Below are positions 1-64,000 of a stretch of 64,000 nt of DNA, piece by piece. The number at the start of each line of letters is the position of its first letter. Within the stretch, counting starts at the first letter, position 1. Below the pieces are notes generated by a model. The model ran no database searches and was not told the origin of the DNA. It was given only the letters and a program-made list of their open reading frames with translations. Source of the DNA: an uncultured virus (IMG/VR IMGVR_UViG_3300024303_000041). Its lineage: Duplodnaviria > Heunggongvirae > Uroviricota > Caudoviricetes. The translations under genes were made by a program, and so were the position numbers. The DNA lies in IMG/VR virus record IMGVR_UViG_3300024303_000041. One strand, 5' to 3'.

Positions 1-42
1 TATAACGAAGATTATTACGAAGATAACATTATGGTGTTTTAA
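1..42 (+). CDS. 3' end of upstream gene (YNEDYYEDNIMVF*), by position possibly terminase large subunit
   Basis: Open frame ending in TAA immediately before the portal ATG; identity by synteny only. Confidence 0.35.
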   Translation, partial: YNEDYYEDNIMVF

Positions 43-1320
43 ATGGCTGAATGGAATATTTTTAAAAGAGTCTTGAAAAATCGAAGATTGGATAATGCAG
101 AACAATCAGCAATCCATGAAATCGGTCTTGATGATGTAGACTTGAATAGTGATGAAAAAAGTATAGATTGGAACGAAGAGTTACCAGCTTTGATTAATCC
201 AACTATCAAAAATTTCCGTTTATGTTATGAAAAATCTGACCTTGTGAAAGGTATTATTGAAGATTTAGTGATTAAATCAATCAGCGGTTGGGAGTTGGAA
301 GCTGATGAGAATGCTCCTAAAGGTGCTTTAGAGTATATTCAAGAAGAGTCTGAGAGATTGGATTTCATGAGTTTATTCCATGAAGTAGCTACAAATAATA
401 TGGTTTCCGGTGCAATGTACCATAATGTAATTAAGAAAAACGGTGTTTTACATCTCCGTGAATTGGCTTTTGATGGAGATAATTATCGTATTAAAGAATT
501 ATGGGACGATGAAACTGGTTCGGAGATAATTGGTTATAAACAACGTATTTTAAAGAATACTAATACTAATAAAGGTTGGTTAAAAGAGAAGTATTTTGAT
601 TTAACAGAAGAATTAGAGTTTGTTGAATTTAATTTCACTCCGGAAGAGGTATTGCCATCTCATTTCTTTGAAAGAAACGGTAAATACAAAGGATTGGTTG
701 AAAATGTTCTTGATGAAGCATATATGGTAGAATTACTAACTCGTATGATGCCTCAAGTAGTTTTCAAACAAACTAATACTATGGTATTGCAAGGCGGTAA
801 TGAGAATCGTAAAGAAGTTAATCTCTTCAAAAGAACAATTAATCGTGTTGTTAAAGCAATTACAAATTATCATCGTAAAGGAGTCATATATCTCCCATAT
901 GGTATAGAAGCAAAGCTGATTGGTGATAGTACATTACCAAAAATCCAAGATTATATTACTAAATTAGAATACTTGATTTTTGTAGGATTATGCTCACCAA
1001 AAGCAATTTTCGATGGGTCAAGTTCTAATAGATCAACAGCAGTAGTTCAACTTGACAGTGATAAATCAGGTAGAGTATTATTCCAACAATTTATTCAGTA
1101 CAAATTAGCTCAATGGGTGCAAATTGTAATTAATATCTTGTTAGAGATGAGAGGGTATCCTAAAGATTGTATCCATGTTAATTTCAATCCTAAAACCGAA
1201 GAAACTGAAGATGATGAAACTACTGAAAACGGTACAACTAGCACTAGTAAACCTGGTGATGGTTTGGATTTAAACTCTATTGAAAATACTAATAGAGGTG
1301 TTGCTAGTGAGTCAGCTTAA
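43..1320 (+). CDS. Portal protein
   Basis: 425 aa, first gene of head module, portal-like C-terminal part (SSSNRSTAVVQ...IHVNFNP) and acidic tail. Confidence 0.75.
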   Translation: MAEWNIFKRVLKNRRLDNAEQSAIHEIGLDDVDLNSDEKSIDWNEELPALINPTIKNFRLCYEKSDLVKGIIEDLVIKSISGWELEADENAPKGALEYIQEESERLDFMSLFHEVATNNMVSGAMYHNVIKKNGVLHLRELAFDGDNYRIKELWDDETGSEIIGYKQRILKNTNTNKGWLKEKYFDLTEELEFVEFNFTPEEVLPSHFFERNGKYKGLVENVLDEAYMVELLTRMMPQVVFKQTNTMVLQGGNENRKEVNLFKRTINRVVKAITNYHRKGVIYLPYGIEAKLIGDSTLPKIQDYITKLEYLIFVGLCSPKAIFDGSSSNRSTAVVQLDSDKSGRVLFQQFIQYKLAQWVQIVINILLEMRGYPKDCIHVNFNPKTEETEDDETTENGTTSTSKPGDGLDLNSIENTNRGVASESA

Positions 1321-2062
1321 AGTGCCTCAAGTACCATCATATGAAGAGTTTTATGGATTAACTGACAATATTGTTTCTGATGAAGAATTTGAGTCAGATA
1401 ATAAAGATGAGAAGATTAAAGAGTTAATCACAATTGCTTTAAGTTTATTACAAGATTTTTATTTAGAAGTTCAATATTATACGGAGTATGATATTCTTTC
1501 AGGGAGTTTTGAAAGAAAACTCAATGATTTCAATGTTGAATTAAAAGAGAGTTTATTACAATTATTCAATAATTATTTTGATGATTTACATGTTGATGAG
1601 AGCATACACTACGCTATACCAGTAGGTACTGTTAAAAGTGATTATGATATAGCGAATGTTCTCAAAAGCAGTGTAGATTCGGTTACTGATACATTATATT
1701 CTGATTTAAAGAATAAAGCTGATTTTTACCATGATGTAGCTATAACAACTGGAATGTTTAGTTTACATGCTGATTTTAGAAGAGCTATCCGCAAATTATC
1801 TAATAAAATTAGTGGTAATGCAGAATATGCTCGAAATAGAGTTAATAGGGCTTTTTTAGAATTTGTTTATGGTCAAGAAGCTTTATTCAGATGGGTAGTG
1901 TCTGGAAGGAACACTTGTGCATGGTGTTATACAATCGAAGCAATGGGTGCTATGCCATTATCATGGTTCCCAGTTGATCACCCGAACGGCATGTGCAGAT
2001 TGGTTCCGGAAAAACCAGACCAGTATTCTGATGAATATCGTAGGATTAGAGGTTGGTTATAA
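1280..2062 (+). CDS. Minor head protein (MuF/SPP1 gp7-like); real start probably GTG at 1307
   Basis: C-terminal CAWC...DHPNGMCRL motif typical of MuF; follows portal; GAGGTG RBS before 1307. Confidence 0.75.
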   Translation: MKILIEVLLVSQLKVPQVPSYEEFYGLTDNIVSDEEFESDNKDEKIKELITIALSLLQDFYLEVQYYTEYDILSGSFERKLNDFNVELKESLLQLFNNYFDDLHVDESIHYAIPVGTVKSDYDIANVLKSSVDSVTDTLYSDLKNKADFYHDVAITTGMFSLHADFRRAIRKLSNKISGNAEYARNRVNRAFLEFVYGQEALFRWVVSGRNTCAWCYTIEAMGAMPLSWFPVDHPNGMCRLVPEKPDQYSDEYRRIRGWL

Positions 2063-2901
2063 CTATGAAAAGGATTCAGATTTTTAAACCTTGTGAACTT
2101 AATTATAAAGAATATGATAAGCCAGTACGGTTTACTGAAGAGTTTTTGCAAGAAATAGCAAACTCTACTTATAAAGTTCCATTAGTGAATAAACATTATG
2201 GAGCTACACTGGCTGATGTTTCAAATTTATCTTTTGATAATAATACTTTGGAGGTAGATGTTCCGGAGGAATTTTCTAAATCAAAGTATAGTCCAAGTTT
2301 TGATAATTTAACTCTCACTGATGAGGGAGAGTATTATCTTGCGACTGGCGGTTATCTTGTTGAGGTTGCTACAAATGTTAAACCTAGACTGGATAATGGC
2401 GAAGATGGAGGAAGTAATATGGCTGATAATGATAAAACTAATGAGTTTTTAGCAAAAGAAGTCGAAAGACTGAATAAAGAAATCGCTAAAAAAGACTTAA
2501 AACTTGATGCTAATAAAGAAAAGCTTGAAAAATTTGATGAAATGGATAAGGAGTTACAAGAACTTCGTGAATGGAAAGAAACCAATTCTAAGTTAATTGA
2601 AGAACAGAAACCAATCATTGAAAAATATAACGCTTATCAAGAAAAACATCGTGAAGAACTGCTTGAAAAAGCATCAAAAGGAAATAAGGAAGTTAAAGAA
2701 AAATTACAAAATCTTAGAACTGAGGATTTAGAAACCATTATCTCATTGGAAGTTGAAGAACAACCGGCTAGAGGTGCAGGTGCAGGTAATGCTCCAGGGT
2801 TGAATGAAGGTAGTGGTGAAAAAGATAAAGAACAAGCTGAGCAGAAAGCCCGTAAAGTAGCTGTTGAAGGAATGTTCAGCGAATTATTTAAGGAGGAATA
2901 A
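2053..2901 (+). CDS. Capsid scaffolding protein (possible protease-like N-terminus plus coiled coil)
   Basis: Long charged coiled coil, position upstream of capsid genes. Confidence 0.6.
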   Translation: MVITMKRIQIFKPCELNYKEYDKPVRFTEEFLQEIANSTYKVPLVNKHYGATLADVSNLSFDNNTLEVDVPEEFSKSKYSPSFDNLTLTDEGEYYLATGGYLVEVATNVKPRLDNGEDGGSNMADNDKTNEFLAKEVERLNKEIAKKDLKLDANKEKLEKFDEMDKELQELREWKETNSKLIEEQKPIIEKYNAYQEKHREELLEKASKGNKEVKEKLQNLRTEDLETIISLEVEEQPARGAGAGNAPGLNEGSGEKDKEQAEQKARKVAVEGMFSELFKEE

Positions 2902-2904
2902 AGT

Positions 2905-3498
2905 ATGGATTTAAAAGAAGCAGGTAGACCTAGTAGAGATTACAGTAATAATCGTAAAGTTTTCACCGTAACTCTCTATGAAGGGGATTTAAAATATTCC
3001 AGAAATGGAATTGACAGAAAAACTGGTATGACTGTAGGACAACATTCTTTAACTGCACCTATACCATTGCACAGGATTTTAGAAATACATAAGGATTCCA
3101 CCCCTAGGAATATCATATTAAAACCAGCTGCTGATGAAAGTACCAAAGCTGTTGCAAAATTATTATACGACCCAGAGATGACATGGAAACCTGATGCACA
3201 GTACACTACTAAAAACAGATTACCTCAAGAAGATTGTGAGTTTGGTCATTATCCAAATCGTAGTGCTGCTGTTGAATGGTTTGGTAAAGCGGTTGATGAA
3301 GTATGTATCGTTGCTGAAAATGATGCAATTGCACCTTACGATTACCTTGAATATGTTGGTTTCGTTGATGGTAAAGAAGTATATCAAAAATCTGATGGAG
3401 TTACTAACCTTTTAGCATTAGCCAATGTGCCAGCACTTGAATCTGGTGTATGCCCAGTATTAGAAGGTGTAGAGTTCTACGGAGCAGTAAAAGAATAA
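2905..3498 (+). CDS. Putative capsid decoration/cement protein
   Basis: 197 aa beta-rich protein between scaffold and major capsid protein; synteny. Confidence 0.45.
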   Translation: MDLKEAGRPSRDYSNNRKVFTVTLYEGDLKYSRNGIDRKTGMTVGQHSLTAPIPLHRILEIHKDSTPRNIILKPAADESTKAVAKLLYDPEMTWKPDAQYTTKNRLPQEDCEFGHYPNRSAAVEWFGKAVDEVCIVAENDAIAPYDYLEYVGFVDGKEVYQKSDGVTNLLALANVPALESGVCPVLEGVEFYGAVKE

Positions 3499-3520
3499 AT
3501 AAAAAGGAGGATTATTTTTT

Positions 3521-4435
3521 ATGATATTTGGAAGTAAACAAATTAAATACCTTCTCAATCCTGAAAGTATTGAGCAGGTTGTTCACCAATACACTCGTAC
3601 TCCAATGAGTATGCTTACTTTGTTTGAACCACAAGACAATAAAGGGGAAAAACACTTTGCATACGATTACAGTAAAAGGAATTATGAAACAGACCTTGCA
3701 GCAGGTATCCTCGCAGAACCTGTAGAATTAACTGAAGGGTCTGAGTTCCCACAAGTCAGTTTCAGCGGTATTCAAGAAGAATACGGTAACATGACTAAAT
3801 TCGGTTTTGAAGTAGAGTTCACTAAAGAATCTGCTGAAGACCCTAGAAACTTCGCATTTTTCAAAAATTGTGTTCGTGATATGGGTTTAACCATGATGAG
3901 AATGATTAATAGGTTCTCATTCTACGAATTAAACGCTAGTGCAGGTTTAGTAAACCCTATCACTCTCGGAGAGGGAGCATGGAACCATGGTAACGAAGCT
4001 GTTGATGATGATATTGTTGCTATGATTAGGGCAATGGAAGATCAAGAACATTATGAAGGACAATTTAGTCCTACCGATATGTTTATAGCAAAAAGAGCTT
4101 ATAACACTGCTGAGGACTTGTATAAAGTTATCAATAGTACAGGTACTTTTAACGGAATTTCCAATGGTGTAAACTTAAATGTTGCAGCAGAAGTTAATTC
4201 CGGTTTAATTGCTATTGACCGTAATTCCCACCCAGCTATTTGGTTCTATAATACTAATAAAAACGATAACAGGTTAAACGACCCCGAAGTCCCTAACTCA
4301 TCTATCATTAACGTTCACTACTTTGAAGATGCTGATGAGTCTAAATTACCTCAAACTTTCGGTTATCAATTATACGTGGAACTTGGTTTAGCAGTTAATA
4401 AAGAAATGGCTGTTTTAACTCAAGATGGAGTATAA
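3521..4435 (+). CDS. Major capsid protein (HK97 fold)
   Basis: 304 aa, strong GGAGG RBS, E-loop-like LTEGSEFPQV...KFGFEVEFTKE pattern. Confidence 0.8.
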   Translation: MIFGSKQIKYLLNPESIEQVVHQYTRTPMSMLTLFEPQDNKGEKHFAYDYSKRNYETDLAAGILAEPVELTEGSEFPQVSFSGIQEEYGNMTKFGFEVEFTKESAEDPRNFAFFKNCVRDMGLTMMRMINRFSFYELNASAGLVNPITLGEGAWNHGNEAVDDDIVAMIRAMEDQEHYEGQFSPTDMFIAKRAYNTAEDLYKVINSTGTFNGISNGVNLNVAAEVNSGLIAIDRNSHPAIWFYNTNKNDNRLNDPEVPNSSIINVHYFEDADESKLPQTFGYQLYVELGLAVNKEMAVLTQDGV

Positions 4436-4476
4436 ATGCTCCATTATAAATTTTTTTTAAATGGAGGTTTATATTT

Positions 4477-4875
4477 ATGCCTGATTGGAAAAGTATTAAG
4501 CTTAAAATTATAAGGGGAAGAACATTATTACCATTTCCTACTGCTAAAGTATTGCAAGACCATGAAGATAGGATTGCTGCTTTGGAATCAGGAAGTTCTT
4601 CTGATGAAGGAGATACTACTACTTATGGTTTCACCAGTTATGCTGATGCTGAAGGAACTACCGAATGGGGAGAAGGTACTGTTAAAGGTACTGGAATAAC
4701 CAAAGGTAACTATGCTGAAGCAGAAGTATTAACTAACAGTCCTGATGAAAGTTTTGTCGGTCAGAAATTCTTTATTAGGTCTACTGCAAAAGCAGATGGA
4801 ACTACAATCTATAAAGTTTATAAAGATGCAGGTAAAACTGCGGCTGGATTTTGGATAAGTTTATCTGAAATTTAA
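4477..4875 (+). CDS. Putative head fibre/virion protein
   Basis: Short coiled coil (DHEDRIAALE) followed by beta-rich domain, directly after capsid gene. Confidence 0.4.
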   Translation: MPDWKSIKLKIIRGRTLLPFPTAKVLQDHEDRIAALESGSSSDEGDTTTYGFTSYADAEGTTEWGEGTVKGTGITKGNYAEAEVLTNSPDESFVGQKFFIRSTAKADGTTIYKVYKDAGKTAAGFWISLSEI

Positions 4876-4911
4876 ATTTTTATTTTTTTTTAGATAAGGA
4901 GGTTTCCTTAA

Positions 4912-5718
4912 ATGAAAGATGGTGAAAAATCTCCTGATATGTCTGATTTTTATAAAGTTTTAAAGTATTTGCCTAAAGCTCGTGTGGATAGGCAAGAACC
5001 GTGTGTGTTTAATTCTATTTTTGTTGATGGTGAGGAAGTAGTTATACCTACTGTTTACAGTGAGTTTAATGGTACTGATTATTTGTTATTGTATGTTAAT
5101 TGTCATGGTGTTGATGTAGATGTAACTAGTCTTAAATTAGGTTTTTCCGCATTACTTAATGGAAATGTCAGTTTGCTTTCATTAAACAGTAGTGATACTG
5201 AACTTGATTTAGATAATGATACCATTATTAATTTTACAATAGATGAAAACTACTCCGCAGATGACAAAAGTAAACTATTAACAGGAGTAGAATCAATCAA
5301 ATTAAACTTCAATCAAGACGCAACTGGAGTAGAAATATTAAAAATAGTATTAAGAAGTGTCGATTACACTTACACTTTATCAGATATAGAAACTGCATAC
5401 TACAACGGTGAGGGATACGTACTTCGCAGATTAAACAATATGCGTAATGAAAAAAAAGGAATTAAAGAAATCCCAAAACTTCTACAGCAATATGTTTACA
5501 TGGCGGCTGGAGCATATGCTTGGCTAACAAGATGGGAGTATGAAGCCAAACCGATGAAAGAACCAAAATCAGAGTCAAACAACTATGCAGATAGATTATT
5601 CGGACAAGTAGACTCTGCAATTGAAAATTACTTGTCAAATATAGAAAACAACCGCAATGAAGAATACTTGCATCTCGAACAAGTTGCTACTGCGGGAATC
5701 ACATGGGGTATTAGATGA
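4912..5718 (+). CDS. Putative head-tail adaptor with extra beta-rich domain
   Basis: Helical gp6/gp15-like C-terminus (IPKLLQQYVYMAAGAYAW); position in neck module. Confidence 0.5.
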   Translation: MKDGEKSPDMSDFYKVLKYLPKARVDRQEPCVFNSIFVDGEEVVIPTVYSEFNGTDYLLLYVNCHGVDVDVTSLKLGFSALLNGNVSLLSLNSSDTELDLDNDTIINFTIDENYSADDKSKLLTGVESIKLNFNQDATGVEILKIVLRSVDYTYTLSDIETAYYNGEGYVLRRLNNMRNEKKGIKEIPKLLQQYVYMAAGAYAWLTRWEYEAKPMKEPKSESNNYADRLFGQVDSAIENYLSNIENNRNEEYLHLEQVATAGITWGIR

Positions 5719-6167
5719 ATGAAAACAATTCCAGGATAGTTAATGTAATGGAAACTTTGGGTAAAGCACTCAAAGATGACACTACTTTTTCAACTATTCC
5801 CATATTCTGGGATATGGTAGAGGTAAACCCTGACAATCTGCCGGACACATGTATTGTTTTCAAAGCTTTAACATGGCATGTTGCACAAGATGACCCTTGT
5901 GCTTTGGAAAGACAATTAGACATCTGCATAATACATAATACATTAGATACTCGACAAATAACAATCCGATTAACAAAATATGCTGAAGATTTGAAAGAAA
6001 TCATTGACAATGTAATATTATTCGGCGATGGTTCTTTCGATTTAAAATTCCTTGGCGGAAGTGAAATCGGAGCATTGAAAAATAATAAAGAAGATTCTGA
6101 AAGTTACAAAGGGTCTAAAACATTATTCTCATCAATGATTGTTCTAAGTTACGAAGTGAGGTATTAA
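5715..6167 (+). CDS. Putative tail terminator/neck protein
   Basis: 150 aa, size and position before tail tube gene. Confidence 0.5.
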   Translation: MNENNSRIVNVMETLGKALKDDTTFSTIPIFWDMVEVNPDNLPDTCIVFKALTWHVAQDDPCALERQLDICIIHNTLDTRQITIRLTKYAEDLKEIIDNVILFGDGSFDLKFLGGSEIGALKNNKEDSESYKGSKTLFSSMIVLSYEVRY

Positions 6168-6170
6168 AAT

Positions 6171-6404
6171 ATGAAATTTAAATGGGTAGGATTACCTAAC
6201 GTGAAAAGTCTTGATCTAGTTTATAATGAAATTATGGAACCTCAAGACATTTTAAATCCGGGGGATATTATTGAAATCCCTGATGATAATAAAGAGTTAA
6301 TCCAAAAACTTAAAGCTAATTTGAATTATGAGGTTTACATCGAACCTAAAAAGGTAGGTAGACCTAAAAAGAACGAAAAAAAGGAAGAAAAAGAGGAGGA
6401 ATAG
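6171..6404 (+). CDS. Small hypothetical virion-module protein
   Basis: 77 aa ORF in operon with KKVGRPKK tail. Confidence 0.6.
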   Translation: MKFKWVGLPNVKSLDLVYNEIMEPQDILNPGDIIEIPDDNKELIQKLKANLNYEVYIEPKKVGRPKKNEKKEEKEEE

Positions 6405-6410
6405 ATAAAT

Positions 6411-7580
6411 ATGGGAGCTATAGCACCAAATGCTAGTTTTCACTATGGTGGATTTTCCATTAAAGGTGAAGAGTTAGACGATGACCAATATGGTAGGTAC
6501 TGCGTAGGTATCCGTTTCACTGATTTTGAAGATGGTAACGAAATCGAAACTGAAACCGATGAAGGACACACTGGTGTATCCAACTTGGATATGGGTTCTT
6601 ATAGGACTACTGCGGAATCTGCTCCTACATGGGAAGATAAATTCCGTTATGGTGAAGGTTTAGAAGATATATGGTACTTGACTTTAGGTACTTATGAAGT
6701 CAATCCTTATAATAATGGTACTGCTAATGTTGATGGAGTATTCACATATGATTTCAGTATGCCACCAACAAATACTACTGAATTACCATTAGCAACAATC
6801 TACAACGGATTTAGTAAAACTAATTATGATGCGAGAGTATTTAACAATGCTCTTTTAAACGAATTAGAAGTAACTTTCAGTTCAGATGACGCACCAACAA
6901 TCAGTCCAACTTTCGTATCTGACTACAACAATTTCAATCTTGTTAATCCAGATAGGAATTTCCCAGTTGTCAGTCAATTCGTAAAAGCACCACACACTAC
7001 TGTGTACATGGGTGCTGTTGGAGCTACTGCACAAGAAATGTTAGCAAATCCTATTGATTGTTTTACTGAAGCAAGTTTCACAATAAACCATAATGCAGAA
7101 AGTCAATCTTGTCATGCTGATGCGTTTGGTAAAAACACTAAAATCATGGGGGCTAGGGAAGTCGAAGGGTCTATTACTATGCCTTGGACTGAATTAACCA
7201 AACATTTAGAAACTGAGTATGAAGGTTACAATAAATATGCTCATATAGTTTCTGAAGAAATTACCAATAAACAAATTTGGTACAGATGTTATGGTGGAAA
7301 TATCCCAGTAACTGACAATGGTGTTACCACATTATCTGGTATACCTTATGAATGTTTAATTAAGTTCCCTGAAGTGGAAATTACTAATGCCGAATCTCCT
7401 AAATCCGGTGATGAAGCAAAAGACTTAACTGTGGAGTATAAAGTTCTTGAAAAACCTACACAATCATATATGAATGTACATATGGTTTCTCATTTACCGG
7501 ACTTACATATAGATACTACAGGTACTACATTAGATGCTTTAAGACCTAATGTTGCACCATTCCCAGTAACCTCACCATAA
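6411..7580 (+). CDS. Major tail tube protein
   Basis: 389 aa; LNELEVTF, EASFTINHN, GAREVEGSITM pattern of siphovirus tube proteins; upstream of chaperones and tape measure. Confidence 0.75.
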   Translation: MGAIAPNASFHYGGFSIKGEELDDDQYGRYCVGIRFTDFEDGNEIETETDEGHTGVSNLDMGSYRTTAESAPTWEDKFRYGEGLEDIWYLTLGTYEVNPYNNGTANVDGVFTYDFSMPPTNTTELPLATIYNGFSKTNYDARVFNNALLNELEVTFSSDDAPTISPTFVSDYNNFNLVNPDRNFPVVSQFVKAPHTTVYMGAVGATAQEMLANPIDCFTEASFTINHNAESQSCHADAFGKNTKIMGAREVEGSITMPWTELTKHLETEYEGYNKYAHIVSEEITNKQIWYRCYGGNIPVTDNGVTTLSGIPYECLIKFPEVEITNAESPKSGDEAKDLTVEYKVLEKPTQSYMNVHMVSHLPDLHIDTTGTTLDALRPNVAPFPVTSP

Positions 7581-7595
7581 AAAGGGGTTACTGTA

Positions 7596-7616
7596 TTTTT
7601 TTTTATTTTTTTTTTC
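7596..7616 (+). terminator. Oligo-T tract (archaeal-type terminator) after tail tube gene
   Basis: Long T runs directly after the stop; similar T tracts at ~4451, ~4884, ~9181 and ~15481. Confidence 0.5.
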
Positions 7617-7619
7617 ATT

Positions 7620-7694
7620 GAGGGTATAGTATAGCTCGGCTAATGCGACTGGCTCCAGACCAGTATACCGTAGGTTCAAATCCTACTGCCCTCA
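7620..7694 (+). tRNA. trnW: tRNA-Trp(CCA), intronless, 3' CCA not fully encoded
   Basis: Cloverleaf: acceptor GAGGGTA/TGCCCTC, D arm GTAT/ATGC, anticodon arm ACTGG-CTCCAGA-CCAGT, T arm GTAGG-TTCAAAT-CCTAC, discriminator A. Confidence 0.92.
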
Positions 7695-7722
7695 CCTTAA
7701 ATTAGACGGAGGAAGTATATTT

Positions 7723-8340
7723 ATGGCAAAACCAAACACAAAACAAACAGGTTCTTTAGATTTTACTCAAGTGCCAATACCATTATGTGGTGAGGAGTAT
7801 TATTTTAAAAGATGCAGTAATGAAACTTTAAAATCTTTTGATGAAAAGATTGAACAAAGGATTAAAGAAATTAAACCTTTAACTGATGAGTCTACTGAAT
7901 TAAATGAAAAGACTGATAGGTTAAACAGTAAAATTGATAGTTTGAAAGGTAGGATTTCATTAATGGAACGTAAGGACGATTTATCTGATGATGAAATCGC
8001 TAAAACATTAGAATACCATGACAAACTTGATGCTCTTTACGAAGAACTAGACGAACATTTAAAAGTTATCAAAGAGTTTAACGAAAAAACTGATGGCTTA
8101 GGTGATGAATTAAATAAAGACATTAACAGAATCATCGCAGAAAAAGTAGAAGCTATTGTAGAAGGCATTACTGCTGATGAATTTTTAAAGAAACATGATA
8201 ACATTGACATGCACATTGCAGACAACATCAGTAAATACTATGAAATGTGTATGATTGGTGAAAAAGCTTCTAAAATAAAACAGGAAATCCGTGATGATTG
8301 CGACGAGTTTCGTAAACGTCAAAAAGAAAACAGACAATGA
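7723..8340 (+). CDS. Tail assembly chaperone (G-like)
   Basis: Between tail tube and tape measure; overlaps the next ORF in another frame. Confidence 0.7.
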   Translation: MAKPNTKQTGSLDFTQVPIPLCGEEYYFKRCSNETLKSFDEKIEQRIKEIKPLTDESTELNEKTDRLNSKIDSLKGRISLMERKDDLSDDEIAKTLEYHDKLDALYEELDEHLKVIKEFNEKTDGLGDELNKDINRIIAEKVEAIVEGITADEFLKKHDNIDMHIADNISKYYEMCMIGEKASKIKQEIRDDCDEFRKRQKENRQ

Positions 8341-8623
8341 ACATATTACACCTAACCCTATGAATACATCAAAAGTATGGGCTATTGAAAATGCTTTGTT
8401 AGAGATATATTCATTATTAATTCATCGTATTAAAGGGTTGGGTTGGAGTTTACGAGATTTTTGGGAAGCGGACACTTGGACTACAAGTAAATTATATCTT
8501 ATGGAATTAGATTTAATTGACGCTGAAGAACGAGAGTTTGAAGGTAAATCACCGGATAAGTCTAAGTATAACAGTCCTGAAATGAATGATTTATACGACG
8601 AGATGTTTCCATATGAAGAGTAG
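8291..8623 (+). CDS. Tail assembly chaperone extension (T-like), probably reached by +1 frameshift
   Basis: GLGWSLRDFWEAD motif typical of T segments; +1 frame; TTT CGT at 8308-8313. Confidence 0.65.
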   Translation: MMIATSFVNVKKKTDNEHITPNPMNTSKVWAIENALLEIYSLLIHRIKGLGWSLRDFWEADTWTTSKLYLMELDLIDAEEREFEGKSPDKSKYNSPEMNDLYDEMFPYEE

Positions 8624-9077
8624 GTTTACAGTTGAAGAAACAGTTACAAAGTATCTTCATGATTTAAAAAATCATTTCAAATCTAAAGAAGATGATATGC
8701 TACGGGATATGGCGAGAGTTTTATCGGAGCATATTGTCGAATTGGCTCCTAAAGACACTTGGACTCTTGCAGAGTCTGGTCTTGAAGAGGACGACTGGGT
8801 GATACAACCTACTCTTACAGGTACTGCGTTAGATATAATCTACAGTGGTTTAGGGAACACTCAATCATGGGTAGAATTTTCAAACGACCAGTTAAAAAAT
8901 CACCCTCCTGATAGGGATTATGCTTATTTTCAAGAAACTGGTCAAGACAAAATCGCAGATTCAAAATATGCTAAGCATAAACATTTCATTTTGATGTCTA
9001 CTAGACGTTCGGATACTAGACATCAGATTAATAATATTGCAAGTCATTATTTGCGAAGTATTATGAATTTAGAGTAA
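8586..9077 (+). CDS. HK97 gp10-like tail completion protein
   Basis: LAPKDTWTLAES resembles APVDTGxLxxS; YAYFQE motif. Confidence 0.6.
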   Translation: MIYTTRCFHMKSRFTVEETVTKYLHDLKNHFKSKEDDMLRDMARVLSEHIVELAPKDTWTLAESGLEEDDWVIQPTLTGTALDIIYSGLGNTQSWVEFSNDQLKNHPPDRDYAYFQETGQDKIADSKYAKHKHFILMSTRRSDTRHQINNIASHYLRSIMNLE

Positions 9078-9136
9078 TATTCTTTAGTAAACTTCTCTTT
9101 GGGGAGGGGTACTGGTGCAAATCCAGTTATTACTCA
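9072..9136 (+). ncRNA. Degenerate tRNA-like element with no proper D arm
   Basis: GAGTAATA/TATTACTC acceptor-like stem, ACTGG-TGCAAAT-CCAGT T arm, CTTCT-CTTTGG-GGAGG anticodon-like arm. Confidence 0.55.
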
Positions 9137-9284
9137 TTAGTTATCTGCCTCCAAAAAATGTGAGTCATGATAATGATTTATTTTTTTTTTAGATAGTTTG
9201 CTTCCTCCAAATTATTTTTCTATTTTTTTGGAGGTTGGTAACTATTAAAATATTTATTTTTATTATTAAAGGAGAGTTTTAGAA

Positions 9285-12200
9285 TTGGCAAGTAGTTATG
9301 TAGGTGGCTCTGTTACTGCAAAAGTAGAGTTAGATAGTTCTAAATTTGATTCTGCATTGCAAAAATTAACTGAAAGAGTTAAAAATTTTCAAGCACAATT
9401 AAATAGCACCAATACAGATAGTTTAGCAACAAAAGTGGCAAATTTAGAAAATAAATTATCTGCAACAGACACCAAAGTTAATGATCTAACCAACAGAGTT
9501 AAAAATTTTAACACCACTCAAAAAGAATTAGGTAATAGTGTTAAAACTACTGCTTCTAATCTTGACATGTTTAACAAGAAGTTACAAGGTTCTAATAACG
9601 CTGGTAAAAACTTTGATAATGTAGCTAGGAAAGTAGAACGGGTTAATAGTGCAGTTAAAAAATCAGCTAATAGTTTCAATGTTACAAATGCTCAATTGAA
9701 AACTGCTGGGACAGCATTAAACATGTTTGAACAAAAGTTAAATGGAACCAATTCTGCTCTTAGCAAAACTAATTCTCAAACAAAGCAAAGTGCTGCTGGT
9801 TTTAAAACTATGGGTGGCTCAATGAATAGTGCTTCCAATAGTGTTAAATTACTCTCCAATAATCTTTACAAAATCAGAGGAGTATTATTATCTCTTAAAA
9901 TGATTTTCACCGCAATGGGTGGAATGGCATTATGGGGATTTGCCACCAACATTGCAGAAGGGGTAAAAGAAACATTTAAAGCTAAAAATGAAATGGAAGC
10001 TCAACTCCGGCAAAATGAAAAAGTAGGTGAAGGCGGTATCGCTTACTTTAACAATGCTCTTGATGACACTGTAAGCAAGTTTAAAAAGATTAACAAATAC
10101 AGTATCGGTGAAACTGTATCTGCAATAGGTTTAGAGTTTGATTTAAATGCTAAACAGATGGCAGAATCATTAGATGTTGTTTCAATGGTACAATCAGAAT
10201 ATGTTCGTGCCGGTCGTAAAGAAGAAGAAGCAGCATTAGCAGTTAAAGATATTCTGCAAGGTGAGTTCTCAAGATTATCCCGTGAAACCGGTGTAGGAAA
10301 AGAAGAACTACAATCTTACGGTTGGGACGGAGATAAAACTAATGTTGAAAGCTTAATGAAAGCACTCCGTAAAGCTGCTAAAGACAGGCACTGGGATTTA
10401 TTCGCAGCTAAAGCAACAAGTCTTAACGATGTAATGACTATACTTAAATCCCGTTTCAGTGAAACTGGAGCAGACATAATGCAATCTGCAACACCATTAA
10501 TCGTAGGAGCATTCAATGCAATTATCGGAGCTATTGATAAAATACAAGGAGCTTTCAATGGATTAAATAGTTTCTGGCAAAACTTCACAATACTAGGTGG
10601 GGGAGTAGGTGGTATCTTCGCTTTAGGTACTGCCTTACCTATGATTGCTAAAGGTTTTGGTCTTGTTGATATTGCAACTATCGGCTGGGGTAAATCATTA
10701 TTAACCACTGCTTTTAACTTAGATAAAACTGAAGTTGCTACTTATGGTTTCCGTAAAGCTTTAATGGGAGTTATTAGTGGTACTGATGCAGCTAGAGTAT
10801 CAGAAGTTGGTTTAGTTAAATCAATGGCGGCACGGATATTAGGTGTTAAACAATCTACATTGGCTGAAAACGGTTTATTAACTGCTATGGTGCAATCCAA
10901 AGCAGTGATGAAAGGAACTAATGAAACATTAGCAAAATTAGCTGGTAACTCCATGGGTACTGCACAAAAATTAGCATACTTAACAACAAATATGGATCTT
11001 ACAACTGCCAAATCAATTGGAACAGGTAAAGCATTGCTTAAAGTAGCAACATCTACTAAAATCTTAAAAATGGCTATATTAGGTTTAACTGCAATATCAT
11101 TAGTAAGTTGGTTAGCTGGAATTGCAGCATGGTGTGATACTGTTAAGAAAAATGTTGATGCTTTCAATGATGTTTCTGAAAACGGTAAATACATTCTTAA
11201 AGATGCTACTGATTCTGTTAATAGTTATGAAAAAGCATTAGGTGATTTAAAAGAAGGTACTGATGCTTATATTCGTACTAAAGCTAATTATGACCAAGCT
11301 TTAGCAAATCAAAAAGATATTAAACAAGCCATATCTTTAACTAAAGAATATAAAAAACAGAATAAACAAGCGGAAAAGGATATTAAATTATCTCATCAAC
11401 GTAATCTTAAAGATTCTTATATGCTTGCCGGTAAAGACTATAAAGAAGCTACTGAATTAGCAAGTAACTACACTGAAAAAGTTAAAGCAGGACAAGAAAG
11501 CATCGCAAGGTCATTAGATGTTTATAAAGATAGATTATACAAATCTTCTCAACATGTGAATGAACATGTAGCACAATTAAAAGAAGCAGGTGCTAGTGAA
11601 GAAGAAATGATTAAATATATTGATGAGTATAATCTTGAAGCGGAAAATGCAGCGGAGTTATGGAAGAAATTTAATCAAGGTGATATGGCAAGTGGAGCTT
11701 ATGCTATATTATCCGAATTAAAATTAGCATGGATAGATATAGCCCATCACCCTGAAGTAGTTACATTATTCCAAAAGTTAAACGAATATGCGGAATGGTT
11801 AAAACCGGCATTACATACAATTACTGAAGATTTAAAATGGCTAGCATTAAGAGGAGCCGACGCTCTTAATTGGTTATTATCATCTGATTGGGGTAAAACT
11901 GCATTATCCATTACTGGTGTAGGTATTGGTTTAGCAGCTATTGGTAAAAAAATCTATAATGTTTTAGGTGGTACAAAATCCACTATTGATATTCTTAAAA
12001 CATTAGGTGGAAAATTAAAAGACCGTATTAAAGATTGGAGAGATTTAGGTAAGGAAGCTGAAGATGCTAATACTAAAATGGGTGGTGGAAAAGGTAAAGA
12101 TTCTACTTCCACTGGCGGAATAAATGGTGATACACCGGATAAAGCTAAAGTTCCGTTTAAAGAAACATTAAAACAAGATGCTCAAAATTATGCAAGAGCA

Positions 12201-15200
12201 GCTATAGGTATTGCCGCTGCAATGGCACTTGTTACCGAAGCAATTCTATTATTAAATGCACCAATGGGAGCATTAGCCGCCACGGGTGTTGTTTTTAAAG
12301 CATTGGAACCTCATATCCGTAATGGTATTGAAGGATTAAAGTTAATCGCACCAACTATGGCAATATTCTTACCACCAGTTGTTGCGTTGATGTTGATAAT
12401 GGATAGGTTTGGTAAAGTTATCACTTGGGATAGAATGGGTGATGCTTTCTTGAAATCTGCTGCGGGAATTGCAATGGCTATTACTTTAGTTACCGAAGCA
12501 ATCTTATTATTAGTCGCACCAATCACTGCATTAGCAGGTCTTGGTGCAGTTTACGGAGCATTCCAAACTAACGTCCAACAAGGTATCGCAGCAATTAAAG
12601 CAACTAATGACGCATTATATGCTCTCATACCATGGGTTCCAGTATTCGCAGCAGGAATTGCATTAGCAGCAATCACTATCGGTACTGAAGGTATTGGCGG
12701 AATTGCTATTGTTGCAGCCGCAGCGGGAATTGCCCTAGGAATAGGTTTAGTTACTGAAGCTATTCTTATGTTAAATCTTCCTTTAGGAGCGATTGCAAGT
12801 ATTGGTTCTCAGTACACCGACCTTGAAGGTGTTAAACGTGGTGCCGAAGCATTGAAAGTTACTGCCGAAGCATTAGGTTATGTGGAACAAGGTATGCACA
12901 GTTTAACATTGGTTAGATGGGAACTCTTGGCAGATTATGTTGCTCAATTGATTGGTAAAACATTAAACATTGATTTAGGTAGTTTAACTGGTGAAGGCGG
13001 GGTATTCAAACAATTAGAAAAATTTGCACAAGACTTCGCACAAGTAAACATTACACCAATCGATACCGCTAAAGCAGAAACATTGAAAACAGTTGCTGCT
13101 AACATTGACACTGTAAGCGAAGCATTAAAAACAGTAAAAGATGCTGCTGCAAAACTACCAAAATTCGGTCAAGACGTGAGTAACAACTTTGGTAATGGTC
13201 TTGGGGATACAGCATTACAAGGTGTTGAAGGGGAAACAACTGACACTGCCAGTTTCTTTGAACAAATCAAAAAACCAATAGAAGATTTAAACACATTCGT
13301 AACAGAATTTAACAACATGCCAGTTACACCACCAGATACTGCGAAAGTAGATGCAATCAATCAAGCATCATCAATGATTACACAAGTCAAATCAGCAGTA
13401 GATAATTTGAATGCTACTCTTGGCGGAGCAGTCGATGCTGGTTGGAATGCTAACATGGCAAGTGGAGGTATTGGTGCAGCGGTTAGTGGTTTTGTCTTTG
13501 GTTTAGGTGGCGGAACTGGAGAGTACAGTTCAAGTCTAGGCACAAGTCTTACACAAATGTACAATGCTATAAAAGACATTATGACATTCACACAAAAAGT
13601 TAATGCTTTAACTGGTGGTGGTGAAGGTGGTAATGCAAGTGTTACTTCTGCTGTTGATATGGTTACTGCTGTTGATAATGCTATTCAAAATTTGCAGAAT
13701 ACTTTGTCTACTGCTGCTCCGAATGTGAAGGAATCTGCCAAAGCTATTGGTACTGGAATCAAAGATGGTGTTAAAGAGGGCATGAATGGAATGTCCGAAG
13801 GAGTTATACAGCAAGTTACTACTGCTCTTAATGCTGCTAAACCTTATGCGTCCACTTATGGGAAAGGTGTTGGTGGTTCTGGTAAGTCTGGTTTCCAATC
13901 CGAATTTAAGATTAAAGATGCGGTTTCTGCGGAATTAGGTTATGCTCTTGAAGAGATGGAAGGTAAAAAGCAAGAGTTTTATGATAAAGGTTACGCATTG
14001 GGTAAATCATCTGCTGATGGATTTAAAGCAGGTGCGGATACTCATTCACCGGGTATTATTGCACGAACTATGTTTGCTGAATTGGGTTATGTTAGTGATG
14101 CTCTTGATGGGGCTATTGCAACTATGCCAAATCAAACATATTCATTGGCTCAAACAATGGCTTCCAATTTCAACCCATCATTAGATATAGGTGGGATTTC
14201 AGTAGATGAACTTTCACAATTCCAAACTGGATTAGATACTGTTACATCTATGGCAACTAACACTGATTTACAAACTTCAGCGGCATTCATGAACATGAAC
14301 ATGAATGTAACTTCAAGTATGACTGGAATGACAACAACCGTTAATGGAGCGTTTAATGGTATACAACAAAACACTACAACAAGGTATGGTCAATTAGTGA
14401 ACACTACTCGTGTTAGTTTAAATAGTATGCAATCTCAGACTACTAGGAATATTAATGCGATTAAGACTAGTTGGAGAAGTATGCAAAACGCATTAATAGC
14501 ATCAGCAGAAAACATTAGGAACGAAACAAGTTCTAAAATACATACACTTGAGTCTAATATGGCTTCATTTTGGAATAAAGTTCAAAACCCCGCATTACTA
14601 CTTGCAAGTGGAAGCCCTACTGCAAACAGTACAAAACCCATGTTCCGTAAAAAGTTGATGGCAGGTTCACCATCAAGTAAAGGAACAATACCAAGGAAAA
14701 GAAAAGCCGCTGGAACATCAGTTCCAAAACCAAAAACAACAAATAATGCAAGATTAACTTCAAAAGAGTTTTCATTTAGAGATGCTATTTCAGAATATTT
14801 ATTCTGTTTGTTGAATGGTGGGGTTTGTGCAGCTGGAGGTTGGAATTTTAATTGGAGTCCAGACATTAAACAAGCACTGTTAAAATGGCATACTCACTTC
14901 GGAGATATTTATGATGATGTTCTCACAGTAGGTAAGTTTGAAAATGATGATTTCCCAGTCAGAGGCAATGCTACTATTGCTAAACGATATATTGGTGAAA
15001 AAATCGCAAGTACCGATTATGAGTTTTACTGGAATGATAGATATGATCCGATTACTGCATGGAATAGAGGTGCTTTTAATTGTGTTGATGGGGCTAGGTT
15101 AGCTATTGCTCTTGCTGATAAATTTGGTTTTGGTGGGGGTTATGTTGGTTATGGTTCTTGGGCTGGTACTGGTCATGGTTTTGCTGTTATTCCAGGTCTT

Positions 15201-15473
15201 GGTGTGATTGATGCTACTGCTTTGCAGAATAATTATGGTTTTACTTCTCCGAAGGTTAGTGGGTATCCTAGTGCAGGTAGTAGAGGTACTATTTCACGTA
15301 ATAGACCTACTACTCCTAAAGGAAGTATGGGTGATACTCATAATTATGGTGATGTGAATCTCACAATTAATGTTTATGGTAATGATGTCAAAGTAAATGA
15401 TACTACAGTTGAAAAATCAACTGCAAAACAGATTATTGACTTGTTAGGAATTAATCCGTCCACAGGTCAATAA
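9285..15473 (+). CDS. Tape measure protein with C-terminal transglutaminase-like (PeiW/PeiP-type) peptidase domain
   Basis: 2062 aa, Ala/Gly-rich helical repeats (LVTEAILLL-type x3); C-terminal FNCVD...GHGF...IDAT Cys-His-Asp triad. Confidence 0.9.
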   Translation: MASSYVGGSVTAKVELDSSKFDSALQKLTERVKNFQAQLNSTNTDSLATKVANLENKLSATDTKVNDLTNRVKNFNTTQKELGNSVKTTASNLDMFNKKLQGSNNAGKNFDNVARKVERVNSAVKKSANSFNVTNAQLKTAGTALNMFEQKLNGTNSALSKTNSQTKQSAAGFKTMGGSMNSASNSVKLLSNNLYKIRGVLLSLKMIFTAMGGMALWGFATNIAEGVKETFKAKNEMEAQLRQNEKVGEGGIAYFNNALDDTVSKFKKINKYSIGETVSAIGLEFDLNAKQMAESLDVVSMVQSEYVRAGRKEEEAALAVKDILQGEFSRLSRETGVGKEELQSYGWDGDKTNVESLMKALRKAAKDRHWDLFAAKATSLNDVMTILKSRFSETGADIMQSATPLIVGAFNAIIGAIDKIQGAFNGLNSFWQNFTILGGGVGGIFALGTALPMIAKGFGLVDIATIGWGKSLLTTAFNLDKTEVATYGFRKALMGVISGTDAARVSEVGLVKSMAARILGVKQSTLAENGLLTAMVQSKAVMKGTNETLAKLAGNSMGTAQKLAYLTTNMDLTTAKSIGTGKALLKVATSTKILKMAILGLTAISLVSWLAGIAAWCDTVKKNVDAFNDVSENGKYILKDATDSVNSYEKALGDLKEGTDAYIRTKANYDQALANQKDIKQAISLTKEYKKQNKQAEKDIKLSHQRNLKDSYMLAGKDYKEATELASNYTEKVKAGQESIARSLDVYKDRLYKSSQHVNEHVAQLKEAGASEEEMIKYIDEYNLEAENAAELWKKFNQGDMASGAYAILSELKLAWIDIAHHPEVVTLFQKLNEYAEWLKPALHTITEDLKWLALRGADALNWLLSSDWGKTALSITGVGIGLAAIGKKIYNVLGGTKSTIDILKTLGGKLKDRIKDWRDLGKEAEDANTKMGGGKGKDSTSTGGINGDTPDKAKVPFKETLKQDAQNYARAAIGIAAAMALVTEAILLLNAPMGALAATGVVFKALEPHIRNGIEGLKLIAPTMAIFLPPVVALMLIMDRFGKVITWDRMGDAFLKSAAGIAMAITLVTEAILLLVAPITALAGLGAVYGAFQTNVQQGIAAIKATNDALYALIPWVPVFAAGIALAAITIGTEGIGGIAIVAAAAGIALGIGLVTEAILMLNLPLGAIASIGSQYTDLEGVKRGAEALKVTAEALGYVEQGMHSLTLVRWELLADYVAQLIGKTLNIDLGSLTGEGGVFKQLEKFAQDFAQVNITPIDTAKAETLKTVAANIDTVSEALKTVKDAAAKLPKFGQDVSNNFGNGLGDTALQGVEGETTDTASFFEQIKKPIEDLNTFVTEFNNMPVTPPDTAKVDAINQASSMITQVKSAVDNLNATLGGAVDAGWNANMASGGIGAAVSGFVFGLGGGTGEYSSSLGTSLTQMYNAIKDIMTFTQKVNALTGGGEGGNASVTSAVDMVTAVDNAIQNLQNTLSTAAPNVKESAKAIGTGIKDGVKEGMNGMSEGVIQQVTTALNAAKPYASTYGKGVGGSGKSGFQSEFKIKDAVSAELGYALEEMEGKKQEFYDKGYALGKSSADGFKAGADTHSPGIIARTMFAELGYVSDALDGAIATMPNQTYSLAQTMASNFNPSLDIGGISVDELSQFQTGLDTVTSMATNTDLQTSAAFMNMNMNVTSSMTGMTTTVNGAFNGIQQNTTTRYGQLVNTTRVSLNSMQSQTTRNINAIKTSWRSMQNALIASAENIRNETSSKIHTLESNMASFWNKVQNPALLLASGSPTANSTKPMFRKKLMAGSPSSKGTIPRKRKAAGTSVPKPKTTNNARLTSKEFSFRDAISEYLFCLLNGGVCAAGGWNFNWSPDIKQALLKWHTHFGDIYDDVLTVGKFENDDFPVRGNATIAKRYIGEKIASTDYEFYWNDRYDPITAWNRGAFNCVDGARLAIALADKFGFGGGYVGYGSWAGTGHGFAVIPGLGVIDATALQNNYGFTSPKVSGYPSAGSRGTISRNRPTTPKGSMGDTHNYGDVNLTINVYGNDVKVNDTTVEKSTAKQIIDLLGINPSTGQ

Positions 15474-15508
15474 TCCCAAATTTTTTTTTTAAAGGAGGAT
15501 TCAGTAAT

Positions 15509-15988
15509 ATGGCTGATGAAGTAAGTGTTAATTATAGTTTTACAAAAGTTGATAACTTTCACGAAATTTTAATCGATAGAGAAGAAATAACAACTGCATT
15601 ATTTGATGGTGTTACAAAAAATTTCCGTATTGTTCTAGTGGAAGCTTGTCCGGGTAATATTTCTGAATGTTTGAATGAAGATGGCACTTTAAATGATGAT
15701 GTAGTGAGTTATATTTATGGTGAAGAACCTACTGATGGTCAATGTGCTTTATTATGGAATATTGGTGCAAATTCCAATCGTACAATTACTGTTAGTGATG
15801 CTAATGTGAATTATACATTAGGTGATAAGTCTTATATGTTGAAAGGTGCATTTCTTGTTGTTGAACAGTCAGGGATTGTTTTAGCATATTCTATTAACAA
15901 TGGGGTAATGCCAATTACTAAATCGTTTAATGCACCAGTTAATGGTTTAGTATGGTCAATTATAAACAAGTTGGATAACGGGGCATAA
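15509..15988 (+). CDS. Tail-tip region protein
   Basis: ORF with GGAGG RBS directly after tape measure gene. Confidence 0.5.
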   Translation: MADEVSVNYSFTKVDNFHEILIDREEITTALFDGVTKNFRIVLVEACPGNISECLNEDGTLNDDVVSYIYGEEPTDGQCALLWNIGANSNRTITVSDANVNYTLGDKSYMLKGAFLVVEQSGIVLAYSINNGVMPITKSFNAPVNGLVWSIINKLDNGA

Positions 15989-15990
15989 GT

Positions 15991-18900
15991 ATGGTTGAGT
16001 CTGAAATAATTTATACAAAATCCGGAGAGTATAGATACTCTGAAACTTTTAATCATCAAGTTAATCCTAATTTAACTAGAAAGTATAATAAATGGGAGAA
16101 TTTAGTTAATGCTGTTGGTAATGAAGGTAAATTATGGTCTAAAGCACCGTATACTCGTAAGAAAGTAACTAAAACAGTTAATGGTAAAAAAACATCTCAT
16201 TATGAATATACTACTCCTTGGACTTGTACTGCTCACGATTTCAGACTCGCAATTCCAGCAAGAGCATATGTGAAAAAAGTAACTGTTGAAATGCGAATGA
16301 AATGTAGTGAAGGATTAGAAGTTAAAGCACCGTCCGCATGGTTTATGGTGTATAACCAACAAGGAAAAGTTACTCAGCAAACCAAAGCCGGTAAAACTGG
16401 TTGGTATAATCTTAATTATCGTGTTTATCCAAATAAAAAATTAACTTCCACTGCAAAAACTTATGAGTACGTATTCCCAGAATCCGAATGGAAAAAAGCA
16501 AAGTATCCAACTAACCAATTAAATAAAACAGTTATGGGAGTAGATATTCATTTTGAAGAACCTACTAAAATGACTAAAGATACTCAATACATTGCGATTA
16601 ATTGGATTCGTATCAAAGTAGATTATACTCTTGAAGATCCGTATTTAATATGTAGTGAAAATTTTAGTGATGAGTCCGAACCTTATCCTGTTGATGTGGG
16701 AAATCAGTTTAAACTTAATTATGAGTTTGGTAATCGGACTTGTGTTAATGCGGGTTATAAAGAGATTCCTATTCAATTGCCTTTGGGTGTGTCGTTGGTG
16801 GATTATGGTAAAGTAGGCGACCCTACGGATTTTTATCCAGCTAGTGAAACATCTGAGGGTAGTGGAGATTATATTTGGAAGGTTAATTGTAAGTGTAATG
16901 CTAAATCAACTTTAATGCTCACCCTTCAAGCAGATACATTGGGTTCTAAAGTAACTACAGGGCTTCTTGATGAAATTCCAACTTATGCTTATGCTTATTC
17001 TAATGGTAGGAGCATGGACTTTGGAACAGAGTATATTACTAGTGGTGTAGTTCAAAAGGGACAAATTTCATGTTTTCAGTTTGTTGTGAATGCTTATAGT
17101 CAAGATGGAACTATCACTTATCAGGTTGATGTAGATGGTGAGAACCAATCTGACCCTAATGATTTGTCTGAAGTGTTTAGGGAAGCTTATCATAATCTTA
17201 ATGGTCAGGGTAATAATCTTGTTAGTTGGTCTATTGATGAGTTTGATTATGATGGTTTTCATGATTCTTTTGATGCTCCGATTGTTACTATTGATGAAGA
17301 TTTTACTAATAATAATCAGATTACATTTAATATTCCGGAAGATAAGTCCGTGCAAATTAAGTTTACCGGTTGCTTTATACCAGTTACTGTTGGGGAAAAT
17401 ACATTATATTTAACTAATAATGATACTGGTAATATAGAATCATATCAATATGTATCACATGAGGCAAAAACAACTGTTATGAACATTATACCAGTTGAAG
17501 AAATATGGTATGACCATTGGATTACAACACAAATGGAAACTGGAGCATTCATAATCCCATTCGTTACCAAAGCATCTGATAAGCTTATGGTTTGTGGGGA
17601 ATCCACTATGACTATGAAAATAGAAAAACCACAAGCATATATTGGGTGTGTTAGATTACCTAGAAGTCATTACGAACCTTCCAGTGATTTTAGTAATGAT
17701 ATAATTAAAAAACAGTATAAAAATAAGAAATATACTGGTAAATCCGGAGAGATTGATGAGGACATTGATTTTAAAATTAAGTTACCTCCTCGTGAATGGT
17801 CTACTTTACAAGGTTTATGTGAATTGGATAAGCCAGTTCCAGTTAATGCAGTCCCTACTGCCTTTGAAGGTGATGTATTAAACCATAGGGGTTGGGTTGA
17901 ACTTGGAGCAGTTAAAAATGTTAAAAAAACCAATCCATTATATTATAGTGGTGAATTAGAACTAGAATACTTAACCCATAACATTAATACAAGATTCCAA
18001 CTTGTTAAAGGAGTTGCAGTCAGCAAATACAACCCATCATTACTAGGAACATTATTAGATTATGTAATTGAAAGTGGTGATGAATTTGTAGATTATTCAC
18101 ACATCGACCCCGAAACTGGATTACAAGTGCCTAACGAAACCGGTTACTTTAATCTTGATACTGATGGGGTGTATATTTACGATGATGATGAGGAAACTGA
18201 AAATAATAAAAGAACTCTCATCACAATGGATAATAATCAGAAAATCATAATGAAAACTATTGATTCATTGAAAGAGAATACTAGAATTAATTTTGAATGG
18301 TTTTCATCAAAAATCGATGAAGATAGGGAAAATAATGTAACAAGAATAGTTCGTATCCGTGATAAATCCAATGATATTATACTTGAATACGAATACTATG
18401 ATTATTTCTTTGATTATGACGATGAATTATACAGTTGTAGTGTAAAATGTACAAAACTAGATAAATCAACTAACCAAATGGATACTGTAATCGAAGAAGA
18501 TGATTTGAACTTTGCAGTAGATTTAGAAGCATTGAATTTGAAAGTTGATGAGTTTGGTAATATTGTTCAAGAAGAAGAACCTGAAGATGAAGAAGAACCT
18601 GAAGAAACCGAACCAACTTATATTGACCCAGTTACTGGAGAAGTAGTGGAAATAGTTCAAGATGCTGAAGTTTACAATGATTATATGTACGGTTCTACAT
18701 TAACACTTGAATTAGCAGGTAATATTCTATCTATCAATGATAGTGGTTTCAATGGAAGAGAAGTGCATGAGGAAGGTATTGAATTAGAAAAAGGCGAATA
18801 TTACCTTGAAGTAGAGTTTATGAACAATAACATTGATAGTGATACTCCTGACGTTTACCATTTCTTTGATTTTGAAATCGAAGAACCAATAATCTTAACT

Positions 18901-19978
18901 GATTTCGATGATATGTACGCTAGTTTAATTGTTTCATCATATCCATTAATGAATAAAGTTTTTGCTTTCATGAGAGAATCTGAAGAGGGAACTCTCTATT
19001 ATTACCATTATGACGGTACACCTTACACCTATATACAAGAACCTTACTACATGTATGCACGTGGTGTTGATTTAGTAGCTGAGGGTCATAGTATATTTAA
19101 TCTTAATAACAGTTACACTACTTTCTACGTTCAAAATGGATTGGTGAGAATTGGTTTCAACCGATTAACTGGTGCAATATACTTAGCCAAATATGACTTA
19201 ATGGCAAGAGAATATATTAATGTTGCATCATTCTATGTTAAAGATCATACTGACTTTAATATTGGAGCATATTCTGATGATAAAATTGAAGTGTTGGTTA
19301 GTAAAACTGTATTCACTGTGTATCGGGGACACCCGTATGTAGTGGTAAAACATAAAAACGATAATATATATTTCACTACTAGTTGGAATAAAGTATTTGC
19401 GGATTCTGTTAATGATGTTAGTGATGATTATCCGGTTTTGTGGGATTTGTTGAATCATGAAAATTTATTATCTGAATGTGTTGGTGGTATAAATCTTAAG
19501 GCATCATGTTTGGATATATCTTCGGTGGATAATGATGATATTGGAACATTCCCTAATCTTGTTTTAACTCAAGTAACACAAGAACCTATTTATGATAGGG
19601 ATAATGTATTTTTCAGTGTTGATGGGTCTGTTACCGATGTTGATGAGGAAATTCCTATGGACGGGGTTTATAATGGTGCATTTGGAGAGTATTCTGTTGA
19701 ATGTGTAGTTGATAATAAAACTCCTAAAAGTATTACTTTATCTGGTGATTCAAAAATCATTCAAACTGGTGATACTGATGTTTTACGGGCTAAAGTTACT
19801 GATTATGAGTTTAAAGGTGTTCCTAATAGTGTAGTGTATTTCTNNNNNNNNNNNNNNNNNNNNNNNNNNNNNNNNNNNNNNNNNNNNNNNNNNNNNNNNN
19901 NNNNNNNNNNNNNNNNNNNNNNNNNNNNNNNNNNNNNNNNNNNGTGTAGTGTATTTCTATCAGGTGATTGATGAATGA
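15991..19978 (+). CDS. Large multidomain tail/baseplate protein with Ig-like domains; ends ...SVVYFYQVIDE* if the N gap is a simple overlap
   Basis: ~1300 aa beta-rich; 15-nt duplicate on both sides of the 100-N gap. Confidence 0.65.
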
Positions 19979-20004
19979 CTAATGATTTGAGGTAATGGGT
20001 TAAA

Positions 20005-20253
20005 ATGAAGAGTAATAATAAGTATTTGCAAGAGATTAATAGGAATTTTGGTGGTGTTATGGAGATTAATAAGACCAATAACCATTATTTGAGGGAGATT
20101 GCTAAGAATACGGGTAGTGTTGATATTGCTAGTCATCATTCAGATAATTATTATTTGAAGAGGATTGCTTTGAATACTGCTGATATGGATATTAAGGAGC
20201 TTTTGCAGACTATTGCTGAGTTGCGTGAGGAAGTTAGTGATTTGGAAGGGTAG
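20005..20253 (+). CDS. Small protein with three NxYLxxIxxN repeats and a coiled coil
   Basis: SNNKYLQEINRN / TNNHYLREIAKN / SDNYYLKRIALN. Confidence 0.65.
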   Translation: MKSNNKYLQEINRNFGGVMEINKTNNHYLREIAKNTGSVDIASHHSDNYYLKRIALNTADMDIKELLQTIAELREEVSDLEG

Positions 20254-21093
20254 TTGGCTAATGATATTCATCTCTTCAGTTGTTGTAGAGATGTTACTCA
20301 AATTGGTGAATCATTAGGATTGTTTGCTTATTGTAAGCATGATGGTGAAGTTGAGGGCAATACAGTATATTTTTATGCCGTAGATGATACCCCAATCCCA
20401 TCTACAATAACTATTACAAGCGATAAGACAGTATTATCTTATAGCGATAGTGATAAAGCAACATTAACTATTACAATATTAGATGAAGATGATAATCCAG
20501 TACAATCTCAAAATGTTGTAATTAAGAATGGTTTAACAGTATTGGATACTGTACAGACTGGTAGTGATGGAACAGTAGAATATGAATACTCTGCACAAGG
20601 ATTAGGTGATGTTACATTAACTATTGAATGTGGGGAAGTGTCTGAAACAATTACTATTGAAGATTGTTTATATTACCACCCAAATGCTATTACTGATAAT
20701 CAAGAATTGTCTATTTCAAATTTCCCAACAAACTTTAAAGTAACATATACATCATTATGGTTTAAAACAGGCGATAACAAAAAATGTTGTTTGGAAATTG
20801 GTGAAGATGCCAATAATAATATGTTCTTTGGGGCATTGGGAGATAGTACCAGTAGTGGGGGCATATATAAGAGAATCAATGGAACAATGAGAGTCATTGA
20901 TGAAAGATGTGGAATTAATCCATCAAATATTTATGTGAATCATGAATTTAGATACTCTGATGGAGAAGTGTATTACAAAGGTGGATATGCTAATCCCAAT
21001 ACTGGAACTTATGAATATACTATTCGTGATTATATTTCAACCAATATTGGAACTGGTTCACAAATGACTGAATTAAAAATTAAACCATTATAG
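20254..21093 (+). CDS. Adhesin-like tail protein (Ig-like domain plus distinct C-terminal beta domain)
   Basis: Big_1-like segment (TITITSDK...QTGSDGTVEY), SETITIEDC junction. Confidence 0.7.
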   Translation: MANDIHLFSCCRDVTQIGESLGLFAYCKHDGEVEGNTVYFYAVDDTPIPSTITITSDKTVLSYSDSDKATLTITILDEDDNPVQSQNVVIKNGLTVLDTVQTGSDGTVEYEYSAQGLGDVTLTIECGEVSETITIEDCLYYHPNAITDNQELSISNFPTNFKVTYTSLWFKTGDNKKCCLEIGEDANNNMFFGALGDSTSSGGIYKRINGTMRVIDERCGINPSNIYVNHEFRYSDGEVYYKGGYANPNTGTYEYTIRDYISTNIGTGSQMTELKIKPL

Positions 21094-21112
21094 ATTAAAA
21101 GGAGAGATAATA

Positions 21113-21719
21113 ATGACAAATTATAGATATTTAGGATATGGAACAACAAATTCCAATGGAGTAGCACATTTAGATCACGACCCACAAGGCAACCCAATCA
21201 ATGGGTATACTGGAACTGGTGCAGGTGAAATCGATGTTCTTGCATCAACCGACAATCCGATAACTTCCAGCAGTATTGTTTCAGAACCATACCCTGTTTT
21301 CGACTGCCCAGTATACGATGGGGATAACACACCGACAAGTATAAGTTGGAGTAAAACAAATAATGCAGTAGTAACTGATGAGGTTGTAAGTTTGATTGCA
21401 AGTGTATTAAATACGAATAATAATCCTTGTATTAACATTCCAGTAGTGTTTACGCAAGGAAATACTGTTTTGGGAACTGCTTATACTGATTGTAATGGTG
21501 ATGCGACTATGACTTATACTTGGGCAGATTCTGACATTTTTAATGTTACTGCACAAGTCGGTCAAAGTTTGAGTGAAGATATTACGATGTTCGTAAAAGA
21601 TAAGNNNNNNNNNNNNNNNNNNNNNNNNNNNNNNNNNNNNNNNNNNNNNNNNNNNNNNNNNNNNNNNNNNNNNNNNNNNNNNNNNNNNNNNNNNNNNNNN
21701 NNNNGTAAAAGATAAGTAG
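21113..21719 (+). CDS. Adhesin-like Ig-domain protein; ends FVKDK* if the second N gap is an overlap
   Basis: TTNSNGVA and YTDCNGDA Ig motifs; 12-nt duplicate flanks the gap. Confidence 0.65.
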
Positions 21720-21757
21720 TATTACGATTTAACACGAAAAGTAATAAATGTGATAAT

Positions 21758-22015
21758 ATGACAAATCAAATCAAACTCACAAAAAAAATAGAACAAATTG
21801 ATGAGGACAATAAAGTCGAAATGCTTGAAATCAGAGCAGAAACCGACTACCCATCAACTGAAATTAGTTTTTATATAAATGACAACCACCTTGCAACTAC
21901 TATGACTAACTCTGATGGTGTTGCAATTGCAGGAATATCCTATCAATCGAATCAAGATTATACATTTAGTATAATGGTAAAAGAAGAAAAAGTAGAGGTT
22001 GAATACTCTACTTAA
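21758..22015 (+). CDS. Single Ig-like domain protein
   Basis: ISFYIND...TNSDGVA motif. Confidence 0.55.
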   Translation: MTNQIKLTKKIEQIDEDNKVEMLEIRAETDYPSTEISFYINDNHLATTMTNSDGVAIAGISYQSNQDYTFSIMVKEEKVEVEYST

Positions 22016-23157
22016 AGGGTAATTTTGTTATCTGACACGAAGATGTTAATGTGTATGTGGTATTCTTCGTGTTTTTCTTCTTTATCTTCAATGAAAATCA
22101 TTACATTTTCCATTGCAGACATATAAATCTCTTTTAACTCTTTTGGATTTGTTTTAATGTATGTTTCATGTACTTTGTCTTTACTGCGACCTTGCAAGGC
22201 ATCAATATACTCTTCAGTAAGATTAATGTTACTTGCATGGAATTTTCGCATAGTATGGCTTCGGAAAAACCTATATCTACCTTTGAATCCGAAATCCATT
22301 CGGTCATTGACTTTCTGAAATTCTTGTGTTAAAGTAGTGTTTGTGATTGGAAAGATTTTGTCTGATGGTTTTAAATCCTCACGAGTCAGTAAATAACGAA
22401 TAATGTACTCACTTGCCTCTGGTGAGCAGAAAGTATAATAATACTTGTCTGTTTTAATCCTACGAAGATATAGTGTTGGCACAATATTCTTTTTCAGACT
22501 TAACTGATTTAAAACTTCTTTTATACTTCCATCACTATGATAATCAGTTGTTCCATCAATGAATTGTTTAACAGTCAGACTTAAAGTTTCTGCTTTTGCA
22601 GAACCACTTGAACTCATAAAAAGTATTAATGCTTGAAACCACAAAGGAATCTGACCCTCTGTAATGACTTTATGAATATGTGTTTTATTCGGCAAGTCTA
22701 AGTAACTGGTCTGATAAGGTTGGTCTAACTGCAACTGTTTTAATTGTGGGATTTCAACTTCAAAATGTCGATAGAATGCTAAAATCTTATTCATATAAGT
22801 TTTAATGGTATTCCTTGAAGTTGTCTGATTTAATAAATCGGTTCGCCAGTTTATCAATCTTCGTTTCAATCTCCTTTCTTTCAATGGTATTTTTCTATGT
22901 TCATCAATCATTGCTTCAATCAACAAATCACGGATAGTCTTACCATGAAATCTTGTATATGATTTTAAAGCAACACTATAATTAACTACTGTTTGCTCTT
23001 TGATGTTTTTTTCTTTACAGAATTGAGCAAAAACATCTTCGGGTATTCCAAGGTCATCAGGTTCGATTACTGCATGAAGACTGTTCTCAATTGTAATATC
23101 ACAGTCATCTTCATGTGTTTTTAATATTTTAGTATTTTCAATCTCATAAGTATCCAT
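22012..23157 (-). CDS. Tyrosine recombinase embedded in tail-adhesin locus
   Basis: HTMRKFH (HxxR), LQGR...HETY catalytic Tyr, RIKT, YTFCSPEA. Confidence 0.88.
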   Translation of the reverse strand: MDTYEIENTKILKTHEDDCDITIENSLHAVIEPDDLGIPEDVFAQFCKEKNIKEQTVVNYSVALKSYTRFHGKTIRDLLIEAMIDEHRKIPLKERRLKRRLINWRTDLLNQTTSRNTIKTYMNKILAFYRHFEVEIPQLKQLQLDQPYQTSYLDLPNKTHIHKVITEGQIPLWFQALILFMSSSGSAKAETLSLTVKQFIDGTTDYHSDGSIKEVLNQLSLKKNIVPTLYLRRIKTDKYYYTFCSPEASEYIIRYLLTREDLKPSDKIFPITNTTLTQEFQKVNDRMDFGFKGRYRFFRSHTMRKFHASNINLTEEYIDALQGRSKDKVHETYIKTNPKELKEIYMSAMENVMIFIEDKEEKHEEYHIHINIFVSDNKITL

Positions 23158-23227
23158 TATATCACCTATGTTTGTGTGAAGATATTTAGAGATAGTAACA
23201 TATCAAATTTATGATTTGAATCAAATA

Positions 23228-23255
23228 ACAACTATAAAAAAGGAGCGATAGTTGT
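23228..23255. promoter_or_regulatory. Inverted repeat ACAACTAT-N12-ATAGTTGT in divergent intergenic region
   Basis: 8-bp perfect arms between recombinase start and the next tail gene. Confidence 0.35.
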
Positions 23256-23389
23256 AACTTTAAAAAATCTTAACAAAAAAGAAAATTTAATGATTTAATT
23301 ATATATTCTCAGAAAAATTATTATTTTTTCTTTTTTTATACTCATTCTTTTTTTAATAACAACAAACAACATTTTTGAGGTGGATATAA

Positions 23390-24499
23390 TTGTCATATAT
23401 TGTAAAAGACAAATATCACAAGCTAATTATTAATTTGACAACAAAATTACAAAACTATTCCAATATCTACATCGATGCGTATGCAAAAGGCAGAAACAGC
23501 CCATACTCACTAGTACCATCAAGCATTATAGATAACGAAGATGGAACAAAAACATTAATATTTGAACTTCGTAACAAGAACTATCCTATAGGAACTGAAT
23601 TTACAAGTTTCAAAGCAGTGTTAGGTGGAAGTCATAAGCTTGTTGAATTAAACGAAGGAGTATCTATTCTTGTTGATGGTAATGAGTCATTAGTTAAAGA
23701 AGCAACTATTGTTGATGATGAAGGAGAAGTTAGAAGGGACAGTCAAGGAAATATAATATGGACTGACAACCTTAAAAGAGATGCCTTCGCAGTAGAGTTC
23801 GATGATAACGAACCACACACCGTTCAAGCAGTCTACAAAGGAAACAATGAAATCGGTGTTGCGGTCAGTGATAAATTCTACATCAAACCACAACAACATG
23901 AAGATGACGGACAACAAGGTCATTTCACACTAACTTCCAATGTTCCCAAAACATTCAAATACATGGATACCCCGAATTGGACTTGGACTCTGAAAAAAGG
24001 CGGAACACCAGTGCCTAACCGTACTATTGAAAAAGTATTACCAACATCAACTTACTCCGCCGACACTAATTCCAAAGGTCAAGTTCATCAAGGATTACCA
24101 ACTTCACTTGCAGTGTTAGCAAAGTGGGTTCCAGGGACATATACTATTATTGCTAATTTTTATCATTATGAAGATCCAACTGACCCGTCTAATAAGATAC
24201 TCTTGCAATGTAAAAACAAAATTACAATTGTGAAAAATACTCCAACTTTAAAATATGTTCCAAGTGAAGGAAAAGGTAAAAAATTTGCTTTGGCATTAAG
24301 AGATCCGCAGAAACAACCTATGCCTAATAAGACTATTAATTTTACAGTGAATGGTAAGAAGTATAGTAAGAAAACTAATTCTAAAGGGAATATTTGGTTT
24401 AAAACTAATGTTAAAGGACGGTATAAAGGTTCTGCTACTTTTGCGGGTAATAAGTATTATAATAAGAAAACAATTAAATTTGACCAGGTTATAAGGTGA
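23390..24499 (+). CDS. Adhesin-like protein with Methanobrevibacter-type Ig repeats
   Basis: C-terminal LRDPQKQPMPNKTINFTVNGKKYSKKTNSKG...ATFAGNKYY repeat. Confidence 0.75.
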   Translation: MSYIVKDKYHKLIINLTTKLQNYSNIYIDAYAKGRNSPYSLVPSSIIDNEDGTKTLIFELRNKNYPIGTEFTSFKAVLGGSHKLVELNEGVSILVDGNESLVKEATIVDDEGEVRRDSQGNIIWTDNLKRDAFAVEFDDNEPHTVQAVYKGNNEIGVAVSDKFYIKPQQHEDDGQQGHFTLTSNVPKTFKYMDTPNWTWTLKKGGTPVPNRTIEKVLPTSTYSADTNSKGQVHQGLPTSLAVLAKWVPGTYTIIANFYHYEDPTDPSNKILLQCKNKITIVKNTPTLKYVPSEGKGKKFALALRDPQKQPMPNKTINFTVNGKKYSKKTNSKGNIWFKTNVKGRYKGSATFAGNKYYNKKTIKFDQVIR

Positions 24500-26301
24500 T
24501 TATTGTGCCATATATTACTACTGAATGGGATTATGGGTTGAAAACAGAAGTTTTTGTAGTTAAAGGTGATAAAGGGTATACTCATACTACTGATACTTTG
24601 CTTCAAGAAGTAAATTCACGTGGAACTTCCCAGATTGAATATTTTACTGCTGATTTTAGTGTAGATGTTAAAAGGGATATATCTGCATCTAAAGTGGTTA
24701 TTTATGATAATGGGGAAGCTATTCCAGTGTTTGTTAATAATAATCAAGTTGAAATGATTGATTGGGAACAGAATAATCAACCGAAGGTATTTACTGTAAG
24801 ATTGGGTTATGATGTGGAGCATAAAATACATGCGAAATATCTTGGTAATAAAAAAGGATTGCCAAGTAAATCACAGACTATTGAATTATTTGAAAAATTA
24901 CCAGTATTATATTCTACTGAAATTGTAAGAACAACCGATACTTCTCAATTTGATGTAGGGCAACCTATTGAGTTTCCTATTAGTTTCAACACAAATAAGA
25001 TATTTTCTGCTAGTGCTACTAAAACCATTGGCGTATATGTTGATGAAACACATGTGTCTGATTATAATATAATTATATCAGCTGGTGAAACTGATGGTGT
25101 AGGAACAATTGTGTTAAATGAAGAATTAACTGCGGGTGTTCATCAAATAGAACTTCGTTTTGAAGGTGATGCTGAAAACGAATTGTTTTATTTACCCTTC
25201 CAGATAAGTGTCGGTTACAAATTAACACTTGTGTCTAATAGTCCTATTATTACTGTAACTCCAACACCAATAGAAGATTATAATGTAGTTCAGTATAAAG
25301 TAACTGATTATTTGAATGCACCAGTATCTGAAGCCACAATTAAATTGAAATCAGTGGGTAATGGTGAAACTGCTGGTGGTGTAGAATATGGGTCTGCGGT
25401 TACTGATAGTGATGGGATAGCAAATTTTAATAGTATTAATAGGTTGCCTGAAATATTTAGGGCAGTATGGGAAAAAATCCCTTTTGACCCGTTAGGTGCT
25501 GTAGGGCAAAATAATGAATTAAATTATTATTCAGATAATTGTAGGTTACCAGTATTACAAGTAAATTCATTTAATTTTGGAGCAGAAAAAAATATTGCTA
25601 CCGGTTACTCCGCAAAAGCAGTGGTTACTTTAACTGATTATGAATGGGTGTATAATCAAAAATCATCAGTGGAAGGAGTTCCAGTATTGTTTTCAACAAA
25701 TTATGGTGTGTCAAGTAAGCATTATACTAATGGTGAAGGTGTGGCAACAATTCCATTTGAAGGTGCAAATCGTGGGGAAATTGTTTTGTCTGCAAATGTT
25801 AGTTCATCATTGGCTAAATATGCTTATGTTAATGATTACACCCAATATTGGAGTTCTCAAACTGGTTCTATCAATAAAGAGTATAGAATATTGTCTACTA
25901 ATTTCTATGAATTAAATACTGGATTTAGGTTTGAAGTCAGAGCGCCTAATCAAATGTCTGCTATTGGATTAGGTGAAGGTGAACTTTACGAAGGTAGTTG
26001 GGAACTTGGTTTTAAAGTAGTTAATGCGTCATCTAATATTCAATTAATTGCTGGTGATTGGTATATTGGTGAAAGGGAAACATTGGAAAACTTAGTTATT
26101 TCCAATTCAATTTCTTTGAAGTATAATGATGAAGTAATAGTGAGGTATAATCGGGGTAATGTCTTATTTGAAGTAGAACTACCTAATAATGTCAAAGTTA
26201 CTCAAGATGGTCTTAGTAGAGGATTACCATGTCTTGGAATCGTCGCTACAACTGCGAAATCTCAATTAACAATAGATAATGTAAGGTTTAGGAGGTTATA
26301 A
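24496..26301 (+). CDS. Multi-Ig-domain tail/adhesin protein
   Basis: Several Ig-like units (HKIHAKYLGN, HQIELRFEGD, TDSDGIA, TNGEGVA) and a lectin-like C-terminus ending IDNVRF. Confidence 0.7.
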   Translation: MIIVPYITTEWDYGLKTEVFVVKGDKGYTHTTDTLLQEVNSRGTSQIEYFTADFSVDVKRDISASKVVIYDNGEAIPVFVNNNQVEMIDWEQNNQPKVFTVRLGYDVEHKIHAKYLGNKKGLPSKSQTIELFEKLPVLYSTEIVRTTDTSQFDVGQPIEFPISFNTNKIFSASATKTIGVYVDETHVSDYNIIISAGETDGVGTIVLNEELTAGVHQIELRFEGDAENELFYLPFQISVGYKLTLVSNSPIITVTPTPIEDYNVVQYKVTDYLNAPVSEATIKLKSVGNGETAGGVEYGSAVTDSDGIANFNSINRLPEIFRAVWEKIPFDPLGAVGQNNELNYYSDNCRLPVLQVNSFNFGAEKNIATGYSAKAVVTLTDYEWVYNQKSSVEGVPVLFSTNYGVSSKHYTNGEGVATIPFEGANRGEIVLSANVSSSLAKYAYVNDYTQYWSSQTGSINKEYRILSTNFYELNTGFRFEVRAPNQMSAIGLGEGELYEGSWELGFKVVNASSNIQLIAGDWYIGERETLENLVISNSISLKYNDEVIVRYNRGNVLFEVELPNNVKVTQDGLSRGLPCLGIVATTAKSQLTIDNVRFRRL

Positions 26302-26304
26302 ATA

Positions 26305-26949
26305 ATGTCCCAAGAAGAATATCATATTTTATTCCCAATGGCAAAAAACAATATTGAAAACAATACGGTTACATTTGTTATTGGTAGTATGAAGTGTAGA
26401 ACTTATGCAGTTGTTTATTTTATTCTACATGGGTTTGATAATCACCATAATGAAATACATTCAGTGGGTAACAAACCGTTGCATACTAGTAGTCGGTGGG
26501 TTGTTGATGAAACATATAGTGAATACGTGGAAGAGTTTAATGTATCTGATAGTGTATTAGATGATTTGGCTTTCATTCAAATAGAATTAATCGCTATTGG
26601 TGTTGATGATGATAATCCTTTACGATTTACCCAATGTATGCTTACTGATGATATGTATACTAGTTATCATGCTCCTAACGAAGCAGTGAGTTTTGCAGAG
26701 ATTAAATTATTGAATATCCCATATGCTGAATTATATAATAATCGTTTCGATGGTTTTTTACAAGTTATACGACCTAATAAAAAAGCATTCAGTACAGATA
26801 TGTTGAATAAAAACGATATTACTGTTTTAGCACCTCATCTAGATAATGAGGAAGATATTGACAACCCGCAGAATATTGTTGCAGAATTTTTAAATCAATA
26901 CGAACAAGAAACAACAATCGCTTTGGATTCTTTTAAACAAGAGGGATAA
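26305..26949 (+). CDS. Tail-region hypothetical protein
   Basis: 214 aa ORF in operon. Confidence 0.55.
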   Translation: MSQEEYHILFPMAKNNIENNTVTFVIGSMKCRTYAVVYFILHGFDNHHNEIHSVGNKPLHTSSRWVVDETYSEYVEEFNVSDSVLDDLAFIQIELIAIGVDDDNPLRFTQCMLTDDMYTSYHAPNEAVSFAEIKLLNIPYAELYNNRFDGFLQVIRPNKKAFSTDMLNKNDITVLAPHLDNEEDIDNPQNIVAEFLNQYEQETTIALDSFKQEG

Positions 26950-26952
26950 TTT

Positions 26953-29900
26953 ATGATTGCAAGGCATAATCGTAATGAATGGGCAGACCATAAAAAAGAA
27001 ACAATCCGCCCGTCTTATGAAAAAATTAAATTAGAAATTTTTTCATTTGAACATAAACTAACTAAAAAGTTTTATCCTGCTAAAAGTAATATTAAAGGAA
27101 CTAATCTTAAAAAGGTTAATCATCGTAGTTTGAAATGTTTAGAGTCTAAAGATAAAGAAACTTCTTTTATTATGGAATTTGATTTCAATATTAAGGAAGA
27201 GGGGGAGTATCGTATTGATATTTTGTATGAGAATAAAAATGCTAAGGATTATATTGGTGAGTATGATTTATCTTTAAGGTCAAAAAAATCTTCAAAGTTA
27301 TATGCTAATACTGCAAATGTAATGTCTTATGTAGACCAGTTGCATAAATTAAATGCAAAAGTTAAGAAGGTTAAAGAAGCTATTAATAAAGCGAAAGCAG
27401 AATACAAACAAGAAGATGAAAAGAAAAATAAAAACAAGACAGTTGTAGCATCTAAAAAGAAAGTTGTTGCTAAGTATGAAAGTCAGTTAGCATCATTAAA
27501 TAAAAAAGTTGAAAAATACGAATCCAAATTAGAAAAAACACATAAAATGGCTGGAACCGATTTAAGTTTTGATGGAGAATTAAATATAACCAAAAGAAAA
27601 ACATTATTCCATTCATTAAATGAATTAGGAAAATATCGTTTATCACTAGAATTACCCGTAAACTGTTATTTCATAGGATTAATGGTTAGAAAACTCAAAA
27701 CATACACTGGAAATAACCTCGATAGTGCTGGAACAAATCTAATGTTCACTGATGCCACTATCACCAAGTCTGGTGAAGTCAAACCTGCCGAAGCAAGTTT
27801 TGAACTAGGATTCAACGACGGATTCTTATGTGATTTAACAAGAACAGGATTATACTTTGATTACGGTGATGAAATCAATATTTATGTTAAAGAAAACTCC
27901 CTAGAATCCAATGATAAAATGGTTATAAGATTCGGAGGTTATTTATCAACAATACAGAAATCTGCTGATAAAAAAACAGTTACTTTCAATTGTGCAGACC
28001 GTTTAATTGATGGTGAAGCTAAATTCATATTAGATTCATTACTGATTCAAAAAGGTACTACCAGTGAGTCAGAGATGGAATACAATAAACCAATCAATTT
28101 CAATAATTACGGACAAGCATTAAAATACTTATGTGATATTCACGAAATTACACTAAAATCCAACATCAAGAAAAATTTCCTTGTAGCCGGTGAAAAATAT
28201 TCCACTGGTTTAGCATTGAAATTTGGTAAGAAAAAAGACATTAAAAATCCTAAAAAAGTCAAAGCCAAAAACTGTACTGTAACATTTCATAATAAGTTTA
28301 TTACTGTTCACAATGGTAAAAGTGGAACAAAACAACAATCCATAATGCTATACAATGCAAAAGAATACAGTAAAACACCAAGACCCTTGAAAAAAGTAAA
28401 TTCCAAAGGCGAAACAACTGTAAACCATTTGTCTTTCCACATGATATATGGACTCGGTGATCCTGCGAAGTCAAGTGAAAAAACATCAACGGATCAAACT
28501 TCAAGTGATGGGTCAAGTGGGAATTATGGTAAATGTGGTCAGTCTGCGGATAAGAAAACTATTATGAGTATTGCTAAACCGTCCAGTGGTCGTTTTGAAG
28601 GGTTAAATGGTAATACTTTTTATAAAGTAATATTTAAGAACGAATGTCCTCACTGTCATGAGCATGACCTTCGGTATGATAGTGGAACTTCAAAAACTAA
28701 CTGTATTTATTGTAGTGGTTATCAAGATTCTAAACGGTCATGGGGTGATATTTCTGAAGGTGAAGTTACTTGTAATAGTTGTTGTGCAGATTTCTGTGGT
28801 GCTACCGGTTGGGAAAAAGACGGTAATTTCAGTACAAGATTAACTACTGTTGTTAAACCAGTGAAATCAAGTAAAGCAGAACAAAATAAATTACTTGATG
28901 GTCAAATGTCTGGTGCAGGAGCAGTTAAAGTAACTGCGGACAATATCTTCAAGGAAATCACCAAAGAAGCATTTAAATACCGTTATGTTCTCGGAGCAGA
29001 AGGGCAAACATGGGCTGAGATGAAGAAAATTGGTTATGGTGATTGTTTTGGTTTTTCAGACCTTATTTTTAAAATGATGAAAAAGTTCGGTGTGAAATGT
29101 AAGATTGTGGAGTATGCTGCGACTGGTGGTGCAAATAATCACCATAGTGTAATGTATATGAATAAAAAAGGTAAATGGGTTGATTTTCCTTATAGGGAAT
29201 TAGGTTGGAATACTAGGTATAATAATCAGTTGAATAATACTGCTGGAAGTGCCAACGGGTCAATCGTTGCAATCAATAATGCTGGTAAAAGCATAGACCA
29301 AGCCAAAGGGACAATTAGCAGTACATCAACAACTACAACAAAAGTAACCACTACAGTAGGATATGATAAAAATAATCCTTATCAAGCTTACATTGAATTA
29401 ACTTATTCTACTGAAAGAGCGTGGAAAGCTAAAAAGAAAAAAGTATACTTAACATTTACTCAAAAAGCCGGAACAAATAATGATATAAGTGGATTACCAT
29501 CATACTGGATTAACAATGCTCAAAGACAAGTTAGTGTAGACCTTAAAGGTTGGTTTGAAGATAACGAACCTAAAAAAAGCATTTACTTACATAGCATAAG
29601 ATTTGTAACCCCACCAATCCCCACAACTGCGGAAACAAACGGTGAAACAAATAAAAAAGAATGGTACTCATTTAACAAATCCACAAAAGACTATGCAAGT
29701 TGTAAAATGGATTTATTCCAAATTGTTTTCGACGACAAATTAATCATAAACCCTACTGACTTACAAAGTGGCGGTAAAACAGTAAACTCAGTTATGGAAG
29801 AAATTGTGAATGCTAGTGGTTACAGAGCGCATATTAACTATGGAAAACATCGTTGTGATGACAAAATCATATTCAGTGTAGATAACCAAACCAAACCATT

Positions 29901-30462
29901 ATTTACTGCAACGGAAGGAGATGACAACAATATCCTTGACTGGAGTAACATATCATGCAGTCCAGTGTCTATTTTACGAAACACTAGTGTATGTGTTTAC
30001 AAAGATGCCAAAGGCAAATACCAATATGTAGATACTCGGGACGTAGATAGTATGCTTCAATATGGTGAACAGACTACATTAATCACTGAAAGCGAAGTTA
30101 GTGGAAGTAAACAAGCATATTTCCTTGCACGAAACAATAAAGAGTTTAATCCCGAATTTGATTACACATATACCATAATCGTGCCTTATGCTCCAAATCT
30201 ACAATTAAAAGACTTGGTAGAGGTAATAGCAAACAATAAATTCTTAAACGATATAAAACCAGTAGAATCGTTACAAATCAAATATAATAATGGAACTAAA
30301 CCAACGATACAAACTACCTTAGGTTTAGGTGAGATAGAACCATTTTTAAGAATAAAACAAGACATGCAGAAACTAAGAACTGCTAATAAGAAGAAATCAA
30401 CTCACTTCAGCACAAGTGCAAGTCCAGTTGATGACGAAGAAATTTATGAGTGGGATCAATAG
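26953..30462 (+). CDS. Baseplate hub/tail-associated lysin with Cys-rich insert and transglutaminase-like peptidase
   Basis: Hub-like VTFNCADRL and C-terminal beta barrel; CPHC/CIYC/CNSCCADFC cluster; GDCFG...HHSV...WVDFPY triad. Confidence 0.7.
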   Translation: MIARHNRNEWADHKKETIRPSYEKIKLEIFSFEHKLTKKFYPAKSNIKGTNLKKVNHRSLKCLESKDKETSFIMEFDFNIKEEGEYRIDILYENKNAKDYIGEYDLSLRSKKSSKLYANTANVMSYVDQLHKLNAKVKKVKEAINKAKAEYKQEDEKKNKNKTVVASKKKVVAKYESQLASLNKKVEKYESKLEKTHKMAGTDLSFDGELNITKRKTLFHSLNELGKYRLSLELPVNCYFIGLMVRKLKTYTGNNLDSAGTNLMFTDATITKSGEVKPAEASFELGFNDGFLCDLTRTGLYFDYGDEINIYVKENSLESNDKMVIRFGGYLSTIQKSADKKTVTFNCADRLIDGEAKFILDSLLIQKGTTSESEMEYNKPINFNNYGQALKYLCDIHEITLKSNIKKNFLVAGEKYSTGLALKFGKKKDIKNPKKVKAKNCTVTFHNKFITVHNGKSGTKQQSIMLYNAKEYSKTPRPLKKVNSKGETTVNHLSFHMIYGLGDPAKSSEKTSTDQTSSDGSSGNYGKCGQSADKKTIMSIAKPSSGRFEGLNGNTFYKVIFKNECPHCHEHDLRYDSGTSKTNCIYCSGYQDSKRSWGDISEGEVTCNSCCADFCGATGWEKDGNFSTRLTTVVKPVKSSKAEQNKLLDGQMSGAGAVKVTADNIFKEITKEAFKYRYVLGAEGQTWAEMKKIGYGDCFGFSDLIFKMMKKFGVKCKIVEYAATGGANNHHSVMYMNKKGKWVDFPYRELGWNTRYNNQLNNTAGSANGSIVAINNAGKSIDQAKGTISSTSTTTTKVTTTVGYDKNNPYQAYIELTYSTERAWKAKKKKVYLTFTQKAGTNNDISGLPSYWINNAQRQVSVDLKGWFEDNEPKKSIYLHSIRFVTPPIPTTAETNGETNKKEWYSFNKSTKDYASCKMDLFQIVFDDKLIINPTDLQSGGKTVNSVMEEIVNASGYRAHINYGKHRCDDKIIFSVDNQTKPLFTATEGDDNNILDWSNISCSPVSILRNTSVCVYKDAKGKYQYVDTRDVDSMLQYGEQTTLITESEVSGSKQAYFLARNNKEFNPEFDYTYTIIVPYAPNLQLKDLVEVIANNKFLNDIKPVESLQIKYNNGTKPTIQTTLGLGEIEPFLRIKQDMQKLRTANKKKSTHFSTSASPVDDEEIYEWDQ

Positions 30463-32800
30463 TATGTACGATGATTATCAATTAAGAAAAGAAGTGGATA
30501 GGTTTAAGAATATTGTAGATAGTATTCAGACTATTCTTGAAACAGAATATGGTGTTACTGAGGAGATTGATATTAAAAGTTTGTTAAGTCAGTTTTATGA
30601 TAAGGCGGATATTGATGAGTTGGTTAAACCATATTTTAAAAAAGAAGATGTTGATGCTCGGTTAATAGAAAATTATAATGAGTTACTGGGTACTGTTGAA
30701 AATTATTATACTTACTCTGATGATAGTTACACACTATTCCGTGGTGATTGTTGGACTATAAATAATAATTTTGAAGCTAGCGCAGCGATTGTTAGTGAAA
30801 CTACTTCGGATTTTACTGTTGTTGGAACATTCCGTACTGAAAAAGATTTAGTGGGGGTTTATTGGAACTCTAAAGATTTGATTTCACATGATTATATTTC
30901 GTATGGTTCTAAATATGATTATACTGGTGTTGTTCTTGATTTTGATTATGAAATGAATGGTTGTATGGATTTTGCAAGTGGAACTGTGAGTATTACAATT
31001 CGTACTAATTCTAACCAAACATTTTATTTAACTATGAGTAGATTTATTGAAAACAATCATGTGCATATTGATTTTAATAATTTAACACTACTTGCGGGGA
31101 ATACATATATTGATAGTGATGGAACTCCCGTTGTTGTTGAAGAAGAAACTCCATTAGATGTAACTGATATTAGTTCTATAATGCTTGTTTTAGTTCCTAC
31201 TGTTTATGATGGTGATAACCAGTATGTGATTATGTCAAATGATTATTTTTATTGTGCTGTGTCTGATATTACAGTTATTAATGGTAAAATCTGTAATGAG
31301 CATGTTCCTTTACCATCTCACCAATATCGTCTTTGTGAGGGTTATGATGATTTTTATGATTTAAATCCGTTTAGAGTTGTTAAAGAAATGTGGAAGTTAG
31401 GTTATACTAACTGGGTTGATTTGTATATTGGTGCATCACATTTCTATGAAAAATCAGGTACTGTTGGGGATATTGTTGATGTTTCGGGTTTTAATCATAC
31501 ACGTACTGAAAAAATGGTTTTAGACCCGACTACTGCAATAAATAATGCTTTTGAAGCATGGTTAAATTGTTATTCAAAGACTTTGAAGGAGTATGGTGTT
31601 GATAATTTAATTATTAGTGTTTCTATGGAAAACTTACAATGCCCTACATCTTGGAGGCAGAAAACAAGTGATAATAAATATGCTGAAACAGAATGGGTTC
31701 CATCAACATTTTTTTACAGTCCATGTAACGATGATGCTGTTACATATATGCAAGTGGTGAGTCAAACATGTTTAGATATTGTTACTGCTAATGGATTGCA
31801 AGCAATACTTCAAATGGGTGAAGCTTGGTGGTGGTGGAACGAATGGTATCACCCTACTGATAGTGGTGGAAATCCTATTGATGTTGAACATTGGCAACCT
31901 CCATGTTTTTATGATGATGCTACTAACGCAAAATATCTTCAAGAGTTTGGTGCTGCTCTTCCAGTGTATGATTCTACCGCAGATACTTTTGATGAGGGAG
32001 TAATTGCTTGGTTAAATCAACAACTTGTAGCATACAGTGATTCGTTAAGGGAAATAGTTAAAAGCGATAGATATGCTGATGGAATATACATGGCTTTGTT
32101 CTTCCCACCATCTGTTTTAGACACTGAGAGAGTACCTTTAATGATGCAGAAAGTAAACTACATAACTGATGCTTATAATCCTTCAAAATTAGATATACTT
32201 CAATTAGAAGATTATGACTGGGTTACTGGTGAAAGTATACATCATAACGAAATATATCAAATAGGATTAGATTTAGGATTCACCTATGACCGATTACATT
32301 ACTACGGTGGATTTGTACAATATCCTAAAGATGCAGTTAAATACTGGAGGTTGATTAAAAATGCTATGAACACTGCTATTAAAACCGGATTTGGGGAAGT
32401 GTTTGTATGGGCAGGAACCCAAATAAGGCGGGATAATAAAATTATAGGACATGATGATTACGAATTGCTTCAAAAAATAATCAACTCATTGAAAGAAACA
32501 GCTACTCAAAATGTATGGAAGAAAATCGATTCCAACATTCCAGGTGCAATTATTCATGTGAATGAGTCGGCAAGATTAGTCATGTTTTATTATACTGTGG
32601 CTTCATTTGAATTTATTGATTCATCAACGTATTATACTGTTGGAACAATACCTAAGAAATATGCTCCTTCACTTCCAGTGTTGTTATCGTTTTCATCGAT
32701 ATATCAGTGGGGTGATGTGAGTAAAACGGGTCAGGTGAGAGTTGCAAGGAATCCTGCCGGAACTGTGAGAGTACGTGCAAGTGCTATGTGGCATTATTAG
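30416..32800 (+). CDS. Tail protein with glycoside-hydrolase-like TIM-barrel domain
   Basis: QMGEAWWWW and LQLEDYDWV motifs recalled from phage tail TIM-barrel proteins; fibre-like C-terminus (GTIPKKYAP). Confidence 0.55.
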   Translation: MQVQLMTKKFMSGINSMYDDYQLRKEVDRFKNIVDSIQTILETEYGVTEEIDIKSLLSQFYDKADIDELVKPYFKKEDVDARLIENYNELLGTVENYYTYSDDSYTLFRGDCWTINNNFEASAAIVSETTSDFTVVGTFRTEKDLVGVYWNSKDLISHDYISYGSKYDYTGVVLDFDYEMNGCMDFASGTVSITIRTNSNQTFYLTMSRFIENNHVHIDFNNLTLLAGNTYIDSDGTPVVVEEETPLDVTDISSIMLVLVPTVYDGDNQYVIMSNDYFYCAVSDITVINGKICNEHVPLPSHQYRLCEGYDDFYDLNPFRVVKEMWKLGYTNWVDLYIGASHFYEKSGTVGDIVDVSGFNHTRTEKMVLDPTTAINNAFEAWLNCYSKTLKEYGVDNLIISVSMENLQCPTSWRQKTSDNKYAETEWVPSTFFYSPCNDDAVTYMQVVSQTCLDIVTANGLQAILQMGEAWWWWNEWYHPTDSGGNPIDVEHWQPPCFYDDATNAKYLQEFGAALPVYDSTADTFDEGVIAWLNQQLVAYSDSLREIVKSDRYADGIYMALFFPPSVLDTERVPLMMQKVNYITDAYNPSKLDILQLEDYDWVTGESIHHNEIYQIGLDLGFTYDRLHYYGGFVQYPKDAVKYWRLIKNAMNTAIKTGFGEVFVWAGTQIRRDNKIIGHDDYELLQKIINSLKETATQNVWKKIDSNIPGAIIHVNESARLVMFYYTVASFEFIDSSTYYTVGTIPKKYAPSLPVLLSFSSIYQWGDVSKTGQVRVARNPAGTVRVRASAMWHY

Positions 32801-32814
32801 AGGTGAATTTTTTT

Positions 32815-32961
32815 ATGTGTGAAAATGATGGTTGTGATGGTTGTTGTTATCGTAATTTGCACAATGGTGATAAAAGTAAATGTAATTACTTGTCGAACAA
32901 CCGTTGCTTAATAAATGAGTATTCAGACAATTATATGTTTAAAGAAAGAAAAAGGAGATGA
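32815..32961 (+). CDS. Small Cys-rich protein (48 aa, not in ORF track)
   Basis: GAGGTG RBS; MCENDGCDGCCYRNLHNGDKSKCNYLSNNRC... Confidence 0.5.
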   Translation: MCENDGCDGCCYRNLHNGDKSKCNYLSNNRCLINEYSDNYMFKERKRR

Positions 32962-32967
32962 AAAATT

Positions 32968-33909
32968 ATGGCTACAAAATACTATACTTATAAAGAAATC
33001 GTTGCGAAAGCAAGGGAACTTAAAAAAGGTGTAGAAAAGGAAAAGAAATTAACAGTAAATCCTAAGTGGAGTTATTACTTTTCACAATCGATACTACACC
33101 CAAAAAAGAACATAACAAGGATAGGGTCATTTGACAAAGCACCAAAACCAATGGGGAACAAATTCAACAAAGTCAAAATATACAAAGCAGACTACACTAA
33201 ATGCGCAAAACAATTAATACAATTTGTTGAAAAAAACAAAAGATTAAGAAATTATTTAGATTTTGATTCTAAAAAAATAAGAGTAAGAGATTATGCTTAT
33301 AATTTTGCTAAAATCCTTGTTTATTATGATGACCATAAAGTCCTACCAGCATACAATACAATAGATACAGGAGTATGGAATAAAACAGTTCTTAAAAAAT
33401 ATGGGCATGCTACTAAACCTTGTGCAGACAATAGAGGACAAAATAACGGATATTTCTGCGGTTGTCATTCATTACAAGAAATATTTAGGAACTTAACCAA
33501 TATTGTTGTACCTCAGTCTACTATCGCTTCGTGGGCTGGAACTACTTCCGATGGAACAGATCATGATGGTTTGGAAACTGCGGTTGCTCAGTTTAATCGT
33601 AAGTATGGTAAGAACTTAAAGGTTAGGTGGTATAATTATTCTGAATTGGGTAGAAGTGGTGTTAAAAAGATTATTGCTTCTAATAATCAAGATTTACTTA
33701 TCCATTTGCTCTATCGCTTAATTTGGGGTCATTATGAGGTATTAAACAAGTGTTATAGTGATTATGTTGATGTTCAGAATAGTTTAGGTGATTATTGTGA
33801 TTATCCGAGTTACTATGGATATGTTGAAGAGAGATATTGGAGTACATTAGAATCATATATTGGTGGAATAAGTCAAAAAAGTGTGATGGTGGTTACAAAT
33901 GAAAGTTAA
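32968..33909 (+). CDS. Endolysin: pseudomurein endoisopeptidase (PeiR-like, C39-type) with pseudomurein-binding repeat(s)
   Basis: KIYKADYTKCAKQLIQFVEKNKRLRNY binding-repeat pattern; GQNNGYFCGCHSLQ...GTTSDGTD...GHYEV...QNS catalytic motifs. Confidence 0.85.
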   Translation: MATKYYTYKEIVAKARELKKGVEKEKKLTVNPKWSYYFSQSILHPKKNITRIGSFDKAPKPMGNKFNKVKIYKADYTKCAKQLIQFVEKNKRLRNYLDFDSKKIRVRDYAYNFAKILVYYDDHKVLPAYNTIDTGVWNKTVLKKYGHATKPCADNRGQNNGYFCGCHSLQEIFRNLTNIVVPQSTIASWAGTTSDGTDHDGLETAVAQFNRKYGKNLKVRWYNYSELGRSGVKKIIASNNQDLLIHLLYRLIWGHYEVLNKCYSDYVDVQNSLGDYCDYPSYYGYVEERYWSTLESYIGGISQKSVMVVTNES

Positions 33910-34063
33910 ACTCGAAACAATGCAAGAATTAGCTGATGAACTATACGAAGAATTTGGTTTAAACGATGAAGTATTGGATTTACAATTAAAAATCAATGCT
34001 TTACGTCATGAACATAATATATCTGATGAAAAACAAAGAGTATATAAAAACTGGGTGCAATAA
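33899..34063 (+). CDS. Small helical protein (54 aa, not in ORF track)
   Basis: MKVKLETMQELADELYEEFGLNDEVLDLQLKINALRHE...; GGTGG RBS; coupled to neighbours. Confidence 0.55.
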   Translation: MKVKLETMQELADELYEEFGLNDEVLDLQLKINALRHEHNISDEKQRVYKNWVQ

Positions 34064-34251
34064 TGTCTGCTAAAGATACCTTAAACCGAATTAGATTATT
34101 AAATATTAAACGTGCGACTTTAAAACAAAAACAGAAACAATTAGAAATTTATGGGGATTACCCTGCTGATACTGATGTTGTTTTGAAGTTGGAACGGGAT
34201 ATTAAGAAATTAAAAAGAGAGATTAAACAACTTAGTAATGAGGTTAATTAA
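34063..34251 (+). CDS. Small coiled-coil protein
   Basis: TAATG coupling with the upstream ORF. Confidence 0.55.
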   Translation: MSAKDTLNRIRLLNIKRATLKQKQKQLEIYGDYPADTDVVLKLERDIKKLKREIKQLSNEVN

Positions 34252-34529
34252 TATAGGTATTATAACAAAATAAGTTATTGTAAAGGAACATTTTAGGTTG
34301 GCTATTCCTTTGCCAAAAAATAAGGGTTTTTAATGGAAAAGATAATTTTCTAGTGTATCTTTGACAAAAAAGGGAAAGAAAATGCAATTTTGACTATTCG
34401 GCGGTAGGAAAAAAAGCCCACGTTCATTTTTTTCCCACCGTTGTTTTTTCCTTCCTAATAAACATGTTTTTTGTTCTGACATAGTATTTCATTGTTTATT
34501 TAACTCCTATGATTTGTGGAAAAAAAATT

Positions 34530-34569
34530 AGGCACGCTCACCATTTTTGGTGGGCGTGCCTTTTTTTTT
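34530..34569. terminator. GC-rich hairpin with flanking A and T runs between convergent late and early blocks
   Basis: AGGCACGCTCACCA-TTTT-TGGTGGGCGTGCCT, A run upstream, T run downstream; second hairpin at ~34398-34443. Confidence 0.7.
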
Positions 34570-34613
34570 ATTTAAATTTTATCAAATACATCATATGCTA
34601 TTTTTTTAATATT

Positions 34614-35159
34614 CTATTCATAATTACACCTATTCAACATCTTATCATTTTCGTCCATAACATCTCGCTTAATCTGAAACTTCAACATACCATTCTCTTT
34701 AAAAAACAATATCTCATTCGGAAACAAACCTAACTGCCGAATAATATCAATCATATAAATTTCATAATCCATATCTAACTGTATACTAATCAAATCATCA
34801 TGAACTAAATTAACATGAACAGTATTAATATCTAAAATATCCTTTAAAAACTCCTCAAATTCAGTTTCACACTTAGTCTTATGCCAATACTTAACTATAT
34901 GTCTAGTTTGAATATTCATCATAAGATGATTATTCAAATAATCCTTTGAATTAATCCAATCATCTCTAGCCAATGGGTTAAACTCAAAAGTAGGCAATTC
35001 ACTATGACTATCAACTAATGTATGTGCTTCAACAAAACCACTACAATTCACTTCAGTAAATCCTTCAAAACGGTCAGTGAAATCAGGTAATCTGTGTTTT
35101 AAATAATTATAATCATTCACCATATTTTTTTCACCATAAAATTTTATTCTCATCAACAT
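34614..35159 (-). CDS. Hypothetical protein
   Basis: ORF in early operon. Confidence 0.6.
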   Translation of the reverse strand: MLMRIKFYGEKNMVNDYNYLKHRLPDFTDRFEGFTEVNCSGFVEAHTLVDSHSELPTFEFNPLARDDWINSKDYLNNHLMMNIQTRHIVKYWHKTKCETEFEEFLKDILDINTVHVNLVHDDLISIQLDMDYEIYMIDIIRQLGLFPNEILFFKENGMLKFQIKRDVMDENDKMLNRCNYE

Positions 35160-35583
35160 ACTTATTCACAAGTATATCAGTATTCTCACGAGTAACTTTC
35201 AACAAGTTACTAATGATCAAGGAGTATATCCGCCAATTGAGATTATACTCCTTCCATAATCTTGTTCTCTCTATACGGTATTGTGAGTTACGGGATTTGA
35301 AACAGTATAATATTATAACACTTATGATTAATTCTTCTTCGCAGTTATGACATAAGTCTTTTAATCGTATTGTTTTAACAATCTCGTGAACTTCTTCTTT
35401 TACCGTATCTTTATTTCTAACATTGTTTAATACTCCATCAACTACTCTTCTTTGTTGGTTATCATAATACTTATCATTTATATTCTTACGGGTAGCAGTG
35501 GATACACGTTCTCCTTTTGCAATGTTAGTTTCACTATATTTTTTTTTTAACTTCTCGATTCTCATGTACTGTTTAGTTTTCAT
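35131..35583 (-). CDS. Hypothetical protein, possible cyclin-fold (TFB-like) domain
   Basis: Helical LCHNCEEELIISVIILYCFK segment resembles TFB repeat spacing; weak. Confidence 0.3.
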   Translation of the reverse strand: MKTKQYMRIEKLKKKYSETNIAKGERVSTATRKNINDKYYDNQQRRVVDGVLNNVRNKDTVKEEVHEIVKTIRLKDLCHNCEEELIISVIILYCFKSRNSQYRIERTRLWKEYNLNWRIYSLIISNLLKVTRENTDILVNKYVDENKILW

Positions 35584-36271
35584 ATGGACGCCCCAGTTCT
35601 TCCAAAACTGCTCTTGCTGTTTTGTCGCCCACTAACTCCACAGTTATTAACTCTTTATAAGTTACATTCATTAAATCTTCATGAGTTTTTAGTTTTAATT
35701 TTTTCACAATGTTTTCTGCTTTTGCATCTAATCCAGTGATACTGGATAGGTAGTTTAAAGCACTGTTACTGCTTTTTTTACCCCATGAATATTTGAAAGG
35801 TTTATCTTGTATTATTTTACCTGCAAATCTCATCATTTCATCAAAAGCTTGATATTGTGTTTGACAGATTACAACGGTAGTAACTGTATTTAACTCAGCT
35901 ATTATTCCGTTGATTCTGCTTAAGTCTACATTGATTCCTCTAGTGTAGTATAATTCTTGTACTTGTCTTTCAAGGTTATAAGTGGTTACCATGACGCAAG
36001 TGTAATCGTATTCTTGTGTCATGTGCCAGACTTGATTATGTAAGTGGTTTGAGTCGATGGTACTGCTTAAGAAGTCAGTACCTGTTTTGTATTCAAAACA
36101 AACACTTTTGTCTTTGCCTTTGAATATGTAATCTCCAACTTTTAAGTGTTCTACTTTTGGGTTTAGTTTTTTGTATTGTTGCATTGCATAATCTGCTCTG
36201 GCTGTTTCCCTGTCATCTATGAGGACTTGTTTTATGGTGTCCTCATAGTTTTGGGTGTTGATTTTTTCCAT
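35573..36271 (-). CDS. ERCC4 (XPF/Mus81/Hef-type) nuclease with HhH motifs
   Basis: IDDRE, LKVGDYIF, FEYKTGTDFLSS, VELVGDKTA. Confidence 0.85.
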   Translation of the reverse strand: MEKINTQNYEDTIKQVLIDDRETARADYAMQQYKKLNPKVEHLKVGDYIFKGKDKSVCFEYKTGTDFLSSTIDSNHLHNQVWHMTQEYDYTCVMVTTYNLERQVQELYYTRGINVDLSRINGIIAELNTVTTVVICQTQYQAFDEMMRFAGKIIQDKPFKYSWGKKSSNSALNYLSSITGLDAKAENIVKKLKLKTHEDLMNVTYKELITVELVGDKTARAVLEELGRPYEN

Positions 36272-36276
36272 AGTTA

Positions 36277-37060
36277 TCAGTTTTCAATTGTTTCTTCAAT
36301 CAATATAATTAAATCTTCAGCTATTTTTTTATTCATTTCCTTGTCTTTATGCACATTTACTACTGCGACTATTCGATTATTCAAACGGTCATTAATACCT
36401 ATCCTAAATTCACCTTGTTTACCTACATCAATCGCTTCAAATCTATCAATCTTAATACTCATAAATTACAACCTCATTTATTATCTTCAAACCACCAAAC
36501 CAACTGTTTTAAACGTTGTATATTCTTATCATTCAACTTCACTTTACCATGCCCATCATTCTGAGCTTCCACCATATCAGTAATACCTAGCAACTCCCTA
36601 ATAATCCATTGCTTACCAAAATCTTTATCATCACGTTCGATTTTAGTTTTAATATTCTTTAAAAATAATTTTTTATCAATCCAATCGGGCATTATTATCA
36701 ACTTTTATTTTATTTGCTTTTTCAACTTCAGCCCAGCCATGAACTTCAACTTTTTTATGAATAGATTTACTAAACTTCTCAGCAGTTTGTTCAAGTTTTC
36801 TATCTCTATCTTTTTCATTTTTAGCATTGATAAGAGTATAAAAAACACCCATGTATAAAGCCATATTATTCACAATCCCCGTTACATTTGCAAGGTTTCA
36901 TGTCCTCTTCGATTGCAACAACAACTTCCTCACGAACTTCATATAATCTAGATAAACGATTATCAATTTCGGTTTTCTGATTAACTAACTCATCAATCTT
37001 ATAATCTAATATTGCTAATGTAGTATAATTATAACTATTCATATTCATCACCATCACCAC
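36277..37060 (-). CDS. Four small hypothetical genes (36277-36462, 36474-36701, 36676-36873, 36866-37060)
   Basis: Tightly packed or overlapping co-oriented ORFs. Confidence 0.6.
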
Positions 37061-37155
37061 TTATAAATATTCTACTAAACCACCAAATCAAAAATAATGT
37101 ACAAAGAACTACTTGTATCGCCCCACAGTATAATGCTATTTGTATTACTGTTTCT

Positions 37156-37491
37156 TCAGCACTCATCATCATAATACTCCGATAATATTTCGTATATAGG
37201 GTTTAGTGAACTAGGCACTATCTCAGGGAAATGATAATTACTTTCTTTAGCTATCATATCAATCACCCGCCTTTGCTTATCCACTTCTTGTTGTAACTTT
37301 AAATTTTCAGTGTTTTCTTTTATTAAATATTCACCACGCTTCTCAGCAACATCTTTCAATTGATTACACTCTTCCACATATTCCCGTAACAAACGGTAAA
37401 TATTACTCTTTTGAGAATTGAAAATCAGATAACCAATTACAATTCCCATAAAGAATATTGAAACGTAACTTAAAATTATTTCATATAACAT
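37156..37491 (-). CDS. N-terminally membrane-anchored coiled-coil protein
   Basis: Hydrophobic IILSYVSIFFMGIVIGYLIF followed by coiled coil. Confidence 0.6.
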   Translation of the reverse strand: MLYEIILSYVSIFFMGIVIGYLIFNSQKSNIYRLLREYVEECNQLKDVAEKRGEYLIKENTENLKLQQEVDKQRRVIDMIAKESNYHFPEIVPSSLNPIYEILSEYYDDEC

Positions 37492-37536
37492 ACTTTAATC
37501 CCAAAACTTTAATGATCAAACAAGTTAGTAAAGTTT

Positions 37537-39400
37537 TTAAGGTAACCACTCATCTATTTTTTTAACTATATTTTTAGTATCTATTTCAATTATGTCATCT
37601 AACGGTAAGTTTATTCTTTTATTGTGAATTGGAGGTAATGTATGTATATCTCCTTTGTATGTGGCACTTCTAACAACATGTTCACTATCACCGTCAAATG
37701 CTTCTAAACCATTTAAGGTTACTAATTCATGTCTTATATCTTCCAGTAATGATACTGGTATGTTAATCATAGGTATATTAACCTCGTTATCAGGTATTTG
37801 AATTAATTCTAATCTTAATTGATACCTTTTATCATCTGTTTTTGTTTCCCAACCCCATAATGGATTTTCCATAGGATACAAGTCTTTGTCATGTTGGTCT
37901 ATGTCCTCACTAATGTTTTTAGTAATTTTACTCATACTATAAAACATTGTGGATACTCTTTTTTGTTCTCTTCAAAATGTAACTTATACTCGTTATACTC
38001 AGTAATCCATTTTATAACTGAGGATACATCAACTGAAAATATAATATTCATTCACAATCACCTTAATACTCCAGTATTCCCACCAACCTCATCAGCCGGA
38101 GGACATCTCATTCGACTAACAAATTTCTTATCATGAGTATTATCCCATTCTTTTAACTCTTCATCAGTAGGAGCATATATTTCTAATTTTTTAGTAAACT
38201 CGATTTTTTTACCTTTTTTGGTAGTTATTGTAACTGTAATCTCATCGTCATCTAAATCTAATTCTTTTGTAATCCATTCTTTATTATAAGTGGGTTTTAC
38301 TGATATTTCTGATGAAATTGTTTTCCATATTTGGTTATTCATATCTTGTCGTAGTAATACTCTGACTAAATGTACTTGTATGTTATCTGTAATGAGATTA
38401 GAGTAGTATTGTTTATCGTATAGTTCAGTCATTTTTTAGCACCCATTCAACAAAATCATCAATTGGAATAACCATGCTCCAATCATCATACATTGTTGGA
38501 TATGCAAATTGGATACCTTCATTATTCAAAAATTCAGTTAAGTCATTCCAATCTTGCTTTAATATTTTAAGATAATCTTCCATTTCAGTATCATATTGAA
38601 GAGTTAATATTAACCAGTCATTATTTGCATCGATGCCAATATCCGCATAAGCTGGTAAGATATATTTTTCAAATACTGCTAATGCTCCACTAAAATCTCT
38701 TTTAAAATTAATATAATGTTTATATCCGTTTATCACATCATCTTTGAAAATTAACTTTGTTTTTTCCATCATTTTTATAATCTCCTCATAATGTTTTTAT
38801 GCTCACCTTCAAAAACCATACAATCACAATCACTCATCAAACAATCACGTCTGCGTTTTGACATGTACAAATTTGGATTCATACACAAAGGTAAATGATT
38901 ATGATATTGAAGATGAATACATTTCCACCAAAAATTCAATTTATCACCAGTTCTAACTCATCAGAAATATAATAATCAATACCACTGTCCTCAAATATTT
39001 GTATCATAATATCAAGTTCTTTTTTAAGCAAATCCCTTTCAGATACAATCTTATTAATCTTTTTACACAACTCCTTAACATTCTCTTGCATTTCCAACCA
39101 ATAATAATGATTATTACTAGTATCAAGTATTTCATACGGACAACCAGTAACCTTAAACTGAGGATTTTCCAATACTGGTTTACCAGTACCTAAACTATAT
39201 CTCTGATTATCATCTTCTAACTCATCAATGCGTAATTCTAATTCGTAAATTTTTTCAGAATATTCGTTTAGTTTATTTATCATTTCAAATACATTCAAAG
39301 CAGTTCCTTTTTTATTATCCCATACTGGATTTAATGTATTGAATTTTATATTTGATTTGTTTAATCTGTTCTCAAATCGCTTTCTATTCATTTTAACCAT
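37537..39400 (-). CDS. Hypothetical early genes (37537-37947, 38058-38432, 38425-38772, 38936-39400)
   Basis: Co-oriented ORFs with RBS; no recognised motifs. Confidence 0.6.
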
Positions 39401-39627
39401 TCTCCTCGCCTAATCAAACCACCACGTTTATCGTTTTCAAAACCTTCCTTTTTCAAACAAGACATAATATAATGTCCTGTTTGATTATGACGATTAACAC
39501 CAATTTCTTTAAAAATATCCCCGATTCTTAATTCAGTATTAAAGTATAATTCCCGAAACTCTTGATACTTTTTTTCCCTGTAATTCATTGTTTCTTCAGT
39601 GGTAAACTCTGTAACTTTAATAGTCAT
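39388..39627 (-). CDS. Small HTH-like DNA-binding protein
   Basis: FRELYFNTELRIGDIFKEIGV; resembles N-terminus of 42567-42947. Confidence 0.45.
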   Translation of the reverse strand: MTIKVTEFTTEETMNYREKKYQEFRELYFNTELRIGDIFKEIGVNRHNQTGHYIMSCLKKEGFENDKRGGLIRRGEWLK

Positions 39628-39948
39628 AAAGGTACAGCTCCTTTATTTTTAAGTATTTTATCAAGTTCTCGGTCAATAAAATCAATAAATTCTTTATCAG
39701 TTGATTCAACATTAATGTAATAATTATCAAATTTTTCTAATTGCCCCCTTTTTGTTATTTCGTATTTTGTACTCATTCTGAACTCTCCTTGTTAAGATTC
39801 TCTAGTTCATCTTCCAAAATATCATAAATTGCAGTATATAATTTATCAAAAGTTTCCTTATCCCTACAATCTAATTTAACCAAAGACATGAGTCTATCTT
39901 TATGATAATTTTTAAAATCTACTGTAAATCTTCCTATTCTAACATCAC

Positions 39949-41078
39949 TCATTTTTCCACCAAATCCTTAATACATTTATCATGTCTACTTACTTCAAAA
40001 GCCAATCCAGTATATTTACCCATCATATAATTACTACAGTAATCCTTTTCAGAATTGTAATACTCACATTCTTTATGAATATTACCTCCATTCTCCTCTT
40101 CATTCAAACATCGTTTAAGCATATCACTTGCATTTTCAAATGCACAATTCAAAGCATATAATGATTCTTGTAATTTTCTAATTTCTGTTGTACATTTAGT
40201 AAATTCTTCACTTGCTTTTTCCAAAATCAATAATGCCTTTTCTTTATCAGATAATTGTTTTTCAGTCATAGAAATAATCCTCCAATTGTTAATCCACTTA
40301 TGAATGCTATCATAGGAATCATATCATAACACCTTCACCGTTCATTAAATGTTCGTATTCTGAATCTAAATCAGGGCAATGTAATAAGATTATCTTCAAA
40401 TCACCGGATTGTATACCGTCTGTTTTTACATCATAAAAAGCACTAATATTCCCATTAAATGAAACAGCCAAACCCACGGGTAAGTCTGAAGGATATTGTT
40501 TTAGTTTATCTTGCAGTTCTTTATTTGTTATCATTTTTTCACTGTTAAAAAAATAAAAGGGAGGGATTTTATATCCCGTTGAATTTTATTAGTTCTATTT
40601 TCATGTCTATTAATCTTGTTAAGTAACTAATCTTACGATTGTCATCAGCATTACGGAGTTCTAATTCCTTTTTTTCATCAAGTAAATCAGATAATTGTTC
40701 ATCAACATACTGCTTACGGGTTTTTTCATTATTCCCTCCGTATAATGCTTTGAAATCAACTTTGATTTCCCTTGCCTCTTCCAGTATTCTAACTGATTCT
40801 AATTGATATGTTTCTTTAATTTCAACAAGTCTGCGACCATTTTTATTCAATCTTTTAATAACATTATCCCATTCTTTAAAATCCTCACTTAAATCAACAG
40901 TAATGTCTTTTTCAAGTTCATGAAAATGTTCGGTTAAATAATTCACAAACTCAGTTAATCCTTCAACATCACTATCGAATCTTGCTTCAAGTTTACCAAG
41001 AGTAACGGTGAATCCTGTTAGGTTGTTTTTTTCATCTAAGATAAAAGCAACATCAGTCATTTTATTCCACCTTCTCAT
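39949..41078 (-). CDS. Hypothetical genes (39949-40269, 40319-40534, 40569-41078)
   Basis: Co-oriented ORFs; 40319 has the common phage TxxELxxKLxxYP start. Confidence 0.6.
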
Positions 41079-41289
41079 AAGTCATTTCAAATACATCTGG
41101 TTTGCAAGGATATAATTCCCCTTTCACACCTTTGATTATCCAATCTCCTTTGTCTGCTTTCATTACACCTTCCAAAGTTTCAATATAAACTTCTTCATCT
41201 GTTTGATATGCTTCTATCTCAACAGGTATTTTCATAAACTTTTCAAATTTACTTTCCTCAATTTTACCTATAATGTTTCTTTCAGCCAT
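41062..41289 (-). CDS. Conserved phage protein (PGDYG-like)
   Basis: [37 protein letters not shown]. Confidence 0.75.
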
Positions 41290-41534
41290 TATTCCACCTT
41301 CTTATGTTCTAATAACTCTTTTCTATACTCTTCAAACTCACTCACACGTTCCTTAGAACGTTTAATATTATACTTCAACAAACTATCAATAGTCAAATAC
41401 TCTTTAACTGGCAGTACAGTTCTACAATTCTTTTCAAACTCATTAAGAGCATCTTCATATTCAGCAATATTTTTATGTAATGTTTTAATAGTAAAATCAA
41501 CACTTCTTAATATTTCTTCAAATTGATTAGGCAT
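41289..41534 (-). CDS. Hypothetical coiled-coil protein
   Basis: Coupled ORF. Confidence 0.55.
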
Positions 41535-41536
41535 AA

Positions 41537-41899
41537 TTAATACCTCCTATTACCAAACCTTTTCAAAAACAAAGCAAAGGTATACGCATTCTCATTCCCT
41601 TTATACTCATCATGATACTTACGATGACACTTCTGACACAATGCTATACCATTACCATCATCAGTAGCCATCTTCGGATACTGAGCTAATGGGTTAATGT
41701 GATGAACTTCTAAATGACCGTTCTCACCAATTTCACCACAACACTGACAATTCATATCCCTTGCTTTAATACGTTTCTTCCACTTCTTACTATCATTTGT
41801 TAGTCTTAATTTTTGAACAGATTTACCAGTATCAACTGAAGGTTCGTTGAAATTAATAATCGCATCACCATTAATAGTAATACCAGTATCTTCATTCAT
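41537..41899 (-). CDS. HNH endonuclease
   Basis: RDMNCQCCG...LEVHHI...NGIALCQKCHRKYH. Confidence 0.9.
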   Translation of the reverse strand: MNEDTGITINGDAIINFNEPSVDTGKSVQKLRLTNDSKKWKKRIKARDMNCQCCGEIGENGHLEVHHINPLAQYPKMATDDGNGIALCQKCHRKYHDEYKGNENAYTFALFLKRFGNRRY

Positions 41900-41900
41900 T

Positions 41901-42290
41901 TTAATGATACCTCACAGTGTTTCTTTGATGTTTAACCCTTTCAACACCTAATTTTTCACAAATACTATCCACAGATTTCTGCTTCCACCCATACTTATTC
42001 AAATAATCCCGCACAAGTTTCGCATATTCTAGTGATCTATACGTTCCGAACATTCTTGTTTTACCCTTAATGTATCTCCGAACGTAGAATTTCCCATCTC
42101 GTTCTTGAATGTTTTTTGCCACGCTCTTTTTTTTAGGTGTTTTTTTATTCTTTTTCTTACGTCCTCTTGTTGAAGGTGATACACCTAACACTTCTTTTAA
42201 ATTAGTGTTATGCTTATTTAGACATTCTTCAAGACTCATTCCTTTTTTTAAATCTTCTCGGAACTCATTGATGTTTACCATGGTTCCCAT
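41901..42290 (-). CDS. AP2-like DNA-binding protein
   Basis: KFYVRRYIKGKTRMFGTYRSLEYAKLVRD. Confidence 0.65.
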   Translation of the reverse strand: MGTMVNINEFREDLKKGMSLEECLNKHNTNLKEVLGVSPSTRGRKKKNKKTPKKKSVAKNIQERDGKFYVRRYIKGKTRMFGTYRSLEYAKLVRDYLNKYGWKQKSVDSICEKLGVERVKHQRNTVRYH

Positions 42291-42393
42291 ACTCCTATTT
42301 CGATACTGATTATTGGTATTTGATTGATTTCCAGTAACTCTCTAGGAGTATGTAAATCTTCAACTTTGATAAGATAATTCTCATCAATAGGTG

Positions 42394-42591
42394 TTACCAT
42401 TGGCATTTAATAGCACCTTCCATACAAATATCCATACATGTTTCACAACCATGACATTTGCTTTCGTCCCATGTAGGATAACCATCAACAAAAGGCAAGT
42501 TTAATGCACCAGACGGACACAACTCAATACATTCATGACACTGAGAGCATAACTTATTATTAAACTCTAACTGCATAACTTCAACTCCCAA
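42394..42591 (-). CDS. 2[4Fe-4S] ferredoxin
   Basis: CSQCHECIELCP and CHGCETCMDICM motifs. Confidence 0.9.
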   Translation of the reverse strand: MGVEVMQLEFNNKLCSQCHECIELCPSGALNLPFVDGYPTWDESKCHGCETCMDICMEGAIKCQW

Positions 42592-42947
42592 ATTGCCTGT
42601 TTACATTTTTCAATATCCCAATTCAAATGCTTACAAATCTGAACTGATTTCTTAGCAAGTTCTTCAGTAGAAACATGACCCAAATACCTACGTTTATTAT
42701 CAATTATGATAGCAATGCTCCACCCATACTCAGTAGGATAATAATGCCTACCTTGATTATACTTTGATGGACGAACAGACAAACCATGTTTAGCTTTAAT
42801 CTTATCTCCCAATTCCTTAAACTTCTTAGCAGAAATACCATACTTCTTACGAAGTTCACGTGTAGTTAATGGGGAATTAAAGTAATCATACTCAAATTTA
42901 TCCTCATCAATCACATCAACAGGGTTTTCAATTATTTTGAACTCCAT
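42567..42947 (-). CDS. HTH plus AP2-like DNA-binding protein
   Basis: LTTRELRKKYGIS; WSIAIIIDNKRRYLGHVSTEELAK. Confidence 0.6.
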   Translation of the reverse strand: MEFKIIENPVDVIDEDKFEYDYFNSPLTTRELRKKYGISAKKFKELGDKIKAKHGLSVRPSKYNQGRHYYPTEYGWSIAIIIDNKRRYLGHVSTEELAKKSVQICKHLNWDIEKCKQAIWELKLCS

Positions 42948-43195
42948 TTTTTCATTAACTCCTTTTTCAACTCAAACTTCCGATTAAACAATTCCTTTAA
43001 CTTATACCTATCACATGCACAATTTGAAATCAAACATTTAGCTATTTCAAACTCTAATGACCGTACTGGCTCCTCATAATGACAATACCAAGGGTGAGAA
43101 CAAGGCACGTCTTTTTCGTAGAACAAATCTAAATCTTTACAGTTACTACAATCATCAACATACCAAAAATCCTCTACACTTCTTTCGGTTGCCAT
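42932..43195 (-). CDS. Cys-rich small protein, possibly Zn-binding
   Basis: CSNC, CSHPWYCH, CLISNCAC. Confidence 0.55.
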   Translation of the reverse strand: MATERSVEDFWYVDDCSNCKDLDLFYEKDVPCSHPWYCHYEEPVRSLEFEIAKCLISNCACDRYKLKELFNRKFELKKELMKKWSSK

Positions 43196-44874
43196 GGTGG
43201 ACGCTCCACTTTTAAATGCTGATTATGAATATCCAATTTATAAGTCAGCTCATCATTTTGAATAATTTCTGCAACATCTTTACCTAACTCTTCTCGTATA
43301 AACTCAAAATCTTCCTCAATAGTATCAAACAACTCTTCAATAGTAGATTCGTATGCAAACGTGTTCACTTCGTAAACATTCGCTCTACCTTCAGCACCAA
43401 CGATAGTTAATAAACCACTACTGTATAATTCCTGAAAATATTTACGAACACTTTGATATGAAAGTTTATCATCACCCTGATGTTCAAAATAGAACCTTGC
43501 AGTAATACCAGCAAGAAACTTATCATTTTCTTCACTGTATTTCCATTTACCCATATTTTCAACAATATGATTGTATACTTCCCCTGCTTTAGGGGAAACG
43601 TTTAATGCAATACTAATCAAGTAAGGTTTCAGTAATGTTACAAATAGCATTACATCGTCCTTACTAGTTATCAATATCTTGGTTCCATCTTTAAACTCAT
43701 ATTTCGGGTTTTGATAGAAATTGATTACAGTAATAGCATTCATTAAGCCAAAATACTTATCTTTATCTCTTTTGTAGTATTTAGATGATTGTAAAAACTT
43801 CAACACTACATCAAGGTAAGGATTAAGCACAGTGTAATCCTTAATCTCCTCTCGTAAACACTCCACCATGTAAGGTATAAGTTTAACTTCCTCCATTATC
43901 TTCTCATACCGTTCATGAGTCTTACCAATACCAAAAGATAAAAATTTAGACCGTTTATTAAAAACGTCCCTATTATTAATCCTAGGTGAGAATACAATAC
44001 TCCTAGACAACTCCTGACTATCAATTAGAGTAGGAACAGTTGTATAAGTTAAACTACATCTTCCCTTCAATTCCAATTCTTCAGTAACCCAATTATTATT
44101 CTCATCACGAATACTAACCGGTTTCTTCAAATAACCTTCAGATTGAAGTTCTTTCATAAAAGCCATAGTATCCGCCGCATTTTCACGGTCATTACGACCA
44201 CCCATATCCCCATAAGTAACAATTTTCCCATCATAAAAAAAGGGATCTTCTTTTGCACGATTGAAAAATGCTGCTGGTGATGCTCCACCAGTTTCATTTA
44301 CAATATATTTTTCGGGGATTAATGAGAGGGCGGTTTCTTCAACATATGTTTTACCACTACTTGCATCACCAATCCCGATAACTGATATAGGGTTATGTAA
44401 TAATACTTGGCTACAATAAGCACAGAAACAATATACTGTATTAATCCTTTCACCAGCAGTAAGCCAGTCAGCAATACTGGCAATATAAATTAAAGGTTGG
44501 CGAATATTTTTTAATACTTGTTTAGCTCTGCGAACTTCTTTACGATGACGTAAAGCTTCATCTTGTGCCTCTTGCATATCTGATTGTTCTTTTTCACCAC
44601 GCATAACCTGATACATTTTATGCAATTCAGTACGTAGTTTTTCAGACTCTTGATGCAGATTTTTTTTATTTAATCGGGAATGAGGGTCTATGCAGATTTT
44701 TAACTGCTTAACAATGTTTCCACGTTGGGATAAACTAGCAGGTAATACATCAACATAATCCCCAATTATTTCCCCGATAGGATTTTTGAAAATGTAGTTG
44801 CATGTAACAGGGTTAGAAGTTAATTTAAGACTAATAACATACTCACTTTCCAATTTAATTGTATCCGTAGCCAT
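43174..44874 (-). CDS. AAA+ P-loop replicative helicase-like protein with C-terminal winged helix
   Basis: Walker A GDASSGKT, Arg-finger-like QELSRS, wHTH (LSYQSVRKYFQELYSSGLL). Confidence 0.75.
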   Translation of the reverse strand: MATDTIKLESEYVISLKLTSNPVTCNYIFKNPIGEIIGDYVDVLPASLSQRGNIVKQLKICIDPHSRLNKKNLHQESEKLRTELHKMYQVMRGEKEQSDMQEAQDEALRHRKEVRRAKQVLKNIRQPLIYIASIADWLTAGERINTVYCFCAYCSQVLLHNPISVIGIGDASSGKTYVEETALSLIPEKYIVNETGGASPAAFFNRAKEDPFFYDGKIVTYGDMGGRNDRENAADTMAFMKELQSEGYLKKPVSIRDENNNWVTEELELKGRCSLTYTTVPTLIDSQELSRSIVFSPRINNRDVFNKRSKFLSFGIGKTHERYEKIMEEVKLIPYMVECLREEIKDYTVLNPYLDVVLKFLQSSKYYKRDKDKYFGLMNAITVINFYQNPKYEFKDGTKILITSKDDVMLFVTLLKPYLISIALNVSPKAGEVYNHIVENMGKWKYSEENDKFLAGITARFYFEHQGDDKLSYQSVRKYFQELYSSGLLTIVGAEGRANVYEVNTFAYESTIEELFDTIEEDFEFIREELGKDVAEIIQNDELTYKLDIHNQHLKVERPPWQPKEV

Positions 44875-44895
44875 AATTAACCTCTATACTGTATT

Positions 44896-45462
44896 TTAAT
44901 ATGTGAAATCAGATTGTATTCTAAAACTGAGATAGGTAAAATCACCATTTATAATTTCAACAACTTTAAACACCATATTTTCCATTGCTTCGATTTTCTT
45001 ACGAAGCACATCAAGATTCACTAAGTCAAGTTGATTATATGCTTTACTAATTCCAGGGGATTTTAATTCCATTAAACCCATTTGTAAAGTGTATAATTTA
45101 CTTGCATTATGAACATTCTTTTGATAATTATCTGGTGATTTTAAGTTAATTGGTATGATGTAAGCTTCTGCTTCGTCATCATCGATAACGAATAGTTTAA
45201 CTTGGTAATTTGTTTTTTCTTCGCCAGTTTCTTTATCAGTCCATTTAATTGTTTCAACATTACCTAAGTGTGGTTTACCTTCAAATAACTCATCAACTGG
45301 GAGAGTTTTTAATTCTCTTTGGTAATAATCAGTTGGTAATGTAATACCACTGTCATCTTCTTTAAAACTTGCTTCTGCTCCAAACTCTTCAAGAATATCA
45401 TCAAAATTCTCAGTTTCTTTTTCTTCGCCTACAACTTCAACATATTTTTCATCAACTGCCAT
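44896..45462 (-). CDS. Acidic protein, possible ssDNA-binding protein
   Basis: Between helicase and annealase, beta-rich; positional inference. Confidence 0.35.
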   Translation of the reverse strand: MAVDEKYVEVVGEEKETENFDDILEEFGAEASFKEDDSGITLPTDYYQRELKTLPVDELFEGKPHLGNVETIKWTDKETGEEKTNYQVKLFVIDDDEAEAYIIPINLKSPDNYQKNVHNASKLYTLQMGLMELKSPGISKAYNQLDLVNLDVLRKKIEAMENMVFKVVEIINGDFTYLSFRIQSDFTY

Positions 45463-45465
45463 AAT

Positions 45466-45759
45466 TTACACCTTCTTATCTAATAATCTTTCACCTTTAC
45501 TGGTTAATTTCCATAATTCATCTAAAAATTCAAAAATAACTTCTTTACGACTATCATCGTACATATTTACTGCACAAGTTTTCATAAAATCAAGATTGCC
45601 TTCAGCAATAATCGCTGGTAAAAACATAAGTGTTCTTTCATCAGTGTAAATATCCACTGAACGGTCGTTCAGTGCTTTTGTATTGTCTTTAGCAACCCTA
45701 CTTCCGAACTCTTGTAACAAATCGTCTGGTGCAGTAATTAATCGTAATAACTCATTCAT
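45466..45759 (-). CDS. Hypothetical protein
   Basis: Coupled ORF. Confidence 0.55.
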   Translation of the reverse strand: MNELLRLITAPDDLLQEFGSRVAKDNTKALNDRSVDIYTDERTLMFLPAIIAEGNLDFMKTCAVNMYDDSRKEVIFEFLDELWKLTSKGERLLDKKV

Positions 45760-46424
45760 TCTAATCCCTCATCAACAATACTGGTTTCAATAACTTCATC
45801 GTCGAATGAAACATTATTCTCACTATCATACTCTACTGGCATTGCCTCTTCGGCTTGCACACCATCAATCTTTGCGAAACTTTTGAAAACTCTAGTTTCA
45901 GCAACTTTAATAATCATGTCTGCCGGATAAGTTTTCCAAGCATTTTTACCAGTGTTATAGTATTTCATTTCTGCAAAGTAACTGAACATTCGACCATCAA
46001 TTGTTTCTAATACACAATAAGCACCAGTAATTGCTCCACGTTCATTATGAGAATACTTATGTGTAATATCAACTAATTTACCCATTTTCTTCTCAATTTC
46101 AAACTCATCATTCTTACAAACATAATCTGAATGATGAGCTTTGTATGTTGGTTCTCTCATAGCAATTTTACGGAACCCATCACGTCCGGACATTATTTGT
46201 CCTTTGTCTTGGAATTTCGCATAATAAATTTGACCTAAGAAAGGGTCAAGGTCATATTTATTCGCAACTGTTAAGAACATAAATAGTTCACTGTCTGTAG
46301 CATCTTTTGCTACAGTATTTTTGATAGCTTCCACCATCTCTGAACTGTAAACACCAATCACATCACCATGACTGTCTTTAACTTCAATGGGTGCTATTTC
46401 TTCTTTTTTCTTAATTTGAGCCAT
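45756..46424 (-). CDS. bet: RecT/Bet-family single-strand annealing protein
   Basis: ATDSELFMFL...YDLDPFLGQIY...GRDGFRKIA...WKTYPADMIIKVAE. Confidence 0.9.
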   Translation of the reverse strand: MAQIKKKEEIAPIEVKDSHGDVIGVYSSEMVEAIKNTVAKDATDSELFMFLTVANKYDLDPFLGQIYYAKFQDKGQIMSGRDGFRKIAMREPTYKAHHSDYVCKNDEFEIEKKMGKLVDITHKYSHNERGAITGAYCVLETIDGRMFSYFAEMKYYNTGKNAWKTYPADMIIKVAETRVFKSFAKIDGVQAEEAMPVEYDSENNVSFDDEVIETSIVDEGLE

Positions 46425-46426
46425 TT

Positions 46427-46729
46427 TTACTCCTCCACTATTAACATATAGAATTTAATTTCAACATTATCAGGCACAGTATTAACCCCTTCAGGCAATC
46501 TTTTACCTGACAATTGTCTTACAAACAACAAATCACCGGGTGATAAAAGTAAATCATCACGATTATACTCCACACCCATTTCTTCAGCAGCAGCTTTATG
46601 CCCTACAAAACTTTTAGCACCTTTACTAAAATGCTTAAATTGTTCTTCAGTAATTTCACCACCAATGAAAGAAAATTGATTTAATAGTTTAACCATCTGT
46701 AAACTAAACGCATTACATACAAACCTCAT
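46427..46729 (-). CDS. acrIII-1: AcrIII-1 (DUF1874/STIV B116 family) cA4 ring nuclease, anti-CRISPR type III
   Basis: NAFSLQM, SFVGH (catalytic His), YNR and RLPEG motifs in a 100-aa protein. Confidence 0.85.
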   Translation of the reverse strand: MRFVCNAFSLQMVKLLNQFSFIGGEITEEQFKHFSKGAKSFVGHKAAAEEMGVEYNRDDLLLSPGDLLFVRQLSGKRLPEGVNTVPDNVEIKFYMLIVEE

Positions 46730-46884
46730 AACCTTTTACACTCCTAAAGGTACATAATGTCTTGTTGCAATACCGATTAAGAAAAAGACTAATGCAAATA
46801 AAACCATCATTGAAAACAATCCTGCATAATTGATTTTAACAGGCACAGGGTCATGATGAGGATATAAATCTTTTTTCATGTATA

Positions 46885-47148
46885 TCAATACTCCATCATA
46901 TTCTCAGCCATGTCGAAATCATCTTGAGGTACACGATCTTCAACTGACATTTTAGGTTTCACATCATAGATTACCCACCTTTTATTTATGATACGTACTA
47001 TTGCAGTATCACCTGGTTTCATGTTCATTGTTAATCTAACTCTGTCTGAAACAGTGCATGGGTAAACTTTACCTCTATAAGACTCTAAAATTGCTATTTT
47101 ATTGCCTTTATAGTAGTGTTTTACTTTTTGTTCAACTTCTTTAATCAT
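46885..47148 (-). CDS. Hypothetical protein
   Basis: ORF with GGAGGGAG RBS. Confidence 0.6.
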   Translation of the reverse strand: MIKEVEQKVKHYYKGNKIAILESYRGKVYPCTVSDRVRLTMNMKPGDTAIVRIINKRWVIYDVKPKMSVEDRVPQDDFDMAENMMEY

Positions 47149-47330
47149 AACTCTCCCTCCATTAGTTCCGGAGAGAGATTATGAAGTTCCAACAACTTAG
47201 ATTGCTTAACAATAATGCTAAACAACTTATCAGTTGTCTGTTGGAGTTGTTTAGAATGGTATAACAACTCTGTATATTCAGGGTCAGGTATAAATTTGCC
47301 AGGTACCCCATCGTATTCTATATTTATCAC
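47145..47330 (-). CDS. Small protein, homologous to 58127-58300
   Basis: IEYDGVPGKFIPDPEY motif. Confidence 0.6.
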   Translation of the reverse strand: MINIEYDGVPGKFIPDPEYTELLYHSKQLQQTTDKLFSIIVKQSKLLELHNLSPELMEGEL

Positions 47331-47665
47331 GTTCAGTTCTCCTTTGGAAAATAATATTTTAAAGGTTACGATTAATCATTAAAACTAAAATAAAAGTGGT
47401 GATTTTTAGTTTTAATTCATTTAATCTGCACCTTTATATTCTTTTTTAGAAAAAAAACACATAATTAGTTATCATATGTTTAAAAACAACAAACATAGGA
47501 TAACATTTAAATAAACCAAAACATAGAAAATAAGAATGTATTAGGTTTAAAAACTTTTTTTTAAAGTTCTCTTTTGGAAAAAAGACTTAATACCCTGGAA
47601 CATATTTTTTATAGGGAGATATTTTTTTGTGGTGATTAAAAATACTCCCCTTAAATGTTCCAGTT

Positions 47666-48910
47666 TTATCGTTCAACACCTAATAAATCTTCTAATCTAT
47701 TCTGATGTGCTTTTGTTTCTTTTATCAACTCCTCTAACTCAACCATCTTTGTAGATTGAGCTTCAAGCTCTTTCCTGTAAAGCTTATTCTCTTGTTTTAA
47801 TTTTCGATAATCGCTTTTGCTAACCTCTTCCATTGAAGAGAATAACATTAAATCATCAACACATTTCACATATTTTTTCCTTAACTGCTCTTCTTGGTTA
47901 AAGAAATATGCTCTATGAGTTTTATCCATACTCCTACCTTGCATAGCATCAATCTCTTCAATTGAAAAACCTTTATCAGCATTCATAAGAACACTTGCTT
48001 GGTATTTCCGGAGCATATGGCACCTTAATTTAACTGTATCACCAACTTTATCAAATTTCAACTTATTAGAAATTTTTCTAAATGATGCTGAAAGATGACC
48101 ATCAGAAATGTCAAATAATTTATGAGTACGTTCCAACCTATGAGGTTGTCTTTGCAGTTGATCATGTAACCTCTGTTTTTTACCAGGGTTAGTTTCTGAC
48201 TCATACATATTCTGTAATATTTCATATTCGATACGGATTTCCGCATCTCTACCTATGAGATATTGCACTATGTGTTCGGTTGCTTCAGGGCTACAGAATG
48301 TGATGAAGTTCTTTTTTGTTTTTTGTCTTTCATCACGAAAAACCGGTATAACATTCTTGACTTGTTTTAAGTCTTGTAACGCATTGATTACTTTCCGGTT
48401 TGTTTTAATGTATCCGTCGCAACCGTTGATGAAGTCAGCAACTGTAACTTTTAGCATGTCTGACTTGGATAATCCACTACTGATGCCAAATAAGATGATA
48501 CATTTCACTACATTGTTGGCTTCGTAGTAACTATCTATTAATTCTGACTTTGTTGGTAAGTCTTTATAGGACATTTGGTAAGATTTTTTTACTTGTTTAC
48601 TGTCATAACGAGGTAGAGGTTGTAGTTCTATCTCAAAATGACGGTAGATTGCTTTTATGTCATTCAAGTATATTTTAACACTTGATTCAACATATCTTGC
48701 ATATAAGTAATTACGGAAGTTCATTAACCGTTCTTTGATTTTACGGTTCTTCCATCTTACATGTTCTTCCTCTTCTAAATCCGCTTCCTCAATTAATGAG
48801 TCAAGAGTCATGTCATTTAACTCTTCGTACAGCTTCACACTAGAGAGGTAATGCCTTTTTGTTGATGCTGATGAACCACGATCATTGAAAAATTGTTCGA
48901 TTTTTTTCAT
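47666..48910 (-). CDS. Tyrosine recombinase/integrase
   Basis: HMLRKYQ, MQGR...HRAY, RQKT, TFCSPEA; C-terminal coiled coil. Confidence 0.88.
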   Translation of the reverse strand: MKKIEQFFNDRGSSASTKRHYLSSVKLYEELNDMTLDSLIEEADLEEEEHVRWKNRKIKERLMNFRNYLYARYVESSVKIYLNDIKAIYRHFEIELQPLPRYDSKQVKKSYQMSYKDLPTKSELIDSYYEANNVVKCIILFGISSGLSKSDMLKVTVADFINGCDGYIKTNRKVINALQDLKQVKNVIPVFRDERQKTKKNFITFCSPEATEHIVQYLIGRDAEIRIEYEILQNMYESETNPGKKQRLHDQLQRQPHRLERTHKLFDISDGHLSASFRKISNKLKFDKVGDTVKLRCHMLRKYQASVLMNADKGFSIEEIDAMQGRSMDKTHRAYFFNQEEQLRKKYVKCVDDLMLFSSMEEVSKSDYRKLKQENKLYRKELEAQSTKMVELEELIKETKAHQNRLEDLLGVER

Positions 48911-49220
48911 TTTTTTCAGTCCACCATGTAAAGTATCTCTTGTTTCAATAAAAATTATTGAATGTAAGAGAGCATTTGAAAAGTAATATTTTGGTAAACA
49001 ATATATGATTTTTCTACTGTTAATTTTTGTAAAACAAGTGCGGTTTTCGTATTATTTATATTTTATAAATAGTATTTTTCCGATACTTGTTTTAGAGTTG
49101 TAAACAGGAGTTTTTTCGTATTGTTTAGTTCGATTTTACTAATCAAATGTATATTTTAATATGTTTTTCAAGTATAAAAAATTATTTATGAATAATCTAG
49201 TATGCTAAAAAATCATATTC

Positions 49221-49637
49221 TTAGACTCTGTATATTCTGATGTTGTCTTTAGTAAATTCCGCTTCTTTAGTGATGTATAAAGCAAAGCGGTTTTTTTCAT
49301 CGACAATGAATTGAATAAAAGAGTCTAACTCCTCTTCTGACATACTGTTACCAGTTTGCCATGCACGTATATTATCTTCAAACTTACCAGATTGTATGTT
49401 ATAATACTCTGGTTTGGCAGTGGAATTGCCAATGAAGGTTATTCTGAATAGTTTTGTGAAACCATTGTTGAGTTCGTACTCATATTCAATAGTTTCTTCC
49501 AAAGCATTATATTTGTCCTCTAAGTCTAGAAGATGACTAACTACATCACTAAAAGAATTGTATGGGGTATTTTCATCTTCAATTAATACTTGAAGTTTGT
49601 TATATGTGTCTTTGGTAATATTAACATATTTACTCAT
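49221..49637 (-). CDS. Regulator with N-terminal RHH-like domain
   Basis: YVNITKDTYNKL...SFSDVVSHLL. Confidence 0.6.
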   Translation of the reverse strand: MSKYVNITKDTYNKLQVLIEDENTPYNSFSDVVSHLLDLEDKYNALEETIEYEYELNNGFTKLFRITFIGNSTAKPEYYNIQSGKFEDNIRAWQTGNSMSEEELDSFIQFIVDEKNRFALYITKEAEFTKDNIRIYRV

Positions 49638-49639
49638 AT

Positions 49640-49771
49640 TTATATCACCCCGTCATATTTTTCTAGTAAGCGGATTATTAAACTATCCATGGATTCACCA
49701 CGTGATTGTTTTCGAGATTGTAATCTCTCATAGTTTTCTTCGCCTACATATATTTTAGTATAATTAGTCAT
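49640..49771 (-). CDS. Small RHH-like regulator (43 aa, likely leaderless, not in ORF track)
   Basis: MTNYTKIYVGEENYERLQSRKQSRGESMDSLIIRLLEKY; TATA box ~24 nt upstream. Confidence 0.65.
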   Translation of the reverse strand: MTNYTKIYVGEENYERLQSRKQSRGESMDSLIIRLLEKYDGVI

Positions 49772-49794
49772 AGTATACTATATTTAAGAACTAC

Positions 49795-49802
49795 TATATA
49801 AA
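49795..49802 (-). promoter_or_regulatory. Archaeal TATA box TTTATATA
   Basis: Consensus box at leaderless distance from ATG 49771. Confidence 0.6.
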
Positions 49803-50219
49803 CTTATTGATTAATTTGTACTTAGTAACATGATAACATAATAAACCATACACAACAAAATATAACATGCAATCCTACTATTTTACAGATTGCCTTGGTT
49901 TAATCAATAATCAATTAAAAAGAGAAGGAAACATAAAAGGGGAGTAATAAGAAACAACAAATGTCATTTGCAATCGTTTTCATTGGTGTTTTATACATAA
50001 TAATTTCATGGATTCACAAGGGGGTTTTTTTCAAAAGATTTTTTCACCCCTTCTTTAACACAGTGCAGCTAAAACAAAATTTTAACAAATCCTTGTACAC
50101 ACTGAAATGCAATACTAATATCCAATACATTTTTTGTTAAATAACTTTACAATTCTATACTGTTTTCACCTATTCCCCTTTATAATCCTTCTCTTTTAAT
50201 CCCCCTATATGTGATTAAA

Positions 50220-50434
50220 ATGACTTACTTTGAAGCATTGGTAATCTATGGTATTTTTTTCATATTGTTTTGGGTGATTATTGATGTTATTCTTTATTAT
50301 GTTTTCAGAAGTGATTAACTATGACTTTAACTGAATTAGTATTATTTCTTATTGTTTATGGTATCACCACTATTATCACAGTTAAAATTATTCTTATTAT
50401 TCTGGATTATTTAATTGAAAAGGAGATTTTATAA
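50220..50434 (+). CDS. Two small single-TM peptides (50220-50318, 50321-50434)
   Basis: MTYFEALVIYGIFFILFWVIIDVILYYVFRSD and MTLTELVLFLIVYGITTIITVKIILIILDYLIEKEIL; second abuts the methyltransferase ATG. Confidence 0.5.
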
Positions 50435-51018
50435 ATGGATTATCGGAGTAAAGGTGTTTTCCGTAACATCGGAGCATCAAACCACAGTAATTACGAACGT
50501 GAAAAAAACGATTACTACTCCACAGACCCTCTAGCAATACAATTACTCCACAAACACCATCTCCTAGACACAAACACCCCTTACTGGGAAACAGCATGTG
50601 GGGGGGGAGATTATCCAATGAATTAATTCGTCTAGGATATGAAGTTGTTTCAAGTGATTTATTTGACCGAGGTTATGGTGATATAGGAGTAGATTTTTTC
50701 AAATGTAATGAAATCTTTCAAGGAAATACAATAACCAATCCACCATATAGTTTTATCAATGATTGGATAGTACATTCCTTAAAGATTACTTCAAATAAAG
50801 TATACATATTCTGTAGAATACAAACCATTGAAACCATATCTCGATACAATAAAATATTCAAAGACAACCCGCCAGTATACATTTGTCCTTTTGTTAAAAG
50901 AATACAATGTTATAGAAATGATGATACTAGTTTAAAATCATCTGCTGTTTGTTACTCATGGTTTATTTGGGATAACCTTGTTGAAAATGAAGATACTAAA
51001 GTGAAGTGGTTAATATGA
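50435..51018 (+). pseudogene. Amino (N6-adenine-type) DNA methyltransferase split by a G8 tract; phase-variable or frameshifted
   Basis: DYYST, WETACGGG|RLS (motif I), ITNPPY (motif IV); G8 at 50600-50607, G9 restores the frame. Confidence 0.8.
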
Positions 51019-51438
51019 CTAACTTGGTTAGACTTCATTTTGATGTTGTATGTTATGTTCATGAGGAACTTGCTGATGATCTTGGTAAAGACTTGGCTAC
51101 TTTCTTGGAAGAGTCATGGTTTAATGGTGAAGATGTTTTGGAAGTGGAGTTTAAGGATTATAGTGTAATCAATTAGGTTACACTTAGTAATGAAATACCT
51201 TAATAAAACACTACACTATAAAACTTAATAATAGTAATGCTTTCATAAAACATAATGAATGTGTTACTCGATAAAAAGGACATATTGTAGGGAATATATT
51301 TTACTCATTAAAAAGGGGAGTTTTAGATGCTTTCTTCCCTTTTATTAGTAAAATGGTTCTTACAATAAAACAGAAAAAAAATATTAAACCTCTTCATTAA
51401 ATACATTTTTGATATGAGGTGTCTTATCACTCCATTGT

Positions 51439-51471
51439 AGCAACACCTTTTTTTTGGTGTTGCTTTTTTTT
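51439..51471 (+). terminator. Hairpin plus T-run terminator
   Basis: AGCAACACC-T8-GGTGTTGCT followed by T run. Confidence 0.6.
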
Positions 51472-51521
51472 ATAATCTTATTTTTTTTTAGAGATGATAC
51501 ATGACACATCTAATGATAACA

Positions 51522-51529
51522 TTTATATA
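51522..51529 (+). promoter_or_regulatory. Archaeal TATA box for the 51628-52480 unit
   Basis: TTTATATA about 25 nt upstream of a leader hairpin. Confidence 0.6.
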
Positions 51530-51599
51530 CTACTTCTAATAGATAGTAGATTATCAGATAGTTAAAAATAATCACCACAATATTAGTTTTAACTACTCT

Positions 51600-51985
51600 G
51601 AAATGAAAACCAAAGGAGAACGAAATAATGAATTGGCATACACAAGAGCTGTACTTATGGCTCACAAATGATGAAAGATACTATGAAGTAATGCAAGACT
51701 ATTGTCGCACTGCAAAACAATTTAAACGGTTCGCAGGTAATAGGTTGAACTGGATTAATAAACGTATTGGAAATGAAAACAGACACATTGATGCAAATGA
51801 AATTAACTGGAATGAAATCTACCTTGCATTTTGTGAACTTGTTGGAAATGAAAATCCAAAAATGAACTTAACCTAGAAATGAAACACACCTAGAAGGAGT
51901 TTAGAAATGAACAAAGGAACCGTTTTAAAAATGAACCCCGAAATGAACATAGAAATGAACGGAAAAATGAACGTAGAAATGAACC
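51600..51985 (+). repeat. Oriented AAATGAA motif cluster (about 12 copies) including a 12-nt tandem
   Basis: Copies in coding and intergenic DNA; five at 12-nt spacing, 51928-51984. Confidence 0.7.
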
Positions 51986-52480
51986 ATCGCATGACACTAT
52001 CCACCGAAACCATAATCCGACTAAAAAACCGATTAAACTTTACTAATTTTACCTCCAGTTTATGGACTGGAAACCGTAAATACTGGATAGAAGGAACATT
52101 CTATCATCACAAAGACCCTATACTGAAATTCAAAATCAATTGTGAAAGCAAAATCCATGCAATGGGAACATTACAGAAAATAAGGAGAGCATAAGTTTAT
52201 GAAATACAATTACGGAGTAGTCGAAAGAAAAAACGGTGTCATAGTTAAAGCTCCAGCTTTAGCTGACATTGTTAAAAGAGATGTAAGAAACGGTAAATGG
52301 AATATTTATCATGGAGGAGATGAAAAACACCCTGCAAGAATCAGTTACGAATCCAAAAACTTTACTCATGGTGAGCATATGTTCATTGTAGGCAGTAAAA
52401 GGGAAATTCAATTTTTTGAAAAACTAATCAGCCAGTATATTAAAGTGATACCTAGAGTATTTAAAGAAGAAACTACATAA
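51628..52480 (+). CDS. Three small early-type genes (51628-51876, 51907-52194, 52199-52480)
   Basis: AGGAG RBSs; first has LWLTNDERYY motif seen in small phage early proteins. Confidence 0.6.
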
Positions 52481-52654
52481 AATTGTAACATGGAGAGAGT
52501 ATATAACTCATATCTTTTTATGATTGCTTTTGTTTTGATATGGATATTCTCTTCATAAAATTGCATTGTTTTACAATTGGGGATTTATATGCTTCTTTAA
52601 ACTTTTACAACTCCAAAAAAGAAGCACTATAAAACCCCATAATTTTAACTATTT

Positions 52655-52916
52655 TTTACTTACCATAAACTTAAAACAAAAATTTACCTACCATATACTT
52701 AAACTAATTTTTTACCTACCATAAACTTAAAAATCTAGGTACCAAATGTCTTAAAATTTAGGTACCATATACTTTACCTACCATATACTTAGGTACGAAC
52801 GACTTAGGTACGAAAAAACTTACCTACCAACGTCTTAAAAATTTTTTACCTACCATAAACTTAGGTACCATATACTTAGAAAAAAAATCTGAAAATTTAC
52901 CTACCATATACTTAGA
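52655..52916 (+). repeat. Non-coding array of about 12 degenerate (TTACC/TAGG)TACCATAWACTTA repeats
   Basis: TTACCTACCATATACTTA, TTACCTACCATAAACTTA, TAGGTACCATATACTT variants, all same orientation. Confidence 0.9.
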
Positions 52917-52939
52917 AGCTCCCACGCTCTCACGCTCCA

Positions 52940-53415
52940 CCAATGGAACCACTGCAAACCATCACAACCCCCGGAACCATTGCAGCCAATGGAACCAATT
53001 ATATAATAATATCATTGCAGCAACTCCAGGAAACCAATATAATAATATTAATATGATCAACCCGCCGGAACCTGGAACCAATGAAAAAAATTTTTATGAT
53101 GATCAACCCCGGCGGTAAACTATTATTGGAACCATTGCAGTATATTATATTTTTTTTATGTAAGTATGAAAAACACGCAAAACCGAAAGATTTATATAGT
53201 AGTTCTAAGAAATAGAATATCAACAAGACGGAACCCAGACGGGAACCAGTCAAGGCACAACCCGGCGGGGTGTAAAAACCACCACCGGGAGAAGTAACCG
53301 GCACCGGTTAAAAAGAATATACTTTTTAACCCCTGGAACCTTTGGAAGTTGTGGAAGTTATCAAGGAACCCCCGCAACCGCTGCAACGGGAAAGGGAAAA
53401 AAGCCGGAACCCAGC
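52940..53415 (+). repeat. GC-richer non-coding tract with about 11 co-oriented GGAACC motifs
   Basis: GGAACC counted by eye; also repeated CATTGCAG and GATCAACCC. Confidence 0.7.
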
Positions 53416-53575
53416 CACCAGCACACCGGGCAATATAAAAACAACAATTTTAAAACATTATTTGTTTTATTAATTTATTTTTATAACCTCCAGGAGCTGG
53501 AAAGGATTAAATTTATAAAAATTGGTATTTTTATTTTTTTAAACCATTAATTAAATTTAAAGGAGTTGTAAAACA

Positions 53576-53806
53576 ATGTTTAAAGTAAAAAGAGATTACC
53601 AGGACGAAACCAAAGAAATATTAAAAAAATTAAATAGTAATTGGTACAATTACAGTTATATTCATATTAAAGTTAATAACAACAGTGAAGACCAATTAAT
53701 ATTAAATGACAATGAAAAAACCACCATTAATATAAATTTTAGACTTACTTTAATGGAGTTACTACACGCTTTTTATGATCATTATAAAAGCTATGATTTT
53801 ATTTAA
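53576..53806 (+). CDS. Hypothetical protein
   Basis: GGAGTTGTAA leader. Confidence 0.6.
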   Translation: MFKVKRDYQDETKEILKKLNSNWYNYSYIHIKVNNNSEDQLILNDNEKTTININFRLTLMELLHAFYDHYKSYDFI

Positions 53807-53891
53807 ATTTTAAAATTTTTTATAAACCAACCATGACCAGCACCAGGACAGCCACCACCACAAAATAATAAAATAAGTGGAGTTGTAAAAA

Positions 53892-54689
53892 ATGCAAAGT
53901 ATAAAACAAACAAAAGCAATAATAAACCAAAGCACCCCGACAGAAGAAAACCCAATAATAATAAAACCCTTTGAAGATTACAAAAGCTATAACAAATATT
54001 ATAAAGCCCGCGTAATATATAACACTAACTTTATAAGACCCCAAATTTATATATGCCGGTCTTATAATACAGATATTGCAATATTTAACCGCATGAACGG
54101 GACATTATTATTAAATATTGAATGGTACAACAGCAGCAAAACCACCGCCGCACAGCTAGACCATTTTATATTTAAATATTGTTTTAAACCAATAAGAACA
54201 ATTTATTTAAAAGAATCCATTTTTAATGAATTAACCGCCGCTTTTTATGGGTCTGATATTGGATTATATGAGAACAAAGAGTACAATATAATAAAATTAT
54301 ATGAACATGATAAAAACATCATGGAAACTTTAAAGAATCCATTTTTAACACTTCCTGAAAAACTGGAAGAGTTAGAACCATATGTTAATTTAAATATTGA
54401 TGCTGGGAGAGAATTTAAAACCACTACCGAAAGGATATTTATTTATACTGCTAGTAACTCCAGAAGCAATATAAAATTTAAAATAATAAGACGCTTTAAA
54501 AAATATAAGCAAGTTAAAAACTATCATAAGAAAATAACCTATGAAAAATTAATACTTCCAGATGAACCAAATTTTTATAATGACCCTAGAAAACAAGCCG
54601 ATAAAACATTATTTAACGGCTATGATATGGGAGTTACAAACACTAAAGATTTAAGAAAACAAACATTTAATAATTATAGAATGTTTTAA
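53892..54689 (+). CDS. Hypothetical phage early-type protein
   Basis: GGAGTTGTAA leader; SYNTDIA...SKTTAAQ motif. Confidence 0.65.
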   Translation: MQSIKQTKAIINQSTPTEENPIIIKPFEDYKSYNKYYKARVIYNTNFIRPQIYICRSYNTDIAIFNRMNGTLLLNIEWYNSSKTTAAQLDHFIFKYCFKPIRTIYLKESIFNELTAAFYGSDIGLYENKEYNIIKLYEHDKNIMETLKNPFLTLPEKLEELEPYVNLNIDAGREFKTTTERIFIYTASNSRSNIKFKIIRRFKKYKQVKNYHKKITYEKLILPDEPNFYNDPRKQADKTLFNGYDMGVTNTKDLRKQTFNNYRMF

Positions 54690-54710
54690 AACCATTGGAG
54701 GCGTTAAATA

Positions 54711-54907
54711 ATGAATCAAAATATAAACAATTTTTTAGTATTAACATTAATTTTATTTATGATCGAAACCGTACTAATTTTTATTATTTAAAGGAGTTGT
54801 AAGCAATGAAAAATAATAATTTAATACTAACCGCAGCAATAACCAGCATGATAATAAATAGTTTAAGCTTTTTAATTATTGCATATTGGTTTTTTTACTG
54901 CTTTTAA
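54711..54907 (+). CDS. Two hydrophobic micropeptides (54711-54791, 54806-54907)
   Basis: Each has a GGAG(G) RBS; 26 and 33 aa, single-TM-like. Confidence 0.5.
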
Positions 54908-54991
54908 AATTGAAGCTATTTTAATATAAAACAAACCACCATTAAAAACCATCACTAATTTTAAAACAAATATACTAGGAGTAAAGAAAAA

Positions 54992-55231
54992 ATGAAAAAA
55001 TATAACCCTTTTAAAAAAACCAGCAGCAAAACCGCCCCAATAAGTGAAAAATTAACAGATTTAAAAAACTGGTATAAATCCAGCAAATACAATTATAAAA
55101 CCCGGTTTTATATAAACATTGCATCACCTAGAAAAACCGCAGCAATGAAAAACAAATTTAATAAAAAAAATATTCATTATTTTTATTATATGAATCCCAC
55201 CGCTGCAAACCTAGAAAAACAATTAATATAA
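54992..55231 (+). CDS. Basic hypothetical protein
   Basis: AGGAG RBS. Confidence 0.5.
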   Translation: MKKYNPFKKTSSKTAPISEKLTDLKNWYKSSKYNYKTRFYINIASPRKTAAMKNKFNKKNIHYFYYMNPTAANLEKQLI

Positions 55232-55341
55232 AAAAATTGGAGGACTGGAAAAAATGAATATTAATTTAAATTTATTCATGAAAAAAAATTTTAACAGACA
55301 TTTAAAAAATATGAATCATCAAACCAGAAGAACCCGCAACT

Positions 55342-55980
55342 CCATTGCATCAGTTAAAGCATATAGGCAAAGCATTTGCAGAAAGGTTTATCCCATACCT
55401 TGAAAGCCAATCCGATGAGTTATACGATTTGGAGGACTTAACAATAAAGATATTGGAGCAAATTGAAAAAGATTTCCAAGTTTCATTTAATCTGAATACT
55501 AAAATTAAACAGAAATTAACCAACCAAAGCAGAGATACTGGAAGTATTATAAAAACTGGCTTAAATAAAATGTTTACCAGTAGTTATAAAATCCCATATG
55601 GTCGCAGTCATTATGACATAGATGATTTTATAAACAGCACAGATGTTGGGGCTGTCAGGTGGCTTGATTATCAGCCAAAGAACAAAGTATTTATTATCAA
55701 GGTTAATGAGTTTGAACAAGACATAACAAAAATTGTGGGGGAACATAAACCAATAGCTGAAACAATGGAACTGTTAAACATCAAGTATGACAATAACAAT
55801 GGGAAAAACATTAAATTTAGAGGTATTCCAACAAAAGCAGTTAAATTGTCAATCTTTGATTTAACATACAAGTTATTTAATATAAGAGTATCAGAATTTG
55901 AAGAATTACAAGCCGAAGAAGAAGAAAAGGAACAGAGAGAAGCAGAAGCAAACCAAATACTAAACAGAGAATCAATATAA
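55342..55980 (+). CDS. 5'-truncated fragment, probable C-terminus of a Rep/helicase
   Basis: No RBS or ATG start, in-frame TGA at 55312; wHTH-like end; followed directly by iterons. Confidence 0.5.
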   Translation, partial: PLHQLKHIGKAFAERFIPYLESQSDELYDLEDLTIKILEQIEKDFQVSFNLNTKIKQKLTNQSRDTGSIIKTGLNKMFTSSYKIPYGRSHYDIDDFINSTDVGAVRWLDYQPKNKVFIIKVNEFEQDITKIVGEHKPIAETMELLNIKYDNNNGKNIKFRGIPTKAVKLSIFDLTYKLFNIRVSEFEELQAEEEEKEQREAEANQILNRESI

Positions 55981-55995
55981 ATGGTTGAAATATTA

Positions 55996-56325
55996 AAGGT
56001 AGTGCCTTTCTACCTACTTTCTACCTATTTTCTACCTAACTGGCTACCTTGAAAAACAAATCTAATAGCTCCAATGATTAAATAAACAATAAATAAATAA
56101 ATAAATGCTTATAAGTATATATTTATTTATAATTATACACCCCTATAATTGTTTGAGTTATTGGATTTAATAGGTAGTTTGCAAGGTAGAAATATAGGGG
56201 GTCTGTATTTTTTTAAAATTTCTACCTTGAAACACGAAAAACCATTAATATTGCTTCAATTGATAATTAGGGCAATATTAGGGAGTTTCCCAAAGTAGAA
56301 TTTAGGTAGAAATTGCTTCTACCTT
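55996..56325. repeat. Iteron-like CTACCT/AGGTAG repeats around an AT-rich core (putative origin)
   Basis: CTACCT at 56010, 56021, 56032, 56044 (about 11-bp phasing), more at ~56222 and ~56319, inverted copies at ~55997, 56172, 56184, 56304. Confidence 0.7.
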
Positions 56326-56600
56326 TGGTATTTTTTCATCTACTTTGGAAAATTATGTCTGCCAATGATTGTGCATACTACCCAAATTGTGAGTTATGCA
56401 AAAGCGGTGAAAAATGTATTTTAAAATTTCCAAAAGTCAATAAAGACATCTTAAAATTAATAATTTGGGAAATTGAATATAAACAACACCATAACAAACC
56501 AATTGAATTAAATAAAATACTGGATTGGTATAAAACCAATTATGGTGTTGCAGTTACCAAATCAGAATTACAATTATATACACCAAACATAAAATTATAA
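56313..56600 (+). CDS. Cys-rich small protein (likely start ATG 56355)
   Basis: CAYYPNCELCKSGEKC followed by helical domain. Confidence 0.5.
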   Translation: MLLPLVFFHLLWKIMSANDCAYYPNCELCKSGEKCILKFPKVNKDILKLIIWEIEYKQHHNKPIELNKILDWYKTNYGVAVTKSELQLYTPNIKL

Positions 56601-56605
56601 ACATT

Positions 56606-56779
56606 ATGAGAAGCCGGAAATATGAAGTTATGGGAATTGATGGGAAATTATTTAAAAGACTACAACAACAAGCCAATAGGGAAAACATCACCGTTGATGT
56701 TTTAGTACATCGATATTTAAGTTATGGCTTAACCAATTGGGCTGATGTTATAGCTGACTTTTACAAACCAATAAAATAA
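56606..56779 (+). CDS. RHH-like protein (57 aa, not in ORF track)
   Basis: YEVMGIDGKLFKRLQQQANRENITVDVLVHRYL. Confidence 0.6.
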   Translation: MRSRKYEVMGIDGKLFKRLQQQANRENITVDVLVHRYLSYGLTNWADVIADFYKPIK

Positions 56780-56813
56780 AAATTAAATTTACTAATGGGG
56801 AGAATTATATAAT

Positions 56814-56990
56814 ATGAAAACTACAATTAACATAGATGATGAACTATTAAAAGCGGTTAAAATAAAAGCCATCGATAATGAAATGACCATTACCGATTTA
56901 ATAACATTATATTTGAAATTTGGATTAACAAACCATATTAATAAAAAATCTGTTGAATTTAGATATAAAAAATTAATTAAAAAATCCTAA
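56814..56990 (+). CDS. RHH/CopG-like protein (58 aa, not in ORF track)
   Basis: MKTTINIDDELLKAVKIKAIDNEMTITDLI; GGGGAG RBS. Confidence 0.75.
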   Translation: MKTTINIDDELLKAVKIKAIDNEMTITDLITLYLKFGLTNHINKKSVEFRYKKLIKKS

Positions 56991-57754
56991 AAATTACCAA
57001 CCTTTCATTACCAACTTTCCTAAAAAATTACCACCCTGAAAAAATATTTTTTTCCTGATCCCCACGCACCACCTATGCGTTATCAGGATTTTTTTATATC
57101 ATAATATTTTTTTGGGGTTCTGGTTTGGGTTTGGTGTTGGATTGTATATTATTATTAATGATGGTGTTTGTGGTGTAGGGTTGAAAAACTGGTTTTTTAT
57201 GTGGTATTTTGTTTTACTTCTTATTATATATGGGAACTTGTTTTAGTGTTGTTTATTGTGCATCAATTTTTAATAGCTTATTCATCTTGTTTAGTGTTGT
57301 TATTGTTTGGTTCTTATTTTTTTTATCTTAAAAAATTTGGATTTTTATATAAATCGATTCATATATTATTTTTTTTTTAATTGTGGTGTTTTTAGATGGT
57401 TTTTTTATGGTGTTGTGGTTTGGTTTACTTCTTACCATTGGTACAATTTTTTTATTTTTGTTTTATGACTGTTATTTTTTCATCTAAAAAAAATTTGGCT
57501 TTTATATATTTGTTTTCTATATATACAATTTGTTTTTAAGTTATTATGGTTGCGATTGGGCTTATTTTATGTTTTCAATAGCTTTGGAGTTATTAACCAT
57601 ATTTACAGAAATATATATTAATGCTTCAATCCATACATATTAAACAATCACCACAAAAAACATAATAGCTTTAAAATTCCAGTTGTATTAATTTATTTTT
57701 CCAAAAGAGAGAAAAAAAAGAGTTTAAAACCTGATAATTAACATAAATAAAAGG

Positions 57755-58108
57755 GTGTTAAACTTGACAGACAACGGAGTTTATATATTTGATAGTGAAA
57801 CCGATTTTTTAAAAGTTATAGATGAATTAAGCAAAGAATTTAAACAATCAACAGCCAATAAAACCAATGTGATTTATATTTCAAAAAAATTGGAAACAAT
57901 AAACGAACTTAAAAAGGAAATAGCTATTTTAAATCTATTTAAAATCAATGCTTTTAATGGTTACAGAACCAATAAAACTATTAGGGTTTGTTTATCTGAT
58001 AATAAACAGTATATTCATATGACATATAGGTTTAATGCGGTTACTTGTGGTACAATTTACGATAAATTAAATCGTTACCTTAAAAAAAGGCAGAATATTT
58101 ATATTTAA
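57755..58108 (+). CDS. Hypothetical protein
   Basis: 117 aa ORF downstream of TATA-like box at ~57611. Confidence 0.5.
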   Translation: MLNLTDNGVYIFDSETDFLKVIDELSKEFKQSTANKTNVIYISKKLETINELKKEIAILNLFKINAFNGYRTNKTIRVCLSDNKQYIHMTYRFNAVTCGTIYDKLNRYLKKRQNIYI

Positions 58109-58126
58109 TAATGGTGGTGCTTTGGA

Positions 58127-58300
58127 ATGGTTGAACCGATTAATTATAATGGTGTTGATGGTGTTTTTATTCCTGCTAATGAGTTTGAATATATGAAAAC
58201 CACCATTAAAAAGAATGGGGAGTTATTAAACCAGTTATTAAATAAGTTTTCAGAAGAAAACCCAACAGATTTGTTTAATATTTTGGATAGTTTTAAATAA
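58127..58300 (+). CDS. Small protein (57 aa, not in ORF track), homologous to viral 47145-47330
   Basis: MVEPINYNGVDGVFIPANEFEY...; GGTGGTG RBS. Confidence 0.6.
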   Translation: MVEPINYNGVDGVFIPANEFEYMKTTIKKNGELLNQLLNKFSEENPTDLFNILDSFK

Positions 58301-58568
58301 ACAGATTATCCAACTTATTTTTTTTATTTTTCCTTTTGAATTGTACAAAATAGCTTTAAAATTTATTCTAAAAAAAAATTAAAAACCATATATGCTTTTT
58401 TTATATTATTCACCACCTAAAAAACTTGTACAACCCATATAAAAAATACACCCAAATATACGGCAATGTGTGTGCGGTTGCTTTTTCCAATCTTTGTGAT
58501 GTATTGGGTGTAACTTCAACCTATCAATTGTTAATGTTTCATATATTAGAATAGCCATAAAATACATT

Positions 58569-59222
58569 ATGGGGCTTGAAACTGGAATAATTAAAGGAAA
58601 TAAGACAAAATATTTTAATAAAACTGAAAACAAGGAAATCATTAAACATTCTAAATATGTAAACTTGGGAGTTAATAGTAACTTTAACATAGGTGATGAA
58701 GTAGTAGTATTATCTAAAAAAGAATATAACAGCATACTTAATGGCAATGATGATGTAGTAACATTAAACGAGAGAATAAAAGAATTAACTAATATTATTG
58801 ATGATAAAGACAATATGATTAACAATATTAATGGTGAGTTGGAGCAACTAAACAAAGAGATCAGGAACAACAATTCTGAAAACATCGGCAACATTGCCAA
58901 AATATCTGCATTAACAGAAGAACTTAAAACAGTTGAATTGGAATTAACAGAACTTAAAACAATACTTAAACAATATGATATTAACACCGCTGATGGTTTA
59001 AACAATCTGATTAAAGAGTTTAGAATAATATTAAACTATCTTAATGATTGTGTAATAGCATATGAGAAGCAAAACAGATTAAAAAGATTCTTAAAACAAA
59101 ATCCTACAATCGATATAGCTAAACCACCAACAAACCTATTGGATTATAGGGGCAACCCATATATTAACAATGATGGTGATTATATCAACACCAATGTTAA
59201 TGACTCCAATAAATCTGAATAG
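58569..59222 (+). CDS. Swapped-hairpin-like N-terminus plus coiled-coil protein
   Basis: KYVNLGVNSNFNIGDEVVVLSKKEY followed by long coiled coil. Confidence 0.55.
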   Translation: MGLETGIIKGNKTKYFNKTENKEIIKHSKYVNLGVNSNFNIGDEVVVLSKKEYNSILNGNDDVVTLNERIKELTNIIDDKDNMINNINGELEQLNKEIRNNNSENIGNIAKISALTEELKTVELELTELKTILKQYDINTADGLNNLIKEFRIILNYLNDCVIAYEKQNRLKRFLKQNPTIDIAKPPTNLLDYRGNPYINNDGDYINTNVNDSNKSE

Positions 59223-59594
59223 CTACAACCTAAATGATTAATTGGTTTTATGCTCCTGCTTTTACAGAATACTTATTTTATTTGATGGTTTATTAACTGC
59301 AATACTATTGGAGCAGTTGCAATATCTATATTATAACATTGTTAATTATTAGTTTACTTTAATCTATATTGTGCAGTTGCTATATATTAAATCACTTTAT
59401 TTTATTAATCTATTTGCCAATTACATTATAATTATAAATCCAATTGATAAAATCAATAGTTACACCCATTATATTTGCATATCCAACAACCCAAATATAA
59501 TTTACTTGAAACATTGGCAGTTACTGGAAATATTAACCATACTGTTTTTTTATCTGCTGATGATTCACCAGTACCATTGGCAATGGTGGTGATG

Positions 59595-60215
59595 ATTTCC
59601 CAAAGTTTTTATTATTTGGGAAATTTCCCAAAGTTTCCCAAAGTGTATGTTTTCCAAATTTTCCCAAATTTTGACAAAATTAATAATGTTAAACAATGTT
59701 TAATTTTTTATAATAAATTACCCTAAAACTTGAACAATTAACAATTAATAAAAGTCAGATTTAACCACCCTAAAAGTTGCCAAATTTGTTGAAATTTGCC
59801 CCATATCAAATGCAATTTTTATACTTTTTTCTTAATTTTTCAAATTTTGGGAAATCCAGTTATAGAAATTTGGGGCAATTTTAATGCAACTTTGGTGTAA
59901 TATTTCAATAGCTTTGGGGTTGGGGTTGTTATAATTCTTAATCCAAAGTATTAAAATTATTGTACAAGTTGGGGAAATGGTGGTTTATTGGTCGGCTTAT
60001 CTGTATGTCCAGACTACCACCAAAAATGGTGGAATTGTACAACCCATAGAATAATAGAACTTTTGGGGCAAAGTACCAAAATAATTAAAAGGTTCTTTGA
60101 TAATTTGGCAACTTGCCAAAAATTCATTATGAAACTTTTAAAATTTTGAAAATCAAGAAATTAAACAATTTTTAATATTTTGAACAATTACCAATATGGG
60201 CAGATTGCCAAAACT
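59595..60215. repeat. Non-coding tract with TTTCCCAAA/TTGCCAAA repeats in both orientations
   Basis: TTTCCCAAAG x3 and TTTCCCAAAT at 59595-59670; inverse TTTGGGAAA; several TTGCCAAA. Confidence 0.55.
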
Positions 60216-60331
60216 TCACAATAATTGTAATTTGGATTTTTCACCATTAGTGTAAATTTATAAATATGGATTATGTACAAAAATAATTACTATGGTAATA
60301 TGTACAATTACTATTTTAAAATAAAATTGGA

Positions 60332-60541
60332 TTGGTGGAAATTATGACAAATACAAAAAACAACAATAACATTAAAGAAATTAGAATTAATATGACCGTT
60401 GAAAATAAAGCGTTTATGGAGTTGGTCTGCACAAGTAAAGGAATCAATAAACACGAATATATTAACAACTTGATTGATAAGGAATTAAAAAAATCTAAAA
60501 TTAATTTGCCTGATGTACTGGCAGAACTTGAAAAATTATAA
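60332..60541 (+). CDS. RHH-like protein
   Basis: IRINMTVENKAFMELVCTSKGINKHEYINNLI. Confidence 0.65.
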   Translation: MVEIMTNTKNNNNIKEIRINMTVENKAFMELVCTSKGINKHEYINNLIDKELKKSKINLPDVLAELEKL

Positions 60542-60825
60542 AAAAAAATATATTTTTTCACACTGGTTGAAGTTTCAGGAATCAACACCAACAATGCTGA
60601 TGGGTTGGGCTTCTTGATCACTACGGAAAATATTAAAATTTTTATGAAATGTTTATAATTTTAATGGTTCATCTACATTAAGAATATTTTAAATTTTAAA
60701 TTGAATATGTACAAATTATTTTAATAAAAATAGCTATTGATTAATTAATTTTATTGTAATATCTGCCAATATAATTGGTGGGAATTTCAATTAAAATGAT
60801 AGTTACAATATGAGGAGTTGAAACA

Positions 60826-61653
60826 ATGGCGGAATATTACAGCCTTGAAAACAAAGAGCAAACAACATTTAGAATTGATAAAAATTTATATGCTGATTTA
60901 TCCAACTACGCTGATATAAAAGGATTACACAAAGCCGAAGCAATCAACGAAATATTATTTAAGTTTTTCAAAGGTACAACCTTAACAAATACTTATTTAA
61001 TGAATAGGGGAGGATTATATTTTAAAATCCCTTTGGATTTGGAAATAAAAAAGGAATTTATTAAAAATAAAACTAAATTAAATGATGATGCAACCATGAA
61101 CATTATTGGTAGTAATGCAACATCTGTGAAAATAAAAAGAATCCCAAATAATTTAGATGTTTTTATTGATGGTGGCAGTGTCGGGAGTTACAAAAGCACC
61201 AAAGATGGTGTTTTACATAGTGGAGTAGATTTTATATTTATTGCAGATGTATTAAAAAAACCAAAAACGATACCAAAAAACAAACTTGATATAACTTTAA
61301 CCGATAGCTTATATATTTTTTATTTTGAAGTTAAAGCAGATAACACAACCGATGTATATTTAATCAACCCCATTGAAGCCATTAATAAATTATCTGATGT
61401 AAACAATAGGATTGTTGGCGATAAACTGGCGGAAATTGTGGCGATATTGGAGGACACCCAACAAACAACCAACTACGAGTATAAAGCAACAATGGAGAAT
61501 TTATATAAAAATAATGATTATGTGAGCAGAAAAAAGGAAATTGAAGTTTTAAATACTTCTTGGCTATATATTGAAATGTTTTTAAAGGAAAATAGAGTAA
61601 TTAAAAGGTTTAATGGTGATAATATTTTAATTAGTCCATCAAGTCCAGAATAA
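60826..61653 (+). CDS. Protein with N-terminal RHH domain
   Basis: TTFRIDKNLYADLSNYADIKGLHKAEAINEIL; GAGGAG RBS. Confidence 0.65.
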   Translation: MAEYYSLENKEQTTFRIDKNLYADLSNYADIKGLHKAEAINEILFKFFKGTTLTNTYLMNRGGLYFKIPLDLEIKKEFIKNKTKLNDDATMNIIGSNATSVKIKRIPNNLDVFIDGGSVGSYKSTKDGVLHSGVDFIFIADVLKKPKTIPKNKLDITLTDSLYIFYFEVKADNTTDVYLINPIEAINKLSDVNNRIVGDKLAEIVAILEDTQQTTNYEYKATMENLYKNNDYVSRKKEIEVLNTSWLYIEMFLKENRVIKRFNGDNILISPSSPE

Positions 61654-61966
61654 TAAAAAAAAGATAATTATGTAACTGTAAAAGGAATACTTATAAATAA
61701 TATGTACAACAAAAATTATAACATAAAAATTAATAAATATAAAAAAAGTAGTTATTGGAGTTTCAAGAACCCCCATTCTTGAAAAACCATAAAAAACAAT
61801 CCCGTAAAAATAGGGTTTTTAGAAATTACTACTATTTTTATTATGAGCAATATTTAAATTGCAATCATTGAGAATGCATTTGGTATATGTTTATATAATT
61901 GGGTTTGTTGGTTTATTTACTCCTATTTAATAGCTATTTTTTTAAAATAAAAGAGGAAAATAAAAT

Positions 61967-62224
61967 ATGAGTTACAAAACCAAAAATGGCGATGTTAAAA
62001 GCCAATTACATTTATATTTAACTCCTGAATTATACAACGAGTTAAAAGAAACTGTTTTAAAGTATAATAACAACACCTATGATAAAACCACAATTAGTGA
62101 ATTAATAAGATTTCTGATTACTGAATTTATCAAAAATTACAATACTGGTGTACATTATAAAGTTGAATTTTTGGAAAACTTACAAGAGTTTAGGGAAACC
62201 ACCAAAGGCGGTGTTAAACAATGA
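61967..62224 (+). CDS. RHH-like protein
   Basis: LHLYLTPELYNELK...TISELIRFLI. Confidence 0.65.
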   Translation: MSYKTKNGDVKSQLHLYLTPELYNELKETVLKYNNNTYDKTTISELIRFLITEFIKNYNTGVHYKVEFLENLQEFRETTKGGVKQ

Positions 62225-62526
62225 ATTTAGAATTAACATCATCAACATTGATTAAAGAAATTCATAATACTTTAATGGAAAACAGCACCATTAATAATGC
62301 TATCCGCTCCAAAAAGGACAAAAGCCCAATAAGGAATAGCACAATAATTGAATTGGCATTAATTAACTTATATGAAAATATCCATAATAAAAAGGATTTT
62401 GATAATTTAATATTGAATGTGTCCGACTTGTCAGACATAGAAGCCCCACAAGTCAATTATATTGATGACATCAACAGAATTAGGAGAGTAGAACTATTAA
62501 ACGAGTTGCAGAGGTGCAATATATAA
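62221..62526 (+). CDS. Possible RHH-like protein
   Basis: IRNSTIIELALINL helix; overlaps upstream gene. Confidence 0.45.
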   Translation: MNLELTSSTLIKEIHNTLMENSTINNAIRSKKDKSPIRNSTIIELALINLYENIHNKKDFDNLILNVSDLSDIEAPQVNYIDDINRIRRVELLNELQRCNI

Positions 62527-62704
62527 AAACACTTAAAAACAAATCTTAAAAAATAGCGGATTGGTGGGAACTTCTGAAACTGGAATTAATCCCACCAACA
62601 TTGAATAATTAATATTAATTTTTATTCAACATCTATATAAAGTTTATTTAATATCTGCTATTTTTTGGGTTTGTTTCAGATAATTAAAAGGAGGTTTAAT
62701 ATTT

Positions 62705-64000
62705 ATGTTGTCTGAAATAATAGAACCAACAATTATGGTGGCTGAATATGATAATTTTTATTTAATTTATGATGAATTGGAGTATCATTTAGGAGTTGCC
62801 AAAGAAAATACTATAATTTCACATCTGCCAGTATCAACCAAACCCCAACAATTAACAGACATATTAAACAGTGCAGATTATGACGGAATAGAAACAATAA
62901 ACAACAAAAAAGATAAAACCAAAGCGGAGCAAGATTTATTATTTTTATATAGTCATATGGATTCCAATAGCTCCAACAATGGTGAAAACATATTATTTGA
63001 ATTAATCACAATACTTGCGGATATTTCAGAAGAAATAAAACAAAACGGCAGTAGCTCCACCAATAAGGATATTTTAAACAATATCAATGATGACAAAGTA
63101 ATCAGCAAAATTAAAGAATTATCAGAAGCCAAAACCATTGAAAAGAATAGCAAAATATTTTTAGCTGATGGAGGAAAAAAAGGGGATATAATACAAGTAA
63201 AGAATAACAAAGAACTAAAAGAGGGTTTATACTATGAAAAAATGATTAAAAAAGGTGATGATTACGAACCCCATTATACATTAATAGGAAATATCACCAT
63301 ACAAGAATTAAAATTAACTTACGATAAGTTAAATTTATTTACACCAGTTACAACAATAAAATACACCAATACAACAACCAACCAAACTGTAACATTAGAG
63401 AAAAAGCCATATGAAGCAATAGCTAACAATTTAATAAATGATAGGTTGATTGATTCAAATAGTTTAGGAGTTGAAAACCTATTAAATAAAATATGGGTTC
63501 AGGGAGTCAATAAGATTGATTTCATAACTGCTGAAACAGATTTATTAAAAGATGGCTTCTTTATGGATATGGAAAACAATAAAGTATTATCAAACAATGT
63601 GTTTAATGATTTAGAAACCACCCCAAAAGATATAAAAGAAGCTATAAAGTTATTTAATGAGTTAATTAAAAATCGTGGAACTGCTATTCCCAATGATTGC
63701 ACATTATTTAGGTTTATGCTTTGGAGTCCTTTTGCATACTGCCTGAAACAATTGGGCTTTACTGATGGGCTTTATAGTATGGTTTTATGGGGAGTAACTG
63801 ACACCAACAAAACTGGATCAAGTGTTATGTTTTCAAATTTGTATACTGATAAAGATATAACATTACAAAAAGCCAACACCCAAAGTGCAATAGGTACAAG
63901 GTTGGGGGAAAATACATTCCCTTTAATCCTTGATGAAGCCAAAGACAATTTAACCAACCCCAATGATGAGGAATTTAACAAAAACATTGTTACTGATGAT
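62705..64000 (+). CDS. Rep/helicase-like P-loop ATPase, runs off window (not in ORF track)
   Basis: GGAGGT RBS, 432 open codons, variant Walker A VLWGVTDTNKT and Walker B PLILDEA. Confidence 0.75.
   Translation, partial: MLSEIIEPTIMVAEYDNFYLIYDELEYHLGVAKENTIISHLPVSTKPQQLTDILNSADYDGIETINNKKDKTKAEQDLLFLYSHMDSNSSNNGENILFELITILADISEEIKQNGSSSTNKDILNNINDDKVISKIKELSEAKTIEKNSKIFLADGGKKGDIIQVKNNKELKEGLYYEKMIKKGDDYEPHYTLIGNITIQELKLTYDKLNLFTPVTTIKYTNTTTNQTVTLEKKPYEAIANNLINDRLIDSNSLGVENLLNKIWVQGVNKIDFITAETDLLKDGFFMDMENNKVLSNNVFNDLETTPKDIKEAIKLFNELIKNRGTAIPNDCTLFRFMLWSPFAYCLKQLGFTDGLYSMVLWGVTDTNKTGSSVMFSNLYTDKDITLQKANTQSAIGTRLGENTFPLILDEAKDNLTNPNDEEFNKNIVTDD

What the first reader, a model, noticed from the sequence alone, without database searches (positions are those of the whole stretch)
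22012..23157. Second tyrosine recombinase embedded antisense within the tail-adhesin locus
Seen: a full recombinase splits the late operon among at least five Ig-adhesin genes, while a paralogue sits with the regulators at 47.7 kb. Known: recombinases beside tail-fibre genes drive host-range switching in bacterial phages and shufflons. I could not find inverted silent cassettes or clear inverted crossover sites, so excision or exchange of cassettes fits better than classical inversion. Candidate archaeal receptor-switching system.
Basis: partly seen in the sequence, partly recalled or inferred. Interest (0 to 1): 0.7.

Follow-up and report, generated by a model that had tools for sequence, protein, structure and literature searches.

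The report
Methanogen-virus adhesin shufflon, reduced form
A virus of gut methane-making archaea carries a DNA-rearranging enzyme beside a tail gene whose sugar-binding tip is a swappable cassette, a stripped-down version of large cassette-shuffling arrays found in related viruses that probably let them switch which cells they stick to.

Summary
The antisense tyrosine recombinase (22012-23157) is real. The 100-N gap at 21605-21704 hides the key feature. An identical record (L001) fills it with a 439-bp cassette encoding a CBM4-like tip of the 21113 adhesin, flanked by two direct 12-bp sites. Two possibly-source runs break exactly at these sites and show the cassette at half depth; the second path was not displayed. 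Related Methanobacteriaceae viruses carry 4-34 such cassettes in both orientations behind the same kind of 9-12-bp site: true shufflons. Eleven adhesin homologues switch to a different C-terminus at this site. Of 30 clade relatives with long flanks, 16 sit beside inverted adhesin, hsdS or pglX cassettes. An unrelated provirus keeps the same site + small ORF + recombinase module (79% identity, dN/dS 0.11). Here no inverted site remains, so only cassette loss or exchange is possible. Enzyme activity is not shown: the box-I Arg is shifted and is Lys, and viral RecT could cause the deletions. Archaeal tail switching is known (phiCh1). Multi-cassette methanogen-virus shufflons were not found in the papers I could search.

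The parts
22012..23157 (-). Tyrosine recombinase, invertase-like clade of the Methanobacteriales integrase family; 36-aa acidic N-terminal extension; box-I basic residue shifted by one and Lys (K188)
   Evidence: dN/dS 0.11 against the L206 orthologue
21113..21604 (+). Constant N-terminal part (164 aa, Ig Big_1) of the adhesin; the expression site ends at the crossover site
   Evidence: Big_1 3e-8; 11 homologues 35-99% identical before the site, 4-36% after
21593..21604 (+). Crossover site copy 1 (GTAAAAGATAAG, read V-K-D-K)
   Evidence: a unitig ends on its last base in X7 and X2; identical 12-mer in L206, same core in L019, L021, L209, L211
21605..21704 (+). Assembly gap standing for a 439-bp variable cassette (451-bp unit with one site): 144-aa CBM4/CBM16-like beta-sandwich tip
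   Evidence: L001/G001 fill it; model pLDDT 93.5; Foldseek top hit CelK CBM4, E 3.4e-7, TM 0.73; half-depth unitig
21705..21716 (+). Crossover site copy 2, direct orientation, followed in frame by TAG (deletion between the copies would end the adhesin at 164 aa)
   Evidence: a unitig begins on its first base
21758..22015 (+). 85-aa ORF, marker of this cassette type; possibly a lone Ig domain
   Evidence: follows the array in L006, L011, L019, L021, L040, L206, L207, L209; 8 of 314 Methanobacteriaceae genomes match, 7 of them with this cassette type; ESM lead 0.85
20005..21093 (+). Second adhesin (Ig + 'D-type' variable domain 20599-21090) split by an in-frame TAG at 20251-20253
   Evidence: P0136, 362 aa, uninterrupted, 91% identical; D-type HMM
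19829..19958 (+). Second assembly gap (19844-19943) between 15-bp direct repeats: presence or absence of one 44-aa repeat unit at the end of the tail protein (1334 vs 1290 aa). The repeat is unrelated to the 12-bp site
   Evidence: (junction unitig at 0.59-0.65 of flank depth; strain X16 holds about 116 extra letters)
15991..19971 (+). Large tail protein (1290/1334 aa) upstream of the adhesin cluster
23390..26301 (+). Two further Ig-domain late genes downstream of the recombinase; no cassette site found
32516..32764 (+). Single 'Q-type' C-terminal domain of ORF 30416, homologous to cassettes of a second shufflon type in relatives; no array here
47666..48910 (-). Paralogous tyrosine recombinase, integrase-type; probably the lysogeny integrase (inferred)
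45756..46424 (-). RecT/Bet annealase, the rival cause of short-repeat deletions
   Evidence: PF03837 3e-28; TIGR01913 2e-17

Best explanation
The gene is the site-specific recombinase of a tail-adhesin shufflon of a Methanobrevibacter-type virus. The adhesin at 21113 has a constant Ig stalk and a ~145-aa glycan-binding tip joined at a 12-bp crossover site that is read as V-K-D-K. In relatives, many silent tips lie behind such sites in both orientations, so inversion fuses a new tip to the stalk (architecture shown; inversion inferred). In this lineage the inverted half has been lost and only direct sites remain. Recombination can therefore delete the tip (giving a 164-aa stalk) or exchange tips between genomes, but cannot invert (geometry shown; outcome inferred). 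The sampled population holds the cassette on about half of the paths (shown as a graph branch); the other path is most simply the deletion (inferred).
For: Cassette between direct sites fills the gap. Unitigs of X7 and X2 break on the first and last base of the 12-mer; cassette depth 99.7 vs 194-196 and 34.8 vs 73-75. 12 of 92 homologues carry the MFVKD junction: the query plus 11 with different tips, pairwise at most 39%. Two tips occur both fused and standalone (P0103/P0093; P0005, P0241/P0238, P0239). Arrays of 4-34 cassettes in both orientations in 10 loci. The site is fixed at DNA level: 11 of 11 L006 cassettes start with GTG against 2 of 82 other Val codons. A tip expressed in L207 is silent and inverted in L181 (91.5%), with homology ending at the site. 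16 of 30 clade relatives with at least 3 kb on both flanks sit by inverted adhesin (8), hsdS (4) or pglX (4) cassettes. In 11 of 11 loci with both paralogue types this type is the nearer one, and three abut the array at 4-5 bp. L206 keeps site + small ORF + antisense recombinase at 81% DNA identity in a different backbone; dN/dS 0.11.
Against: No activity assay. The canonical box-I Arg is absent in 155 of 157 family sequences; the next column is K in 103 and R in 46, and K here. The second path at the cassette was not displayed. X7 and X2 may be the window's own source, and contig depth is not a share of genomes. Exact 12-bp direct repeats within 600 bp are common here (8 distinct in 21 kb; two matches at up to 1 mismatch arise in 24 of 100 shuffles). 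A second bubble of the same kind sits at an unrelated 15-bp repeat, and the virus encodes RecT. 12 of 30 clade relatives show no cassette locus nearby. The two largest arrays lie on 92-kb and 57-kb contigs with no family match, and in two viruses the clade gene is about 35 kb from the array. The window protein is a long branch without supported placement beside array-linked subclades (quick tree). In L206 the first cassette is out of frame with its stalk, which suggests decay.
Confidence: 0.68

Rival explanations
1. Relic. The module descends from a shufflon, but present-day variation here (tip loss, 44-aa repeat loss, tip differences between strains) comes from RecT or microhomology recombination at short repeats. 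The recombinase is kept for another target or is decaying slowly.
For: RecT/Bet in the window; a second bubble at an unrelated 15-bp repeat with similar frequency; no inverted site; TAG in the neighbouring adhesin; out-of-frame cassette and degenerate terminal site in L206.
Against: dN/dS 0.11; no change in the catalytic motifs among the 11 full-length cluster variants; tips switch at the same codons in 11 homologues; the orthologous gene stays next to the site in an unrelated provirus.
Confidence: 0.2
2. The second path is another cassette, not a deletion: two tip alleles coexist at about 50:50, as swapped cassettes or two co-occurring strains.
For: Close strains have other tips at this site, and one (P0103) is bounded by the same direct sites; the break points fit this too.
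Against: No protein with the identical stalk and another tip from JGI assemblies in the search or cluster look-up; the 11.4-kb neighbouring unitig has no other branch. This variant is compatible with the best explanation and concerns only the identity of the second path.
Confidence: 0.25
3. The gene is a second integrase or dimer resolvase (Xer/Cre-like) whose position among tail genes is incidental.
For: Family includes annotated integrases of MSTV1, vir080, vir075 and psiM100; 12 of 30 clade members have no cassette neighbour.
Against: Those integrases are only 26-38% identical and align with the other (paralogue) type; repeated independent adjacency to three unrelated kinds of inverted cassettes.
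Confidence: 0.08
4. Both gaps are assembly artefacts of low coverage or mis-scaffolding.
For: 100-N gaps with overlapping ends are typical scaffolder output (own knowledge).
Against: Depth is 75-200 and drops to half exactly over the cassette in two runs; both tail-protein forms are on record (1334 aa on 10 contigs, 1290 aa on 4).
Confidence: 0.04

Closest known systems
R64/IncI shufflon (Rci tyrosine recombinase, sfx sites, PilV adhesin)
   Same: Constant N-terminus fused to alternative C-terminal adhesin tips; adjacent tyrosine recombinase; sites with a conserved core and right side and a variable left side (PMC11852207, passages seen; consensus).
   Different: Archaeal virus tail gene, not a plasmid pilus. 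Conserved stretch 9-12 bp against 7+12 bp. Up to 34 cassettes against seven sites. Arrays are single-cassette segments around one tail-to-tail pair. The enzyme is of the Methanobacteriales integrase family; no Rci comparison was run. In the window no inverted site exists.
phiCh1 ORF34/ORF35(Int1)/ORF36 tail-fibre inversion; HCTV-5 homologue
   Same: Archaeal tailed virus; recombinase among tail genes swaps C-terminal, galactose-binding-type domains (PMC4284463 and PMC8651126, passages seen).
   Different: Two convergent full genes with the recombinase inside the inverted segment, in haloarchaea. Here silent cassette arrays in methanogen viruses with the recombinase outside, and a direct-only form in this virus.
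p15B Min multiple inversion, Mu Gin, P1 Cin (recalled, no call)
   Same: Tail-fibre C-termini switched at short crossover sites; Min uses several cassettes.
   Different: Serine invertases in bacteria, few cassettes.
Invertible hsdS and BREX pglX loci of bacteria
   Same: The same recombinase clade sits in inverted hsdS and pglX loci of Methanobacteriaceae; bacterial cases in PMC9881135 (passages seen).
   Different: That survey states it did not cover viruses or archaea; here the loci are archaeal and share an enzyme clade with viral adhesin arrays.
MSTV1 / psiM100-type integrases
   Same: Same family (36% to MSTV1; shifted box-I motif shared, with Arg).
   Different: A different subclade; Lys in place of that Arg; shorter C-terminus; located at cassette loci rather than at genome ends.

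Membership tests
Tyrosine recombinase superfamily | Homology to integrases; H-x-x-R and catalytic Tyr | tested here: met
   phrog_1 3e-9; H301, R304, Y333 invariant in 8 of 8; 36% to MSTV1 integrase
Tyrosine recombinase superfamily | Box-I catalytic Arg (G-x-R) and box-III His/Trp | tested here: inconclusive
   Canonical column is Ala; next column K here, K/R in 149 of 157, R in the MSTV1 integrase; box III is Q-G-R. The structure model was too poor to place the residue (pLDDT 48.6)
Shufflon (R64-type multiple inversion system) | Constant 5' gene part fused to variable 3' cassettes at a conserved site | tested here: met
Shufflon (R64-type multiple inversion system) | Crossover sites in both orientations with silent cassettes | tested here: not met
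   Window/L001: two direct sites, one cassette. Met in 10 relative arrays
Shufflon (R64-type multiple inversion system) | Linked tyrosine recombinase | tested here: met
   295 bp from site 2 to the recombinase stop; same module in L206
Shufflon (R64-type multiple inversion system) | Isomers in one population produced by the recombinase | tested here: inconclusive
   Half-depth branch at the site; second path not displayed; no long reads or assay
Shufflon (R64-type multiple inversion system) | Rci-family enzyme with the extra C-terminal domain | not tested
   No NCBIfam hit, no PDB sequence hit under E 0.1; no Rci sequence was compared
phiCh1-type invertible tail-fibre module | Two convergent tail-fibre genes with the recombinase between inverted repeats | tested here: not met
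   All flanking genes on +; no inverted copy of the site
Integron-like cassette array | Direct sites, circular excised cassettes, hairpin attC sites | tested here: inconclusive
   Direct sites met; the 499-bp cassette unitig is unbroken, so no abundant circle or tandem junction; hairpins not tested

The most novel reading that the evidence does not exclude
One Methanobacteriaceae tyrosine-recombinase clade with Lys at the box-I position is a general shuffling enzyme. It drives viral glycan-binding tip shufflons of up to 34 cassettes and host hsdS and pglX inversions. In this virus lineage it has switched from inversion to direct-site excision and exchange, so that tips are traded between viruses in an integron-like way and half the population toggles its tip on or off.
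Probability: 0.3. Interest if true: 0.88.

Novelty: new variant of a known kind. Interest (0 to 1): 0.74.

Why it matters
Receptors and host range of rumen and gut methanogen viruses are largely unknown. These arrays supply over a hundred natural CBM-like tips on a common stalk with a defined junction, so tip-to-cell-wall-glycan specificity becomes directly testable. They also extend multi-cassette shufflons, and invertible hsdS and pglX loci, to methanogenic archaea. They further define a recombinase clade with 9-12-bp virus-specific sites and an unusual active-site residue, of use for methanogen genetics. A practical point: such loci hide in assembly gaps.

Tried and rejected
Generic repeat search of 17-28 kb gave only chance-level repeats and missed the 12-mer. 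No whole genome is held for the window; G001 is only the 38-kb identical record. AlphaFold of the recombinase from 8 sequences was unusable, and the PDB sequence search found nothing. The sigma-70 scan was at chance level (29 vs 26.9) and is not suited to archaea. The 164-aa protein on 6 JGI contigs cannot prove the deletion, because contig-end partial genes give the same sequence. Strain runs X16 and X21 give almost no cover over window ~21290-23400 (X16 contigs stop at both edges) and no contig joins across, so this is no evidence of absence. Viral-contig scans with the adhesin, tail protein, flank patterns and the P0093 tip found only identical records or nothing; L166/L168 end at the first gap and may not be independent. 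V- and Q-type cassettes have no match among 50,697 GenBank phage records. My first idea that gap 1 was a false gap was wrong. L121 and L123, two assemblies of one virus, show the same cassette order, so no isomers were seen there. The careful tree did not finish; only the quick tree was used. Four look-ups of earlier findings gave nothing relevant.

Full report
Observation. The window is a tailed virus of Methanobacteriales: capsid, tail tube and a weak pseudomurein-binding repeat in the lysin, and relatives of the recombinase come mostly from Methanobrevibacter and other Methanobacteriaceae assemblies. ORF 22012-23157(-) is an intact 381-aa tyrosine recombinase. It is 30% identical to the paralogue at 47666 and 36% to the MSTV1 integrase. 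Four flanking genes have sub-threshold Ig hits; the 85-aa ORF is Ig-like only as a lead. ORFs 20005 and 20254 are one gene split by a TAG, uninterrupted in P0136.

The hidden cassette. The window has two 100-N gaps. L001/G001, identical elsewhere, fills the gap at 21605-21704 with 439 bp lying between two direct copies of GTAAAAGATAAG. This completes a 308-aa adhesin: Ig stalk, then V-K-D-K, then a 144-aa tip. A model from 40 such tips (pLDDT 93.5) matches CBM4/CBM16 beta-sandwiches (E 3.4e-7, TM 0.73). The second copy is followed in frame by TAG. No inverted copy exists in the window. The repeat alone is not beyond chance (8 distinct exact 12-bp repeats within 600 bp in 21 kb); its position is what matters.

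Population data. I laid 4 of 24 listed runs. In X7 and X2, which may be the window's source, unitigs end on the last base of copy 1 and start on the first base of copy 2. The cassette unitig has 0.51 and 0.47 of flank depth. In X7 the unexplained depth on both sides (92 and 102) matches an undisplayed second path; in X2 it fits less well (16 and 36). Whether that path is a deletion or another cassette was not shown. Gap 1 is a similar branch (0.65 and 0.59). It is presence or absence of one 44-aa repeat unit between 15-bp repeats unrelated to the site: 1334 aa on 10 contigs against 1290 aa on 4, with about 116 extra letters in strain X16. That second branch, together with a RecT gene, is the main argument for a recombinase-independent cause.

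Switching at the site across strains. 12 of 92 adhesin homologues examined carry the MFVKD junction: the query and 11 others. Those 11 are 35-99% identical to ours over the 95 residues before it (10 of them 66% or more) and 4-36% after it; tips are pairwise at most 39% alike. Two tips occur both fused to the stalk and as standalone ORFs that start at the site.

Relatives. Scans gave 23 viral, 63 genome and 78 metagenome loci (the last kept the best 80 of 148), with 157 distinct recombinases. HMMs built from cassettes seen by eye found head-to-head arrays of three unrelated cassette types, which I call V, Q and D; a genome search added more. Ten V arrays have 4-34 sites in both orientations. 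Sites are virus-specific and fixed at DNA level: all 11 L006 cassettes begin with GTG against 2 of 82 other Val codons, and Q arrays have their own cores. Each of the 10 V arrays has exactly one variant site, always at the tail-to-tail strand flip. In 7 of 8 arrays printed, an inverted site lies just before the homologue of the 85-aa ORF. The tip expressed in L207 is silent and inverted in L181 (91.5% DNA identity), with homology ending at the site.

Linkage. I labelled sequences by the motif at the catalytic Tyr (my own rule). Of 32 clade rows with at least 3 kb on both flanks I dropped the query's own record and one mis-sorted 25% row. Of the remaining 30, 8 lie within 4.5 kb of adhesin arrays, 4 by inverted hsdS pieces, 4 by inverted pglX pieces, 2 by single such genes and 12 by none (identities by PADLOC). 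Of 27 paralogue-type rows, 6 are near an array. In all 11 loci holding both types, the clade gene is the nearer one, at 4-5 bp in L010, L107 and L109. These loci are related and not independent. Against strict linkage: the contigs with the 34- and 18-site arrays hold no family match, and two large viruses keep the clade gene about 35 kb from the array. The quick tree leaves our protein as a long branch in the clade.

The direct-only lineage. L206, a provirus with a different (baseplate-type, my reading of the ORFs) backbone, has the orthologue (79% aa), the small ORF (87%) and two direct cassettes with the identical 12-mer; DNA homology of 81% starts at the terminal site. dN/dS is 0.11. Its terminal site is degenerate and its first cassette is out of frame with the stalk. 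I infer that an ancestral deletion removed the inverted half, leaving loss or exchange as the only outcomes.

Active site. The canonical box-I Arg is missing in 155 of 157 sequences; the next column is Lys in 103 and Arg in 46. The MSTV1 integrase has the shifted Arg, and excision of that provirus is reported and attributed to it (PMC12134362, passages). Ours has Lys, so activity is plausible but unshown.

Literature. Passages seen: PMC8651126, PMC4284463, PMC8371274, PMC11375127 (abstract and passages), PMC12134362, PMC9881135 (it excludes viruses and archaea), PMC11852207. phiCh1 tail-fibre inversion is the known archaeal precedent. Nine searches found no paper describing methanogen-virus shufflons; I judged most hits from listings only. 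Medvedeva et al. 2023 was not held, so prior mention there or in its supplements cannot be excluded. p15B Min, Gin and Cin are recalled. No clade member (50% or more) is among 50,697 GenBank phage records.

Verdict. Real feature; a reduced, direct-site form of a multi-cassette adhesin shufflon that appears undescribed in methanogen viruses. New variant of a known kind; interest 0.74; best explanation 0.68.

Noticed in passing
L207 2030-17057 (G181:C71); L209 7762-16002: Invertible arrays of 34 and 18 CBM-like tip cassettes in Methanobacteriaceae assemblies, far larger than the seven-site R64 shufflon; no family recombinase on the same contig.
   Followed up: partly
L025, L042, L049, L088, L103, L106, L111, L114, L117, L140: Same recombinase clade between inverted, partial hsdS copies of Type I R-M systems; L088 has two such recombinases and 7 hsdS pieces. 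Candidate archaeal phase-variable methylation.
   Followed up: partly
L027, L093, L097, L101, L102, L112: Same clade beside one full and several partial, inverted BREX pglX copies.
   Followed up: partly
L002-L004, L010, L107, L109 (Q type); L003, L161, L163, L165 (D type): Two further unrelated cassette types form head-to-head arrays; L002 and L003 carry both. A distinct recombinase subclade directly follows D-type adhesins (L154, L161-L165).
   Followed up: partly
10 V-type arrays: Exactly one variant site (V-K-E) per array, always at the tail-to-tail strand flip; unexplained.
   Followed up: partly
window 20251-20253: In-frame TAG splits a 362-aa adhesin (Gln in P0136); the split form is on many contigs, so nonsense allele or read-through is open.
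   Followed up: partly
window ~21287 (residue ~58 of ORF 21113): A second switch point: 57 of 92 homologues share the first ~58 residues and diverge after it (median 24%), so the Ig + tip module is itself an exchangeable block.
   Followed up: partly
window 23050-23157: 36-aa acidic N-terminal extension found only in this recombinase lineage (window, L206).
   Followed up: no
window 7620-7696: tRNA-Trp(CCA) between the tail tube gene and the next late gene.
   Followed up: no
window 52655-52910: Cluster of short direct repeats in a gene-free stretch, possibly a replication origin.
   Followed up: no
window 30416-32800: Tail protein with an NCTSP TIM-barrel (7e-62) ending in a single Q-type cassette domain.
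   Followed up: no
L171/L172 (G006:C1 ~514-538 kb): Related provirus in a complete Methanobrevibacter genome with homologous tail genes; no recombinase-sized antisense ORF seen among them in the gene map.
   Followed up: no
L129: Large inverted duplication with two identical recombinase copies; assembly artefact or invertible segment.
   Followed up: no
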